Positions 1 through 63,425 are shown, numbered from the whole stretch's first letter. The stretch is DNA of 63,425 bases, filler included, from Candidatus Woesearchaeota archaeon (GCA_018399355.1; 4 parts of 4 records of this genome joined end to end with filler, not necessarily neighbours in it), one strand, 5' to 3'. The notes: generated by a model not told the origin, from the letters alone. Made by a program: numbers and translations.

Positions 1-435
1 AAGATTAAGGAAATATTGAAACTAATAAAAAAACAGTGGAATGCTGATTTTAATATAGATTTGGTTTTTCTTATGAACGAAAAAGGAAAGATATTTCTTG
101 TTAATAAAGAGGTTTTTAATCTTCCTTTAGATAAATATAAGGTTAATTCAATAGGGCTTTATTTTGGGGAGATTAAGAACAACGAGATAAGGCTGAGCAT
201 AGAGGGTTCTCAATTAATGGGATATAAAGCAAAAACTAATGTTGCTGAACTCAATAAAAAACAAGCAATGAACTGGCTGAAAGGCCAGGATATAAACTTA
301 AAGCAGGATTATAAGGGTTTTGTGATATTAAAACACGAAAATGATTTTTTGGGCACAGGAAAGTATAAAGATGGAAAAGTGCTTAATTATGTTCCAAAGG
401 CCCGCCGATTCAAATATGACCTTGAAACAGAATAA
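1..435 (+). CDS. RsmF/Nol1-Nop2-Fmu C-terminal PUA-like RNA-binding protein (5' truncated by window edge)
   Basis: Frame is open from base 1; motifs RLSIEGSQL, WLKGQDI, GFVILKHENDFLGTGK and LNYVPKARR are typical of the RsmF PUA-like domain. Confidence 0.7.
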   Translation, partial: KIKEILKLIKKQWNADFNIDLVFLMNEKGKIFLVNKEVFNLPLDKYKVNSIGLYFGEIKNNEIRLSIEGSQLMGYKAKTNVAELNKKQAMNWLKGQDINLKQDYKGFVILKHENDFLGTGKYKDGKVLNYVPKARRFKYDLETE

Positions 436-498
436 TAATGCTACTTATAAGTAGTAAAAATAGAAACATTTATAAACAGAAAAAACAATTTAGTATAT

Positions 499-1983
499 AT
501 GGGCATAAATAATAAAAAATTCAGGAAAAAGACACCGGATGAGATAATCCGAGATACCATACTTGAATCAGAGGAAAATGTTGAAAAAAATATCAACATC
601 AATCTAGGAAGATCTTTTGAAAATATTAATAAAGACATAGAATCTATTATAAAAGAAGTTTACAAGAAAACATTTAATGTAGTTTCAAGTACTGATAATA
701 AGTCTGTGCATATAGAAAACAAAACAAAACAAAAGATAAAATATGAAATAGATAAATTACCAATAAAAGAAAGAATAAATAAAATTAAGAAAGAATATGA
801 AGTAATATCCTTATACAACAAAAGAAATTTTCTTAATTTTGTTGATAATGTAGTTCATCCTGTTGTATACAATCAGATAAAAAATCTTCATAGTCCATAT
901 ATAAAAAGTTCTTTTAATATAATCTACTACAAATATGGACTAAAACAAGAGACAATCAAATTACCTATTGATAAAAAAAGAAAAGAAGAAATGAATAGGC
1001 TTATAGACTCAAAATTTACCTTAAATGAAATTCTGAGAAAAGAAGGAGTATTTGAAAAATTTAAAGGACTTACTCTTGAAGAAGTAAGAGAAAGTTTTGA
1101 CATTGATGTTGAACAGTCTTACATTCATGAAGAGGTTCTCTACAAAAAAGGTTTTTCAATAGAAGAAAAGGATATTAATAGCAAGCCAAGAAAAGGCCCA
1201 CCTTTTATTGATTCAATAGATGGAAGAGTTAAAATTTTAAAAAGACTAAGCAAAAAGATTGTTGACTCAATAATTGGAATAGATCCACTTCCTCTTGACA
1301 TATACAAGAAACTTTTTTACAGTTTTACTGATAAAAAATATCATAAATACCCTCAAAAAATGAATGAAAAACGTTATAATAAATGCGTACAAAAAATACA
1401 CCAGCACCTTTGCGATGTTAAGATAAATAATAAAGTTTCTTTGATAGATGAAAGAATTCCAGGGTGTATAGATGATATGATTGGAATTAACAGGAAGGAA
1501 GATTACGTTAACCAAAAAACAGGGGAGGTAGTTAAAGGGCATAAGGTTTATGGTTTTTCAAAATCAAACCTAGGAAGTGATTTGCATGGAGTTAGAGTTG
1601 TTTTCAAAGATGCAGATTCAATAGACAAGTTTCTTAGGGAATTAGGAAGCTATTTCGAACAGGATCATACAAAATATTTTACACATAACAAAGAAAGAGA
1701 AGAAAATAAAGAAGGAAATGGGTTTGTTGATATAAAAGACTACAGAAAGAACAAAAAGGCAAATAATTATGGCGGAGTACATGCTAAGCTTAGATATCTT
1801 AATACAATGATTGAGTTTCAGTTGAGAACAAAGGCCGACAATGAAATAGCAGAGAACGGAGATGCAGACCACAAGAAATACAAATTTTTTCAATCTCTTA
1901 GAAGAGATATCAGGCTTTACAAAAATCCTGTTGACCAAGGGCTTTTTTACGCCATAGACTATCTTTTTGATGGATTAAGGTAA
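499..1983 (+). CDS. RelA/SpoT-family (p)ppGpp synthetase-domain protein with long N-terminal extension
   Basis: SYNTH motifs in order: DGRVK..K, DLHGVRVV, DIKDY..NKKANNYGGVH, IEFQLRT, EIAENGDADHKKYK; no HD hydrolase domain seen. Confidence 0.75.
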   Translation: MGINNKKFRKKTPDEIIRDTILESEENVEKNININLGRSFENINKDIESIIKEVYKKTFNVVSSTDNKSVHIENKTKQKIKYEIDKLPIKERINKIKKEYEVISLYNKRNFLNFVDNVVHPVVYNQIKNLHSPYIKSSFNIIYYKYGLKQETIKLPIDKKRKEEMNRLIDSKFTLNEILRKEGVFEKFKGLTLEEVRESFDIDVEQSYIHEEVLYKKGFSIEEKDINSKPRKGPPFIDSIDGRVKILKRLSKKIVDSIIGIDPLPLDIYKKLFYSFTDKKYHKYPQKMNEKRYNKCVQKIHQHLCDVKINNKVSLIDERIPGCIDDMIGINRKEDYVNQKTGEVVKGHKVYGFSKSNLGSDLHGVRVVFKDADSIDKFLRELGSYFEQDHTKYFTHNKEREENKEGNGFVDIKDYRKNKKANNYGGVHAKLRYLNTMIEFQLRTKADNEIAENGDADHKKYKFFQSLRRDIRLYKNPVDQGLFYAIDYLFDGLR

Positions 1984-1994
1984 AAGAAATAAAA

Positions 1995-2225
1995 TTAAAT
2001 TATATCTTCTATTGGCCTTTTCTGCTTTTTAGCTGGCTGGCCTGACTGATTATTAGCCTGCTTTGTTAAATCAACGCCAAGCTCCTGAAGGGATTTGATG
2101 TGCATCTGCATAAGCTGCTCAACAATATTAAGAATCTTTGACATCTCTTCCCTCTCTTTTGCCAGAGTTGTTAAAGATCCTTTGTGAAAACCAACCATCT
2201 CATCCTTATTTGCTTTTTTTGCCAT
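1995..2225 (-). CDS. small hypothetical coiled-coil protein
   Basis: Clean ORF with upstream AGGTGA ribosome-binding site; fills the gap between neighbouring genes. Confidence 0.7.
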   Translation of the reverse strand: MAKKANKDEMVGFHKGSLTTLAKEREEMSKILNIVEQLMQMHIKSLQELGVDLTKQANNQSGQPAKKQKRPIEDII

Positions 2226-2326
2226 AACCATCACCTTAAAATATAGGTTTTACTGCTAGTATTTATTACTTTTGAAATTTAATATAAAAACACAGATTTT
2301 TAAACTATAAAATATCCTGAAATGTA

Positions 2327-3184
2327 ATGGAAAAACTTGCAAGCAATAAAGAATGGATTGAATACATCAAAAAGATTCAAGAAGGAAAAACCTTAATTAA
2401 AAGAGAGGACTGCACAAATACCTTGCAAGAAAGCATTACAAATTCAATAAAGAAAAAAACAAATAAAATAAAAAAATTTGGGATTCTGTTTTCAGGAGGA
2501 ATTGACTCTTCATTAATTGCGTTGATATGCAAGGAATTAAAGCTTAATTTTTGCTGTTATACTATCGGACTAGAAAATTCAAAAGACCTTGAATATGCAA
2601 AAAAAACTGCAGAGTCATTAAAAATTAAACTTAAAACAAAAACAATAACCATAAATGAATTTGAAAACAATCTGAAAAAAACAATTAAGATAACTGGAAA
2701 AAAAGATATTGTGGATGCAGGAGTTGGATGCGTTGTTTATTCTGCAATTGAGCTTGCAAAAAAAGACAAAATAAAACATATTCTAACAGGAATGGGAGCT
2801 GATGAGCTTTTTGCAGGATATGCAAGGTTTGAAAAATCCAAAGGTATAAACAAGGAATGTATTTCAAGCACTAAAAACATTTACAAAGATATAGAAAGGG
2901 ATTTCCTTATAGCTGAACACCTTAATACAAGGCTTATTACTCCTTTTCTTGATGAAGAATTAATGAAATTGGCATTTGGAATTCCTGCTGAATGCAAGAT
3001 AAAAAACAACATAAGAAAGTATATTCTAAGGCAAATAGCTCTTAAACTGGGCCTAAAAAAAGAGTTTGCATTAAGAAAAAAAACAGCTGCGCAATACGGC
3101 TCAAATTTCAACAAGGCAATTGCAAAGCTTGCAAAAAAAAATAATTTTAAGTACAAAAAAGATTATCTGGAAAGCCTACCTTAA
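2327..3184 (+). CDS. asparagine synthase C-terminal (PP-loop) domain protein lacking a glutaminase domain
   Basis: LFSGGIDSSLIA PP-loop, LTGMGADELFAGY, TPFLD and KYILR..A..R.K.AAQYGS motifs. Confidence 0.8.
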   Translation: MEKLASNKEWIEYIKKIQEGKTLIKREDCTNTLQESITNSIKKKTNKIKKFGILFSGGIDSSLIALICKELKLNFCCYTIGLENSKDLEYAKKTAESLKIKLKTKTITINEFENNLKKTIKITGKKDIVDAGVGCVVYSAIELAKKDKIKHILTGMGADELFAGYARFEKSKGINKECISSTKNIYKDIERDFLIAEHLNTRLITPFLDEELMKLAFGIPAECKIKNNIRKYILRQIALKLGLKKEFALRKKTAAQYGSNFNKAIAKLAKKNNFKYKKDYLESLP

Positions 3185-4303
3185 ATGTATTTCAAGTATA
3201 TCTTCATCAATCAGCTTATGCTTTAGTTTCAGCCTTTGGCCGCCGAACTTTGCTGATTTACCCCATACTCTGGCAAACTTAAACTTGGTGACAAAATCAC
3301 GGTGAAGCTTGTTGCATACATCTTCTATTGTGCAATCTCTAGTCATTATTAAGGGCACTTCAAGGTCAGGCTTTTTTCCAGCCTCTTTCAAAAATATTCT
3401 TATCAAATCAAGTCCCTTGTATATTTTCTCTTTTAAATTAATTATATTAGAAGGATTGTTTGCGCATATGAACAAAGCATCAGGAAATTTTTCTTTTGCA
3501 TAAGCTATCTGCTCAGGAGTTGCAAGGTCAATCTTGTTTACAACTATAACTGAGTTTGCATATTTTTTATTGTCTTCTATACAATCAATTAACTGGTCTG
3601 CGTTTATTTTTGTTCTGATGAGAACATTTGCATTTGATATGGAAAATTCTTTTAAAATCAATTTAATTGTCTCGTCATCTAAATCAGGCAGGTGAACTGT
3701 TTTTCCTATGCTTATTCCTCCTCTTGGCTTCTTTTTTATTTTTACATCAGGCTTTTTTTGATTTAATCTTATGCCTGTTTCATAAACTTCCTTTATCAAA
3801 GCATCATACTCACCAAGCCTGTTTATGTCAAGAAGAATCAAAACAAGGTCACAGCTTCTCATAACAGCAAGAACTTCCTTACCCCTTCCCCTTCCTGATG
3901 CAGCGCCTGAAACAACCCCAGGAACATCCAAAATCTGTATTTTTGCGTGCTTGTGTTCCATTGTTCCGGGAATTACAGAAAGCGTTGTGAAGTCATACGC
4001 TCCTATTGGGGATTCTGCGTTTGTAAGCTTGTTAAGTAAGGTAGATTTTCCAACAGAAGGAAATCCTAAAAGTATTACAGTTCCGTCTCCTGTTTTTCTG
4101 ACATCATAGCCAGTTGTTTTTCCTGATGATTTTCCCCTTGCTTCCTGTTTTTTCTTTAAATTTGCTATCTTTGCTTTTACTAATCCTATGTGGTGCTGCG
4201 TTCTCTTGTTGTATTTTGTCTTTGAAAGCTCATCCTCAAGCTCCTTTATTTTATCCCAATTAGTTTTCTTCTTCTGATCTTCATCTGGTTTTTTTGCCGC
4301 CAT
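3176..4303 (-). CDS. DRG/OBG-family GTPase with C-terminal TGS domain
   Basis: GFPSVGKST, YDFTT, DVPG and NKID motifs; GAASGRGRG; ARVWGKSAKF TGS region. Confidence 0.95.
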   Translation of the reverse strand: MAAKKPDEDQKKKTNWDKIKELEDELSKTKYNKRTQHHIGLVKAKIANLKKKQEARGKSSGKTTGYDVRKTGDGTVILLGFPSVGKSTLLNKLTNAESPIGAYDFTTLSVIPGTMEHKHAKIQILDVPGVVSGAASGRGRGKEVLAVMRSCDLVLILLDINRLGEYDALIKEVYETGIRLNQKKPDVKIKKKPRGGISIGKTVHLPDLDDETIKLILKEFSISNANVLIRTKINADQLIDCIEDNKKYANSVIVVNKIDLATPEQIAYAKEKFPDALFICANNPSNIINLKEKIYKGLDLIRIFLKEAGKKPDLEVPLIMTRDCTIEDVCNKLHRDFVTKFKFARVWGKSAKFGGQRLKLKHKLIDEDILEIHLR

Positions 4304-4383
4304 ATCTATTTAAAACAAACATCTATTTATAATATTTTCTAACAAAACCAAAAATATAAATATGAGCATAAATTTTAAATTAA

Positions 4384-6102
4384 ATGCCGCGATTTATTGT
4401 TGTTTCAGGTGGAGTTATTTCTGGTGTAGGCAAAGGAGTCACTGTTTCATCAATAGCAAAAATTCTTCAAGAGTATGGATTTAGTGTTACAGCCATAAAA
4501 ATAGACCCTTACATAAACTATGATGCAGGAACATTAAGGCCAACCGAACACGGCGAAGTATGGGTTACCTATGACGGCGGAGAGATTGACCAGGACCTTG
4601 GAAATTATGAGCGTTTTCTTAATATAGATATACCAAAAAAGAACAATATAACAACAGGACAGGTTTATAAAAAAGTCATAGATGATGAGAGAGCAGGAAA
4701 ATATCTTGGGAAAACAGTGCAGTTCATCCCCCATATACCTGATGAGATAAAAAAGAGGATAAAAGATGCATCAGACGGCTATGATTTCTGCATAATTGAA
4801 ATAGGGGGGACAATAGGAGATTATGAAAACATTCCCTTTCTTTTTGCTGTTAAAAGTCTTGAAAGGGAAATAGGGAAGGAAAATATAATATATATACTTA
4901 TAACATACCTTCCTGTTCCCTCACATATAGAGGAAATGAAAACAAAGCCGACGCAGCAGGCAATAAGAATGCTCGGTGAAAACGGAATTTTTGCTGATTT
5001 TATAATATGCAGGGCAAAAAAAGAAATGGACAAGGTAAGAAAGGAAAAAATAGAAAGGTACGCAAACATAAAATCAGACCATGTTGTTTCTGAGCCTGAT
5101 ATTGACACAATATACAGAATACCTCTTGATCTTGAGAAAGATAAGCTTGGATTAAAAATATTGAATGAATTCAAGGTTATTCCAAAAAAGAATCCTAACT
5201 GGATTGAATGGGAAAAACTTGTTGATAACATTGCAAATAATGGAAAAAAAATAACAATTGCAATGGTCTGCAAATACATTGATATAGGGGAGTATGAGCT
5301 AAAGGACTCATATGTTTCTGTTAACCAGGCAATCCAACATGCATGCGCAAACCTTGGAGTTAGTGCAGAGATAAAATGGATAGACTCAAAAAAATTTGAG
5401 CAGGATGAAAGCAGGTTAAATGAATTAAAGAATTACAATGGCATAATAGTGCCGGGTGGTTTCGGGTCTTCAGGTGTTGAGGGAAAAATAAAGGCAATAG
5501 AATTTGCAAGGAAAAACAACATACCCTTTTTGGGATTGTGCTACGGAATGCAGCTTGCGATTGTTGAGTTTGCAAGAAATGTTTGCAATATGAAAGATGC
5601 AAATACCACAGAGGTTGATGAAAAAACAAAATATCCTGTAATAAATATATTAGAATCGCAAAAAGAGTTCATAAATGACAAAAAATACGGCGGAACAATG
5701 AGACTAGGGGCTTATGCTGCTGTTCTTGATGAAAAATCAAAAGTTTTTAGCTTGTATGAACAGTCAGGAAGATTAAATGAGGATTCAGATAGAATAGATA
5801 AAATAAAAAAACAGAAAGAACAGCTCTTCAGGATTGGAATTGCAGATGAAAATAAAAAGATTATAATTGAAAGACATAGGCATAGATATGAAGTTAATCC
5901 TGATTTTACAAAACAAATTCAAGATAAAGGACTTTTGTTTTCAGGATACCATTTAAGGGCTGATAAAACAAAGCTTATGGAATTTATAGAGCTGCCTAAA
6001 CATAAATTTTTTGTGGCAACACAATCACATCCAGAGTTTAATTCTTCTTTGAATAAGCCCTCTCCTTTGTTTTATGGGTTTATTAAATCCTGTATTAAAT
6101 AA
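4384..6102 (+). CDS. pyrG: CTP synthase
   Basis: SGGVISGVGKG, KIDPYINYDAGT, EHGEVWVT, GLCYGMQ, ERHRHRYE and QSHPEF motifs. Confidence 0.98.
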   Translation: MPRFIVVSGGVISGVGKGVTVSSIAKILQEYGFSVTAIKIDPYINYDAGTLRPTEHGEVWVTYDGGEIDQDLGNYERFLNIDIPKKNNITTGQVYKKVIDDERAGKYLGKTVQFIPHIPDEIKKRIKDASDGYDFCIIEIGGTIGDYENIPFLFAVKSLEREIGKENIIYILITYLPVPSHIEEMKTKPTQQAIRMLGENGIFADFIICRAKKEMDKVRKEKIERYANIKSDHVVSEPDIDTIYRIPLDLEKDKLGLKILNEFKVIPKKNPNWIEWEKLVDNIANNGKKITIAMVCKYIDIGEYELKDSYVSVNQAIQHACANLGVSAEIKWIDSKKFEQDESRLNELKNYNGIIVPGGFGSSGVEGKIKAIEFARKNNIPFLGLCYGMQLAIVEFARNVCNMKDANTTEVDEKTKYPVINILESQKEFINDKKYGGTMRLGAYAAVLDEKSKVFSLYEQSGRLNEDSDRIDKIKKQKEQLFRIGIADENKKIIIERHRHRYEVNPDFTKQIQDKGLLFSGYHLRADKTKLMEFIELPKHKFFVATQSHPEFNSSLNKPSPLFYGFIKSCIK

Positions 6103-6144
6103 AAAACACAAGATTTTTAAATAAAATAGCAACTTTTTACTGTT

Positions 6145-6738
6145 ATGGACGCATTTAACAGTTCTTATATCTTAAAAAACTCAATAAATTTGCTGCCCGA
6201 GCTAATCTCTGGCCTTTTTACAAGAATGGTTGTTGCAGTGATTATTCTTCTTATAGGATTTGTTGTAGGCAAAATTTTAGGAAAGGTTGTAAAGAACCTT
6301 CTTCACAGTATAGAGTTCAATAAAATAATAAAAAGAGCAACAGGTATAAACATCTCGCTTGAACAGGGAATATCTTTTTTTGTCAGTTATTTTATTTATT
6401 TTCTTTTTATAGTTATGGCCTTAAACCAGTTAGGGCTTACAACTGTTGTGCTGCACATGATTTCAGGGGCTATATTGATAATAATCATAATTTCAATATT
6501 CCTTTCAATAAAAGACTTTATGCCTAATATGTTTTCAGGTATTTTTATACATAAAAAGAAATTTATAAATGTAGGGGATACAATAAATGTTGATAACACA
6601 GAAGGAAAGGTTGTTTACATAAATCTTGTTGAAACAAAAATAGAAACAAAAAGAGGAGATATAATCTATCTTCCAAATTCGCTTTTAACAAAAAACAAGG
6701 TTACCAAAATAACCAAAAGAAAATCTAAATCTGAATAG
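6145..6738 (+). CDS. small-conductance mechanosensitive channel (MscS family)
   Basis: Three hydrophobic helices followed by NMFSGIFI...INVGDTINV...GKV...T.IET..G..IYLPNS. Confidence 0.85.
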   Translation: MDAFNSSYILKNSINLLPELISGLFTRMVVAVIILLIGFVVGKILGKVVKNLLHSIEFNKIIKRATGINISLEQGISFFVSYFIYFLFIVMALNQLGLTTVVLHMISGAILIIIIISIFLSIKDFMPNMFSGIFIHKKKFINVGDTINVDNTEGKVVYINLVETKIETKRGDIIYLPNSLLTKNKVTKITKRKSKSE

Positions 6739-6976
6739 ACTCAAGCATAGAAACTATATTCCATATCTGGGTTCTTGTATACGACTGCATATTAGTGTCA
6801 TCAGATATCTCATCTAACTCGTTTAAAGCCTTATTAAGCCTTATTGAAAGCTCAGAATCATCATCAAGAATTGATATTATGTTTGTTATTTTTGTTTTTA
6901 TGTTTTTTGGCACAGAAACATCATCATTCAGCTCTGAAAGGGCATCAATTATCTGTTTTATTTTTTCTTCTGTCAT
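6725..6976 (-). CDS. UPF0147 family protein
   Basis: DDVSVPKNIK and LDEISDDTNMQSYTRTQIWNIVSMLE signature. Confidence 0.85.
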   Translation of the reverse strand: MTEEKIKQIIDALSELNDDVSVPKNIKTKITNIISILDDDSELSIRLNKALNELDEISDDTNMQSYTRTQIWNIVSMLESIQI

Positions 6977-6977
6977 C

Positions 6978-7310
6978 TTACTGCTCTTTTATTTCATCCA
7001 GAACTTGTTTTTGCATGTCTTCAGCTCTTTCCCTGAGCTTTTGCTCCTGCTTTTCAAGGGTCTTTATCCTGAGTTCTGCTGTTTCTTTTTTTGATGTAAG
7101 CTCTTTTTCAAGCTCTTCATTATCTGATAAAACCATTATATTACCTATAATTTTATAAGCTTCTTTAGAGTTTTTTAGCTCTTTTAATGCAGAATCAATT
7201 TCAGCTAGCTGCGACTGGAAGTTTTGCCTTTGTATTAAGAACTGCTGCATGCTCTGTTCCATCAGCTGGAGCTGCTGAATTTTTTGCTGTGTTTCTTTTG
7301 AGACACTCAT
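6978..7310 (-). CDS. pfdB: prefoldin subunit beta
   Basis: Q-rich coiled coil with central AYKIIGNIMV hairpin; conserved position after pcc1. Confidence 0.92.
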   Translation of the reverse strand: MSVSKETQQKIQQLQLMEQSMQQFLIQRQNFQSQLAEIDSALKELKNSKEAYKIIGNIMVLSDNEELEKELTSKKETAELRIKTLEKQEQKLRERAEDMQKQVLDEIKEQ

Positions 7311-7543
7311 TTTTTGTTTATGCTGTCTATTTTTTCATAGACAGTGAAAAGTTTTGTTATTGAATTAAGGGTTGCCCTTAAAGCAACTGAGTCCTGAGCA
7401 TTTATATGAAATTCAACACAGTCTTTTAATTTTTTTATGGTATATCCAGACCTTTCAGTTTTTAAATTTTTTGCTTCAGTTTGAAATGCCTTGAAAATAA
7501 TATCAGGGTTTTCTTTAACCTTTATTACAGCTGAATAGCTCAT
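7307..7543 (-). CDS. pcc1: KEOPS complex subunit Pcc1
   Basis: INAQDSVALRATLNS motif; conserved L37ae-rpoP-pcc1-pfdB order. Confidence 0.85.
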   Translation of the reverse strand: MSYSAVIKVKENPDIIFKAFQTEAKNLKTERSGYTIKKLKDCVEFHINAQDSVALRATLNSITKLFTVYEKIDSINKK

Positions 7544-7677
7544 CTGGCCTTTACCTTTGTTGGAGCTACGCGGGGTTTGAAAAGTATTTTAGAGCCACAG
7601 TAAGGGCACCTTATCTTTTTCCTTAGATAATCTATTGATACCTTTTTATTGCAGCTAAAGCATCTGTACTCTACCAT
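7540..7677 (-). CDS. rpoP: DNA-directed RNA polymerase subunit P (Rpo12); not in the ORF track
   Basis: Manual translation MVEYRCFSCNKKVSIDYLRKKIRCPYCGSKILFKPRVAPTKVKAR (45 aa, zinc ribbon); lies directly after L37ae. Confidence 0.95.
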   Translation of the reverse strand: MVEYRCFSCNKKVSIDYLRKKIRCPYCGSKILFKPRVAPTKVKAR

Positions 7678-7926
7678 TTAAAGCGCCTCCTCCTTTTTTT
7701 CTTCTTTCTTTGACAATGTGTACGCTTTTCCAGTAAATTTAGAATTGCACTTTTTGCAGTACCATATGCCCACTGAAACCCTCTTGACAGTCGGGCTGTT
7801 GCAGTAAGGGCACTTATGCTTTTTTCTCTGCTCTTTTTCTATTTTAGCCAGCTTAAGCTTGACTGTTCTTCCATACCTTGGGCCAAAGCGTTTTATAGAG
7901 CCTAGTTCTTTTTTGATTTTTGCCAT
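7678..7926 (-). CDS. rpl37ae: 50S ribosomal protein L37ae (eL43)
   Basis: RFGPRYG, CPYC...VKRVSVGIWYCKKC...FTGKAY. Confidence 0.97.
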   Translation of the reverse strand: MAKIKKELGSIKRFGPRYGRTVKLKLAKIEKEQRKKHKCPYCNSPTVKRVSVGIWYCKKCNSKFTGKAYTLSKKEEKKEEAL

Positions 7927-7942
7927 TTTTCGTTACCATAAA

Positions 7943-8123
7943 TGGGGCTGCCCGGACTTTCATAACCTTTGCGAGCTTCAGCGAGCCCGGTGGGCTTGAA
8001 TTTTAATTCAATGCCCGCCCTGCGTGCCAGCTTAGCAAGAAGCTGTTTGAACCGGGGTCGTCTGGTTTTCTGTTTTTTTAAAACCCAAACCAGAAAGGAT
8101 AAACCAAGCTACCCTACAGCCCC
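7943..8123 (-). tRNA. tRNA-Pro(UGG) with two introns: canonical 37/38 (8067-8083, 17 nt) and T-loop 59/60 (7957-8045, 89 nt)
   Basis: Acceptor stem GGGGCTG/CAGCCCC-A, D-loop AGCTTGGTTTA, anticodon stem TCTGG/CCAGA with TGG at 8085-8087, T stem CCCGG/CCGGG. Removing both inserts gives a 75-nt cloverleaf, and both junctions fold as BHB/BHL motifs. Confidence 0.9.
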
Positions 8124-8219
8124 AACTAACAAACAGAGGAAAAATGGACCATATTTAAATCTTTTGTTTTAAAAGCCTCCAAGCAAACTTTTATAAATAG
8201 TATATGGTTTCTTTTGAAC

Positions 8220-9314
8220 ATGTCATTAACTGAAAAACAAAGGTATCAATTAAAGAAATTTGTAAAGGAGCTCGAGGTATTCAGAAGACCGCACACAGAA
8301 CTCGTAACTGTTTATGTTCCTGCTGGATATGACTTAAACAAGATAACTAACCACCTTAAGCAGGAGCAGGGAACTGCAACTAATATAAAATCAGCTGCAA
8401 CAAGGAAAAATGTCATAGACGCCCTTGAAAAAATGATTCAGCATTTAAAACTTTTTAAACAGACCCCAAAAAACGGCCTTGCCTTGTTTTCAGGAAATGT
8501 TGCTGAAAGGGAAGGCCAGAATGATATGCAAGTTTGGAGTGTTGAGCCTCCTGTTCCTTTGAATACAAGAATTTACCGTTGCGACAAAGAGTTTCTGCTT
8601 GATTTATTGAGAGATATGCTTGACACAAAAGAGGCTTATGGCCTTGTTGTGATGGACAGAAGGGATGCTAATATTGCTTTATTAAAAGGAAAAACAATAA
8701 TTCCTCTTGTTAAAACCCATTCACAGGTTCCAGGAAAATTCAGGGCAGGAGGACAATCAGCACAAAGATTTGCAAGATTAAGGGAAGGGGCTGCAAAAGA
8801 CCATTACAAGAAAGTCGCAGAGTATGTTAAAGAACAATTTCTCACCCTTGATGGATTAAAAGGAATAATTGTTGGTGGGCCTGGGCCAACTAAATATGAT
8901 TTTGTTGAAGGCGGCTATATAACAAATGAAGTTAGGAAAAAAATAATTGCAATAAAAGACCTTTCCTATACAGGAGATTTTGGGCTGCAGGAACTTTTGG
9001 ATAAATCTCAGGATGTTCTTGCAAATGAAGAGATTGTTGCTGAAAAAGAGGTAATGGCAAGGTTTTTCAATCTTCTTTCAACAAAACCCGGAATGGCAAG
9101 CTATGGTTATGATGAGACAAAGAAAAATCTTGAGATAGGAGCGGTTGATATTTTGCTACTTTCTGAAGATCTTGAAGACAAAACAATTGAAGAGTTTGAA
9201 GATATTGCAAAAACAGTAGGAACAGAGGTGAATATAATCTCCACAGAAACAAGGGAAGGTGTTCAGTTAAAGGAAATTGGTAAAATTGCTGCAATCTTAA
9301 GATATGAAATTTAA
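8220..9314 (+). CDS. prf1: peptide chain release factor aRF1
   Basis: TATNIKS, YRCD and GGQSAQRF motifs. Confidence 0.97.
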   Translation: MSLTEKQRYQLKKFVKELEVFRRPHTELVTVYVPAGYDLNKITNHLKQEQGTATNIKSAATRKNVIDALEKMIQHLKLFKQTPKNGLALFSGNVAEREGQNDMQVWSVEPPVPLNTRIYRCDKEFLLDLLRDMLDTKEAYGLVVMDRRDANIALLKGKTIIPLVKTHSQVPGKFRAGGQSAQRFARLREGAAKDHYKKVAEYVKEQFLTLDGLKGIIVGGPGPTKYDFVEGGYITNEVRKKIIAIKDLSYTGDFGLQELLDKSQDVLANEEIVAEKEVMARFFNLLSTKPGMASYGYDETKKNLEIGAVDILLLSEDLEDKTIEEFEDIAKTVGTEVNIISTETREGVQLKEIGKIAAILRYEI

Positions 9315-9358
9315 AATTCCAGATAATTATTTAAACTATAATAAAAATTTAGAAATAT

Positions 9359-10543
9359 ATGCTTTTTAAAAGAGATGAATTAAAGTTACTTTGGCCTTTC
9401 TATCTATATTATCTTATCTATGGATTGTCAATTATGATAATGCCTTTCTTTATTATTTATTTTAGGGAACTTGGTTTTTCTTTTTTTCAGCTTTCATTGA
9501 TATTTTCATCTGTGGGTATAAGTATATTCCTTTTCGAGATTCCTACTGGAGCATTTGCAGATGGTTTTAGTAGGAAGGGTTCAGTAATACTTGGTTTCTT
9601 GATTACAGGTTTTTCAGTAATAATGATACCTTTTTTAAAAGATTTTTATCCCTTGTTTCTTCTTTGGTTTATGGGGGGCATAGGCATGACATTCATAAGT
9701 GGGGCTGAAGAGTCATGGGTGATATCCAACCTTAACAAATACAAAAGAAAAGATTTACACCATGAGTTTTTTGTTAAGAGTATCAGCCTTGCAAGTATTG
9801 GTGCTGTAATTGCTCCTTTAGTTGGCTCTTTAATTGTAAAATTCCATTCTATAAGCATACTTTGGTTTATATTTGGAGGAGGTTTTATTCTTAATGCCTT
9901 TTTATTGACACTCTTTGCAAAAGAGCATTATAAACCTAAGAAAGAACATATTTTAAAGATAATAAAAAACACATTCAAGAACAGCTTTAAAGCAATAAAA
10001 TTTACATTCTCCCACAAAACACTTCTTTTTATTTTTCTTGGAAGTGTTTTTTCATCACTTATGTTTGCTACTGATACAGGATGGCAGCCATTTTTAGTGG
10101 AATTGTCAATGCCAGAGCATTACCTTGGTATTGTTTTTTCAATTGCAGCTTTTTTTATGATTATATTTACTTTTTTATCTAAATGTTTTTTAAAGTTTAA
10201 AATTAAAAAAGTAATATCAACTATTATTTTTTTAAGAATGGCTTTTTTATTAAGTATATTTTTTGTTGATTCATCATTGTTGTTTTATGTTGTAATTGGT
10301 TATATTTTTGCAGAGAGCGTAAGTGCACTTAAGAGTCCCCTCATGCAGACATATTTACACAAATTTTTACCTGAAAAAATGAGGGCAACTCTATTATCAG
10401 TTAACAATATGAAAAATGTAGTAGTCATACCTTTCTCCCTTATTGCAGGGTCATTGATGGATATTTTTGGAATGCAAAAAATAATTGCTTTTTTCGGCTT
10501 TTTTGGAATATTTGCGATTATATCATATCTTAAACTAAAATAA
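9359..10543 (+). CDS. MFS transporter
   Basis: About 12 hydrophobic segments; FEIPTGAFADGFSRK motif A; FISGAEESW. Confidence 0.9.
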   Translation: MLFKRDELKLLWPFYLYYLIYGLSIMIMPFFIIYFRELGFSFFQLSLIFSSVGISIFLFEIPTGAFADGFSRKGSVILGFLITGFSVIMIPFLKDFYPLFLLWFMGGIGMTFISGAEESWVISNLNKYKRKDLHHEFFVKSISLASIGAVIAPLVGSLIVKFHSISILWFIFGGGFILNAFLLTLFAKEHYKPKKEHILKIIKNTFKNSFKAIKFTFSHKTLLFIFLGSVFSSLMFATDTGWQPFLVELSMPEHYLGIVFSIAAFFMIIFTFLSKCFLKFKIKKVISTIIFLRMAFLLSIFFVDSSLLFYVVIGYIFAESVSALKSPLMQTYLHKFLPEKMRATLLSVNNMKNVVVIPFSLIAGSLMDIFGMQKIIAFFGFFGIFAIISYLKLK

Positions 10544-10582
10544 TTCAAAAAGGTTTTAAATATTTGTGTTAATCCTTTTAAA

Positions 10583-11254
10583 ATGCAAATCGTTGAAGAG
10601 GCCTTTAAACATCTTTATCCGAACAGGGATTTTAACTATAAGGTCAATTTAAAATATTCTGCAAAGTTCAAGCCTTATAACGCGAATGTAAGATACACAA
10701 GCAAGAAGCTCGAGTTCAGCTTAAGCAAAAAATGGAAGGGTGTTAGCAGGGAGATAGTTATAGGATTAATACAATCTCTTTTATTAAAGGTTTTCAAAGG
10801 CAAAAAAGAAACAATTTATATTGATCTTTACAACTCTTTTATAAAAAACCTTCATGTAAGCATTCCAAAAAGCAAAACACATCCAATACTGGAAAACTCA
10901 TTTAATAGGGTAAATGAAACTTATTTTGACAACCTTGTCGATATTCCAAATCTTGAATGGGGAACTTTCTCAAGGGCAAAGCTTGGTTCATATGATTATC
11001 ATACTGATACAATCACAATAAGCAGGATTTTCATTAACGAGGATAGAGAATTGCTGGATTACATAATGTACCATGAAATGCTTCATAAAAAGCTGAAATA
11101 CAGAAGTAACAACAACAGAAGCTATCACCATACATCTGAATTCAAGAAAATGGAAAGAAATTTTCAACATCAAAAAGAAATAGAAAAAAAGATAAGGTTT
11201 CTTGTAAAAAAATCAAAAACTATAAAAAGGCCCAGATTTCCCTTTTTTATATAA
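10583..11254 (+). CDS. SprT-like / YgjP-like zinc metallopeptidase
   Basis: KLGSY...ITISR, YIMYHEMLH (HExxH) and downstream HHTSEFKKME. Confidence 0.75.
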   Translation: MQIVEEAFKHLYPNRDFNYKVNLKYSAKFKPYNANVRYTSKKLEFSLSKKWKGVSREIVIGLIQSLLLKVFKGKKETIYIDLYNSFIKNLHVSIPKSKTHPILENSFNRVNETYFDNLVDIPNLEWGTFSRAKLGSYDYHTDTITISRIFINEDRELLDYIMYHEMLHKKLKYRSNNNRSYHHTSEFKKMERNFQHQKEIEKKIRFLVKKSKTIKRPRFPFFI

Positions 11255-11275
11255 TATAGTTTAGAGGTATTTAAA

Positions 11276-11671
11276 ATGGCAAGCAATAGTGTAGCAGCAA
11301 CATCTGTCCAGGTTGGGAGGTATGTCATTCTTGATGGATCTCCGTGCAAGGTTACAGATATACAGATTTCAAGGCCTGGGAAGCATGGGCATGCAAAAGT
11401 AAGACTTACTGCAGTTGGTTTAGTAGACGGAAAAAAGAGGGAAACAGTAATGCCAGGCCATGATATGCTTCAAACCCCTATGATTGATAAAAGAACAGCC
11501 CAGGTTCTTTCAGTTAATGATAATATTGCAAATGTCATGGATGCTGAGACATATGAAACATTTGATATGGAAATCCCAGATGAGCTAAAAGCAGAATGCA
11601 TCTCAGGAGCAAGTGTTCTTTACTGGGATATCTCAGGAAGCAAAATGATGAAACAGGTAAAATCGGAGTAA
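11276..11671 (+). CDS. eif5a: translation initiation factor aIF-5A
   Basis: Hypusine loop SRPGKHGHAK; VMDAETYETF. Confidence 0.97.
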   Translation: MASNSVAATSVQVGRYVILDGSPCKVTDIQISRPGKHGHAKVRLTAVGLVDGKKRETVMPGHDMLQTPMIDKRTAQVLSVNDNIANVMDAETYETFDMEIPDELKAECISGASVLYWDISGSKMMKQVKSE

Positions 11672-11678
11672 GTTAAAA

Positions 11679-11840
11679 ATGGTTAAATTTCCAGAAGCAG
11701 AAGCAAGAAACATGCAAAACATATTTGTATGCAAGAAATGCAAGTCTAAGATAAGGGCACCTACAATGAAGGTGATTCAGGGTAAGATAAAGTGCAGGAA
11801 GTGCAACAGCAAAGAGTTAAGGCCCCTAAGAAAGAAGTAA
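11679..11840 (+). CDS. rpl40e: 50S ribosomal protein L40e; not in the ORF track
   Basis: Manual translation MVKFPEAEARNMQNIFVCKKCKSKIRAPTMKVIQGKIKCRKCNSKELRPLRKK (53 aa). Confidence 0.92.
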   Translation: MVKFPEAEARNMQNIFVCKKCKSKIRAPTMKVIQGKIKCRKCNSKELRPLRKK

Positions 11841-11841
11841 A

Positions 11842-13056
11842 ATGGATTTCCAGACATTATGCGCATTTGTATTCATTGCCTTAATGCTTATATTTCTCTA
11901 TAAAAACAAGAAAAAAATAGCTTTCCAGTATATTTTGGGCCCATTTCTTTACTTTGCCATGTACAGGACAAAGATAGGCATTAAGTTTATGGATAGCATT
12001 GCCAAAAAACATCCTAATCTGATAAAAAAAGTTGCTTATGTTGGAATAATAATCGGATTTCTTGGAATGGCTTTTATAACCTATATGCTTGCAGCAAATA
12101 TTTATAATTTAATTGTAAATCCTGCTACAGTATCAGGTGTCGGTGTTGTTTTACCCTTCCAGGTTAAAGGGGCTTTTTATGTTCCATTCTTTTACTGGAT
12201 AATCTCTATTTTTCTTCTGGCATTGGTTCATGAATTTTCCCATGGTGTTGTTGCAAGGGCTTACGGGCTTAAGATAAAGTCCAGTGGATTTGCTTTTCTA
12301 AGCATTCTTGTTCCAATCCTGCCTGCTGCTTTTGTTGAGCCGGATGAAAAAGAATTAAGAAAAAGGCCCCATAAAGAACAATTATCTGTTTTTGCCGCAG
12401 GGCCTTTCTCAAACATTATTTTTGCACTCCTTGTAATTGCATTTATGGGGCTGGTTATTGCTCCCCTATCAAACGCTGTATTCTACAACAATGGAGTTCT
12501 TGTTACCGGATTTACAGAAGGTAATGAGACTTATCCTGCTGAATTGGCAGGCATAGAAGAAAATGAACTGATTACAGCTGTTGATGGGATTGATATTGAG
12601 TCAGTTGAAAATTTCACATATTTAATGGAAAATAAAACTGCGGGAGAAAATGTTTTAATAACAACTAATTCAACTGAGTATAACATAACTCTTGCTCCAA
12701 ATCCTGAAAATGAGACCATGGGATATCTTGGGATTTATTTAACACAAAATAGTGAGATAAGAGAAAATATAGTTGAAAAATATGGAAGATTAATACCTGA
12801 GATTTTTGTTTGGTTTGTTGGATTGTTTTACTGGCTTTATGTTCTTAATCTTGGTATTGGATTATTTAATCTTGTTCCTGTAGGACCAATAGACGGTGGA
12901 AGAATGCTTCAGCTAGCAACACACAGGTTTTTTGATAAAGAAAAAGGAGACAAAATATGGAAGGGAATAAGCCTTGTTGTCCTTGGATTAATCATACTTA
13001 ATGTCTTCTGGTCCCTTATACAGGGAATAATCAGTTTTGTTGTTGGGCTTTTCTAG
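11842..13056 (+). CDS. site-2 protease (peptidase M50) with PDZ domain
   Basis: HEFSHG, AFVEPD, AAGPFSN and NLVPVGPIDGGR motifs; PDZ-like insert. Confidence 0.92.
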   Translation: MDFQTLCAFVFIALMLIFLYKNKKKIAFQYILGPFLYFAMYRTKIGIKFMDSIAKKHPNLIKKVAYVGIIIGFLGMAFITYMLAANIYNLIVNPATVSGVGVVLPFQVKGAFYVPFFYWIISIFLLALVHEFSHGVVARAYGLKIKSSGFAFLSILVPILPAAFVEPDEKELRKRPHKEQLSVFAAGPFSNIIFALLVIAFMGLVIAPLSNAVFYNNGVLVTGFTEGNETYPAELAGIEENELITAVDGIDIESVENFTYLMENKTAGENVLITTNSTEYNITLAPNPENETMGYLGIYLTQNSEIRENIVEKYGRLIPEIFVWFVGLFYWLYVLNLGIGLFNLVPVGPIDGGRMLQLATHRFFDKEKGDKIWKGISLVVLGLIILNVFWSLIQGIISFVVGLF

Positions 13057-13366
13057 ATTTCTTTTCAAAATAAGATTTTACTTTTTTGTCTATATGGGGA
13101 TTTGCGTTTTCCCCTAGAGAGTAATATGTTTTTTCTGCTTCTTGGCCCCATGAGTAGTCTCCTTTTTCGCTTTTTATTTTGCTTACCTTGAACTCTTTTA
13201 ATGAGAGGCCTTTCTTTAAATGATAGTAGATAGAGCGCATTGTAACAGAAGGAAATATATCAACATAAGCCTTATAAAGCTCATAGCCGTAAGCAGACTT
13301 CATAAAGTACAATATCTCGACGATATTCTGCCTTATTCTGCTCTGGATTGGTCTTCCTCTACTCAT
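13031..13366 (-). CDS. hypothetical winged-helix DNA-binding protein
   Basis: RGRP..S.IRQNIVEIL, YGYELY, RSIYYHLKKG resembles a PadR-like wHTH; start chosen at MSRGRP. Confidence 0.6.
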   Translation of the reverse strand: MSRGRPIQSRIRQNIVEILYFMKSAYGYELYKAYVDIFPSVTMRSIYYHLKKGLSLKEFKVSKIKSEKGDYSWGQEAEKTYYSLGENANPHIDKKVKSYFEKKSRKAQQQN

Positions 13367-13463
13367 GTTAAAAATTTTTAAATCTATATTTAAATATCTT
13401 TCCATATTGAAAATTAATATTAAAAATCGAAAACTTTTTATTACTTTGCAGTAGCCTTAATTT

Positions 13464-14099
13464 ATGGAAATCATAAAAAACAAAAGACAGGTTGAAGGAG
13501 GATTTTTTGATTTTGGGGGAGTGCTATACAAATTTAATACTTTGACCTTTATAAACAAAATTAGTAAAAATAAAAGCAAAGAATACAAGAAAAATTTATA
13601 TAACATTATATATGAATCAGGTCTTTACAGGACTATTGATATAAATTTGATTCCATTTAAGACATTTTATAATCTGGTGATTCAAGAAGCAGGAATAGAC
13701 AAAAAAAAGTTAACTGAAAAATATTTCCTTAATGCTTTCACCAGCCGTTTTTCAAAAGAGATAAAAAGGAATATTAAACTTGTGAAAAAACTGAAAAATG
13801 AAGGATATAGACTTGGTTTGATATCAAATACAAATGAAGCAGATTACAATGCAGTTATAAAAAAATCAGAAGTTGTTAATCATTTTGATGTACTTGCTTT
13901 GTCATATCAGGCAGGAAAAAGAAAACCCGATAAAGATTTTTTTTATTATGCTATTGAAAAAATGAGTTTAAAGCCAGAAAAACTTTTCTTTTTTGATGAC
14001 AACAGGAAATATGTTGATGTTGCTAAAGAGATTGGATTTAAGATTGCAGAACAATACACTTCAAAAACGAATCTTGAAAAAATAATCAGAGAAAACTGA
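13464..14099 (+). CDS. HAD-superfamily phosphatase (YihX-like)
   Basis: FFDFGGVL, LISNT, KRKPD and FFDD motifs I-IV. Confidence 0.85.
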   Translation: MEIIKNKRQVEGGFFDFGGVLYKFNTLTFINKISKNKSKEYKKNLYNIIYESGLYRTIDINLIPFKTFYNLVIQEAGIDKKKLTEKYFLNAFTSRFSKEIKRNIKLVKKLKNEGYRLGLISNTNEADYNAVIKKSEVVNHFDVLALSYQAGKRKPDKDFFYYAIEKMSLKPEKLFFFDDNRKYVDVAKEIGFKIAEQYTSKTNLEKIIREN

Positions 14100-14148
14100 G
14101 TTAAGAATTTTCAAAAGCTTTTTATTTAAACATTTTTTCTGATTTTTC

Positions 14149-14757
14149 ATGATAAAGGCAGTTATATTTGATTATGGGAATGTTATACATAAATGGGACA
14201 ATGATGTTTTCCTTAAGAAAATTGTAAAAAAATCAGATAAAGGTTACGAATATATTAATGAAATTATATTTGGAAAGTCAGGACTGCATCATAGATTTGA
14301 AATAGGAAATATATCACCTGAAGATTTCTTTGGTTCAGTTAAAAAAGAATGTAATATTTCAATGCCTATAGATGAATTTTTCAATGAGTTTACTTCAAGG
14401 ATGTTTGAACTAATTGAAACTACAGTAAAGCTTATTAAAGAATTAAAGAAAAATTATAAGATTGGCTTGCTTTCAAATACATCAAAACCTGATTTTGAGT
14501 ATGTTATGAAAAAATTAAAAGAATTTTCTTTGTTTGATTCTGTTACATTGTCTTTTGAAGTAGGACATAAAAAGCCGGACAAAGAGATATACCTCGATGC
14601 ACTTAAAAAACTAAATCTGAAACCAGATGAATGCGTTTTTATAGATGATATTAAAGAATATTCTGATGCTGCTTCAATTTTAGGAATACATGGAATTCAC
14701 TACACTTCTCATGAAAAATTAATCAAAGAATTAAAAAAATTAAATGTTAGAATTTAA
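14149..14757 (+). CDS. HAD-superfamily phosphatase (YihX-like)
   Basis: IFDYGNVI, LLSNT, HKKPD and FIDD motifs. Confidence 0.9.
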   Translation: MIKAVIFDYGNVIHKWDNDVFLKKIVKKSDKGYEYINEIIFGKSGLHHRFEIGNISPEDFFGSVKKECNISMPIDEFFNEFTSRMFELIETTVKLIKELKKNYKIGLLSNTSKPDFEYVMKKLKEFSLFDSVTLSFEVGHKKPDKEIYLDALKKLNLKPDECVFIDDIKEYSDAASILGIHGIHYTSHEKLIKELKKLNVRI

Positions 14758-17114
14758 TTAAGGCTTGGCCTCAAGTTCCTTCTCTCTGCATCCAATAATA
14801 ATTTCTTCTCCGTTACTGCAACTGTCTGTCTTATCTGGTTAACTGCGTCAGGATTTGCGCTTATGCTGTCAATTCCCTGCCTTACAAGGAAGGCTGCCAT
14901 CTTTGGCTTTGAGCCGGCCTGTCCGCATATTGAAGTCTGGACGTGATATTTCTTACACACCCTTATGACTCTTGCTATCTCTTCTAATACAGCAGGGTGA
15001 AGCTCGTCATAATGCTTCTGCACTAATCCGTTGTTTCTGTCAATCGCTAAAGTATACTGTGTTAAGTCATTTGTGCCAAAGCTTACAAACTCAATACCAA
15101 GCTTGCATATGTCCTCTATTATCCAGACTGATGCAGGTGTTTCAATCATTACACCGAATTCAACAAATTCCTCATCAAACACCTCATCTAGAACTTCTTT
15201 TGCCTCTTTCACTTCTTCAACCCTTGTAACTAATGGAATCATCACTCCCACATTTTTTAATCCCATTTCATGAACCCTTTTTATTGCCTCAAATTCTGCC
15301 TTGAGCATTCCTCTCTGGTCAAGCGAACGTCTTATTCCCCTCCAGCCGAGCATTGGATTCTCTTCCTCTGGCTCATCCTCTCCTCCTTCCATACTTTTGA
15401 ACTCATCTGTCGGAGCATCAAGTGTTCTATACCATACAGGTTTGCCGTCAAACGCCCTTGCAACCTTTGATATCCCATCAACAAGTATCTTAATAAGCTC
15501 TTCTTTTCTTCCCTGCTTTACTAAATATGCAGGATGCGTCTTGTTTCCAAGAATCATGTGCTCTGCCCTCAATAATCCAACGCCGTCTGCTCCTGTTGCA
15601 GCTGCCTTTTCAGCATAATCAGGAAAGTCCATCACCACTTTTATCTGAGTTGCAGTAACTAAGTTGCTGTAAGATTCTCTAATTTGTTGTCTTTGCTCTG
15701 GCTTTTTAATTGAAACATGTCCCTCATAAACCTTGCCATGGGTTGCATCAACAGTTATGGTTGTGTTTTCCTTTAATGTTGCAGTTGCGTTTCCAGTTCC
15801 CACTATACAAGGAATTCCCATTTCCCTGCTTACAATTGCAGCATGGCATGTTGTTCCTCCCATATCTGTGACAATTGCAGAAGCTCTTTTCATTATAGGC
15901 ACCATGTCCGGATTGGTCATTTTTGTGACAAGAATATCACCTTTCTGTACCTTTGTAAATTCGTTTGGCTCATTTGCAATTTTTACAATTCCAGAAGCAA
16001 CTCCTGGGCTTGCTGTATTTCCAGTTAAAAGAACTTTTGCATCTGAAATGTTTGTGCCTTGTTCCTCTGACTGTTCCTCCTGTTTTTCAGAGCCTGAATC
16101 ATCTTCTTGTTTTTGAATATCTTTGATGGTTGTTATTGGCCTTGTCTGGACAATATAAATTTTGTTTTTTTCTATGGCCCATTCAATATCCTGGGGCTTT
16201 TGATAATGTTCCTCAAGATGCTTTGCAATCTTTGCAAGTTCTATTATCTCTTCATCTTTTAGCTTCTGGACCTTTTTCATCTCATCCTTTATTGTTTTTT
16301 TCACTGTTTTACCATTCTCATCCTTTACATAAGCCCATTCCTGCTCGCTTATGGTTTTGCTTTTTATCTCCATACTGTTTTTGTCAACAACATAAGAATC
16401 AGGATTTACTGATCCTGATACTATTGCTTCGCCTAATCCAAAACATGCCTCAACAATAATCTCATCCTTGTTGTTTGTTGAAGGATTTGCAGAGAAGGTT
16501 ATTCCTGACTTTTCTGAATTGACCATCTTCTGCACAACAACTGCAATTAAAACCTGCATATGGTCAAAATTATTCTTAACACGATAATAAACAGCTCTTG
16601 CTGTGAATAATGATGCCCAGCATCCCCTTACAGCCTTTATAACTTCATCATTCCCTTTTATATTAAGGAAAGTTGCCTGCTGGCCTGCAAATGATGCTTC
16701 AGGCAGGTCTTCTGCAGTTGCGCTGCTCCTTACAGCGACAAACTCTTCCTGATTTTTTTGTTCTAAGTCTATGCTGCTTGCCTGCTCGTCGCTTATTCCC
16801 ATTGTTTCATAAGCTTCAATAATCTCACTTTTTATGTGCTCAGGCATTTCTACTGATACAATAAGCTTCTGAACCTCATTAGCTTTGCTTTGAAGATCAT
16901 CATTATTCTCAACATCAAGACCTGAAAGAATCTGAGTTATTTTTTCCTTAATATTGGTTTCGTCAACAAATTCCTTGTAGGCCTGGGCATTAACAACAAA
17001 ACCAGGAGGCACAGGCATTCCTGTATTATACATCTCACCTAAATTAGCGCCCTTTCCTCCGGCAATAGAAAGACTTCCTTTGTTTATTTCTTTGAACCAT
17101 GAAACTGCTTTCAT
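14754..17114 (-). CDS. ppsA: phosphoenolpyruvate synthase (pyruvate, water dikinase)
   Basis: GGKGANLGE, AVRSSATAEDLPEASFAGQQ, TCHAAIVSRE phospho-His site, SFGTNDLTQY, SICGQA. Confidence 0.97.
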   Translation of the reverse strand: MKAVSWFKEINKGSLSIAGGKGANLGEMYNTGMPVPPGFVVNAQAYKEFVDETNIKEKITQILSGLDVENNDDLQSKANEVQKLIVSVEMPEHIKSEIIEAYETMGISDEQASSIDLEQKNQEEFVAVRSSATAEDLPEASFAGQQATFLNIKGNDEVIKAVRGCWASLFTARAVYYRVKNNFDHMQVLIAVVVQKMVNSEKSGITFSANPSTNNKDEIIVEACFGLGEAIVSGSVNPDSYVVDKNSMEIKSKTISEQEWAYVKDENGKTVKKTIKDEMKKVQKLKDEEIIELAKIAKHLEEHYQKPQDIEWAIEKNKIYIVQTRPITTIKDIQKQEDDSGSEKQEEQSEEQGTNISDAKVLLTGNTASPGVASGIVKIANEPNEFTKVQKGDILVTKMTNPDMVPIMKRASAIVTDMGGTTCHAAIVSREMGIPCIVGTGNATATLKENTTITVDATHGKVYEGHVSIKKPEQRQQIRESYSNLVTATQIKVVMDFPDYAEKAAATGADGVGLLRAEHMILGNKTHPAYLVKQGRKEELIKILVDGISKVARAFDGKPVWYRTLDAPTDEFKSMEGGEDEPEEENPMLGWRGIRRSLDQRGMLKAEFEAIKRVHEMGLKNVGVMIPLVTRVEEVKEAKEVLDEVFDEEFVEFGVMIETPASVWIIEDICKLGIEFVSFGTNDLTQYTLAIDRNNGLVQKHYDELHPAVLEEIARVIRVCKKYHVQTSICGQAGSKPKMAAFLVRQGIDSISANPDAVNQIRQTVAVTEKKLLLDAERRNLRPSLN

Positions 17115-17230
17115 AAATAACACCTCTTATTTTTTTGATAATCTTAAGAAAACTTAATTATATGTTTATATAAATGTTTCTGTTTGATTTATTAAAAAAT
17201 TATTTATATTTGTTTTTCTTTGTTGTTTTT

Positions 17231-17854
17231 ATGGGTAAGGAAGAGCTTGTTAGCTATTGGAAATCAAGAGGAATAGTTAAAGACAAAAGATTATTGGATG
17301 CTTTTCTTTCTGTAGCTCGCGAAAAATTTATTCCTGAGGAATATTCAGGCCAGGCTTATGAAGATTATCCTTTACCAATAATTGGCGGCCAAACAATATC
17401 GCAGCCAACCACTGTTATGATAATGATAAATACATTAGAACTTAAAAATACAGACAAGGTTTTAGAGATTGGAGCTGGATCCGGTTATTGCGCTGCGATA
17501 ATGTCAAGAATTGTAAAAGAAGTTTATACAACTGAAATAATACCTGAGCTTGCTGATTTTGCTAGGAAAAATCTTGAGAAAGCAGGCATAAAAACTGTTT
17601 ATGTATTGCATCATGACGGATCTCAGGGATATGAAAAAGAAGCTCCTTATGATAAGATAATGGTTACTGCTGGATGTCCTAAGATTCCAAAACCATTGAT
17701 AGACCAGCTTAAGGAAGAAGGAATGATAGTTGCGCCTGTTTCTCATTTTCTCGGCCAAAAAATGATTAAGGGAACAAAGAAGAATAACAAACTTAAAGAA
17801 GAATCATTGGGAGATTTTGCCTTTGTTCCATTAAAAGGGAAATATGGTTATTAA
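17231..17854 (+). CDS. pcm: protein-L-isoaspartate O-methyltransferase
   Basis: AYEDYPLPI..GQTISQP, VLEIGAGSGY, APYDKI and FVPLKG motifs. Confidence 0.95.
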   Translation: MGKEELVSYWKSRGIVKDKRLLDAFLSVAREKFIPEEYSGQAYEDYPLPIIGGQTISQPTTVMIMINTLELKNTDKVLEIGAGSGYCAAIMSRIVKEVYTTEIIPELADFARKNLEKAGIKTVYVLHHDGSQGYEKEAPYDKIMVTAGCPKIPKPLIDQLKEEGMIVAPVSHFLGQKMIKGTKKNNKLKEESLGDFAFVPLKGKYGY

Positions 17855-17855
17855 A

Positions 17856-18416
17856 TTATCTTATCATCTCAAGAACATCACAAAGCTTGTAGATTGTTTC
17901 CTTGACTGTTCTTAATCCAACTTCATCTTCATCAAAAGGGCTTTTAACTATTCCGCCGAAATGACTTCCGTCTCCCACAATAATCATCCCGTGTATGTTC
18001 ATCCAGTCATGTATAGTTGATAATGTCTTTTCCTGTCCGCCATTCCTTGAGTTTCCAACTGCAATTGCAGCTCCAACCTTATTTTTTAGAAGTGAACCTC
18101 CTCTTCTTAATACAAGTGTTCTGTCAAAAAGAGCTTTTAGCTGAGCACTCATAGAACCGAAGTAAACAGGGCTGCTGACTATTATACCATCTGCGTCTTC
18201 CAACAATGTCAATATTTTATCTGTTCCGTCTTTGATTGAACATTCCTTTTTTCCCTTACACACTCCGCAATCAGTGCAGGGAGAAACATTGTGCTCAGAA
18301 AGGAAAATTCTTCCTGTAAGAAAACCTTTTTGCTTTGCAATGTCAAGAACATAATCTATTATTTTTTCATTATTCCCATTTTTTTTAGGAGAACCGCTTA
18401 TCCCCACAATTTTCAT
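17856..18416 (-). CDS. flavodoxin-family iron-sulfur flavoprotein (NADPH-dependent FMN reductase family)
   Basis: GISGSPKKNGN, CTDCGVC...C, SPVYFGSMSAQLKALFDR, RNGGQE. Confidence 0.9.
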   Translation of the reverse strand: MKIVGISGSPKKNGNNEKIIDYVLDIAKQKGFLTGRIFLSEHNVSPCTDCGVCKGKKECSIKDGTDKILTLLEDADGIIVSSPVYFGSMSAQLKALFDRTLVLRRGGSLLKNKVGAAIAVGNSRNGGQEKTLSTIHDWMNIHGMIIVGDGSHFGGIVKSPFDEDEVGLRTVKETIYKLCDVLEMIR

Positions 18417-18434
18417 TTTTATATGTAATAGGTT

Positions 18435-19415
18435 CTATCTTTTAAAGCTTTTTATTTTTACAGGCCTTTTTTTTATTTGTTCCAAGATTTTTTTATAAGT
18501 GAGAAGGTTATTTTTTGCCCCTGGATGTGTTATCACAGATTCTGAGTTTGTTAAAGCCATCTTTAATGCGAATTTAATATCTCTTTTTTTTATTATGCCT
18601 GACAGGAATGATGATGCAAACGCATCTCCTGCTCCTGTGCTCTCAACAACTTTAATATAATTTGGCTTTATTGAATAAAAATTTTCCCCGTCATATGCAC
18701 TTACAGAGTGTTTTCCATTTGTTATTACGACTATTCTGGGTCCAAGGTCGTAAAGTGACATGAGCCTTTCTTTGATGTCTTTTTTTTCAATGAGAAGAAA
18801 AGATTCTTCATTGTTTAACACAAGGACATTTGTATTCACAAGAATCTTTTTCAGGTATTCAGCTCCGTTTTTAGCAATATAAGAGCTGGGGTTAAATGCA
18901 ATTTTTATCTTGTTCTTTTTTGCAAAATCTGAAAGAATAACTAAAGTTTTAAATGACTCTCCAACCATTGAAGAAAAATAAAACCATTTTGTATTAAACT
19001 TTTTTGCGTTCAAATCAGAAAACTTAAGGTTGTCATTGGCTCCCTTATATGTGAGTATTGTGCGGTCATGCTCTATTGAGTCCAGTATTATTGAATAACC
19101 TGTCATCTGCTTGCATATTTTTCCGACAAAGTCAACTTTTTCTTTTTTCAGCATGTCAACAACTTTTTTTCCGTTTTCATCATTTCCTATTTTTCCTAAA
19201 TATGCAACCCTATGCCCCAGCCTTGACAATGAAACAGCAGTGTTGGTTCCACCGCCGCCGATTGTAAACCTTATCTCTTTTATCAGAATTTTTGAGCCCG
19301 ATGGATAAGCGATAAGCTCTTTTTCAGAATCCTGGTTTTTTATTTTTATAAGTTCAGAATCCGTGTTTGCAAAAACATCAACAGTTGCAGATCCTACAGT
19401 TATGACGTCATACAT
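18435..19415 (-). CDS. PfkB/ribokinase-family carbohydrate kinase
   Basis: GGGGTNTAVSLSRLG and ESTGAGDAF signatures. Confidence 0.92.
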   Translation of the reverse strand: MYDVITVGSATVDVFANTDSELIKIKNQDSEKELIAYPSGSKILIKEIRFTIGGGGTNTAVSLSRLGHRVAYLGKIGNDENGKKVVDMLKKEKVDFVGKICKQMTGYSIILDSIEHDRTILTYKGANDNLKFSDLNAKKFNTKWFYFSSMVGESFKTLVILSDFAKKNKIKIAFNPSSYIAKNGAEYLKKILVNTNVLVLNNEESFLLIEKKDIKERLMSLYDLGPRIVVITNGKHSVSAYDGENFYSIKPNYIKVVESTGAGDAFASSFLSGIIKKRDIKFALKMALTNSESVITHPGAKNNLLTYKKILEQIKKRPVKIKSFKR

Positions 19416-19633
19416 ATTCTTTTAATATTTTTTTCTTGTTTATATATCTTTCTAAGAAATAAAAAATTAAACAAGGAGTTAGCTACACTTAAGATTACTG
19501 ATTTATTTTTTTATCTGCGCGCTTGTTGTTTTTTTGATTTGATTTTTATTTTATATTTTTCTGACGACAAAAAAGAATATTTTTAATTTGTTAAAATCAA
19601 AGTTAAATAAACCTATTAAAAATGATTTCTTTT

Positions 19634-19733
19634 NNNNNNNNNNNNNNNNNNNNNNNNNNNNNNNNNNNNNNNNNNNNTTAATTAATTAANNNNNNNNNNN
19701 NNNNNNNNNNNNNNNNNNNNNNNNNNNNNNNNN
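19634..19733. other. artificial contig linker (N44-TTAATTAATTAA-N44)
   Basis: N-runs flank a 12-mer with stops in all six frames; identical at three places. Confidence 0.99.
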
Positions 19734-20076
19734 CTACTAACACCAATAAATGGGGTGGAAGATATACAAAGAATTAAAATCTGCTGCCTTTAAAGTTTAT
19801 CCCTTAAATCCAAAATATGGAATAATAGAAAAAGATGTTTGTTATCCAAAACTGCAAATGCTTCCCAAAAAACCAGATGTGGTCATAACTGTTGTTCCAC
19901 CAAGAGTTACAGAACAAATTGTAAAACAGTGCAAAATCCTTAAAATAAGTAAAATTTGGATGCAACCAGGTTCTGAATCAGAAAGAGTTATAAACTTCTG
20001 TAAAAATAATGATATTGAAGTAGTTTATAATGCCTGTTTTGTTGTTAATGGATTAAAAAAGAAATTTCATGATTAA
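19734..20076 (+). pseudogene. CoA-binding protein (YccU-like), 5'-truncated, with an apparent 1-nt frameshift near 19752-19755
   Basis: VYPLNPK, PDVVITVVPP, IWMQPGSES and NAC motifs. The upstream ATNTNKWG stretch is in a different frame from the downstream WKIYKEL. Confidence 0.7.
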
Positions 20077-20422
20077 AATGATAACATTTTCGTGCAAAAA
20101 CATAACTGAAGAAGAACTAACAAGATGTTCATTTAATCTGAATAAAACAGAGTACAATGTTCTTCTTTTTCTATTAAAAAATTATAAGCTGCATACCATA
20201 CTCCATATATCTAAATCAATGAAATTAGAGAGAACAACAATTCAAAAGGCAGTGAAAGGACTTGTTGAAAAAGAGCTAGTTGATAAAATACAAAAGAACT
20301 TACCAAAAGGAGGATATATTCTCTTATACAGGGTAAAATATAAAGAGGAAATCAAAAGCAAGATAAAGAAATTGGCCCACAAATGGTATAAGGACTTTCA
20401 AGAAACTATAAACAAGTTATAG
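20069..20422 (+). CDS. TrmB-like/HTH transcriptional regulator
   Basis: CSFNLNKTEYNVL, ERTTIQKAVKGLVEKELV and GGYILLY wHTH pattern. Confidence 0.8.
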   Translation: MIKMITFSCKNITEEELTRCSFNLNKTEYNVLLFLLKNYKLHTILHISKSMKLERTTIQKAVKGLVEKELVDKIQKNLPKGGYILLYRVKYKEEIKSKIKKLAHKWYKDFQETINKL

Positions 20423-20436
20423 ATTATTTTAACTAA

Positions 20437-22230
20437 TTACCTGTAAATCTCGTTAATCAATTCAATATACATTGCAGAAGACCAGGCCTGCGCTAAGCAT
20501 CCTTCTGACCTTAATTCCTTGGAGCTTGACAGCTCTGCATGATGAGAAATTGCGCCTTTCCATAAAATCTCTTTTGTGCTTGCCTGCAATATTTTATCAA
20601 TCTCTTTCTTGTATCTTTTTTTATCTAATCTGTAAAGGCATAAAGCGGCTAAATTATTTATCCAGAACCATGAGTCGCCGTTGTGGTAGCTTTCATTTTT
20701 TTCTCCTGTATGCTCTTCAATAAAGAAATCACTTTCCTTATCAACAGTTGAAAACCCTCCCCACTGATTCCAAAGGCTTTTTATTGCATTGTCAAAGCAC
20801 TTCATCCACTGATTTTTGTTTAAGAGCTGCGGGTAAAAATAGTATGCTATGAAAATATTGGGCCTTACCTCAAAATCATCAGCGCCGTCTTTTAAAAAAT
20901 TATTGTTCCAGAATTTTTTTAATACCTCATCTTTAAGCTCTTTTTCAAGCTTAATATAAACACTGTTCTTTGTAAGTCTGTACATCAAGTTGTACATGTA
21001 AAGCTGCATGGCCTGTATCTCTATTCTAAAACCATCTCTTTTTAGGCTGTCCATCCATGTCTCATTTTCTTTATTAAATACCAGCTTTCCATCAATACGA
21101 TTAGTTATAACCTCATTGATTGACCTTTCTATAACACTCTGAATGTTTCTTGAATACATTCTTGTTGTTATTTTTTTGTTTAGAATCTCAATAAGAAGTT
21201 CTGTTCTTTTTGATATCCAGCCAAGAGCGTCAGCGCTTTCCAGCCCAGAATTGTCATTTTTTATTGAAATTCCGCCGTCACTCTGGATATAATCAAGATG
21301 TCTGAATATGGTATTTAAAGCTGTTTTTATATCGTTCTGTTTTATCAAAGGCGTCATTGATATCGCCTCGTCTCTTGCCCAAAACTGGAAAAACCATGGC
21401 AGGCCGGCAAAAATACCCTTATTTTCAACCTTTAAAGAGTCAAGAGAACTTAGCGCAGAAAGATAAGCAATTTTTTTTTCTTTGTCATTTGGTATTTTTT
21501 TATTAAGCAATTTTTCATAATAATTAGCCTGTTTTTTTCTTAGCTTTTCTGTATTTCTGAATATAAAATCTGCTTGTTTTATGGCATCTTTTTTGTTTTC
21601 TGAAACTGAAAAAACAGCCCTGGTTGCCCTTACAGCAAAAGGTAAAAAACCATACCTCTCAAAAGGAAAGGAATTTCTTTTTTCATCGAAATCATAATGA
21701 ACTTTTTTCCATTCCTCTCTTATCTTAAATTCTCCGTTAATCCTTGCTGCAAGGTATAACCTATACTCTTCTTTTTCATCAGAGCTGTCTTCTCTTGAGT
21801 CTGTTTTTTTCACAAACTCTACTACAACTACCTCTTTTTCCTGGGAAACTTTGTATATCCTGCCCCATTCTCTCTGGTCATAGCTTTTCTTAAAATCAAG
21901 AACTATTTCTGCTGTTACAGGCTCGCTTGTTTCATAAACCAATGAGTCATAACCATGAGGCATAAAGAAATTTTCAACAACATCGCTTTTTCTTTCAACT
22001 TCATAGAAATTGTTTTTTATTTCTTTTATTTTTCCTGTGTTTATTGGGATTATTCTTTCTATTATCTTGTACATATCATCCTTAAAGAAAAACATGCCAT
22101 CATATCTGCTTTTTCCCTTGTTGGAAACACAGAAATAGCCGCCTTTTTTGTTTGTTAATATAAATCTTATTTCATCGTCTGCCTTGTTTTTTATTTCAAA
22201 ATTATTAAGGCAGTGAGAAACATTTACCAT
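20437..22230 (-). CDS. glycogen debranching enzyme (amylo-alpha-1,6-glucosidase, GDE family)
   Basis: AGLPWFFQFWARDEAIS, TWMDS, IEIQA, RPNIFIA, SYHNGDSW and GCLAQAWS motifs. Confidence 0.88.
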   Translation of the reverse strand: MVNVSHCLNNFEIKNKADDEIRFILTNKKGGYFCVSNKGKSRYDGMFFFKDDMYKIIERIIPINTGKIKEIKNNFYEVERKSDVVENFFMPHGYDSLVYETSEPVTAEIVLDFKKSYDQREWGRIYKVSQEKEVVVVEFVKKTDSREDSSDEKEEYRLYLAARINGEFKIREEWKKVHYDFDEKRNSFPFERYGFLPFAVRATRAVFSVSENKKDAIKQADFIFRNTEKLRKKQANYYEKLLNKKIPNDKEKKIAYLSALSSLDSLKVENKGIFAGLPWFFQFWARDEAISMTPLIKQNDIKTALNTIFRHLDYIQSDGGISIKNDNSGLESADALGWISKRTELLIEILNKKITTRMYSRNIQSVIERSINEVITNRIDGKLVFNKENETWMDSLKRDGFRIEIQAMQLYMYNLMYRLTKNSVYIKLEKELKDEVLKKFWNNNFLKDGADDFEVRPNIFIAYYFYPQLLNKNQWMKCFDNAIKSLWNQWGGFSTVDKESDFFIEEHTGEKNESYHNGDSWFWINNLAALCLYRLDKKRYKKEIDKILQASTKEILWKGAISHHAELSSSKELRSEGCLAQAWSSAMYIELINEIYR

Positions 22231-23189
22231 TATTCCTCTCCCCTATAGAATTTTGCAGCATCTTCAGGGCTTACTGAATTTATTGTTTCTCCTGATGAAA
22301 GCTCAAATCCTGCCCAGATCGCCTTTCTTGGGCATATTTCAATATGAAAATGAAGGTCTTCACCTTCAGGAGAGTAATGGAGAAAAAAATTATAAGAATG
22401 GTTTATCTCTTTAAGCTTTACAAGAACCTTTTTCATAATAGATGCAAGGTCAAGAAGCATGGTTTCATCCATATCTGTTATGTTTTTTATGTGCTTTTTT
22501 GGTAATATCCAAAGCTCATAATTGAATCTTGATGCATAAGGCGCAAATCCCAAAAAATTATTATTTTCAAATGCCCTTCGATGACTGTTTTTTTCTATTT
22601 CCATTATCTCACAGTATGGGCAATTACTGTATTTTTTTGAGGCTTCTATTTTATCCTGAACATTTTTTGGAATTTTGTTGTAGGTTACGACTTGTGTGTG
22701 AGAATGAATCAATGATGTTCCTGCTTCTTCACCTTCATTTTTGAATATTAGAACATATTTTGTTTCTGGAAGTTTGCTTAACTTTCTTATTCTATCTGCA
22801 TAAACTTCCAACAATTGCTTTATATGTTCTTCACTTAAATCAGCAAGCTGTTTTTTATGGTCTGGAGTTTCAACAATAACCTCATGCATTCCATAAGCAT
22901 TGGAATAAGTGAAATATTTGTTGTCATGCCTTATTTCTGGATTTCCTTCTTTGCTTACAGCAGGAAACTTGTTTGGAAACCACCTTATAATCCATTTACC
23001 TTTTTTTTCAATTCTTCCTATTTCTTTTGGTGTAAGATTCTCATTTCCTGGGCAGAAAAAACAATTTCCTTTTGTTGCTGATTTTATTTTTTTTTCCTGC
23101 CTGAAGTCATTGGGTCTCTTGCTTCTATGAGCGGCAACTATAACCCACCTGTCAAGTATGTAATCTTTTCTTAGTTCAATTTTTACCAT
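22230..23189 (-). CDS. galT: GalT-family hexose-1-phosphate nucleotidyltransferase (HIT superfamily)
   Basis: ELRKD, CFFCPGNE, NKFPA, HEVIVETPDH and catalytic GTSLIHSHTQ (HxHxQ). Confidence 0.88.
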   Translation of the reverse strand: MVKIELRKDYILDRWVIVAAHRSKRPNDFRQEKKIKSATKGNCFFCPGNENLTPKEIGRIEKKGKWIIRWFPNKFPAVSKEGNPEIRHDNKYFTYSNAYGMHEVIVETPDHKKQLADLSEEHIKQLLEVYADRIRKLSKLPETKYVLIFKNEGEEAGTSLIHSHTQVVTYNKIPKNVQDKIEASKKYSNCPYCEIMEIEKNSHRRAFENNNFLGFAPYASRFNYELWILPKKHIKNITDMDETMLLDLASIMKKVLVKLKEINHSYNFFLHYSPEGEDLHFHIEICPRKAIWAGFELSSGETINSVSPEDAAKFYRGEE

Positions 23190-24969
23190 GCCTCTTTTTT
23201 ATTGCTAAATTATGCGCTTCAATGTAATTTTCAACCATTGTTTCCCAATCAGCAAGTGATGCAAGTCTTTGCGCCTCCATCTTGTTGTTTATCCTGTCTG
23301 CCTTTGAAAGGCTGCTAAAAAAGTAAAATGATGAAGCAAGCTCATCAACAACCTGCTTATCGCTTTTGTTCATCCTGTTTATCACAAATATGCCGGGGTT
23401 TTTGTTTTGTCTGGAATTTTCATTTATATATCTTCCAAAACCGGCCAAGTCTGTTGTTACTGATGAAACGCCCAGCGCAGCAGCCTCCAATGGAGTGTAA
23501 CCCCATGGCTCATAATAAGAAGGGAAAACTCCAAGATGAGAGCCCTGCATGCATTCATAATAGCTAAGGTCAAGAAGCCCATCAGCCCCAGTAAGGTAAA
23601 TAGGGTAAAAAACAACCTTTACTCTGTCCTGTTTTTTGTTTGTCAATCCATTTTCTTTCAAAGATTTTATTATCATGTCATTCTGCTCATCATGAATATC
23701 ATGGGTTGAGATTGCAGGGGACCCTTTTTTTATGAGCTTCATGACTTTTTTTCTGTTTTCATTTAAAAAATCTTCACTAAATATGTTATTTTCTGTTACA
23801 GTATTTTTTGAAACAATTGAGTAAATAATCCTGTTTTTTATTTCCTCTATGTTGTCATTAATATTATCCCTTACATCATTGAACAAAGACCTGCTTTCAA
23901 GCAGCTCTGGCTTTATCCCTTGTATGTTTCCAGGAACCCAGAAAAATGCAACTACTGTTTTTTTTGATTTTTTTTCTATAAGCTTTTTATTCAGCTTTGC
24001 CAGTGCCTTTATGAAAACATCAATTCCTTTTGCCCTGAATTCATATCTTCCTGCAAGGAAATAAAACAACGTGTTTTCAATATCAAATGAATAATATGGA
24101 AAGAAATAAAACATCACGAATTCCCTTATTTTTTCCCTGAAAAGCTGATGCTTTATTGATGCCTCCTCAAATGTTGGAAACTTTTTTATGTTAAGACCAT
24201 TTGGAAGAATTATATCAGGATTCCTGCCTAAAAGATGCTTTGCTTCTATTGCTGTTATCTCACTTACTGTTGTGAAAACATCAGAGTTTAGGGCGCTTTG
24301 CTTTTCTGTTAAATATTTTGCCTGTATGTTATACTCGCGCGCTTTTTTTTCTGGATCAATTTTATCAAGAATGCTATACAGGTCTTCGTTTGCAAAAGAC
24401 ATTGTCCTGCCCAATATTGTTGCATGGGTTGTGAAAACAGTTGAAACATTGGAGTTGTTTTGTTTTAAGCATAAAATTCCAGAACCTGCCATCCACTCAT
24501 GGAACTGAGCAACAGTCTTTTTGTTTAGCTGCTTGCTTAATTCATTTATCATAAGTCCAACTGCATAAGACCATATTACAGGTTCATCGTAGTCATAATA
24601 CTGAGTATTAAGGGAATCTATTTTGAAATCCTGCCATAAGCTTGTCTTTATATCATTGTTTTTGTATGTAAAATCACTGAAATCAACAAGAATTGTTGTT
24701 GGCTCTCCTTTTATAAGCCAAACTCCATAATGACATGATATTCCCTGCTTTTTCAGCTTTTCAAAAACATTCTTTATGCTTTCAGGAGGAACCTTTTCCT
24801 GAAATTCACCGGCAACCTTGTCTGGAAAATAAGGGCCAACACAAAAATAGTTTTCTTTGTAATAGTCCATCATATATGATGCCTTTGACTTAACAACTGT
24901 GTAAATCCCGCCAACCTTGTTGCAGATTTCCCATGAAACCTCAAATAAATAATCAGCTTGCTTTTCCAT
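23176..24969 (-). CDS. glycogen synthase, GT3 family
   Basis: FEVSWEICNKVGGIYTV, FHEW, FTTHATILGR, GRYEFRAKG and GVFPSYYEPWGYTPLE are hallmark GT3 motifs. Confidence 0.93.
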   Translation of the reverse strand: MEKQADYLFEVSWEICNKVGGIYTVVKSKASYMMDYYKENYFCVGPYFPDKVAGEFQEKVPPESIKNVFEKLKKQGISCHYGVWLIKGEPTTILVDFSDFTYKNNDIKTSLWQDFKIDSLNTQYYDYDEPVIWSYAVGLMINELSKQLNKKTVAQFHEWMAGSGILCLKQNNSNVSTVFTTHATILGRTMSFANEDLYSILDKIDPEKKAREYNIQAKYLTEKQSALNSDVFTTVSEITAIEAKHLLGRNPDIILPNGLNIKKFPTFEEASIKHQLFREKIREFVMFYFFPYYSFDIENTLFYFLAGRYEFRAKGIDVFIKALAKLNKKLIEKKSKKTVVAFFWVPGNIQGIKPELLESRSLFNDVRDNINDNIEEIKNRIIYSIVSKNTVTENNIFSEDFLNENRKKVMKLIKKGSPAISTHDIHDEQNDMIIKSLKENGLTNKKQDRVKVVFYPIYLTGADGLLDLSYYECMQGSHLGVFPSYYEPWGYTPLEAAALGVSSVTTDLAGFGRYINENSRQNKNPGIFVINRMNKSDKQVVDELASSFYFFSSLSKADRINNKMEAQRLASLADWETMVENYIEAHNLAIKKRHGKN

Positions 24970-24970
24970 T

Positions 24971-25543
24971 TTAATCAACAAATATTAATTCATCAGACCA
25001 CTCTTCCTTTATCTTGCCATTCCTCATGTTGATAAAGGGCATGTAGTTATGCATCATCGTTAGATGAGCATTAAATGTAAGCACATCTGTTTTTACCACT
25101 GAGTCTTCTCCAAGCAGTCTTTTTAGTTTTGGCAGAATCTCAGCATTAAACACCTCAATTATGTCGCTTTCAACCCTTGATTCAATTGTCATTGCCACAA
25201 TTGCATGGCCATCTTTGTCTCCAATTGAGCATTCTGAGACATGTTTCATTTCTGTTTTTGATGGAATACTATTCTTTAATGCCTCAAAGATACTGCTCCT
25301 TGTGACTCCGTACTTGAATGTTATTATATACTGCTGCCTTGCGCCAAATCTTCCTGTTCCTTCAGAAGTATTATCAATACTGGTGTAATAGCTTATTATT
25401 CCGCTTTTTTCAAGAATCTTTCTTTTCCTGTTTACTGTTTTTACAGGCACTTTTGTTTCTTTGCTTATTTGGTTATCAGAAACTCTGGGGTTTTTGACAA
25501 GTTCCCTTATGATAAAGCGCTCTTGCTGGTCTATTTCTTTCAT
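24971..25543 (-). CDS. Lrp/AsnC-like winged-helix transcriptional regulator
   Basis: IIRELVKNPRVSDNQISKETKVPVKTVNRKRKILEKSGII N-terminal HTH; first gene of the leftward glycogen arm. Confidence 0.8.
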   Translation of the reverse strand: MKEIDQQERFIIRELVKNPRVSDNQISKETKVPVKTVNRKRKILEKSGIISYYTSIDNTSEGTGRFGARQQYIITFKYGVTRSSIFEALKNSIPSKTEMKHVSECSIGDKDGHAIVAMTIESRVESDIIEVFNAEILPKLKRLLGEDSVVKTDVLTFNAHLTMMHNYMPFINMRNGKIKEEWSDELIFVD

Positions 25544-25650
25544 TTTACCGATAAATCACCCCTTTTATGTCACATAACAAACAATGGATGTATAAATATG
25601 TTTTGTTTTCCCTGACAGTGGGTAAAATTGAGTATAATATGCTGTTTATG

Positions 25651-25664
25651 TTACTATATAGTAA
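25651..25664. promoter_or_regulatory. perfect 14-bp palindrome TTACTATATAGTAA, candidate operator upstream of a TATA box
   Basis: Lies in the divergent intergenic region of the glycogen locus, about 10 nt upstream of TATTTAAA. Confidence 0.45.
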
Positions 25665-25743
25665 TCGAGAAGTTATTTAAATGAAAGTGTTATCCTAATA
25701 TGATATAGCTATTACTATGTGCAGAAATTAAAAAGAGGATTAA

Positions 25744-26979
25744 ATGAAAGTGTTAATGTTTGGCTGGGAGTTTCCGCCTTTTAAGACAGGAGGATTAGGG
25801 ACAGCATGCTATGATCTTACAAAAGGTCTTTCTTATAAAGGGATAGATGTAACCTTTGTGATGCCAAAAACACCTGAAAATGCAAAAGCTGATTTTGTCA
25901 AACTGATAGGAATAAATAACCTATGTAAGAACATTAAGGTTAGAAAAGTTAGCACAATACTGACTCCTTATATGTCTTCTGAGGCATATTCTAATGAATT
26001 AAGAAAACTTAAAATCAGCCATAATAGTTCTTCTGATGTTTACGGAAGAAACCTTTATCAAGAGGTTTTAAGGTATGCAGAAATTGCCAAAATAATAGCT
26101 GAGGAAGAAGAATATGATTTAATACATGCCCATGACTGGATGACTTACATGGCTGGAATTAATGCAAGAAAAATATCAGGAAAACCCTTGGTTGTGCATA
26201 TACATGCAACGGAATTTGACAGAACAGGAGGAAATCCCAATCCTGTGATAAGTCATCTTGAATATACTGGATTAAATGAATCAGATTTGATAATAGCAAA
26301 CAGCAACTTCACAAAAAATAATGTGATAAGGCATTATAAAATTAAGCCTGATAAAATAAAGGTTGTGCATTGGGGTATTGACCCTGAAAATCCTTATTAC
26401 AATCTTAATTATAACTCTCCTTTAAATAAAAATGAAAAGATTGTGTTATTTTTAGGCAGAATTACAATACAAAAAGGCCCTGATTACTTTATAGAAGCTG
26501 CAAAGAAAGTTCTTGACTTCAAAAAAAATGTCCGCTTTATAATCGCAGGAAATGGTGATATGCTTCCAAGAATAGTAGAGAGGGCTGCTGAGCTGGGAAT
26601 AAGTGATAAAGTTACATTTACAGGGTTTTTAAATGGGGCAGATGTCCACCGGGTTTTCCAGATGGCTGATTTGTATGTTATGCCTTCAACCTCAGAGCCC
26701 TTTGGTTTGGTTGCACTTGAATCAATGAAAAACAACACTCCCCTTATAATTTCAAAACAGTCAGGAGTTTCAGAGGTTGTTAATAATGCATTAAAGGTTG
26801 ATTTTTGGGACATAAACGAAATGACAAACAAAATAGTCAATGTTTTAAATTATGAAGAGCTTCATGAGGAGCTTAAGAAAAACAGCTTTGAAGAGGTTAA
26901 GAAATTTGACCTTGTAAAGCCCGCAGAAAAATGCATTGAGGTTTATAATGAAGCGTTAAGAGGTGTGAATAAATGGTAA
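25744..26979 (+). CDS. GT4-family glycosyltransferase (GlgA-like alpha-glucan synthase)
   Basis: GWEFPPFKTGGLG, HAHDWMT, FLGRITIQKG and MPSTSEPFGLVALE motifs. Confidence 0.9.
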   Translation: MKVLMFGWEFPPFKTGGLGTACYDLTKGLSYKGIDVTFVMPKTPENAKADFVKLIGINNLCKNIKVRKVSTILTPYMSSEAYSNELRKLKISHNSSSDVYGRNLYQEVLRYAEIAKIIAEEEEYDLIHAHDWMTYMAGINARKISGKPLVVHIHATEFDRTGGNPNPVISHLEYTGLNESDLIIANSNFTKNNVIRHYKIKPDKIKVVHWGIDPENPYYNLNYNSPLNKNEKIVLFLGRITIQKGPDYFIEAAKKVLDFKKNVRFIIAGNGDMLPRIVERAAELGISDKVTFTGFLNGADVHRVFQMADLYVMPSTSEPFGLVALESMKNNTPLIISKQSGVSEVVNNALKVDFWDINEMTNKIVNVLNYEELHEELKKNSFEEVKKFDLVKPAEKCIEVYNEALRGVNKW

Positions 26980-28184
26980 GTGTTTGCTTTTACTTTCAGG
27001 TGCATCAGCCCTTTAGACTGAAAAACTATTCTGTTTTTGATATAGGAAATAATGCAGGATATTTTGATGAAAAGAAAAACAAAGAAATTATGCAAAAGGT
27101 TGCAAAAAAATGTTATTTTCCTACAAACAAAATAATGCTTGATCTTATTAATAAGCATGATGGAAAATTTAAAATAAGCTACAGCTTAAGTGGGGTAGCA
27201 ATAGATCAGTTTGAAAGATACGCTCCAGAAGTTCTTGATTCATTTATGGATTTGAATGATACTGGATGCGTTGAATTTCTCAATGAAACTTATTATCACT
27301 CACTTTCATTCCTTCACTCAAAAGAGGAGTTCAAGGAGCAGGTAATTATGCACAAAAAAAAGATAAGGTCTTTGTTTAATCAGAGGCCAACTGTTTTTAG
27401 AAACACAGAACTCATATTCAACAACGAGCTTGCAAACCTTATACAAAGGATGGGTTATAAAGGTATACTTGCAGAGGGAGCAGACCATATTTTGGATTGG
27501 AGGTCTCCTAACTTTTTGTACACTGCAAAAACAGCCCCTAAATTAAAGATGCTGCTTAAGAATTATAAGCTTTCAGATGATATTGCTTTCAGATTTTCAA
27601 ACCGCGGATGGAATGAGTGGCCTTTAACAGTTGATAAATACACAAAGTGGGTTAACTCAATAAATGGAAATGGCAATGTTTTGAATCTTTTCATGGATTA
27701 TGAGACTTTTGGAGAGCACCAGTGGGAAGACACAGGAATATTTGATTTTTTGAGAACCCTTCCGCAAGAATTGTTAAAGCATCCGGATAATAATTTCATA
27801 ACTCCAAGCGAAGCAGTAAAAAGATATAATCCTGTTGCAGAGCTTGATATTCACTGTCCTGTTTCATGGGCAGATATCGAAAGGAATACAAGTGCATGGG
27901 ATGGAAACAAGATGCAGCAGTCTGCAATACAAAAACTCTATTTTATTGAGGGAATGGTTAAAAGATCAGGAAACAATAAGCTTATTGAAAACTGGAGAAA
28001 GCTTCAGACAAGCGACCACTTTTATTATATGTGCACAAAGTGGTTTAATGATGGGGATGTCCATAAGTATTTTAACCCTTATGAAAACCCATATGATGCA
28101 TTCATAACGTTTATGAATGTTCTGAATGATGTTAATCTTAGGTTGGATAATAAACCTATTATTAAAAAGGAGGTGGAATTATGA
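26973..28184 (+). CDS. glycoside hydrolase family 57 (alpha-amylase)
   Basis: FQVHQP, ETYYHSL, FRNTELI, LSDDIAFRFS, MDYETFGEH and LQTSDHFYYM motifs. Confidence 0.93.
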   Translation: MVSVCFYFQVHQPFRLKNYSVFDIGNNAGYFDEKKNKEIMQKVAKKCYFPTNKIMLDLINKHDGKFKISYSLSGVAIDQFERYAPEVLDSFMDLNDTGCVEFLNETYYHSLSFLHSKEEFKEQVIMHKKKIRSLFNQRPTVFRNTELIFNNELANLIQRMGYKGILAEGADHILDWRSPNFLYTAKTAPKLKMLLKNYKLSDDIAFRFSNRGWNEWPLTVDKYTKWVNSINGNGNVLNLFMDYETFGEHQWEDTGIFDFLRTLPQELLKHPDNNFITPSEAVKRYNPVAELDIHCPVSWADIERNTSAWDGNKMQQSAIQKLYFIEGMVKRSGNNKLIENWRKLQTSDHFYYMCTKWFNDGDVHKYFNPYENPYDAFITFMNVLNDVNLRLDNKPIIKKEVEL

Positions 28185-28489
28185 GCAAGAAAAAGACGAA
28201 CAAAGCAAAAGTTGTTAAAAAGGATTTGCTGAAGGATGCAGACAAAGAGCATTACTTCTACCTTTGCGACGGCACTGTAATAAAGAATGTGCTTGATCTT
28301 TCCAAGCATATAGAAAAAATGAGTGATGAAGTATTTGGGCATCATGTCAATGACATGAAGAATGATTTTAGCAATTGGATTAATGACATTTACAGCGATG
28401 AGAAGCTTGCAAAGAAAATGCTTGAAACTACAGATAAAGACAAAACACAGATAGTATTGCTTAAGGCAGTAATTGAAAAATTTAGATAG
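28181..28489 (+). CDS. DUF5752-like small protein
   Basis: F.L..G..IKN...L...MSDE.F.HHV....NDFSNWI.DI pattern. Confidence 0.7.
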   Translation: MSKKKTNKAKVVKKDLLKDADKEHYFYLCDGTVIKNVLDLSKHIEKMSDEVFGHHVNDMKNDFSNWINDIYSDEKLAKKMLETTDKDKTQIVLLKAVIEKFR

Positions 28490-28921
28490 GTGGTTAATAT
28501 AGCAAATAAAAAAATTCTATCTGAAGAGGCTGAGGCAATACTATCAGATGTTCATCCGCACCATCATTTTAAGATACATATGGGTGCAACAGTGAAAAAC
28601 CTTGAGGAACTTGCAGATGTTCTTGAAGTGATGGATGAAGAAACATTTAAGCATCATGTTACCAAAGAAAAAAATGACTTTCATAACTGGGTTAGGGATA
28701 TAATAACAGATACTGAGCTTGCCAAAAAGCTTCTTAATTCAAAAAAAAGAAAAGCTGCATCAGAACATGTAAGAAAAAGAGTGGAAGAGCTTATGAAATT
28801 AAGACAAGGAAAAACTTTAAGGGGGATTTCACATCTTATGACAAATGAGTTTTTTCTTGGAATGATGCTTGGAATATTGATAGGGCTGTTTATAGCTATG
28901 TTTACATCTTTTATTGCCTAA
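28490..28921 (+). CDS. DUF5752-like protein with C-terminal transmembrane anchor
   Basis: Paralogous FKHHVTKEKNDFHNWVRDI motif plus C-terminal hydrophobic helix FFLGMMLGILIGLFIAMF. Confidence 0.7.
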   Translation: MVNIANKKILSEEAEAILSDVHPHHHFKIHMGATVKNLEELADVLEVMDEETFKHHVTKEKNDFHNWVRDIITDTELAKKLLNSKKRKAASEHVRKRVEELMKLRQGKTLRGISHLMTNEFFLGMMLGILIGLFIAMFTSFIA

Positions 28922-28992
28922 ACAGAATCAATCATGTCTTTTATTTCATTAATTATGTGTTTGTTTCTTTTATGCAATTATAATTTTTAGAA

Positions 28993-30357
28993 CTATTTGG
29001 GTCTGATGTTTTGCATTCCCTTGCCGCCGCTGAAGCGCTTCATCATCTTTTCCATGTTTTTTGGATTTGAGCCCTTGAACATCTTGGCCATTTTCTTGCT
29101 CTGCTTGTACTGCTTTAAAAGCTCTCTAACCTCTTTTGCATTTGAGCCAGAGCCGCTTGCAATTCTATCAATTCTTGATGAGGTTATTATATCAGGGTCT
29201 TCAAGCTCTTCTTTTGACATTGATTCCATTATAAACTTCCATTTTTTTAATTTTCCTTCCTGAACTTTCAATGCATCTTTTGGAAGCTTTAATTGCGAGA
29301 ATCCAGGAATCATCTCTGTGATTTTGTTTAACGGTCCCATCTTGTTCATGGCCTGCATCTGTTCGTACAAATCAATAAGGTTAAACTCTCCCTTAAGAAA
29401 CCTTTTTCCTAAATCTTCAGCTTCTTCTTTTGATATTGCCTCTTCAGCTTTTTCTAATAATGCCTCCAAATCACCCATTCCTAATAATCTTGAGATAAAT
29501 CCTTCTGGCTTGAAAAGCTCTAAGTCATTTAGTTTTTCTCCTGTTCCAATAAATTTAATTTTTGCATCTGTTGCAGAACATGCTGTCAATGCTCCACCTG
29601 CCTTCGCAGTTCCGTCCATCTTTGTAACTATGACTCCTGTTATGCCGCATGAATCATTGAATGCCTGAGCTTGATTTTGAGCTGCCTGTCCTATATCCGC
29701 GCTTATAACCAGAAGGTTTTCCTGGGCTTTTATCTCATTGTTTATTTCTTTTATTTCTTTTATTAAATCATCGGATAATGCATCTCTTCCAGATGTGTCA
29801 AATATTATTAAATCAAATTTTTTGAATTCTTTTTCATAATCTTTTATTATCTTTAAAGGGTCTTTCTGCTTTTTGTCAATAAATACAGGAACCTTTGCTT
29901 GTTTTGCTACTTGTTCTATCTGATCCATTGCAGCTGGTCTGTGTGTATCTAATCCAACCAATGCAACCTTTTTTCCTCTTTTTGTGTAATAGTTTGCAAG
30001 CTTTCCGGCCTGAGTTGTTTTTCCAGATCCAAAAAGACCGACTAACATTATCTTTGTAGGCTTTTCCTTTATCTCTATCTTTCCCTCTTCCTTTCCAACA
30101 AAGTTTACCAACTCCTCATAAACTATCTTCACTAAATATTCTTTTTTTGTCAGGCCAGAAGGAGTTTCTTCTTTTAAGGCCCTTTCCTTTATCTTTTTAG
30201 TAAGCTCAAAAACCAGCTTTACATTAACATCTGCTTGCAATAATGCTCTTTGAATATCTTTTACAAGCTCATTGATTAGTTTTTCATCTACGAATATGGC
30301 CTTGGCTATCTTGCTTAATGTGTTCTTTAATGAGCTTCCCAGCTTGTCTAATACCAT
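28993..30357 (-). CDS. srp54: signal recognition particle protein SRP54
   Basis: ALLQADVNV, GLFGSGKTT, DTSGR, TKMDGTAKAGGA motifs and Met-rich M domain. Confidence 0.97.
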   Translation of the reverse strand: MVLDKLGSSLKNTLSKIAKAIFVDEKLINELVKDIQRALLQADVNVKLVFELTKKIKERALKEETPSGLTKKEYLVKIVYEELVNFVGKEEGKIEIKEKPTKIMLVGLFGSGKTTQAGKLANYYTKRGKKVALVGLDTHRPAAMDQIEQVAKQAKVPVFIDKKQKDPLKIIKDYEKEFKKFDLIIFDTSGRDALSDDLIKEIKEINNEIKAQENLLVISADIGQAAQNQAQAFNDSCGITGVIVTKMDGTAKAGGALTACSATDAKIKFIGTGEKLNDLELFKPEGFISRLLGMGDLEALLEKAEEAISKEEAEDLGKRFLKGEFNLIDLYEQMQAMNKMGPLNKITEMIPGFSQLKLPKDALKVQEGKLKKWKFIMESMSKEELEDPDIITSSRIDRIASGSGSNAKEVRELLKQYKQSKKMAKMFKGSNPKNMEKMMKRFSGGKGMQNIRPK

Positions 30358-30424
30358 TTTATATGTAAAAACCGCTTTTCATTTATAAAACTTTAGCAAA
30401 TTATGATTTAAGAATTTAAGGTGG

Positions 30425-31033
30425 TTATTTTATCTTTCCGACCAATGGTGAAAGCTCTTTTATTTCCTTGGGGCTGGGATCTTCCCGGTTTTCAAGCACA
30501 TCATACTCCATTACACCTATTCCATGATGCAGATTATATGAAGCAGCAAATATTTTAAGCGATTCATTAAAAGAGTCTCTTATTATTTCATAAAACTTAC
30601 GGTAGTCAAGTTTAGCAGATTTATTGTCCCTGTACATTTCATTTAACTGCCTGTTTCTTTCAACTAGATTATTATGCTCTTCCACATTTTCATTTAATTT
30701 TGAGAAATATCCTGCTGCATGCTCTGGAGTCACAGAGTATATTTTAATATCTCTGAATTTTTTCTTATTTGGATCTATTATTGGGGTAAGTCTTTTTTCA
30801 AAATCATTATAATAGAAACCATTCTCAACTTTGTCTATAGGCACATCTTTGTATTCAGTTAATTTTTCTTCACTTATATCAAAATTTTCTAAGAGAGTAT
30901 TTATTCTTATTATATTCTCCCTAGATTTATCCATCAATTCTTGTTTTATTTTATCAGAGATATCTTTCAAACAACAATTTTCATATGTTGATTCTAAAAA
31001 ATTTTTCTGTTTTACAGTCAGCTCAAATACCAT
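30425..31033 (-). CDS. hypothetical protein
   Basis: Long ORF with no recognised motif; ATG at 31033 is preceded by AGGCGG. Confidence 0.6.
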   Translation of the reverse strand: MVFELTVKQKNFLESTYENCCLKDISDKIKQELMDKSRENIIRINTLLENFDISEEKLTEYKDVPIDKVENGFYYNDFEKRLTPIIDPNKKKFRDIKIYSVTPEHAAGYFSKLNENVEEHNNLVERNRQLNEMYRDNKSAKLDYRKFYEIIRDSFNESLKIFAASYNLHHGIGVMEYDVLENREDPSPKEIKELSPLVGKIK

Positions 31034-31145
31034 TTGCTTTAACCGCCTTAATATAGTTAGGACTACGTAGTAGATAACTTTTTTATAAAGCTTTTGGTTT
31101 GAAAAATCCACTATGTTTATATATTAATTCTTTATAGATTATATT

Positions 31146-31627
31146 ATGGATAAAATAATCAAATTAAATAGAAGGCATGTAAAAGAGATTGCCCAGATTG
31201 ACTTTGAATCAGAACATCAAAATTCATCAAAAGTGTTCAATAAGAATCAACTATTAAATAATATTAAAGAACGTTTTGATAAAGGACATGAAATATTTTT
31301 TGGTTATAAAAAGGATAATGAATTAGTGGCATATGTGACACTAAAGCCATTTTTCCCGGGCACAAACACTGTGAGGTTTATTGGCTTGCAGTAAAAAAGG
31401 ATCTTCAAGGAAAAGGAATTGGAACCAAACTAATGAAATTTATTGAGGATTATTCAAAAAAAGAGGGTTTTAGAAAAGTCTGCTTATACACCGGAAAGAA
31501 TATGAAAAAAACAAGAAAATTTTATGAAAAGATTGGATACAAATTAATAAATGAATTTCCAGGATACTATGGCTATCCAACAGGAAATACTACTGCTGTT
31601 TTATATTGTAAAAAAATTAAAAAATAA
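31146..31627 (+). pseudogene. GNAT N-acetyltransferase split by a -1 frameshift at about 31355-31361
   Basis: Frame 1 ends ...LKPFFPG; the -1 frame continues HKHCEVYWLAVKKDLQGKGIGTKLM...KFYEKIGY (GNAT motifs A and B). The merged product would be about 160 aa. Confidence 0.8.
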
Positions 31628-33527
31628 TTTTATCTGATTTCTGTTTTACTGCTGTTTTTATCTTATCTATTAAATCAGCTGTTTTTATGCCAAAGTGGAG
31701 CTTTCCATCCAATGTTCTTACAGCAACAGCATCGTTTTCCTTTTCCTTATCTCCCACAGTAAGGATTATTGGAATTTTCTTTAACTGCGCTTCTCTGACT
31801 TTCTTTGGCATTGTCTCTCCCCTGAAGTCTGTTTCAACTCTGATATTGTTTTTTTCCAGCTCCTGCTTTACTTTTTCTCCATAAGGAATATGGCTGTCGT
31901 TTATGTTAAGTATTGTAACCTGGGTTGGAGATAACCATAATGGGAACTTTCCAGCATAGTGCTCTATCAGTATTCCCATAAACCTCTCTATTGAGCCGTA
32001 AATGGTCCTGTGTATCATGATTGGACGGTGCTTTTTTCCATCGCTTCCTTCATAGGTTAAATCAAATTTTTCCGGCATTGCAAAATCAAGCTGTATTGTT
32101 CCGCACTGCCATGTTCTTCCCAGGCAATCCTTTAGGTGGAAGTCTATCTTTGGTCCGTAAAATGCTCCATCTCCTTCATTAATCTTGTACTTTATTTTCT
32201 TTGCATCAAGAGCATCTTTTAAACCATCAGTTGCCTTTTCCCATGCCTCATCAGAGCCCATTGAGTTTTCTGGCCTTGTGCTTAACTCTATGTTGTACTC
32301 AAATCCGAATAAATCATAGAACTTTTCTGCAAGATTTATAACTCCAATTATTTCATCCTTTATCTGCTCTTCTGTCATGTAGATGTGGGCGTCATCTTGC
32401 GTAAAGCACCTAACCCTAAATAATCCTGCAAGCACTCCTGAAAGCTCGTGCCTGTGTACTATTCCCATCTCACCCATCCTTAATGGAAGGTCTCTGTAGG
32501 ATTTTATTCCTTCTTTGTAGACTATTATTCCGCCAGGGCAGTTCATCGGCTTTATCGCATAGTCATCTTCATCTATTTTTGTGAAGTACATGTTTTCCTT
32601 ATAATGGTCCCAGTGGCCGCTCTGCTCCCATAATTTACGGTTTAATATCATAGGAGTTATTATCTCTTTATACCTTGCCTTTGAATGCTCATCTCTCCAA
32701 AAGCTTTGAAGCTTTCTGAATATGAAAGCTCCTTTTGGATGGAAGAATGGAAATCCAGGGCCTTCATCGTGCATGCTAAATAAGTCAAGCTCTTTTCCTA
32801 GTTTACGATGATCTCTCTTTTCAGCTTCCTCTAATAACTTAAGATAGCTTTTCAGCTGTTTTTCGTCTGGGAATGCAACTCCATAAATTCTTTGCAGTTG
32901 CTTGTTCTTTGCATCTCCTCTCCAGTAAGCCCCTGCAAGCTTTGTTAATTTGAATGCTTTTAACTTTCCTGTGGATAAAACATGAGGGCCGCGGCAGAAA
33001 TCTGCAAAATTACCCTGTCTGTATATGCTTATCTTCTCATCTTCTAGTTCGTTGATTATCTCTTTCTTGTAAGGATTGTCTTTGAAAAGCTCTAATGCCT
33101 CGTCTTTTGATATTTCCTGTCTTTCGAGCTTTATGTCTTCATCAACTATCTTCTTCATTTCCTTTTCTATTTTTTCAAGCTCTTCTGGCGTTAGCTTTTT
33201 ATCTAAGTCAATATCATAGTAAAAGCCTTCGTCTACAGCCGGGCCGATGGCAAACTTAACATCAGGATAAAGGTTTTTTATTGCCTGGGCCATTAGATGT
33301 GATGCAGAATGCCTGAAGATTTCCTTCCCTTCCTTGTCATTAAAGGTTATTATCTTTAGGTTAGAATCTTTGTTTATCTTTTTGTTTAAGTCAACTAACT
33401 CATTATCGACCTTTGCAGCTATTGCATCTTGTGCAAGTTTTTTTCCTATTTTTTCAGCTATTTCAATAGGAGTTATGCCTTCTTTGTATTCTTGTGATGA
33501 ATTATCTGGAAATTTTATTTTTATCAT
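31617..33527 (-). CDS. thrS: threonine--tRNA ligase (bacterial-type, with TGS and editing domains)
   Basis: HSASHLMAQA, DFCRGPHV, GAYWRGD, RDHRKLG, KPMNCP and FYGPKID motifs. Confidence 0.98.
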   Translation of the reverse strand: MIKIKFPDNSSQEYKEGITPIEIAEKIGKKLAQDAIAAKVDNELVDLNKKINKDSNLKIITFNDKEGKEIFRHSASHLMAQAIKNLYPDVKFAIGPAVDEGFYYDIDLDKKLTPEELEKIEKEMKKIVDEDIKLERQEISKDEALELFKDNPYKKEIINELEDEKISIYRQGNFADFCRGPHVLSTGKLKAFKLTKLAGAYWRGDAKNKQLQRIYGVAFPDEKQLKSYLKLLEEAEKRDHRKLGKELDLFSMHDEGPGFPFFHPKGAFIFRKLQSFWRDEHSKARYKEIITPMILNRKLWEQSGHWDHYKENMYFTKIDEDDYAIKPMNCPGGIIVYKEGIKSYRDLPLRMGEMGIVHRHELSGVLAGLFRVRCFTQDDAHIYMTEEQIKDEIIGVINLAEKFYDLFGFEYNIELSTRPENSMGSDEAWEKATDGLKDALDAKKIKYKINEGDGAFYGPKIDFHLKDCLGRTWQCGTIQLDFAMPEKFDLTYEGSDGKKHRPIMIHRTIYGSIERFMGILIEHYAGKFPLWLSPTQVTILNINDSHIPYGEKVKQELEKNNIRVETDFRGETMPKKVREAQLKKIPIILTVGDKEKENDAVAVRTLDGKLHFGIKTADLIDKIKTAVKQKSDKIIF

Positions 33528-33748
33528 TTTTTCCTCCGTAATTATGAATTTATTAATAAAACAATAAGATAGTATTTAAGTTTTTGCGTAATTTTGAATA
33601 GTTTTATTTCGGCCTCAGAGGCCTGTAGAAAGCAGGAATATGTCTAGAAAGAACTCGTTCATTAATTTATTTGACTTTAATTGGTTCATATTAGTATATC
33701 CCATACGATATTATTTAAATGTTTCGATGATATTTGCATATATTTTTT

Positions 33749-33901
33749 CTAGCCGAAAAGAATTGAACCACTATGGGTGTTGGCCTCATTGATAATCCTG
33801 AATAAAAAATATAATCCATAGGTAAGAACAATTATTGAAAGTATAAGGATAACAATAAAGTTTATTGAAAGCTCAAATCCTCTTTTGTTCATGTTTTTCA
33901 T
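33749..33901 (-). CDS. 50-aa class III signal peptide (type IV pilin-like) mini-protein; not in the ORF track
   Basis: Manual translation MKNMNKRG/FELSINFIVILILSIIVLTYGLYFLFRIINEANTHSGSILFG; TATA-like sequence upstream. Confidence 0.6.
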   Translation of the reverse strand: MKNMNKRGFELSINFIVILILSIIVLTYGLYFLFRIINEANTHSGSILFG

Positions 33902-34255
33902 TTTTTTCCAGATTATTTAAATTTTTTTATTTTATTTAGATTATTAAAGAATCGCAAAAAACTCTTAGTTGCTTTGTATTTTTAATGAGATCTTTTGTGG
34001 GAAACGAGGAGTTTAAAGATTCAGCTGTAAGGAGTGAGAGTTTGCAGGACAGGATTCTAAATCTAGGAATATTAATTACTTGATATAAAACCCAGAAAAT
34101 GATTATTTTTTTCTGCAATCAATTTATTATCCTTTAACTTTTTAAGATATTTAATTTAAAAATTTTATATAAGGTCATATGAAGAATTAATTTTAATTAA
34201 CTTTATAGTAGTAATAAACGAAAAATTTAAATATGGGCTCTTTCTTTGTTTTTAT

Positions 34256-35011
34256 ATGATAGAATTAAACCATCATTCAGCATCAATACTGCCATATCAT
34301 CTTGACCTAGAGGATAGACTTAACTTTGTTCTTGAAAGAAAGAGTCCCGACTACAAAAAGCCTTTTTTTGACAACGCACTTAACTTTTTTGGGGGTAATT
34401 GGGAGAAGGGAAAATACAATGAAAAATCCCCTGAAGAAACAGTTTCAAGAGAAATCAAGGAAGAATTCTGGATTTCATACGAAGCATAGGAATCCTTAAA
34501 CGAACTTTTAAATACAAGCTTTCTTGAAAATGAATCAGAGGGAAACATAAACATAAATCATAACTCTGTAGAAAAAATAAAACCAATAGCAAATTATATT
34601 CTGAATAACTCAAATCATGCTGCAGATTACTTAGTAGAAATAAAACAGCCAGTAGCAGATTTAGCTTATGGCTCAACCGTTTTCATTAAAAAACTTGATA
34701 ACTCAGAATTCAATGAAATAAAAAGGCTAATTGGTGAATTTGATGGAAAGCTGACTACAGATAATTTTAAGAGAGGGGGAAAAACAGAAATCATAAGTTT
34801 AGATGAAATCAACAATGAAAATTCTAAGTTTGCATGGGGCTATGACCTTGTTATCAATGATATGCTAAAACAAGGAATTCTGCCTGAACAAAAAATAGGA
34901 ATAATCAGGCCCCTCAAGGATATAATCTCTATAAAAAGAATAAATACAACAGGCAACCCAACTTACAACCTATTTGAGAACTTAGGCCATTCATATAAAG
35001 AAAAAAAGTAA
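34256..35011 (+). pseudogene. Nudix-family hydrolase interrupted by an in-frame TAG (34487-34489)
   Basis: Nudix box GGNWEKG...SPEETVSREIKEE; the frame stays open for 173 more codons after the TAG, up to TAA at 35009-35011. Confidence 0.75.
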
Positions 35012-35107
35012 TTCAACCATTCTCTTTAAAGTTTTTTCTTAAATTTATGAAATATCTTCAAATAACACAAACTTTAAAAATAAGTTATACAACTATAGAT
35101 TAGAGGT

Positions 35108-36184
35108 GTGAAGTTGGAAGGTTCTGATTGTATTGACTGGCTTAAAAAAAAGGACTTGCTAGACATTTGCAAAGAGAATTCTTCAAAATTAAAGGTTGTA
35201 TTCAATGACTGCCTTAATGCAAAAAACGAGAGCATACTCATAATTGGTGACATAGGTTACAATAGAAAGCATCTTGCAGCAGTATTATCCGGAACATATT
35301 ATTTTGCAGCAAAAAAACTTGGCTTTAAGCCAAGATTATTCTTTCAGGTTCCAAAGATAAGAGGAGACTTGGCAGACAAAAGCATAGTTGATGCAATAGA
35401 TTTTCTTGGTGAAAGAAGCATAGTTATATCATGCGTTTCAGACAGGATAGGCTCATTAAGGGGAAGAATTAAAGGTTACAGGAAGTACTGCGAGAAAAAA
35501 GGAATGAAGTTTGTGACAACTCCTAGTTTAGGCTATGTTGAAACAAGCCACATAAACTGCCTTATAAATACATTAAGCATAAATTATCCTGAAGTACAAA
35601 AAAACCACAAAAAAGTAAAATCAATATTAGAAAGAGGAAGAGAGCTTCACATAAGAACAACAGCAGGAACTAATTTGCACATGAAGATAGATGCGAAAAA
35701 TATAAGCTCATCAGACGGCAATTATACAAAATATGGCACAGGGGGAAATCTTCCTGCTGGAGAGGTTTTCTTTCCCCCAGTAAAAAAATCAGTTCAGGGA
35801 ATCCTTGTTGTTGACGGCAGCTCCAGAACAAGAAATGGAACAGAACTGATAAAAAATCCTATTAAAATAAGAATAGAAAAAGGCGATGTTGTTGATATAC
35901 AAGGAGGCAGGGAAGCACAACTTTTAAGAGAAACTCTTTCATGGGCCGAAAGAAACGCCCAATATCCATGGGGAATAAGAAAAGTGTGTGAGTTAGGCAT
36001 TGGATTAAACCCAAAAGCAAAAATTATAGGCTCAACTATAATAGATGAGAAATCCCTTGGGACTGCGCATATAGCATTCGGCTCAAACAACTGGTTCGGC
36101 GGCTCAATTTATGCTATGACCCACCTTGACCAAGTGTTTAGAAATCCAAAGATAACAGTTGACGGAAGAATTCTAAGCATTTAA
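35108..36184 (+). CDS. aminopeptidase (peptidase M29-like thermophilic metalloprotease)
   Basis: GNLPAGEVF, GILVVDGS, ELGIGLNPKA..IIDEK.LGTAHIAFGSN and HLD motifs. Confidence 0.85.
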   Translation: MKLEGSDCIDWLKKKDLLDICKENSSKLKVVFNDCLNAKNESILIIGDIGYNRKHLAAVLSGTYYFAAKKLGFKPRLFFQVPKIRGDLADKSIVDAIDFLGERSIVISCVSDRIGSLRGRIKGYRKYCEKKGMKFVTTPSLGYVETSHINCLINTLSINYPEVQKNHKKVKSILERGRELHIRTTAGTNLHMKIDAKNISSSDGNYTKYGTGGNLPAGEVFFPPVKKSVQGILVVDGSSRTRNGTELIKNPIKIRIEKGDVVDIQGGREAQLLRETLSWAERNAQYPWGIRKVCELGIGLNPKAKIIGSTIIDEKSLGTAHIAFGSNNWFGGSIYAMTHLDQVFRNPKITVDGRILSI

Positions 36185-36906
36185 TTATGCAGCTTTTTTG
36201 TCTTTGATTGCATAATCTTTAAACTGTTCTTTAAGCCTTTTGTTTTCAGTGTACCCACTGTAAAGAGCTGCTACATCTTGCGGTCCTTTTATCTTGTCAG
36301 AGTCCAATTTAAATTCTTTAAGCTTTTCTAAAAGGTCTCCTTTTAATCCTTCATAATTTTTTCCTTCCACATCATGAAAACTGTAATTAAGAAGTCTTCC
36401 ACTTAGGTTTTGGGTACTCTTTTTTTTGAAATTCTCAAGTGCTTCTGGGTTTAAACTTCCCAGGCTATCAATTTCTTGACGTGATACTCCTGCTTGTGTA
36501 GCATACATATCTTCAAGCGCTCCACTTGCATAAACATTTTTTCCTTTAAGGCCAAGAAAATCAAGATATGAATTTTTGTTTGATTTAAATATTTCTTTTC
36601 CAAGCTCTCTCTTTTCTTTATCGCTTAACTGGCTTGGTTTTTTATCACCTAATTTTTTGTAAAACTCCTTGCTACCCATCAGTCCATAATCCATATTAAA
36701 ATTTTCTATTTGTTTTCTTCTTTTATCAAGGTCTTCAATGCTGAGAACCTTTTCCTCTACTCCTCCTATGAGCATTATTCCGGCAAGCCATACAAGGAAA
36801 AACCCAAACAAAAAGCCTGATTCATTGTCAAGAACCCTGGAATCCGCCCCTATCACAGTGCCTGTTACGCCTGCATTTGGCCCAAGAATAAACAAAACGC
36901 CCAATA
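36185..36906 (-). CDS. hypothetical membrane-anchored protein (5' truncated by contig end)
   Basis: Open frame runs into the gap; N-terminal hydrophobic segments (VTGTVIG; FLFGFFLVWLAGIML). Confidence 0.6.
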
Positions 36907-37006
36907 NNNNNNNNNNNNNNNNNNNNNNNNNNNNNNNNNNNNNNNNNNNNTTAATTAATTAANNNNNNNNNNNNNNNNNNNNNNNNNNNNNNNNNNNNNN
37001 NNNNNN
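36907..37006. other. artificial contig linker
   Basis: N44-TTAATTAATTAA-N44. Confidence 0.99.
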
Positions 37007-37069
37007 TTCTCCTACAAGACCCCTCATGACCCCATCGGGCTTTATCAAGACAAGCGTTCTTTCGATCAT
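37007..37069 (-). CDS. ndk: nucleoside diphosphate kinase, N-terminal fragment (truncated by contig end)
   Basis: Manual translation MIERTLVLIKPDGVMRGLVGE; conserved position after L24e. Confidence 0.9.
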
Positions 37070-37257
37070 TTTTTACCTCTTTCTTTGACTTCCTCATATT
37101 CTTTTGTCCATCTTGTTGTTCTTGACTTTCTTTTCAGCTTAAGCATGTTTTTTTCGCACTTTGAAGAGCAGAAATGCAATAATTTTCCTGTCTTAAGTAC
37201 ATATATCTTGCCTGTTCCCTTTTCAATTGTTTCTTTGCAAAAACTGCACTTTACCAT
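37066..37257 (-). CDS. rpl24e: 50S ribosomal protein L24e
   Basis: CSFC...IEKGTG..YV...G....FCSSKCEKN...WT. Confidence 0.96.
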   Translation of the reverse strand: MVKCSFCKETIEKGTGKIYVLKTGKLLHFCSSKCEKNMLKLKRKSRTTRWTKEYEEVKERGKK

Positions 37258-37262
37258 TTAAA

Positions 37263-37532
37263 TCATCTCCTGCCCTGAGTTAATTTCCTTGCCTCAATCT
37301 CTGTTTCTCTCAGCATTAGTATATCTCCAACTCTTACAGGCCCCATTACATTTCTTCTAAGGATCTTGTTTGAATCTCTTCCCTCAAGGACTTTGCATCT
37401 GACTTGAATTGCTTCTCCCCTTGTGCCTGTCCTGTCTATTATTTCTTCAACCTTGGCTGGAAAAGCATAAGAGAAATTAACTCCCTGTTTCTTTGCTTCT
37501 TCTTTTTTTGTTTGCGGTTTTTCAGGTCTCAT
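37263..37532 (-). CDS. rps28e: 30S ribosomal protein S28e (N-terminally extended)
   Basis: [38 protein letters not shown]. Confidence 0.96.
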
Positions 37533-37542
37533 CTATGGTCAC

Positions 37543-37890
37543 CTAAGACTGCTCTGAAAGCTTTTTTGTTATTTCCTTTAATGTGTTTTTTGCTTCTCCT
37601 TCATCAACTATTGCAATGCTTGCTGTTCCAACAGCAATTCCTGCAGCTGCGCCAAGCTCTTCCTTGCTTGGAACCTCAACACATGGAATACCTTTTTCTT
37701 TGGATAGTATAGGAAGGTGCATGGTTATTTCAGGCGGATTAGTGTTCTTCGCAACCACAACAAGCTTTGCTGTTCCTTTTTCAGCGGCTTTTGTTACCTC
37801 GTTGCTTCCTTTTTTTATCTTTCCAGTTGCTTTTGCAACCTCTATTGCCTCATAAACCTTTTCTATTAGTTCTTTTGATGCCTCAGCCAT
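37543..37890 (-). CDS. rpl7ae: 50S ribosomal protein L7Ae
   Basis: GKIKKGSNEVTKAAEKG, PPEITMHLP, SKEELGAAAG. Confidence 0.97.
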   Translation of the reverse strand: MAEASKELIEKVYEAIEVAKATGKIKKGSNEVTKAAEKGTAKLVVVAKNTNPPEITMHLPILSKEKGIPCVEVPSKEELGAAAGIAVGTASIAIVDEGEAKNTLKEITKKLSEQS

Positions 37891-38122
37891 TTTTATTCCT
37901 CCTGATTTATTTTCAAGGATAACAAATTCAAGAATTTGCTTACCTCATTCAAACTGCATAGCAGTTATCATTAATCATCGATTTTTAAGGGAAGATTGAG
38001 TTTATTTATAAAGTTTATGGTATGAATTTGCTGTTTTTAGCTGAAAAAATACAAAAATTTATATATAGAACTAGGATTTAACATATATATTATCAAAAAA
38101 TTGATAGTTGGAGGATGAAAAA

Positions 38123-38269
38123 ATGGCAGAAGGAAGATGCATGAAATGCAAAAAACAGGTTGAGATAAAGAATGCTCAAGAAGTAGTAATGAAGAATGGT
38201 ATGAAGGCAGTAAAGGGAGAGTGCCCTCACTGCGGAACAAAGGTCTTCAGAATTCTTGGAAAAGCTTAA
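38123..38269 (+). CDS. DUF5679-like zinc-ribbon mini-protein (48 aa); not in the ORF track
   Basis: Manual translation MAEGRCMKCKKQVEIKNAQEVVMKNGMKAVKGECPHCGTKVFRILGKA; GGAGG ribosome-binding site upstream. Confidence 0.85.
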   Translation: MAEGRCMKCKKQVEIKNAQEVVMKNGMKAVKGECPHCGTKVFRILGKA

Positions 38270-38274
38270 TTTTT

Positions 38275-38994
38275 TTAATTTTTATTTTGAAAATTTTCTA
38301 TTGCTTTCATAAAATCAGCTTTTGTGAAATCACTCCATTTCTTTTTGGTAAAGAAAATAACAGAATCTTTTGAGTCCCATAATAATACTCCTGAGAATTC
38401 ATCACTATTTTGGATTATAAGGTTGGGAGATATAAAATATGAAGTGTAAAGGTTTTCTTTTATTACCTCGCTGTTTATTGATTCAGGATCAAGCCTTTCT
38501 GATTTAACCTGTCTTGCTATCAGCTTGCATGCATCTATTATCTCTTCATGCCCATCATAGTTAACGCAGAAGTTTGCAAAAAATCTGTCATAGTCTTTTG
38601 TTGATTCTATAACATCTTTAATTTCACTTACTACTCTCTCAGGCAAGTCATACCATTTTCCAACCACAGACACTTTTACCTGGTTTTTATATATACTTCT
38701 GTAATTTTTTAACTCACTGAAAAATCCTGATATCTCATCCATCAAGAAAGAGAATATTTCAGATTTTTTAGAGTTTTTTGATAATATGAAAAAGGTTATT
38801 ATAGGTATATTCAGCTTTATCTGCATTTCGATTATCTCTTTTATTATTTTTCTTCTTTTTTTATAGGTTTCATCAATGCCTGTGTTTTTTGTTGATCTTA
38901 TTTCTTTTTCAATTGATATGGCAATATGTCTTGGAATATTGCTTATAATTCTTTTTTTCCTGATTTTCAGAATATCTTTAATTTCATCCAGCAT
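38275..38994 (-). CDS. cis-prenyltransferase (UppS) family protein with degenerate catalytic motifs
   Basis: PRHIAI, KVSVVG...LP, NYDGHEEI, LYTS...PNLII and LLWD scaffold; DGNRR motif absent. Confidence 0.8.
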   Translation of the reverse strand: MLDEIKDILKIRKKRIISNIPRHIAISIEKEIRSTKNTGIDETYKKRRKIIKEIIEMQIKLNIPIITFFILSKNSKKSEIFSFLMDEISGFFSELKNYRSIYKNQVKVSVVGKWYDLPERVVSEIKDVIESTKDYDRFFANFCVNYDGHEEIIDACKLIARQVKSERLDPESINSEVIKENLYTSYFISPNLIIQNSDEFSGVLLWDSKDSVIFFTKKKWSDFTKADFMKAIENFQNKN

Positions 38995-39082
38995 AAAATA
39001 TATTTCTCATCTGTATTTATATATTTTTTTGTAATTACTTTAAAAAGCTTTAAATATAAGCCGTCTATTTTTTTAATTTAAG

Positions 39083-39940
39083 ATGCTTTTTTTGTTTAAT
39101 GCAATTGCCCTCATAAGCCTCGTATTTGCAAGCCTCACAGACATAAAAACAAGAGAGGTTCCTGACTGGCTTAACTACGGGTTAATAATATTCGGGCTTT
39201 TTTCAAGGCTGATTTATTCATTTGTATTGTCTGATTTTAGCTTTTTCTTTTATGGTCTTGCAGGATTTTTTGTTTTTTTCATAATCGGCAACCTTATGTT
39301 TTATTCTGCCCAGTGGGGCGGTGGAGACAGCAAGCTTTTGATGGGCCTCGGAGCTTTGATTGGACTTAATCTAAACTTTACAGAAATTCCATTTATCTTT
39401 ATGTTCTTCATAAACATAATGGTTGTAGGGGCTTTTTATGGGCTTTTCTGGAGCTTTTTGTTGGCTGTTAAAAACTGGAAAAAATTTTCTAGAGATTTCA
39501 GCATCAGGCTAAAACAAAAAGCAAGAATGAGAGCAATTGTGATAATCTTTTGCCTTTTAATTCTTTCATCTTCGTTTTTTATAAATGAGAATTTTTTAAG
39601 GATGATGGTTGTGTTTTTGGCAATATTCACATTTATTATATTTTACCTTTCATTGTTTATAAAATCCATAGAAAAAACATGTATGCTTAAGTACGTTAAT
39701 CCAGAACAACTCACAGAGGGAGACTGGATTGCAAAAGATGTAATTGTAAACAAGAAAAGGATTGCAGGCCCAAAAGACCTTGGGATAGAGAAACAGCAGA
39801 TAAAAAAGCTTATTGAGTTTAAAAGAAAAGGCCTTGTTAAAAAAATCCTTATAAAAGAAGGCATACCCTTTGTGCCGAGTTTTCTTATAGCCTTTGTTAT
39901 AACCTTACTCTATGGCAACTGGATTTTATTATTCCTATAG
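39083..39940 (+). CDS. prepilin peptidase (A24, PibD/FlaK-like)
   Basis: Two catalytic Asp motifs (TDIKTREVPD and WGGGDSKLL); C-terminal GIPFVPSF; multiple transmembrane helices. Confidence 0.9.
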   Translation: MLFLFNAIALISLVFASLTDIKTREVPDWLNYGLIIFGLFSRLIYSFVLSDFSFFFYGLAGFFVFFIIGNLMFYSAQWGGGDSKLLMGLGALIGLNLNFTEIPFIFMFFINIMVVGAFYGLFWSFLLAVKNWKKFSRDFSIRLKQKARMRAIVIIFCLLILSSSFFINENFLRMMVVFLAIFTFIIFYLSLFIKSIEKTCMLKYVNPEQLTEGDWIAKDVIVNKKRIAGPKDLGIEKQQIKKLIEFKRKGLVKKILIKEGIPFVPSFLIAFVITLLYGNWILLFL

Positions 39941-39984
39941 ATAAAAAACAAAATTTTAAATAGGAGTATCTATTTTAGAGTAGT

Positions 39985-40605
39985 ATGGCAATTGAACACC
40001 ATTCAAATATCCAATATAGCAAGTCTTTTTCTGTTTATTCTAACCATTTCCAGCGAAAACCTTTGTCTAGTGAATTTCAGGTAAAACCAATCGATAAGGA
40101 AGACATAACAAACATAATTGAGAGATTGGAAAATGAGAATATAAAAGTCAATAAAAAAGATTCATTAATATCTAATGGTCGTAAAGAAATTCCTCTTGAG
40201 ATATCAATCTATGGAAAGGATGTGTCTTTGATTAATAAGATGAACTCAATAAACAATTATCTCTTAAAAACCTGTGATAATCTGTTTATTAATGTTAGTC
40301 CAAAGTCAAGAATAGAAATGAGAATTAATAACAGAATTCTAGAAAGTAACATTTATAACCTTGATAGTGTAGTCAGACTAGGAATAGAAGGAGAAATTTA
40401 TTTTGATTCCGAAAATAAAAAAATAGAAAGAAACATAGTTAACAATGTTGAAAAAATATTTAAGGATTATTATTCTGAAAAACTCAACAATATATTAAAG
40501 TTTTATCCATACCAAGGAGGAAAACTAATTTTGGATGATGGTATAATAAAGAAGAAAGAAATTTATTATCAATCTTGGAAGGACTTTAAAATTATACTAA
40601 AATGA
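39985..40605 (+). CDS. hypothetical protein
   Basis: 206-aa ORF with its own TATA-like promoter; no motif recognised. Confidence 0.6.
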   Translation: MAIEHHSNIQYSKSFSVYSNHFQRKPLSSEFQVKPIDKEDITNIIERLENENIKVNKKDSLISNGRKEIPLEISIYGKDVSLINKMNSINNYLLKTCDNLFINVSPKSRIEMRINNRILESNIYNLDSVVRLGIEGEIYFDSENKKIERNIVNNVEKIFKDYYSEKLNNILKFYPYQGGKLILDDGIIKKKEIYYQSWKDFKIILK

Positions 40606-40657
40606 GTTTATAATTGAAAAAGAAACTAATAAATACAGGCTTTTCTTTTGTTGTTTT

Positions 40658-41218
40658 ATGGTTTATGATTTGGAAGAGATAAAGATTATAAGAAAAAAAT
40701 TTGGGTTAACACAGATACAACTTTCTAAAATGGCAGATGTTTCCCAATCATTAATTGCAAAAATAGAATCAAAAAGAATTGATCCAACATATACAAAAGT
40801 AAAAAAGATTTTTGATGTTCTCTATGACCTGAGCAATAAAAACGAGCTTAAGGCAAAAGACATAATGACGAAAAAAATAATATATGTTGCACCTGATGAC
40901 AAAACTACAAAAGCAATAGAGCTTATGAGAAAGCATGAGATATCTCAGGTTCCCGTTATAATGAAAAACAATGTAGTTGGATTAATATCGGAAAACAATG
41001 TCCTTGAATCAATATCTGAGAAAGGTCCTGATAAAATAAAAAATCTTTCTGTAAAGGAAATAATGCATGAATGCCCACCAGTTGTTTCAGAAAAGGCCTC
41101 TTCAAGTGTTATTTCAGGGCTTCTTAAATATTATCCAATTGTTATTGTTGCTGATGAGGGCAAGCCAAAAGGCGTAATAACAAAGTCTGATATGCTCAGA
41201 ACATTCTACAGGGGGTGA
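40658..41218 (+). CDS. HTH-CBS domain transcriptional regulator
   Basis: RKKFGLTQ..LS..ADVSQSLIAKIES..IDP XRE-type HTH followed by two CBS repeats. Confidence 0.9.
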   Translation: MVYDLEEIKIIRKKFGLTQIQLSKMADVSQSLIAKIESKRIDPTYTKVKKIFDVLYDLSNKNELKAKDIMTKKIIYVAPDDKTTKAIELMRKHEISQVPVIMKNNVVGLISENNVLESISEKGPDKIKNLSVKEIMHECPPVVSEKASSSVISGLLKYYPIVIVADEGKPKGVITKSDMLRTFYRG

Positions 41219-41289
41219 TTATTTATTTTTAAGTAGTTACAAACAGAAATGTTTATATATTATAACTGTATGCTACTAATTGAATTAAA

Positions 41290-41988
41290 ATGGAAAAAGA
41301 AAAATATAATGAAGAGCATTATTATCATTTGTTAGGAGGAGATGACGCCAAAGGACCTACACATTTTGCTGAAGAAGCAGTTAAAGAAGCATATAAAACT
41401 CAACTCAACTCAATTAAAAAAAAGTACGGAAAAACAACTAATCCTCAGGGTTTCAGCAGCTCTTCATTTTTCAGACCAGAGCCTAGAACTGGGGAGGGAT
41501 TACTTAGAATAAAGGATTTTGTTATAGGGTTTAAAGAGATTTATGTAGGAAACAGAGGAGAAGATATGAAATGGTTATATGTTGAAGATAAAGATGAGTA
41601 CAGAATATTTCGTTATGCTGAACCATGCAAAAACCCTCTGGGTTATAAGTTTGGATTAAGCATTAAATTTCCAGAAGGAAAAAAAAGTATAGTTACTGAT
41701 TCAGAAAAAGATAAAACAATTCCAATTAATTCAAAAAATTTAGAAAACAAACTAAGAGGCATAGGATTAAATCCTTCATTAGTTAAAAAATCTATAACAA
41801 AATACAACAAGGAAAAGACAAAAAAAGAAGATGTTTATGAGATTTACTTTAATTATGAACTTAGTGAAGATGAAATAGAAGAACTAAGAATGCTATCTAA
41901 AGAATATAATGAAAGAAAGTTTAGAGAGGGAATAAGCAAACCCTTGGAAGATGCAGTTAATTATATACTGAATCTTGAGCTAAATTAA
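41290..41988 (+). CDS. hypothetical protein
   Basis: 232-aa ORF with a BRE/TATA promoter; no motif recognised. Confidence 0.6.
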   Translation: MEKEKYNEEHYYHLLGGDDAKGPTHFAEEAVKEAYKTQLNSIKKKYGKTTNPQGFSSSSFFRPEPRTGEGLLRIKDFVIGFKEIYVGNRGEDMKWLYVEDKDEYRIFRYAEPCKNPLGYKFGLSIKFPEGKKSIVTDSEKDKTIPINSKNLENKLRGIGLNPSLVKKSITKYNKEKTKKEDVYEIYFNYELSEDEIEELRMLSKEYNERKFREGISKPLEDAVNYILNLELN

Positions 41989-41989
41989 A

Positions 41990-42703
41990 TTAATATAAAT
42001 TTTTTATCTTGCCAAAATTATAAACCTTATCAGCCACTATAGCTACATCAAAGTTGCTTATATCTTGTTTTAGGAAAGGACTCAGTAGATTCTCACTTAA
42101 AACATCTGTTCCCTCTGCGGCCAAACAAAAAGAAGGCATTACAATTAATTTTTTATTTTTAAACTTGCCTTTTAAAAAACACTTGAATTTCTCGCTTCTT
42201 GCATCATCTCTCAAGGACACAGCTGGATGCTCATGGCCAATGATTATTGTTCTGCACTTTTCAATTATTTTTTTCTCGGGGATTTTGTGGCCGTGAATTA
42301 TCAAAATATCATTAATCATAAAATAGTCAACAATGTTTACCTTTCTTTTTTCAGCAATAGGTCCAAGAACAGTATCATGATTCCCTTTTACAAAAATTAT
42401 CTCTTTGCAATGCTTTAGCAAAAAGTCCAGCAGTCTTAAAGTTTCCCTCCATTCCTGCTCTGATATCTTGCCGAACTCGTGCTTTAAATCACCATTAATA
42501 ACTATTTTTTCAATTTTTATTTTCCTTTTTTTTAATTCAGTAAATATTTTATTTAATCTGGTTATTATCTCTTTAAACTGAAACTTTGGCAAGAGAATTC
42601 CTTTTTTGTTTAACGCTTCCTCATATCCAATATGAAAATCTGAAAAGATAATTGTGTTTTTTTCAACCAGAATTCCCAAATCAATTATTTCATAACCTTT
42701 CAT
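41990..42703 (-). CDS. metallophosphoesterase (Lhr-associated)
   Basis: SDFHIG, NGDLKH, KGNHD, HGH and GHEHP motifs. Confidence 0.9.
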   Translation of the reverse strand: MKGYEIIDLGILVEKNTIIFSDFHIGYEEALNKKGILLPKFQFKEIITRLNKIFTELKKRKIKIEKIVINGDLKHEFGKISEQEWRETLRLLDFLLKHCKEIIFVKGNHDTVLGPIAEKRKVNIVDYFMINDILIIHGHKIPEKKIIEKCRTIIIGHEHPAVSLRDDARSEKFKCFLKGKFKNKKLIVMPSFCLAAEGTDVLSENLLSPFLKQDISNFDVAIVADKVYNFGKIKNLY

Positions 42704-42704
42704 T

Positions 42705-45296
42705 TTATTCAAGTTTGTGGTTTTGGCCTATTTTAGCGAGTATCATCTGGTGCATTCTTCTTAAAAATTCCATTTTGTCTTCCATTCTCATAACATCCAT
42801 TCTGCCCTGCATAACAAGGTTTAATGCAAAAGGCGAGGGTATCCTAGTCACTATTTGTTTTATCTTTATTTTTTTATCTTCAATATCCTTTAAAACCATC
42901 TTTGCTTTTTCAATATCCATCAAATCATTTAAAACCTCTCTTCTGGCCTCCTTTAATATTGAAAAATCATTTGAGATTCTCTTGACTGCGCTTATCAATA
43001 TCATTGAAGAAACCTGCTGGCGACCAACGCGCATCCTCTTGCCTTGATAATTCCTTAGAATCATCAGAGCTCTTGTTGCGCAATGCCTAAATCTTCTTTT
43101 AAGCACTTCTGTTTTTTCAATGGCCATCTTCATAACTAAATCAATTTTCTCTGACTTAAGTATTCTAAGCCCTTTGACTGCATTTAATCCTTTTTCTGAC
43201 GCAATAAAAAATCCATTGTCGCTTATTCCAATTTCTACATCATGGTGCTGGGACCTTGATATCGCAAATGCAACCGCCCTCGACAAAACATCATTAACCC
43301 TTCGTCCATAAAGACTATGAAAAATATAATATTTTCTTGTTTCATCACTATAATTTTCAATAACAATTTTTTTTACAGAGGGAATCTCAGCATAGTAATA
43401 CTGCTGCTGAAAATAGCTGAATATTGAATTTGCAGCATAATCATCCACGTAAAGATATTCATTTATGAATTTTATTATGTTTTGCTTGCTTTCTTTTTTC
43501 AAAAATCTTTCTTCCATATAACGCCTGAACTTTCCTATTTCCACAGCCAGGTCAAAGCTTAAAGGCAAGCTTTCAGAAACCCATGATGGAATTGTGGGTG
43601 GCCTGTTTGAAGAAGCCCTCACATAGGCAACAGTTCCCTTTGAGTAAAGAAATTCATAAGTGCTTCCCCCTAAAACAAAAACATCACCCCTGTGCATCTT
43701 TTCAAGAAATGCCTCGTCTATCTTTCCTATTGTCTGATCTCCTACCTTTACTATTATGAATGTTTCATCAGGTATTGTTCCTATATTGGTCATGTACATT
43801 ACCCTTGCAAGCTTCCCCCTTCTTCCTATCATCCCTGTTTCTTCATCATGCCAGATTTTAGCATATATATGCCTATCCTCAAGAGAAATGTATTTTCCTG
43901 CAAGGTAATCAACAAGTTCATTGAAATCAATTCTTTCAAGATTATGGTAGCAGTAGCTTTTTTTTATCAGGGAAAACATCTCATTTATGTGGATTTTCTC
44001 AGATATTGCAATGCCATACATATGCTGTACAAGAACATCAAGGCAGTTTTCTGGAATATGAATCCTGTCTATTTTTTCCTCTATGGCAGATTTTAATAAA
44101 ACAGCGCACTCAACTAAATCATCCCTGTCAAGAACAATAATTCTTCCCTTTGAAATATCATGAAGCTTATGTCCTGAGCGACCGCATCTTTGTAAAGCAC
44201 GAGCAACTGATTTTGGAGAGCCGAGAAGAATAACCAAATCAATATACCCTATGTCTATTCCAAGCTCCAATGATGTGCTTGAAACAACAACCTTTAATTC
44301 TCCATCTCTTAATTTCTTTTCTATTTTGTGCCTGTGTGTTTTTGAAAGAGAGCCATGATGGGCCCCTATGTTCTCAGCATAATTTTTTGGAAATTTTTCC
44401 TTTAAATGATCAACAACCCTTTCTGTTGCCGCCCTGGTGTTTGTGAAAATAAGTGTTGTCTTATGATCTTGTATAAGCTTATCTATTAGGCTGTACATCT
44501 GATAATGCATCTCATCCTGGGTTGTATTAATCAAGTCAGGAACAGGACTTAAAACCTTTAAGTCCATTTTTTTTATGAACTGAACATTGATGATTTTACA
44601 GGGCCTTAATTTTTCATTATCATAACCAACAAGAAACTTTGCAACTTCCTCAAGAGGGCTTATTGTTGCGCTTAATCCGACCCTGCATATATGCTCAGAA
44701 AGCCTTTGCAATCTTTCAAGGCTTAATGATAAATGAACTCCTCTTTTATTCTCGGCAAGGGCATGAATCTCATCTATGATGCACCAGTCAGCATTAGTCA
44801 ACAATTCCCTGAATTTCACTGCAGATAAAACAATTGCCAATGACTCAGGGGTTGTGATAAGAATATGAGGGGGCTTTTTAAGCATCTTGGATTTTTCTGA
44901 TGCTGTTGTGTCACCTGTTCTAACTGCAACCCTTATCCCAAGTTTTTTTCCTGCAATCTCTTCAATTTCTTTTAAAGGCTGCTTTAAATTAACCTCAATG
45001 TCATAGTTTAAAGCCTTTAAAGGTGAAATATAAACACAGTAAACCTTGTCTTGTAAAATTCCCTTTTCAGCAGAGTCAACAAGCTCATTTAAAACTGATA
45101 AGAATGCGGTTAATGTTTTTGTTGCTCCGGTTGGAGCTGATATAAGAACATTGTTTCTTGAATGGACATCCATTATGCCAAATTTTTGAGGGAGGGAAAA
45201 CTCATTAAACCTTGAGAAGAACCATTTTTTCACCAATGGGTTCATTAGTTTTATTATCTCATCTGCAGTATTTGGATTTTCCTTTACAGTTATCAT
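42705..45296 (-). CDS. lhr: Lhr-like ATP-dependent SF2 helicase
   Basis: APTGATKT, YISPLKAL, DEIH, GLSAT, HHGSLS, SLELGIDIG, QRCGRSGH and NIGTIPD motifs. Confidence 0.93.
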   Translation of the reverse strand: MITVKENPNTADEIIKLMNPLVKKWFFSRFNEFSLPQKFGIMDVHSRNNVLISAPTGATKTLTAFLSVLNELVDSAEKGILQDKVYCVYISPLKALNYDIEVNLKQPLKEIEEIAGKKLGIRVAVRTGDTTASEKSKMLKKPPHILITTPESLAIVLSAVKFRELLTNADWCIIDEIHALAENKRGVHLSLSLERLQRLSEHICRVGLSATISPLEEVAKFLVGYDNEKLRPCKIINVQFIKKMDLKVLSPVPDLINTTQDEMHYQMYSLIDKLIQDHKTTLIFTNTRAATERVVDHLKEKFPKNYAENIGAHHGSLSKTHRHKIEKKLRDGELKVVVSSTSLELGIDIGYIDLVILLGSPKSVARALQRCGRSGHKLHDISKGRIIVLDRDDLVECAVLLKSAIEEKIDRIHIPENCLDVLVQHMYGIAISEKIHINEMFSLIKKSYCYHNLERIDFNELVDYLAGKYISLEDRHIYAKIWHDEETGMIGRRGKLARVMYMTNIGTIPDETFIIVKVGDQTIGKIDEAFLEKMHRGDVFVLGGSTYEFLYSKGTVAYVRASSNRPPTIPSWVSESLPLSFDLAVEIGKFRRYMEERFLKKESKQNIIKFINEYLYVDDYAANSIFSYFQQQYYYAEIPSVKKIVIENYSDETRKYYIFHSLYGRRVNDVLSRAVAFAISRSQHHDVEIGISDNGFFIASEKGLNAVKGLRILKSEKIDLVMKMAIEKTEVLKRRFRHCATRALMILRNYQGKRMRVGRQQVSSMILISAVKRISNDFSILKEARREVLNDLMDIEKAKMVLKDIEDKKIKIKQIVTRIPSPFALNLVMQGRMDVMRMEDKMEFLRRMHQMILAKIGQNHKLE

Positions 45297-45359
45297 ATTG
45301 AAAAATAATAAGATTAAGCTTATAAAACTTGTTGAAAAAATAAATAAGAAATAATTGAA

Positions 45360-45797
45360 TTATTTTCTTGCTTTTTCTATCTTGCCTTTAAGCAAGGCAT
45401 TAAGAGACTGGTCATTAACCTTTGTGACGCACCATCTTACTCCGCCGATGTCGCCCTTTGCACGGCCCATTTTTCCGCCTATGCACTCAATCATAACCTC
45501 GTCGTGCTCATCCACAAGCTTTGTTGCGCCATCGCCTGGTAAGAATGCCGTTACTTGTCTTCCATTCTTTATCAGCTGGACCCTTACGCATTTTCTCATA
45601 GCTGAGTTTGGCTGCTTTGCCTCTAACTGAACTTTTTCTAAGACAATTCCTTTTGCCTGCGATGATCCTCCTAAAGGGTCAGATTTTTTCTTTAGGTTAA
45701 GGGCTTTTCTTGTATAGCTCTTGCTGTTCCACCTGAAAGTATTTCTTCTTTTCTTCAGCTTTTTTCCAGCGTTTATTCCTGATGACTTGTTTCCCAT
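45360..45797 (-). CDS. rps12: 30S ribosomal protein S12
   Basis: [21 protein letters not shown]...AFLPGDG. Confidence 0.98.
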
Positions 45798-45798
45798 T

Positions 45799-46215
45799 TT
45801 AAATAACCTTTATTTCATTAATGTCAAAATATCTTTTTACTGTATTTTCATAGTTTCTTAGGTTTTGTGCGTTTCTTCCTATTAAAAGCCCCCTTGTTTT
45901 TGTGTCAATAGCATTGATTGTCACAACATTTTCTTGAAAGCTTATATCCTTTGCTTTTAAGGGGCTTATAAGGTTTGCAACAAAGCTTTCAATCTGGGGA
46001 TTAAATTCTACTATTTTAATCTTTCTGTTTAGCTTTTCGTTTATTACCTTAACATTTGATCCATTCTTACCAATTGCCTTTGCTATGTTGTTTTGCTCAA
46101 CAACAAAAACAAGCATGTTGTTTTTATCAACAAAGCAGTCTTTCAGTTTAGCTTTTGTAATGCTCTCAAAGAAAGACATGAACTTCATATGGTTTAAGTC
46201 GTACTTTATTCTCAT
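45799..46215 (-). CDS. nusA: NusA-like transcription factor (archaeal, KH domains)
   Basis: [19 protein letters not shown] and LIGRNAQN motifs; conserved position. Confidence 0.92.
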
Positions 46216-46217
46216 TC

Positions 46218-46496
46218 TTATTCCTTTAAAATGCCAAGCATTGATATAGAATACTGCCTTTTGCATACTATTCCAAGCTCGTCATTTGGCTGCTTTAAAA
46301 AAACCAAAGGAATATTCATAATTTTTGAATATTTTTCTATGTCCTTTTTAGCTTTATCAGAACAGTTTGATGCAATATAAATTTTTTCAATATTTTTCAG
46401 CTTTAAGTTTTTTAAAACTGAATTTGTGCCTATTGCAATCTTTTTTGTTTTGATTTCTTTTTTTAGATCGTTTGTAGATTCTTGTTTCTTTGCCAT
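46218..46496 (-). CDS. rpl30e: 50S ribosomal protein L30e
   Basis: IGTNSVLK, IASNC and ELGIVCKRQYSIS; follows rpoA''. Confidence 0.9.
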   Translation of the reverse strand: MAKKQESTNDLKKEIKTKKIAIGTNSVLKNLKLKNIEKIYIASNCSDKAKKDIEKYSKIMNIPLVFLKQPNDELGIVCKRQYSISMLGILKE

Positions 46497-46497
46497 T

Positions 46498-47646
46498 TTA
46501 ATCCCTCTTGACCTTTGTTATGAGGCCTGGAAGCCCTGTTCCTACAGGAACTGGCTGGTTAAGCATCACATTTTCAACAACAGAGCTAAGATTGTCGATC
46601 TCTCCTATCTGGCTTGCATTGAATATATGCTTTATAGGTGTTTCAAAAGAAGCCCTTGCCAAAACACTTGCCTTTTCTTTAACCACACCATACCTTGTAA
46701 CTCCTTTTATTGTACCTGATGCACACATAGTGTCAGAAACGAGCATAAGGTGCCTTATGTCAACATTTAAACCCTGATTTTGTATTACCTTGTAAACTTC
46801 ATTTATTACAGCCTGCCTTGCAGCTTCTATTCCAAAGATATTTGCTATCTCAAATATGTCATTTGACATAATTCTTGTTTTATCTACATAATCAAGCTCC
46901 ATGACTTTTTTCATGTTTGTTCCTGCAGTTACTATCAAAAATTCGCCATCTTTCTTTATCGGGAGAACCTGTTTTATTCCTTTTACTCCCTGGATATATA
47001 TATCTTTTATTTTTTCTTTTGTTTTGAAAAGCTCGTTTATCTCTTTTTCTTTTTCACTCATTTTCAAGCTTATTACATTGCCTTTTTTTGATATTGCAAG
47101 GTTTTTAAAACTTGATTTGATGGCTTTTTGTATAATTGAATAGTCTGTTCCTATTGACTCAATTTTTTGCTCGTCAAAAACAAGCTCAATTTTTGATTCA
47201 GCTATATTAACCATTATTTCTAAAACAATCTCATCAAGCTTTGTTTCTTTTATTGAAAGTGCGATTTTCTTTATGTCCTTGCCTTGGCTATATGGCTTTT
47301 TAAGATATATTTCCATCATTGGTGTTTGTATATTTTTCTTTCCATCAAGTATTTCAATAATTCTTGGAAGTCCCATAGTTACATTCATTTCAGCAACTCC
47401 TGCAAAATGGAATGTATTAAGAGTCATCTGGGTTCCTGGCTCTCCAATAGATTCTGCTCCAACTATTCCCACTGACTCGCCAGGCATTACTTTCATACTT
47501 TCATACTGCAAAACTGCTTTGTCAAGGATCTGTTTTAGTCTTGCATCAGTTATTTTATCAGGAATATTGTCTTTTATGTCATCAATTACTCTAATAGGAA
47601 GAACTTCCTCATATTTTTTAAATAATCTGCTCATCATATCCACCAT
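46498..47646 (-). CDS. rpoA2: DNA-directed RNA polymerase subunit A'' (Rpo1C)
   Basis: SIGEPGTQMTLNTFHFAG, GLPRIIE, GIEAAR and ARASFE motifs. Confidence 0.98.
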   Translation of the reverse strand: MVDMMSRLFKKYEEVLPIRVIDDIKDNIPDKITDARLKQILDKAVLQYESMKVMPGESVGIVGAESIGEPGTQMTLNTFHFAGVAEMNVTMGLPRIIEILDGKKNIQTPMMEIYLKKPYSQGKDIKKIALSIKETKLDEIVLEIMVNIAESKIELVFDEQKIESIGTDYSIIQKAIKSSFKNLAISKKGNVISLKMSEKEKEINELFKTKEKIKDIYIQGVKGIKQVLPIKKDGEFLIVTAGTNMKKVMELDYVDKTRIMSNDIFEIANIFGIEAARQAVINEVYKVIQNQGLNVDIRHLMLVSDTMCASGTIKGVTRYGVVKEKASVLARASFETPIKHIFNASQIGEIDNLSSVVENVMLNQPVPVGTGLPGLITKVKRD

Positions 47647-50258
47647 TATTTTAAATTTATTATATTTTTAACATCGATTATGCCGCCGTCTGACTTTGAA
47701 ACATCTATCTTGTCTTCTCCATATTCAAACTGAACTATCTTTTTGTTGGAATCCCTTACAGTATCATCATACTCAACCTTAAGGTCCTGCAGTGCGTTTG
47801 CAAGCCTTCTGTAAAGGTAGCCTGACTTAGGAGTTCTTAATGCAGTGTCCATAAGGCTGTCTCTTCCGGTCATGGATGCAAAGAAAAATTCATGCGGGCT
47901 TAAACCTCTTTTAAATCCTTCTGCAATAAATCCATGCGAGGAAGAGCCCAGATCTCCTTTTTTGAAGCATGAAAGTGTTCTGTCTTCATATCCTTTTTCT
48001 ATTCTTTTTCCTCTCATTGCCTGCTGTCCAACACAGGCAGCCATCTGCGCAAGGTTAAGCAAATTTCCCCTTGCTCCTGACTCTGACATTATAAGCATAT
48101 GGGTTTCTCTCCTGGAATATTCTGAAACAATCTTTCCAGTGTCATTTCTTGCCTTATTCAGCATTTCCAATATTCTTAGCTCAAGCGTTTCCTTTAAGGT
48201 TCTTCCAGGAAGGGCCTGCATTTTTTCATTGTGGTATTCATCAATCATTTCCTTTACATCAATTTTTGCTTTGTCAAGGACAGCTTGTATTTTTTCAATT
48301 GCCTCTTCAGGGAGGTCAACATCAGAAATTCCTATTGTGAATCCGCGCTTAAGCAAAACTTCTGTTCCAAGCTTGAACATAGCAGCAATCATATCAATTG
48401 CTTTCTTTTCTCCATATTTTTTATGTATATTTCTGAGCATCATTCCTTTTCCGCTGCCTATATTTGAGCTGTCTATTATTCCGCTTATAAGCTTTCCATC
48501 TTGAATTGATACATAGCAGTCATATTCGCAATTTTCTTTCTTGCATTTATCGCAGTTTTTGCATGCTTTTGATTTTCCCTGAAAATTAAAATCATCAGGA
48601 ATTATCACACTAAATATTTCTTTTCCAGTTACAAATTCTTTCTTTCTCAGCTTGCTGAATTCTGTTATTCCAGCAGATACTAAAAGATCAATTGCATCTT
48701 TTCTTAGGTATTTTGCCTCTTTTGTAAGAAGGTAATTTCCTGAAACAGCATCCTGAATGCATCCGATTATACTTAATCCATACCTTGGAGAAATCAGCTG
48801 GGTCTGGACCATCATTAATATCTCTGCTTCAGCCCTTGCTTCTTCTGTCTGGGGTATGTGAAGGTTCATCTCATCACCGTCAAAATCTGCATTATAAGGA
48901 TGGCACACAGTTGGGTTCATCCTTAAGGTTTTTCCAGGCAACACCCTTATCTTGTGGCACATCATTGACATTCTATGAAGGGAAGGTTGTCTATTAAACA
49001 AAGCTATATCTCCATCCATAAGATGCCTTTCAATAATATAACCTGGCTGAATTTCTTCTAAAAGCTGTTCTTTTGTTTCATCTGTTATCTTTTTCTTTTT
49101 GCCGTCAGGCCTTGCTACATAATTAGAGCCAGGGTACTTGTTTGGCCCCTTTTCAACAAATTTCTTGAGATATTCCATGTTCCAATCATTCACTCTTTCA
49201 GGTACAGTGAGTTTCATGGCCATTATTTCTGGAATTCCTACTTCATTTAAATCAAGCAAAGGGTCTGGACTTATAACTGTTCTTGCAGAAAAATTGGTTC
49301 TTTTTCCTGCCAGGTTATGTCTAATTCTTCCTTCTTTACTTTTTATCCTCTCTGTTAATGTTTTTAATGGGTCTCCTGAACGGTGCCTTGCAGGAGGAAG
49401 CTGCGCAATATTATTATCAAAAAAAGTTGTTACGTGGTACTGCAATAAATCCCATAGGTCCTCTATTATTATTTCCGGGGCTCCTGCATTTATATTTTCA
49501 AAAAGCCTTTGGTTTATTCTTACAATATCTCCAAGCTTATGGGTTAAGTCATCCTCGCTCCTTTCACCACTTTCTAAAGTAATTGAAGGCCTCATAGTCA
49601 CAGGAGGTATAGGAAGTATGGTCAAAACCATCCACTCAGGCCTAACTGATTTAGGATTTATTCCAAAAACAAAACAGTCTTCATCTGTTATCCTTTCAAG
49701 CCTTGTTCTAACTTCAATAGGAGAGATTCTTTTTTCATTTTCAAGGAAAGTAGTTGGTTTTTCCAGAGTTATTTTTTGCTGCCTTGCTTTGCAGTAAGGG
49801 CATTTATTCACTGTTTTAAGCTTGCTTATTATTTCTTTGATTTTTCTTCTTCTCTCTTCAAGCCCTCCTTCCATCTCTGCATTTTTCAGTTCATCCATAC
49901 ATTTTTCTATCTTTGCCTTTGGAATAAGAATTCTTCCGCAGTCCCTACAGGTACTTCTTAAAAGGTCGTAAACCTCACCAATTAGCTTTATGTGCATTAC
50001 TGGCCTTGCAAGAGAGATATAACCAAAGTGGCCCGGACATTCTTTTAGCTTTGCGCCACATGTCTTACATCTTAAGCCAGGGTCAATGACACCAAGCCTT
50101 GCATCCATTAATCCGCCGTCAACAGGATAGCCTTCCTTATCATAAAGCTCGGGAGTGACTACCTTTGCAGATGACATTTTTTTTACAATCGCAGGGCTAA
50201 GCACATTAAATTCAATTTTGTCTACTTTTTTGAATACAGGTATTTCTTCGTTTTCCAT
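47646..50258 (-). CDS. rpoA1: DNA-directed RNA polymerase subunit A' (Rpo1N)
   Basis: CPGHFG, NRQPSLH, catalytic YNADFDGDEMN and SGYLYRRL motifs. Confidence 0.99.
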   Translation of the reverse strand: MENEEIPVFKKVDKIEFNVLSPAIVKKMSSAKVVTPELYDKEGYPVDGGLMDARLGVIDPGLRCKTCGAKLKECPGHFGYISLARPVMHIKLIGEVYDLLRSTCRDCGRILIPKAKIEKCMDELKNAEMEGGLEERRRKIKEIISKLKTVNKCPYCKARQQKITLEKPTTFLENEKRISPIEVRTRLERITDEDCFVFGINPKSVRPEWMVLTILPIPPVTMRPSITLESGERSEDDLTHKLGDIVRINQRLFENINAGAPEIIIEDLWDLLQYHVTTFFDNNIAQLPPARHRSGDPLKTLTERIKSKEGRIRHNLAGKRTNFSARTVISPDPLLDLNEVGIPEIMAMKLTVPERVNDWNMEYLKKFVEKGPNKYPGSNYVARPDGKKKKITDETKEQLLEEIQPGYIIERHLMDGDIALFNRQPSLHRMSMMCHKIRVLPGKTLRMNPTVCHPYNADFDGDEMNLHIPQTEEARAEAEILMMVQTQLISPRYGLSIIGCIQDAVSGNYLLTKEAKYLRKDAIDLLVSAGITEFSKLRKKEFVTGKEIFSVIIPDDFNFQGKSKACKNCDKCKKENCEYDCYVSIQDGKLISGIIDSSNIGSGKGMMLRNIHKKYGEKKAIDMIAAMFKLGTEVLLKRGFTIGISDVDLPEEAIEKIQAVLDKAKIDVKEMIDEYHNEKMQALPGRTLKETLELRILEMLNKARNDTGKIVSEYSRRETHMLIMSESGARGNLLNLAQMAACVGQQAMRGKRIEKGYEDRTLSCFKKGDLGSSSHGFIAEGFKRGLSPHEFFFASMTGRDSLMDTALRTPKSGYLYRRLANALQDLKVEYDDTVRDSNKKIVQFEYGEDKIDVSKSDGGIIDVKNIINLK

Positions 50259-50260
50259 TT

Positions 50261-52063
50261 TCAGTACTTGTTTTTTAGCATTAGCTTTGGATGAACTGTT
50301 AAGGATTTCAGCTCATCAAGCAATAGCTTAAATGCATAGCTAACTTCTATGAAATTTATTTCAACATTATCGCCGCATACAGGGCAGAAAAGCCTGTTCT
50401 TGAACTTATCATGGACAGCTACCATTCCGCAGCTTTCGCATACAGGCACAATTGTTTTATCAGCATCAAATCTTTCCTTAAGTAGTAAGGATGCTCCATG
50501 GGCAATAAATGTGTCTTTTTCCATCTCTCCCAATCTTAGTCCTCCTTCTTTTGCTCTTCCTTCTGTCGGCTGTCTTGTAAGCAACTGTATTGGGCCGCGA
50601 GCCCTTGAATGTATTTTATTTGCAACCATATGTTTAAGCTTCATATAATAAATATTTCCGACAAATATTTTTACTTGAAACTGCTCTCCTGTAATTCCGT
50701 TGTACATTGTTTCTGTTCCATTTTCTCTAAATCCAAGAGAGGTAAGTTCCTTTCTGATATTTTCCTCTGGCTCAGAGTCAAATATAGTTCCATCAATATA
50801 TCTTGATGAAAGCGCCCCTGCCTTTCCTCCAATTAATTCTATTAAATGAGATATTGTCATTCTTGATGGGATACCATGTGGTGAGAATATCAAGTCAGGA
50901 GTTATTCCTGATGCAGTGAAGGGCATATCTGCCTGGTCAACTATTAATCCAACAATCCCTTTTTGTCCGTGCCTTGAAGTAAACTTGTCACCTATTTCAG
51001 GTATTCTTTGGTCCCTTATCTTTACCTCAACAAGGCGGTTTCCCTCACTGCTTTCAGTTATCATAACAAAATCAATTATTCCCTGTTCTCCATGTTTTAG
51101 TGCCATAGAACTTTCACGTCTGCTGCTTGGAGCAAGGTTATACTGGTCCATTGAGCTTAAAAATCTTGGAGGGCTTGTTTTTCCTATTATTACATCTCCT
51201 TCTGCAACATTTGATTCCGGAGTTATTATTCCATCCTTTTCAAGAAATCTGTAATCATTCTCGCTTTTATATCCTTTAACATCTTTATCAGGAACTGAAA
51301 TTTCATCAGTCAGTCCTCCTGAATATCTTAATTCTTCTGCGATTGCAGGTCTGTAGTATGTTGATCTTGCCATCCCTCTATCAATAGATGCCTTGTTTAT
51401 TACAACAGCATCATCCACATTATAGCCTTTATAGCTCATTACAGCAACAACAAGGTTTTGGCCGGAAGGATGTTTGTTATAGCCTGAAACTTCGTGCATC
51501 ACTGACTGGACTATTGGTATCTGCGGTGTTTGAAGAATATTAACATCCATATCCATTCTTATAGGAAAGTTTACAGCATACATTCCAAGGGCCTGTTTTT
51601 GGTTTTTTGAGCCAATGCTAACTCTTGCCCCTGGACTGAAGTTTGCATATGGCACTAATGATGTGCATAATCCAACCATTACCAAAGGAGTTAGCTCCAT
51701 ATGAGTATGCTCTGGTGTAAGATATTCTTTTGAAAAAGCAACAAAGGTATTTTCTTCTTCTAATGCGTCAAGGTATTCGATTACTCCCTGCTTAACAAGA
51801 TTCGAGAAGGAAATTTCATTTTTCTGTAATTTTTTTATGTGCTCTTCTGTAAGAAGTGGCTTACCATTCTTTACAACTATCAAAGGCCTTCTTAACCTTC
51901 CTTTGTCATCATTTATTATAACATCATTCATCCTTTTATTATAATATATATTGATATTGCTGTTTAAAATACCCTTTCTTCTTTCTTCCTTTACTTTATC
52001 AACAAACTCAAAAGGGTTTTCGATTTTTCCTACAAATTTTCCGTTAAGATATACTTCGCTCAT
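50261..52063 (-). CDS. rpoB1: DNA-directed RNA polymerase subunit B' (Rpo2C)
   Basis: GDKFTSRHGQKG, PSRMT and GGLRLGEME motifs; C-terminal zinc ribbon. Confidence 0.98.
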   Translation of the reverse strand: MSEVYLNGKFVGKIENPFEFVDKVKEERRKGILNSNINIYYNKRMNDVIINDDKGRLRRPLIVVKNGKPLLTEEHIKKLQKNEISFSNLVKQGVIEYLDALEEENTFVAFSKEYLTPEHTHMELTPLVMVGLCTSLVPYANFSPGARVSIGSKNQKQALGMYAVNFPIRMDMDVNILQTPQIPIVQSVMHEVSGYNKHPSGQNLVVAVMSYKGYNVDDAVVINKASIDRGMARSTYYRPAIAEELRYSGGLTDEISVPDKDVKGYKSENDYRFLEKDGIITPESNVAEGDVIIGKTSPPRFLSSMDQYNLAPSSRRESSMALKHGEQGIIDFVMITESSEGNRLVEVKIRDQRIPEIGDKFTSRHGQKGIVGLIVDQADMPFTASGITPDLIFSPHGIPSRMTISHLIELIGGKAGALSSRYIDGTIFDSEPEENIRKELTSLGFRENGTETMYNGITGEQFQVKIFVGNIYYMKLKHMVANKIHSRARGPIQLLTRQPTEGRAKEGGLRLGEMEKDTFIAHGASLLLKERFDADKTIVPVCESCGMVAVHDKFKNRLFCPVCGDNVEINFIEVSYAFKLLLDELKSLTVHPKLMLKNKY

Positions 52064-53547
52064 TTTATTGCCTTCAGGCCAAGGCCCTTTAGTGATTTTA
52101 TTGTTTCATCTTCATTAGATTCCTGTGATATACTTGAAACCAATGCAAGGTTTTTCTTTAAGCCGATGTTGGTTCCTTCAGGTGTTTCAACAGGACACAA
52201 CCTTCCAAGGTGAGTGCTGTGAAGCTCTCTTGCCTCAAAATTTTCCTGAGTTGCCGACAAAGGACTAACAACTCTCTGCAAATGTGACATCATATCAAGA
52301 AAATTCAATCGCTGTATTCTCTGGCTGACTCCTTTTCTTCCACCAACCCAATTTCCTGTTGCCATTGATGAATAAATTCTTGATGTGAGAAGCTTTTCCC
52401 TGATTATAACTTTTATTGATGGAAATTTTCCCCTTTTTACAATCCTCTGGAAATTATACATAAGGTCATTTATCAAGATATTAAGATTGACTCTTATGAG
52501 GTCTGCCAAAAGGTCGCCGCTCATCTTCACTTTCTTATTCATGTAATGGTCTTTGTCATCAACACTTCTTTCTCCCCTTATAGTTCTTATGTAATTCTTG
52601 ATTAGCTTGCTTATATTGTATGCTTTTCTTAGCCTGTCTTTTTCTGTAACTCCAATATGTGGTAATAGATACCTGTCTATAACGTCTCTTGTTCTTTCAA
52701 TCCTTATTTCTTTTGACTGTGTTATTCCTGATTTTTTTGCTATGTAATCAATTGCATCTTCCTGTGTTTTTATGTCCATAGCCTCATAAAGGTTTACAAT
52801 CATCTCATCATAGGTTTCATCTTCTGAGATAGCTTTCATTATTTCCTCGTCTTTCATAAGACCAAGGGCTTTAATAACAACCACAACAGGAATCCTTTTT
52901 ATTCTTGTAAAGCTAAGGTAGATTATGCCATCTTTCATTCTTTCAATTGTGTGGGGTATTTTGAATGCGCCTCTTTCTGAAAATATCTTTCCTATATAGG
53001 GGCTGGGTCCTGTTTTTGATTTTTCAACCATAAACCTGTTTGATGCAAGGTCTTCTATGTTAACTATAACTTTTTCGCTTCCATTAATTATGAAATAACC
53101 TCCTGGGTCATCAGGGTCTTCACCTTTTTCAATAAGGCCGTCCCTGTCAAGCTTGCTTAAATGGCAGTAGTTTGAATGAAGCATTATTGGAAGGTTTCCT
53201 ATCTGAGCTTTTACAGACTCTCTTTTTTGGTTGTTTATATGCGCAGAAACTTCTACAAACATAGGGGCAGCATATGTTATCTTTCTAAGCCTGGCTTCAT
53301 TAGGGTATATGTCTCTTTTTGAGCCGTCTGCCTCAGTTATTTCTGGTTTTGTTATCCATATCTTGTCAAACCTTATCTTGTATGACTCTACATTCTGTGG
53401 AATAATTGTTGGCTCAACTTCCTTGTTTTCTTCCAGAATTTTTTGAAGCTCAGATGCAACAAAGTTGTTGAAAGACTCAATATCTGACCTTATTACGCTG
53501 TGCTCCTGAAAATATTTTTGTATTAAAATTTTTGATTGTTCATCCAT
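52060..53547 (-). CDS. rpoB2: DNA-directed RNA polymerase subunit B'' (Rpo2N)
   Basis: PNEARLRKITY, GGYFIINGSE, DDKDHY and CPVETPEGTNIGL motifs. Confidence 0.98.
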   Translation of the reverse strand: MDEQSKILIQKYFQEHSVIRSDIESFNNFVASELQKILEENKEVEPTIIPQNVESYKIRFDKIWITKPEITEADGSKRDIYPNEARLRKITYAAPMFVEVSAHINNQKRESVKAQIGNLPIMLHSNYCHLSKLDRDGLIEKGEDPDDPGGYFIINGSEKVIVNIEDLASNRFMVEKSKTGPSPYIGKIFSERGAFKIPHTIERMKDGIIYLSFTRIKRIPVVVVIKALGLMKDEEIMKAISEDETYDEMIVNLYEAMDIKTQEDAIDYIAKKSGITQSKEIRIERTRDVIDRYLLPHIGVTEKDRLRKAYNISKLIKNYIRTIRGERSVDDKDHYMNKKVKMSGDLLADLIRVNLNILINDLMYNFQRIVKRGKFPSIKVIIREKLLTSRIYSSMATGNWVGGRKGVSQRIQRLNFLDMMSHLQRVVSPLSATQENFEARELHSTHLGRLCPVETPEGTNIGLKKNLALVSSISQESNEDETIKSLKGLGLKAIK

Positions 53548-53779
53548 TTATAACTACCCTATAATATATTGATTTTCCAGCCGTTGGGCTGTTTCTTATG
53601 ATTTTTATTACATCTCCTGGAGATGCATTAAGGCCCTGTATTGCAGCATCGCTTGCAGGTATCTTAGGAAGTTCATTTACAGTAATGTCATATTTATCCA
53701 AAAGCTCCTTTATTTCTGTTTTGTTGAGTTTAGAATGCTCAGGGACAAGTAAATGTTTTTTTATATCCGTGTCTTTCAT
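53540..53779 (-). CDS. rpoH: DNA-directed RNA polymerase subunit H (Rpo5)
   Basis: HLLVPEH, LPKI..SD and GDVIKIIRNSPTAG..YYRVV motifs. Confidence 0.97.
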   Translation of the reverse strand: MKDTDIKKHLLVPEHSKLNKTEIKELLDKYDITVNELPKIPASDAAIQGLNASPGDVIKIIRNSPTAGKSIYYRVVING

Positions 53780-53786
53780 TTATCCT

Positions 53787-53886
53787 NNNNNNNNNNNNNN
53801 NNNNNNNNNNNNNNNNNNNNNNNNNNNNNNTTAATTAATTAANNNNNNNNNNNNNNNNNNNNNNNNNNNNNNNNNNNNNNNNNNNN
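53787..53886. other. artificial contig linker
   Basis: N44-TTAATTAATTAA-N44. Confidence 0.99.
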
Positions 53887-55290
53887 AGTTCCATTTTCCC
53901 AAAATAAATCTTTTATTTCATCATCTGAACTATTCCAGACATTAAAAGTCATATTAATCCAATCACCTGAACTATAAGAAATATTAAAGGCGAAATCATC
54001 CACATCACTTGTTGAATTATAATAAGGTGTTGGATTATTTAATGTTATTGATGGTAAAACATTCGGTGTATAAAATATTCCAGTTCCATCATTATATAAA
54101 TCATTAATTTCAGTAGGAGATAATGTTCTATTCCATACTCCTATTTCATCCATATAACCAATATATCTTTCATAATTTCCATAGCCAATTTTTAAATCTT
54201 GGTCACTCCAATGATTATTACTATTTTTTGGTCCACAATCATCTAATACTCCATTTTTATATAAACAAGCACCAGAACTATTTGAAACATATACAATATG
54301 ATTCCATTCACTTAAAGTTATTGCAGTTCCTAGAATCAACCCATTATATGCAACTATTCTAGGTGTTCCATCAATAAATAATCCTGCACCTGCAACTCCG
54401 GGATTTCTTCTAATAAATAAATCACTTGTTCCTAATGTTGAATTTATCCAAAAATTTAATGTAAATGTTCCAGTATCCCATGCTAAAAAATTAGGCACTC
54501 TACCATTCTGAACATAAGCATTATGTGTTTCATCAAAATATCCCCCCTTTCCATTTTTTCCATAATTATCATTGAAAATTATCTGTCCAACACCTCCTGT
54601 TAAATTTCTTGAACCATTAATTATATTTTCGTTAGTTTCAAAATTCCAATAATCTGTTAATCCAACATTAAAACTTGAAGTCCATTCTGCCCATTCAGTT
54701 GTTTCTAATCCCTGAATATTCAAAGTCCAATCTAAATTATCTTTTTCACTTTTCTTTCCTGTAATCTTCCATTCATAAGTTCCTGCCTTTAACGATTCTC
54801 CGTTATATTCTTTCCAAGTATTTTCTGAAATAGTTTTTGTTCCATTTAAAATTCTTTCACATTCAGTTAATTCTTCTTTATTTGTTGAACAAACTTGGTA
54901 ATAATTATCTACCTCTGTTTCTATTGTTCCATTCTTAATGTAAATCTTTTGTTGATTATAGTCTTTCAATTCTTCTTTATTTCTTTTCAAATCATAAATA
55001 TTAAAATCATTAAATAATTCCAAATTATAATAAAGAGTTGTTGTTCCTCGTGCTTCACAATTTATTAAACAGAAATCTGTATTATAATCCAAAGTTGTTT
55101 CTGAAAGTTTTTTATCTTCTGAAAGTTGCCCTTTATCCCAAACGTTTATCTTTCCGTATTTCTCGTTTGTTTCATAAACTTTATAATTGTCTGTTTCAAA
55201 ATCTCCAATTAATCCAAAAGTATCTGCTGAAATAACTCCGGCAAATAAGATTATACAGATCATTATCATAAATAATTTTTTAGTAACCAT
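53887..55290 (-). CDS. secreted LamG/concanavalin-A-like domain protein, putative receptor-binding adhesin (3' truncated)
   Basis: Signal peptide MVTKKLFMIMICIILFAGVISA; YWNF..., FTLNFWIN, WNHIVYV, LYKNG and GYMDEIGVWNRTLSPTEINDLYN LamG motifs; many N-x-S/T sequons. Confidence 0.85.
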
Positions 55291-55831
55291 AATATGCCTC
55301 CTCTCTTTTTCCCATTCTAACAAACATAATAATTCCTCCTGCCATTCCAACAATTGCAACAATGATTGGCAATTGTGCAAGAATCCAATTTGATCCTGTA
55401 AAATTTGCAAAGGTTGAGGCCAAAGTTGTTGTTGCAGATATTGTTTCATAAGCATTGCTTATTGCCACAGAAACTATAACTGCAATAATCACAATAAAGA
55501 TGTAAGGAATAAAGAATACCGGCTTTGTTGTCACCATGTAAGATCCAATAAAGATTGCAATAATCATTCCAAATATTAAAAAGATTGAGATCCAATATAA
55601 AGCATCAAAAGATCCAACTGCACTTCCCAAAGTATTTTCCAAAACAGTTGAGGCATTATTGTTTCCATCACCGACAAGATTCATGCTTGGAATATTCTCT
55701 CTTAATTCATCTGTTGCCTCGTTGGTTATGTAGATAAAAACTCCTGAAAATAAAACAAGCACAAAAGCAACAATCATGAAAATAAAAAGATCTGTGAAAC
55801 CTCCTCTCTTATCTTTAAAGATCTCTTTCAT
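55280..55831 (-). CDS. 4-TM membrane protein with prepilin-like N-terminus, putative virion structural protein
   Basis: KDKRG/GFTDLFIFMIVAFVLVLF leader; four hydrophobic helices arranged as two hairpins. Confidence 0.6.
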   Translation of the reverse strand: MKEIFKDKRGGFTDLFIFMIVAFVLVLFSGVFIYITNEATDELRENIPSMNLVGDGNNNASTVLENTLGSAVGSFDALYWISIFLIFGMIIAIFIGSYMVTTKPVFFIPYIFIVIIAVIVSVAISNAYETISATTTLASTFANFTGSNWILAQLPIIVAIVGMAGGIIMFVRMGKREEAYYGY

Positions 55832-56046
55832 ATTTTTTTTCTCCTATCAAAATTTATTTTAAATTCTAATTGTTGGATTTCTCCCATCAATCTTTTTTCA
55901 ATTAAATTCCATTCAGGCATCTTGACAATTTCATTTGTGATTCTTGTTGCACCTCTAAACTCTCCTTTTCTTCTCATGATCTGCTCTTGAATTTTCTTGA
56001 TCCTTTTCCGAAACTCATCATCAACTTGCATTGGAGATCTCACCAT
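55828..56046 (-). CDS. small basic protein, possible ribbon-helix-helix DNA-binding protein
   Basis: PMQVDDEFRKRIKKIQ beta-alpha-alpha pattern; overlaps both neighbours in the operon. Confidence 0.5.
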   Translation of the reverse strand: MVRSPMQVDDEFRKRIKKIQEQIMRRKGEFRGATRITNEIVKMPEWNLIEKRLMGEIQQLEFKINFDRRKKI

Positions 56047-56846
56047 TTGAATTGCCTCCTCTTGCTTGATCTTCTTACTGCCTCATCTTCATCCATTCCA
56101 CGATCCATGAATCCTTTAATTGTGTCATTCATTGTGTGGATGTAAAAGATCCATGCAAGAGATAAAATCACCATTGGAAACATTGCAATCGCTGAAACAT
56201 AGAATAAAACCTTGAAAACTCCTGAAAGACCAACATAAGCAATTGCAAAACCTGAATTAAATTGCCAAACACTAAAACAACCAACAACAAATAAAACATG
56301 GCAAACCCAATAAGATGCCAATTTTCCTGCTGGATTTTCAAAAATAAATATTCCAATTAAACTTAAAACAAATAAGACCATCAAAAACCACATAGAATTA
56401 TTAAATATTTCTGCATGTCCTGTGTCTAATTTTTCGCCGTAATTATTCACAATAATTTCAAAAGATTTTAAACCACCTTTAAGTGAATTGTTACAGTAAG
56501 CAATAACACTCAATGTTCCAATCTCTGTGAAATTTCCCTCATCAATTTCAAACACATAATAATCATTTAATCCTGACAAAACATCATTTTCATTAAAGAT
56601 ATATTCTCCTTGATCATTATAAATCGTTAAGTCACAGTCTGCATCTGTAACTTCAAGACCATCATCAACATCTGTTGCATAAACATTGACAGTGATATTT
56701 TTATTTAATGCAATTGCATCAGCAACTTGAACACCCAACTGCAAACCTGTCGCTGTTTCTTGTGGAGGTGCTGAACTCACGAGAGAGATTGTGCTTATTA
56801 AACAAAACATCAAAATTATTGAATAAAGAATTTTCTTATTAAACAT
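56040..56846 (-). CDS. membrane protein: signal peptide, beta-rich extracellular domain and three C-terminal TM helices
   Basis: N-terminal hydrophobic signal, acidic beta-rich domain with two Cys and sequons, three hydrophobic segments. Confidence 0.7.
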   Translation of the reverse strand: MFNKKILYSIILMFCLISTISLVSSAPPQETATGLQLGVQVADAIALNKNITVNVYATDVDDGLEVTDADCDLTIYNDQGEYIFNENDVLSGLNDYYVFEIDEGNFTEIGTLSVIAYCNNSLKGGLKSFEIIVNNYGEKLDTGHAEIFNNSMWFLMVLFVLSLIGIFIFENPAGKLASYWVCHVLFVVGCFSVWQFNSGFAIAYVGLSGVFKVLFYVSAIAMFPMVILSLAWIFYIHTMNDTIKGFMDRGMDEDEAVRRSSKRRQFKW

Positions 56847-57576
56847 ATTTTCCTGCAATGTATCTTAAAGGATTTAACAGGCCTCTTGTTCTTGGTTGCC
56901 CTCCTGATGCATTAACTGTCAGACCTGATCCCATCATTCCCCCTTGTGAATTTTGTGCAACATTGATCATCTTTCTGAAACTTTCTCTCTCTTGGCCATC
57001 TTTGGCTCTTGCATAAGCAGAATGAACAATGTCAGTCATCGCACCAACAAGAGATGCATACTCTTTTCTTTTATCTTCATCATCCATTCCCATCTCATCA
57101 TATTTCAAAAAAATAAGATCATTCAATCTCTTTCCAAAATCTAAAACCTTATATCTGATTTCCTCCTCTGTGTAGTCGGCCAAAATTGTGTTTCTATTAA
57201 CATACATGCTCAACAACTTCATGCACAGTTGAACTCCGTGTTTGTTTAAGGTATTGTTTTCAGGTTTTGGGTTATCTTTCCAAATGATTTGTCCGTTTTC
57301 AAAAGCAACAATATCTCCTCTTAAAACATGTTCTGCCTTTTCTAAAATATCATTTAATTCTAATTGCCATCGTGCAATATCATCTGATGCTTGTGATCCA
57401 AAAGAAGAATGTGAGGCAGTTGATCTTGGATCATTTCCTCTGTTGTTTTGGGTTTTGTTATAAGCACCTTGCAAATCTTCATCTTCTAATTCTTGAACTG
57501 CTTTTTGAATTTCCTCTTGTGAAAATCCTTGATTTTTTAAACTTAAAAGATCTTGATGACTTAATTGAACTGCCAT
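56839..57576 (-). CDS. hypothetical protein (viral)
   Basis: 245-aa ORF heading an operon; GAGGT ribosome-binding site and upstream BRE-TATA (AGAAAAAGTTTATAAA on the minus strand). Confidence 0.7.
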   Translation of the reverse strand: MAVQLSHQDLLSLKNQGFSQEEIQKAVQELEDEDLQGAYNKTQNNRGNDPRSTASHSSFGSQASDDIARWQLELNDILEKAEHVLRGDIVAFENGQIIWKDNPKPENNTLNKHGVQLCMKLLSMYVNRNTILADYTEEEIRYKVLDFGKRLNDLIFLKYDEMGMDDEDKRKEYASLVGAMTDIVHSAYARAKDGQERESFRKMINVAQNSQGGMMGSGLTVNASGGQPRTRGLLNPLRYIAGKYV

Positions 57577-57649
57577 TTAAAACCTCTTTTTATATTCACC
57601 ATATACAAATTATGATCCACTAATTTATAAACTTTTTCTATTGCTATGC

Positions 57650-60600
57650 TCATGCTATCCTAACACCTCTCCTTATTTCAAACCCTGTCAAGATCTTTTT
57701 TAATCTTGCCTTTGCTTGTTTTTCAGATATTGTTTCGGCCTTTAATCCAATTGCTCTTGATGTGAAGTCAGGCAAATAAAGAAGATCTTGAACACTCTTT
57801 GATTTCTTTTTTCCCTTTCCTCTCACTGCTCTTGCAGGAGGGAAATAAATTGGAATTGTAGGGATTGAGGGGATTCTCGGCTCTGGGATTCTTGGAGTTG
57901 AAATGCTTATTGGAAGATATTTCACTCCAACACCTGTTGATAATAATTGAGAGATCTGTGCAGTTGCACTTCTTTGTGCTGATCTTTGTGCAGTTGATTG
58001 TTTTGTTTCTACATTATTTTTTAAAAGATTTGCAACATTTATTTTAAGTCCAATGTCTTGATCTGCCTTTAATCGACTTGCACTTGCTGAAAGAATATTT
58101 GATGCAAGAGTTGTCTTTGATCCAACACCAACTGCCTGATCAATTTTCATTAAATTTTTTATTTGTGTTTTCACTGAAATTGTTGGAGTTGTTGGTGCTT
58201 GTTTAAGAATTGTTTTTGTGATCTGATCTGTTGTTGAAATAGGTGCTGTCTTTGTTGATGTCCCTTTAAAAGATTCTTTTAAAATATCTTTAACCTCTGT
58301 CACCCTCACATCTGATCCAAATGTTTTTGAAAATGGAGTTTTAAGGCCTCCTCCTCTGAAAGATCGAACTCCTCCACTTCCCAAACCTGATTGTTTAAGC
58401 AACTTTGTTTCATCAATTAAAATTGTTCTTCCTCCACTGAATGATCTTGTGAGATCAATTCTTAAATTTCCTGATTGTTTTAATAAAACTTTAATCTGAT
58501 CTGTCCTTGAAATTTGTGCAAGATTCTTATAAGTGATCGGCTTATAAACAATAAAATCATCTACTTTCCCAATTCTTTCAAAACCTTTTAAGAGATCTGA
58601 TGACTTTGCAATTGATTTTGATGTTGAAAGATCAAAACCTCTGATCTTAAAAGGTTTTTCAAATGCAGAAATAGAAAATCTTTTTTGCAACACTCCTGAA
58701 ACTTTATCGAGATTTGAAATTTTATCTCCAACATTTAAACTAATAAGTTCTCTCTCAATAACAGAAATGTCTTTGATTGTTCTTGCACCTCTTGTTTTAA
58801 TTCCCAATGTTTTATCAATTGTGACAACTGGTTGCTTTCTTGAAAATTCAAAGATCCCTAATGCTTTTTTTCCTTGAACTGCCAAAATTCCACGACTTAA
58901 ATATTGCTCAATGATTCTTGGTTGAAAATATCTCAAAGTTGCTTTTGCTTGTGATGATGTGGAACCTCCCCTTTTAGTTAAGAGATCAAATGCTTTCTGA
59001 TAACCTGATTTTGAAGTTGTTGAGAAAGATCCTCTTAATCCTGAAAAAGTCGTTGTAAGGCCTCTCTGTGCATAAGGAACACCCTTATAGATCGGATCTA
59101 ACCCTAAAAGATCTCTCCATCTTGTTGAAACAACTGTCCTCCTCCCTGCCACTCCAACTTGTGAGAGTTTTTGATTTTCAAACACAACACGATTCATACT
59201 TTTTATGTCCTTTCCAACAGTTGCACTTGCCCTCAAATCTTTCACGGGTGATGCGATCTTAACTGCTTTCACAGTTGGTTGTCTTAAATATGAAACTCCC
59301 TTTGCACTCAAAGAAACAGACGAAACTCCCAACATCAATGCACCTGTCCCCTTTTGCTCAATTGAAGTTGTTGGTGACAAAACAAGCCCTGCACCTCCTG
59401 TTGCAAATGCAATATCTAATCCAACAAGAGTTGAAGTTGGCAATGATGAATAAGCAACTCCTCCTGTATATAATGCACCTGCTGTCAAACCTGCCCTTGT
59501 TGGTGATTTAACAAATGAAATTCCCAATGATCCCAAACTTAAACCTGCCATTTTTAATCCTGCACCAACACCCTTTAATCTTTCTTTATAAGGCACTTCT
59601 TCAAAAATTAATTTATTAAGATCTTGTGTGTAAGTTTCAGAATATTGTTTTTCATATTTTGAATAAATATCTGATTTTTGAAATTCCTTAAATGCTTTAT
59701 CAACATCCTCGTCGGTCTTTGCACTAAAAAATGCCTCTCTTCCAACATCACTTCGATAAAATAATGATGACACTTCCTTGTCTGCTTGTTCTTGTTTTGA
59801 TTCTTTAAACTCTTCATAAGTTGTTTCTCCCAATTGTCTTTCAATTTCTTTTTCTTGAATATCCAAAGATAAACTTCCCAACTTTTCTTGCCCTCTTGTA
59901 GCATAACCCTCAACATCTGTTTTTGGCTCTTTCTTTCCAAAGGAAATTAACTGAACTTTTGGCATATTTGGTGATCCTGTAAGTTTAAAATCCCATTTAA
60001 CATAATCATCTGCTATGTCGAGGCCTTGCTTTGCCTTTCCTGTAACATAGGAAAAACCTTGTGAAATTTTAGATTTTGCAGGTTGGATGATTAATTCTTG
60101 CAAACTCTTCTCATACCATTTCCGATCGTCTGCAACTTCTTTCTGTTCTTGTGGAAGATTAACCTCTGGATTTTCTTTTAAAAATTCTTGATATGCTTTT
60201 TCTTGTTCTTGTTTTAATGCATCCCCTGTCAGATATGTTGTTGTTTCCTTTGTATATCCTCCCTGTCCTGTCCCTGTGAAAACCTCTTGCCTTTTGATCT
60301 CACCTGTCTTTGTATCTCTCACAGTAATTGTTCGCACTTCTCCTTTATCCATTCCTCCCATCTGTCTGTTTGCACTTGAATCAAAATGTGTGACAGTTCC
60401 TGTTTCAACTGCTTGATTTATTCTTCCTTTATCGATGTCAGGAAACATTGCATAAAGATATGCTTTTCTTCTTTCCTTTTTTGATCCTGTTCCAATTCCC
60501 TCACGAAAAGCATTCATTTCTCTTATTTCAGATTTCGGTCTGTTGTAACCCCAAAAGGCATTTCCTCGATCAACACTTTGTGCAGATGTTATAAGGTTTC

Positions 60601-60883
60601 TAATTTTTGTTAGTTGTTCTTGCTCTCTTTTATATTTTTTATAACCCTCTGTTTGTTTCAATTCCGTCGGTGACATGATCCCTTGACGATATTTTGGAGA
60701 AATAGAATTATAGATCTGCTCATAATTTTCATAAGTGGCCTGTGAGATTTTTTCTCTTGCCTCATTGATTCTCTTTTCTTCTAATCTTGCTCTTGTGAGA
60801 TCTTGTTGTGCCTTAACTCTCTCTGTTCTTGTCGGTCTTGTCTGCACTTCTTTTTGTTCTAATTGTTGAGAGAGTTTCGCCAT
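57650..60883 (-). CDS. large (about 1077 aa) hypothetical protein with central Gly/Ala-rich hydrophobic segments and a basic Pro-rich C-terminus
   Basis: Long uninterrupted ORF: charged helical N-half, GxxxG-rich segment, K/R/S/T-rich C-half. Confidence 0.75.
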   Translation of the reverse strand: MAKLSQQLEQKEVQTRPTRTERVKAQQDLTRARLEEKRINEAREKISQATYENYEQIYNSISPKYRQGIMSPTELKQTEGYKKYKREQEQLTKIRNLITSAQSVDRGNAFWGYNRPKSEIREMNAFREGIGTGSKKERRKAYLYAMFPDIDKGRINQAVETGTVTHFDSSANRQMGGMDKGEVRTITVRDTKTGEIKRQEVFTGTGQGGYTKETTTYLTGDALKQEQEKAYQEFLKENPEVNLPQEQKEVADDRKWYEKSLQELIIQPAKSKISQGFSYVTGKAKQGLDIADDYVKWDFKLTGSPNMPKVQLISFGKKEPKTDVEGYATRGQEKLGSLSLDIQEKEIERQLGETTYEEFKESKQEQADKEVSSLFYRSDVGREAFFSAKTDEDVDKAFKEFQKSDIYSKYEKQYSETYTQDLNKLIFEEVPYKERLKGVGAGLKMAGLSLGSLGISFVKSPTRAGLTAGALYTGGVAYSSLPTSTLVGLDIAFATGGAGLVLSPTTSIEQKGTGALMLGVSSVSLSAKGVSYLRQPTVKAVKIASPVKDLRASATVGKDIKSMNRVVFENQKLSQVGVAGRRTVVSTRWRDLLGLDPIYKGVPYAQRGLTTTFSGLRGSFSTTSKSGYQKAFDLLTKRGGSTSSQAKATLRYFQPRIIEQYLSRGILAVQGKKALGIFEFSRKQPVVTIDKTLGIKTRGARTIKDISVIERELISLNVGDKISNLDKVSGVLQKRFSISAFEKPFKIRGFDLSTSKSIAKSSDLLKGFERIGKVDDFIVYKPITYKNLAQISRTDQIKVLLKQSGNLRIDLTRSFSGGRTILIDETKLLKQSGLGSGGVRSFRGGGLKTPFSKTFGSDVRVTEVKDILKESFKGTSTKTAPISTTDQITKTILKQAPTTPTISVKTQIKNLMKIDQAVGVGSKTTLASNILSASASRLKADQDIGLKINVANLLKNNVETKQSTAQRSAQRSATAQISQLLSTGVGVKYLPISISTPRIPEPRIPSIPTIPIYFPPARAVRGKGKKKSKSVQDLLYLPDFTSRAIGLKAETISEKQAKARLKKILTGFEIRRGVRIA

Positions 60884-60904
60884 GCATACTTCACGCATAC
60901 ATAG

Positions 60905-60940
60905 TTTATAAAAGTTTGCTTAAAAACAAAGTTTTATAAA
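60905..60940. promoter_or_regulatory. symmetric back-to-back archaeal TATA promoters
   Basis: TTTATAAAAGTTTG-N8-CAAAGTTTTATAAA inverted repeat (13/14 match) between divergent genes. Confidence 0.65.
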
Positions 60941-60968
60941 TCTGCACACACTATTTTTAAAATAAAAG

Positions 60969-61529
60969 ATGGCAGGAAAAAATCAAAAGGGTGTGAAAGG
61001 ATTTCAATCGGTTGAAGAGGGAGGAGTTCATACAGGCACAGAGGCATGGAATATTGCACAATATTTCACAGGTTATTCAATTGCAATTCCATTAAGAGAT
61101 CTTAATGATCTTGAAGATATTGCAAGGTTTGGTGCTGTGGGAATCGATGATGATCTTGGAATGGATGATGATCAATATGCAAAGAGAAGAGCAGATGCTG
61201 TCAAAAGATATTGGCAAAAGTTAAGGCAAATCGTCGCTGATACACAATTCAAAGTCAAAACAGGTGATCGAACAAATGCAAAACAAATTCATGAATGGCT
61301 TAAAAAAGTTCCAAAATTTTTTGATGGCCTCTTATATCTCCAATCAAATAATGTTTCTCACAGTCAAAGCATAAAAGTTAATGAAGATTTTCTCACTGCC
61401 TTGCTTGATAAACTAATCGAAAAAAAACAAAATTACTTGGGAATTTTAGATCATGCAGGTTTGATTTTCAGAGAAGTCGATGAGGTTGATCTTGATAAAA
61501 TGTCGAGTGAGTTTGTGCATGGAGGTTGA
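60969..61529 (+). CDS. hypothetical protein (viral)
   Basis: 186-aa ORF immediately upstream of the ATPase and co-oriented with it. Confidence 0.7.
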   Translation: MAGKNQKGVKGFQSVEEGGVHTGTEAWNIAQYFTGYSIAIPLRDLNDLEDIARFGAVGIDDDLGMDDDQYAKRRADAVKRYWQKLRQIVADTQFKVKTGDRTNAKQIHEWLKKVPKFFDGLLYLQSNNVSHSQSIKVNEDFLTALLDKLIEKKQNYLGILDHAGLIFREVDEVDLDKMSSEFVHGG

Positions 61530-61533
61530 TTAA

Positions 61534-62454
61534 ATGTCAAAATATGTGATGTGGAGTTTAAAGAGAGTTGTCAATTCAGTTTGTGATCGACTGACAAATA
61601 AGTTTGATGTCTTTCTTGTTATCGAGGGAAGAAGAGGTCTTGGAAAATCTACTCTTGGATATAAATTAATGAAACTTGTTAAAAGAGAAATGAAAGCAAG
61701 AGGTGTTGTTGGTTATCAGTTTATTCCTCGACGAGATCTTCTCTATGAAAGAAAAGAAGTTTTAAATTTTTTCCATAAGTGGCAACATTCAGGGATGGCC
61801 GATGAGATGATCAATGTTTCTTTTAATCGTGATTTTTATAATGAGGATCAAAAAGATTTGATTAAGATGATTAACATGAATCGAGATCACAACAATTTCT
61901 TTATTGCTTGTGTGCCTCAATTTAAAAATCTCGACAGCCAAATTAAAAATCTTGCATCAATGAAAATCACAGTTGTCCGTCGAGGAATTTCAATAATTCA
62001 CATGCCGAACAAAACAGTTTATTCTTCTGACATCTGGGATGAAAGAGTTAATGAAAAGATTGAGAGAAGTTGGCTCACAGGAGGAATTAAAAACCCACAA
62101 TATTCTCGGCTTACAACTTACAGAGGTTTTTTGAAATTTCCAAAACTATCTAAAAAACAAGAGGCGATCTATCAAAAGATTAAAGACGATAAAAGAAACA
62201 TCATTGCAAAAGATAAGGGCTTGGAAGAAGAGGAAGAGTTGAAACCAATTGACATTATTTATAATGCTCTCGTCGATAACAAGATAAAAGACACATCAAT
62301 GCTTGACGGAATGTTTATTGCTCATGGCCTGAACATAAGATCAATGAAAGCGAAATTGAGAAACATGCTTAAAGACAATCACAAGAGAACAGATCTCACT
62401 TATTATTGTTATGGAAAAAAGGTTGCTTTGGAGGATGCAAAATATGAGGTATAA
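61534..62454 (+). CDS. P-loop ATPase, Zot/gpI-like viral morphogenesis ATPase
   Basis: Walker A EGRRGLGKST, Walker B GMADE, then NRDHNNFFIACVPQFKNLDSQIK resembling the Zot R..../...LD..IR segment. Confidence 0.7.
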   Translation: MSKYVMWSLKRVVNSVCDRLTNKFDVFLVIEGRRGLGKSTLGYKLMKLVKREMKARGVVGYQFIPRRDLLYERKEVLNFFHKWQHSGMADEMINVSFNRDFYNEDQKDLIKMINMNRDHNNFFIACVPQFKNLDSQIKNLASMKITVVRRGISIIHMPNKTVYSSDIWDERVNEKIERSWLTGGIKNPQYSRLTTYRGFLKFPKLSKKQEAIYQKIKDDKRNIIAKDKGLEEEEELKPIDIIYNALVDNKIKDTSMLDGMFIAHGLNIRSMKAKLRNMLKDNHKRTDLTYYCYGKKVALEDAKYEV

Positions 62455-62707
62455 AAAAGTTATTGGAATCAATCAGAGAGCAAAGGAGTATAAAGGGAGA
62501 GATCATATTGCTGTTTGGATTAGATACAAAGGAAAGATACCAAAGGGCAAATTGATTCATCATAAAAATGGGAATAAAAAAGACAACAGGATTGAAAATC
62601 TTGAATGTTTAACAAGGAAACAGCATGGAAAGTTGCACAGGAAACCAAACAGGAAAAGAATCAAATATCCATCAGGTGCAATAAAAGTTATTCGCCTCAC
62701 AGAATAA
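62444..62707 (+). CDS. HNH endonuclease
   Basis: HIAVW..YKGKIPKG.LIHHKNGNKKDNRIENLECLT...H..LH. Confidence 0.88.
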   Translation: MRYKKVIGINQRAKEYKGRDHIAVWIRYKGKIPKGKLIHHKNGNKKDNRIENLECLTRKQHGKLHRKPNRKRIKYPSGAIKVIRLTE

Positions 62708-62784
62708 CTCTTAATAAATGTCATTGGGTTGCAGTAGTTAATCTTATTAGGAGTCAGGATCAGGGTATGACAGCCAAACACATA

Positions 62785-62812
62785 TAAATGTATAATACCT
62801 ATTATATTCACG
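62785..62812. promoter_or_regulatory. dif-like tyrosine recombinase site (candidate att/dif)
   Basis: TAAATGTATAA-TACCTA-TTATATTCACG has 11-6-11 architecture with a TATAA-N6-TTATA core, 30 nt upstream of the recombinase. Confidence 0.45.
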
Positions 62813-62842
62813 GACAAAAAATTTGCAGGAGAGTGATTGAGT

Positions 62843-63425
62843 GTGGAAAAAAAAGAGATTGAATTGTTGAGAGAATGTTTTAAAGATAGTTTAGAAGAAG
62901 ATCAATATGCAAAAAGGACTGTGCAACTTTATCTTTTTTGGTTTGATAAATTCCCACACACACAATTAAATGATCTTGAAGAAGAAGAGGCACAGGAATT
63001 GATTAATGATTGGATCAAAAAAAGAAAACATAATAATTGTGTGGCCAGAGCATTTTTGAGAAACTATCTTAAATTTGTTGGGTTGCACAAAAAGTTTGAG
63101 ATTCCTGATCCAAAGAAAGTGAGGAAAGAATTTAAATTTAAAAAAGAATTAACACCTGATGAGATTAAGATCCTTTCAAAAGAAATGAGAAAAGAGAGTT
63201 ATTTGAATTGGTTGGCTTTTAGATTAGTTTATGAGGGAGGATTGAGAAAGTCGGAATTAAGCACTGTGAGATATAATTCTTTTTTATGGGAAAAATGGCT
63301 TGAAGATATTGATAAACAAATTCACTTGAAAGTCACAGGAAAAGGAAACAAGGAAAGATTTGTTTTGATCTCCTCAAAAACCATGCAAAGACATTGGCGA
63401 CACATTCAAAATAAAAATGGAATTT
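62843..63425 (+). CDS. tyrosine recombinase/integrase (XerA-like), 3' truncated; not in the ORF track
   Basis: Manual translation MEKKEIELLRECF...RTVQLY...LTPDEIKIL...LVYEGGLRKSEL...VTGKGNKERFV shows the catalytic Arg box I and Lys loop. Confidence 0.9.
   Translation, partial: MEKKEIELLRECFKDSLEEDQYAKRTVQLYLFWFDKFPHTQLNDLEEEEAQELINDWIKKRKHNNCVARAFLRNYLKFVGLHKKFEIPDPKKVRKEFKFKKELTPDEIKILSKEMRKESYLNWLAFRLVYEGGLRKSELSTVRYNSFLWEKWLEDIDKQIHLKVTGKGNKERFVLISSKTMQRHWRHIQNKNGI

Follow-up and report, generated by a model that had tools for sequence, protein, structure and literature searches.

The window analysed here is a stretch of 63,425 nucleotides in which four records of GCA_018399355.1, a Candidatus Woesearchaeota archaeon genome, are joined, and the region of interest, 53887-63425, is exactly one whole contig of that genome (C28, 9,539 bp). 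An artificial N-spacer between joined contigs lies at 53787..53886, and the RNA polymerase genes to its left belong to another contig (C9). All ten ORFs that a preliminary description had assigned to 53887-63425 were found, with the sizes and orientation it gave. The minus strand carries the N-terminal 468 aa of an adhesin (53887..55290), with a signal peptide and a LamG domain (PF13385, E 3e-13), running off the contig; a 183-aa protein with four transmembrane segments and a class III-like leader (55280..55831); a 72-aa basic protein without family match, whose position is kept in 24 loci (55828..56046); a 268-aa protein with a signal peptide, an extracellular domain and three transmembrane segments, without family match above the cut-off (56040..56846); a 245-aa soluble protein (56839..57576); and a 1077-aa basic protein with a net charge of +65 and a conserved C-terminal motif, found in 41 loci (57650..60883). 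The plus strand carries a 186-aa protein (60969..61529), which is always immediately 5' of the ATPase (44 loci); a 306-aa P-loop ATPase without membrane anchor (61534..62454); an HNH endonuclease (PF13392, E 2.5e-18; 62411..62707); and the N-terminal 195 aa of a tyrosine recombinase (62837..63425), which is cut by the contig end and has archaeal XerA as its best NCBIfam match. The Pfam matches in the contig were Laminin_G_3 (E 3e-13), HNH_3 (E 2.5e-18), Phage_integrase (E 1.3e-5) and Zot, the last only at E 0.026. Hydropathy analysis gave four segments in the 183-aa protein, a signal plus three in the 268-aa protein, and none in the 245-, 186-, 306- and 1077-aa proteins.

Within the lineage, the 245-aa protein is one of the markers conserved most widely, with 48-71% identity in close relatives and 18-30% in distant ones. 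Complete adhesins in relatives have 1,100-1,370 aa with C-terminal membrane segments, and the relatives also show Ig-like and DUF2341 domains; this large adhesin, whose gene lies in the structural block as in the spindle-shaped archaeal virus assemblage, would bind the receptor. The 183-aa protein is probably a minor virion or pole protein, the 72-aa protein probably a small DNA-binding regulator, the 1077-aa protein probably an internal virion protein for DNA binding or DNA delivery, and the 186-aa protein probably the partner of the ATPase. A 1091-aa protein of genome G292 was considered as a member of the 1077-aa family, and the link was unsupported. The 154-aa gene of SSV1, which has the same position as the 186-aa gene, was rejected as its homologue, as there was no similarity. 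The HNH gene is a sporadic insert outside the core and lies between ATPase and recombinase in 2/43 loci.

Archaeal TATA promoters had been proposed between the two arms, and a divergent pair of TATA-like boxes indeed lies at 60905..60940, one on the minus strand (60905-60912, 21 nt 5' of the 1077-aa start) and one on the plus strand (60933-60940, 28 nt 5' of the 186-aa start). Another box lies on the minus strand at 57624-57631, 47 nt 5' of the 245-aa gene. In relatives, the box was exactly 21 nt upstream in 17/43 and 18/41 homologues of the two divergent genes; as background, 4.9% of random 80-nt windows contain any such box. A scan for sigma-70 promoters did no better than chance (31 found, 37 expected). 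The divergent boxes drive the leftward arm on one side and the arm with the ATPase on the other, and their position implies leaderless transcripts.

The contig holds no cellular gene and no family match to terminase, portal or HK97 capsid, as had been described. C28 has no hairpin capsid gene. Both contig ends cut genes (adhesin on the left, recombinase on the right), and C28 amounts to about 40% of a virus-like circle. The peptidase gene described below is also absent from C28, and joining C28 to contigs of the same genome that carry the capsid and peptidase genes failed, which counts against our reading. C28 showed no end overlap with C62, and its recombinase has 33% identity with that of C47, so these two contigs belong to other elements. 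In public sequencing data, one DNA run contained C28 sequence at a small share and yielded short pieces that did not extend the contig, and no RNA run was among the matches listed.

The complete picture comes from relatives. Five complete circular relatives of 20.8-31.3 kb with terminal repeats have 15 gene families in fixed order in common, and the order of the left arm was preserved in 24/24 loci. The ATPase homologues numbered 414 at 90% clustering, the hairpin-like representatives 927 at 50% clustering, and one bin can hold four or more distinct elements. Queries with the ATPases and the hairpin by tblastn had no counterpart among 50,697 phage records. A close ATPase was found in 0/400 other genomes of the order, so the region is no conserved locus of the chromosome. 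The lineage showed no identifiable replication protein; a winged-helix family present in 2/5 circles was tried as a replication initiator and had HTH matches only. All five circles also encode two products that C28 lacks: the capsid candidate, a hydrophobic protein of two helices that begins with a pilin-type (class III) leader, and an A24 prepilin peptidase of minimal size.

The ATPase ties the element to known viruses. The best PHROG for 5/5 close ATPases scanned was phrog_5484, which is also the family of His1 gp16 (E 3e-62) and of the 251-aa ATPase of SSV1 (E 5e-101), and the ATPase profile aligned with His1 gp16 over 182 columns (probability 88%, E 2.9e-6). Viral Foldseek matches included inovirus Zot, ATV ORF286 and a Nitrosopumilus spindle-shaped virus protein; the PDB matches were mostly clamp loaders with TM about 0.3. 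An ATPase pattern search of the genome contigs returned 35 candidates, none of them confirmed. The 306-aa protein is probably the motor of genome extrusion or packaging, and a B251/gp16-type ATPase without membrane anchor is what the spindle-shaped archaeal virus assemblage has. The proposal of an element of viral type that has an archaeal host and a morphogenesis module of the spindle type is supported.

The alternative of a plasmid-like or integrative element, which would assemble a pilus or a structure for cell contact, transfer its DNA directly and make no free virion, was weighed on the gene content of the lineage. Prepilin peptidases and pilins are known from thaumarchaeal integrative-conjugative elements, as described in PMC6563490, and the many membrane proteins, the circular form and the XerA-like recombinase would suit such an element. 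However, VirB4, VirD4, relaxase, FlaI/PilT and TadC gave no family match among 123 proteins of the lineage, which include all ORFs of at least 80 aa of one complete circle, the sole ATPase is that of a virus group, and the relatives carry a phage-like accessory load (HNH, methylases, tRNAs), so we hold direct transfer to be highly improbable. Caudoviricetes hallmarks were likewise missing: no terminase large subunit, portal or HK97 capsid was detected among the 123 proteins at E 1e-3, and the tail-related matches were a weak tail-chaperone (3e-4) and one tail-fibre on an accessory ORF. Neither of the findings that the preliminary description had named as refuting its reading turned up.

Behind the genes of the adhesin and of two small membrane proteins, the circles have one or, as paralogues, two genes for hydrophobic proteins of two helices. 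The short paralogue has about 105 aa, the long one about 185 aa including a loop insert that varies, and in genome G041 the 3' ends of the two have 154 bp in common at 98%. The predicted model has long helices at 2-48 and 54-98 (pLDDT 69). This hairpin architecture with paralogues, which characterises the spindle-shaped assemblage, was present in 5/5 complete circles, and we infer a role for the hairpins as major capsid proteins. Their nearest named clusters in Atlas were VP1_VP3 (0.84) and His1_capsid (0.81), which are leads only. SSV1 VP3, SSV1 VP1 and His1 gp21 ranked 3, 4 and 5 of 52 hydrophobic test proteins, with probabilities below 3% and two host membrane proteins ranking higher, and the comparisons of the hairpin with His1 gp21 and SSV1 VP1/VP3 by HMM and hhalign were all non-significant. 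Pfam, PHROG and NCBIfam gave no capsid family at threshold, PDB sequence searches nothing significant, BFVD four matches to the model, all at E >4, and the fold search generic helical bundles with Z <=8.5. One hairpin match in genome G560 turned out to be a host class III protein.

The hairpins and the 4-TM protein begin with a basic leader ending in K/R-G or K-A, as does a third membrane protein of some genomes; the motif was present in 98/148 hairpins and 23/24 4-TM proteins. The viral peptidase has 140 aa and occurs in all five circles. It matched PF01478 in 20/20 cases (E up to 0.05, best 6.7e-6), its D20 and D75 are invariant, and Atlas gave 0.94. Only 1/3 viral peptidases passed the Pfam gathering score in one scan, which counts against the assignment, as does the altered GxGD motif. 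FlaK, PibD and EppA are the archaeal class III signal peptidases (MEROPS A24). They have PF01478 and the two invariant aspartates in common with the viral peptidase, but the viral form is only 140 aa long, reads GxAD instead of GxGD at the motif and is a core viral gene. Its profile also retrieves cellular peptidases of 270-370 aa in 91/301 genomes of the phylum. This pairing of a viral peptidase with class III leaders is unusual and the lineage's most distinctive trait; from these sequence features, a pilin-type peptidase encoded by the virus likely trims the coat proteins.

The same leaders and peptidase would also fit a filamentous, pilus-like extruded virus, in which the processed hairpins polymerise as a thin filament round the genome, in the manner of inovirus coat protein or type IV pilin, and not as a spindle. 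The Zot matches of the ATPase (Pfam E 0.026; Foldseek ranks 4, 5, 7) and the non-significant homology of the hairpin to spindle-virus capsids point the same way. Pilins and the inovirus coat protein, however, have a single N-terminal helix, and the hairpin has two long hydrophobic ones. Moreover, the genomes have 21-31 kb, and the ATPase lacks the membrane anchor, as B251 does and unlike pI, a difference described in bioRxiv 10.1101/2021.07.29.453957. A filamentous virion is thus very unlikely.

The catalytic motifs of the recombinase were intact in 39/39 full-length homologues, and all five complete records are free circles. Among the circles and core loci examined, no att site or host flank was found for the core family. 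A comparison of 10 host tRNAs with 105 viral sequences in search of att sites turned up nothing beyond chance matches of 13 bp, and the viral tRNA-Met had no close copy in 301 genomes. Divergent relatives do adjoin host genes.

The preliminary description had suggested, from binning alone, that the virus possibly infects DPANN archaea, which are tiny symbionts; the DPANN idea was backed by other genomes, and the link to the source genome was contradicted by composition. C28 is a compositional outlier of its genome, with a tetranucleotide correlation of 0.30 vs 0.65-0.83 for the 43 other contigs, and it has 8.4 GATC per kb vs 0.9 in the other contigs. The fit of C28 to 40 sampled genome pieces and to C1 of its genome gave no fitting piece (best 0.38). 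Some relatives sit in the bins of non-DPANN genomes, those of a Thermoplasmatales and of a cyanobacterium. Binning is therefore weak host evidence, and DPANN bins can carry unlinked viral contigs. A simple repeat scan of the source genome found no CRISPR array. Class III leaders occur in many archaea. A spindle-type virus of a non-DPANN archaeon, co-binned through low GC and shared small-size fractions, would agree with these leaders, with the deviating composition and with the mixed bins of the relatives. Against it, GATC-poor members of the core family exist (L059, L121 and G636:C37), the 245-aa marker occurs in 7/391 genomes of the class, one with four copies (a count made within the class), and two relatives are contiguous with DPANN chromosomes. 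One of them, the divergent relative in G364, is contiguous with 17.6 kb of DPANN chromosomal genes; the 15 kb of it that were assembled show no hairpin and no A24 gene, and it could be a mis-assembly. Taken together, the host is almost certainly an archaeon and fairly likely belongs to the DPANN class of the source genome; a non-DPANN archaeal host is somewhat unlikely, and the source organism itself is a doubtful candidate.

We consider it quite probable that C28 derives from a circular dsDNA virus of archaea, 21-31 kb in size, which belongs to a very diverse lineage and forms spindle-type virions by non-lytic extrusion. In the proposed cycle, the membrane/structural arm and the ATPase-recombinase arm are driven by the divergent archaeal promoters. 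The putative two-helix capsid proteins, encoded in complete relatives downstream of the adhesin and the two small membrane proteins, would stay membrane-bound until their leader is cut off by the viral peptidase, the class III leaders and the 140-aa A24 aspartic peptidase being encoded in one virus. The B251-like ATPase would then extrude the genome as the hairpins coat it, and the XerA-like recombinase may resolve dimers, integrate the circle, or both. A more specific proposal, which we put forward tentatively and at somewhat less than even chance, is that a large, undescribed family of DPANN spindle-type viruses processes its capsid and minor virion proteins in the manner of type IV pilins, with a minimal class III signal peptidase among its own core genes, and that the loop of a second capsid paralogue presents a hypervariable domain. 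The protease that matures SSV1 VP1 is stated to be unknown, and SSV1 to encode no recognisable protease, in the relevant passage of PMC5748691. If the proposal is true, pilin-type maturation would name the enzyme class behind this long-unidentified capsid maturation step of spindle viruses. A viral A24 peptidase with class III leaders would link virion extrusion to pilin processing, and offers a cheap direct test for one lineage.

Our verdict is a new family-level spindle-type virus, whose host is likely DPANN and probably not the source organism. The abstract of Wu, Liu and Ni 2024 reportedly mentions spindle-shaped viruses. Their seven DPANN virus families are listed by name in PMC13573593, and the lineage may belong to these or be separate. 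Few DPANN viruses are known, a recent survey (PMC13573593) having counted 30 provirus regions for Nanobdellota and Thermoplasmatota together, and the lineage is large. Literature searches at the level of main-text passages found no description of the lineage and no peptidase in a spindle virus; the bioRxiv supplements may bear on the peptidase claim.

Compared with Halspiviridae, the ATPase is of the same PHROG group, but His1 is linear and has a family B polymerase, the protein-primed type typical of this family, while the five complete records are circular and no polymerase was found among the 123 proteins. SSV1 of the Fuselloviridae, with an ATPase of that group too, is also circular, with a tyrosine integrase near the ATPase, paired capsid genes and a precursor capsid protein, and its vp1 and vp3 have an annotated direct repeat in common, as the G041 hairpin paralogues do. 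Of the family profiles run against every frame of SSV1 and His1, that of the ATPase was the only one to match annotated genes at E <0.005, and the Fuselloviridae core gene set beyond the ATPase was not found. The wyrdviruses of Asgard archaea (bioRxiv 10.1101/2021.07.29.453957) are, by description, similar in having one or two capsid paralogues, an adhesin and a pI-like ATPase without membrane anchor; between adhesin and ATPase they have a conserved block of five unknown genes, where the C28 lineage has six core genes. They differ in their Asgard hosts, sizes up to 20 kb and variable replication modules, and the word "peptidase" is absent from the main text. There is likewise a match by description to the Danakil nanohaloarchaeal spindle-shaped viruses DNSV-1/-2 (bioRxiv 10.1101/2025.02.15.638363), whose main text also lacks that word. 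These are DPANN-linked as well, with an ATPase, two paralogous hairpin capsid genes, a tyrosine integrase, a large adhesin and no recognisable replication gene in 21-22 kb, but they have nanohaloarchaeal hosts and an adhesin of >1,900 codons with a glycoside hydrolase domain.

Contig C28 (9,539 bp, window 53887-63425) coincides exactly with the segment named in the preliminary description and is set apart by an artificial spacer. Its ten ORFs had the sizes and the divergent arrangement given there, and family scans bore out the LamG, HNH and tyrosine recombinase genes and, as had been claimed, revealed neither cellular genes nor any terminase, portal or HK97 capsid; the Zot-like assignment of the ATPase stood only in part, as the scan returned Zot at E 0.026 only. 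No capsid gene was found within C28. The archaeal TATA promoters proposed between the two arms were confirmed, because a TATA-like box lay exactly 21 nt upstream of the start in 17 of 43 genes for the 186-aa protein (family 1) and 18 of 41 genes for the 1077-aa protein (family 3), against a background of 4.9%, and sigma-70 sites occurred at chance frequency.

The ATPase had 414 homologues out of 879 candidates, and a relative was encoded by 191 metagenome stretches, 80 of which were kept for analysis. ORF clustering of 51 sequences of at least 5 kb, which include near-duplicates and hence are not independent, gave a single gene order, and the left-arm order was preserved in all 24 loci having all five genes tested. 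In IMG/VR, five records with terminal repeats (20,766-31,253 bp) represent complete circles, so C28 covers roughly 40% of a genome of this kind. The circles had 15 families in common, counted with profiles built partly from four of the five circles themselves. Across 400 genomes of the order, the ATPase profile matched only 2 besides the source genome, both distantly (E about 1e-7), so C28 does not represent a chromosomal locus. Distant relatives of 21-45 kb, namely L129 (G284:C21), L219-L222 and L197 (G636) and L215 (G759:C9), were stand-alone contigs in DPANN bins, with a rearranged order, paired genes for a two-helix hydrophobic protein (hairpin) and GATC-poor DNA. The lineage probably spans several families.

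The hallmark scan against PHROGs and Pfam covered 123 proteins: every ORF of at least 80 aa from one complete circle, those outside the core set in the other four, and 42 of the 52 larger accessory ORFs, the remaining 10 being near-duplicates. None of these proteins matched a terminase, portal, capsid, VirB4/VirD4, relaxase or DNA polymerase family, and the tail-related matches were one weak tail-chaperone and one tail-fibre. Thus neither Caudoviricetes hallmarks or a conjugative T4SS nor a conserved chromosomal locus, the findings that the preliminary description had named as contrary to its reading, appeared. The accessory genes in the scanned set encoded HNH nucleases, DNA methylases, PAPS reductase, topoisomerase and transposase, and no replication gene was identified in the core family. 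Some members carry their own divergent tRNA genes, tRNA-Ala(TGC) or tRNA-Met(CAT) (L123:19509-19581, L081:426-497 and L121:9755-9827), and in L042:13048-15398 an EcoRI-type methylase adjoins a GmrSD-HNH nuclease, possibly a virus-borne restriction system.

Walker A and Walker B were invariant across 40 aligned ATPases. The top PHROG for all five close members was phrog_5484 (E 8e-7 to 1.2e-3), which includes His1 gp16 and the 251-aa SSV1 ATPase, known as B251. The ATPase profile matched His1 gp16 at 88% probability (E 2.9e-6, 182 columns) and the SSV1 ATPase at 41% only. A structural model (pLDDT 82) returned inovirus Zot proteins, ATV ORF286 and a Nitrosopumilus spindle-shaped virus protein. 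The ATPase has no membrane anchor, and bioRxiv 10.1101/2021.07.29.453957 gives this absence as what sets wyrdvirus and B251 ATPases apart from pI.

Behind the adhesin gene, two genes for small membrane proteins are followed by one or two hairpin genes; the short form has about 105 aa, and the long form carries a loop insert and reaches 616 aa in homologues. The hairpin profile gave 927 representatives at E 1e-3, the weak ones of which may be unrelated hydrophobic proteins. Atlas neighbours were VP1_VP3 (0.84) and His1_capsid (0.81), which serve as leads only, and all direct comparisons with known capsids were non-significant. When 52 hydrophobic proteins were ranked against the hairpin, SSV1 VP3, VP1 and His1 gp21 came 3, 4 and 5 with probabilities <3%, outranked by two host proteins. 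The hairpin paralogues of genome G041 have 154 bp in common at 98%, reminiscent of the annotated direct repeat of SSV1 vp1/vp3. Its architecture and context, together with the ATPase, make the hairpin a candidate capsid protein, only putatively homologous to known capsids.

Each of the five circles has a gene for a membrane protein of 140 aa. Peptidase_A24 matched 20 of 20 aligned copies (best E 6.7e-6, most matches being near or below the gathering score), both aspartates were invariant, the Atlas assignment to A24 concurred (0.94), and a search of 301 genomes with the profile of this protein picked up cellular prepilin peptidases in 91. In 98 of 148 hairpins the first hydrophobic helix is preceded by a basic leader that ends in K/R-G, and this leader is also present in 23 of 24 homologues of the 4-TM protein of C28; the same style occurred in 25 of 924 ORFs of the source genome. 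These leader-bearing proteins are candidate substrates of the A24 peptidase encoded in the same genomes. From these sequence features, the virus's own peptidase would remove the leaders, this would free membrane-stored subunits for assembly, and the ATPase may extrude the genome while the subunits assemble. SSV1 VP1 is also synthesised as a precursor, and PMC5748691 describes its protease as unknown and SSV1 as having no clear protease gene. The source genome has its own A24 prepilin peptidase of 287 aa, encoded within the window at about 39077-39937 (C9:2071-2931).

The catalytic motifs of the recombinase were intact in all 39 full-length copies. Its nearest match was archaeal XerA (E 7e-15), which makes a role in resolving dimers just as plausible as one in integration. 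Core family sequences showed neither an att site nor host flanks. A temperate virus is likely.

C28 was a tetranucleotide outlier, with 0.30 vs 0.65-0.83 for the 43 other contigs of the source genome (which partly contribute to the reference), and had 8.4 GATC per kb vs 0.9 in that genome. This composition argues against the source genome as host. The source bin holds fragments of at least 4 related elements, some GATC-rich and others GATC-poor, none joinable to C28. These fragments lie on G000 contigs beyond the window (C62, C55, C47, C82, C83, C79, C44, C59, C69, C68, C53, C72 and C84), amount to about 40 kb and include capsid-candidate and peptidase genes; C80 encodes a further two-helix protein, likewise short, whose leader is class III-like. 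Close relatives formed separate contigs of 21-22 kb in genomes titled Thermoplasmatales, Dactylococcopsis and Woesearchaeota, so binning by itself is unreliable. GATC density among close relatives (C28, L012-L091) ranged from 0 to 19 per kb at similar GC, 41 DPANN and other low-GC genome pieces had below about 3 per kb, and methylase genes, of the Dam type or of other types, are present in some members; the spread suggests distinct host restriction/methylation regimes.

Among 391 genomes of the class, 7 had a match to the profile of the 245-aa protein (family 7), one with four matches. G636:C37 counts as a near member: its ATPase matches at E 1e-85, and its GATC frequency is host-like. G364:C12 carries a divergent relative (families 0, 7, 13 and 23; E 1e-9 to 6e-5) that is joined to 17.6 kb of chromosomal genes, including an eRF1 71% identical to that of the source genome; the profile correlation with the remainder of G364 was 0.84, and a resolvase sits at the virus-chromosome junction. 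No hairpin or A24 gene was found in the assembled part of this relative, and the contig may be an assembly chimera. These three observations speak for DPANN archaea as the probable hosts in general. Next to the junction, the DPANN chromosome has three genes (L217:640-3438) that resemble those for ATP-citrate lyase subunits. In G292:C24, a 13-kb element (L103:11406-20000 and L104:1-6650) is integrated at an intron-containing tRNA-Arg with a 16-bp end repeat; it has integrase, resolvase, B251-like ATPase (86%), prim-pol and D5 helicase genes and no capsid gene. The element, which sits in a DPANN chromosome, may be a satellite of spindle-type viruses.

The C28 lineage falls outside Fuselloviridae and Halspiviridae, and it had no match among 50,697 phage records. 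Wu et al. 2024 reportedly established seven DPANN virus families, and the lineage may belong to one of them. The accessible parts of the literature searched held no description of it, and those of PMC12451623, PMC10848311, PMC9796341, PMC12647753, PMC13107129, PMC13465236 and PMC13573593 showed no overlap. Compared by description, the closest layouts are those of the Danakil nanohaloarchaeal spindle-shaped viruses and the wyrdviruses of Asgard archaea, and the lineage probably works like spindle-shaped viruses.
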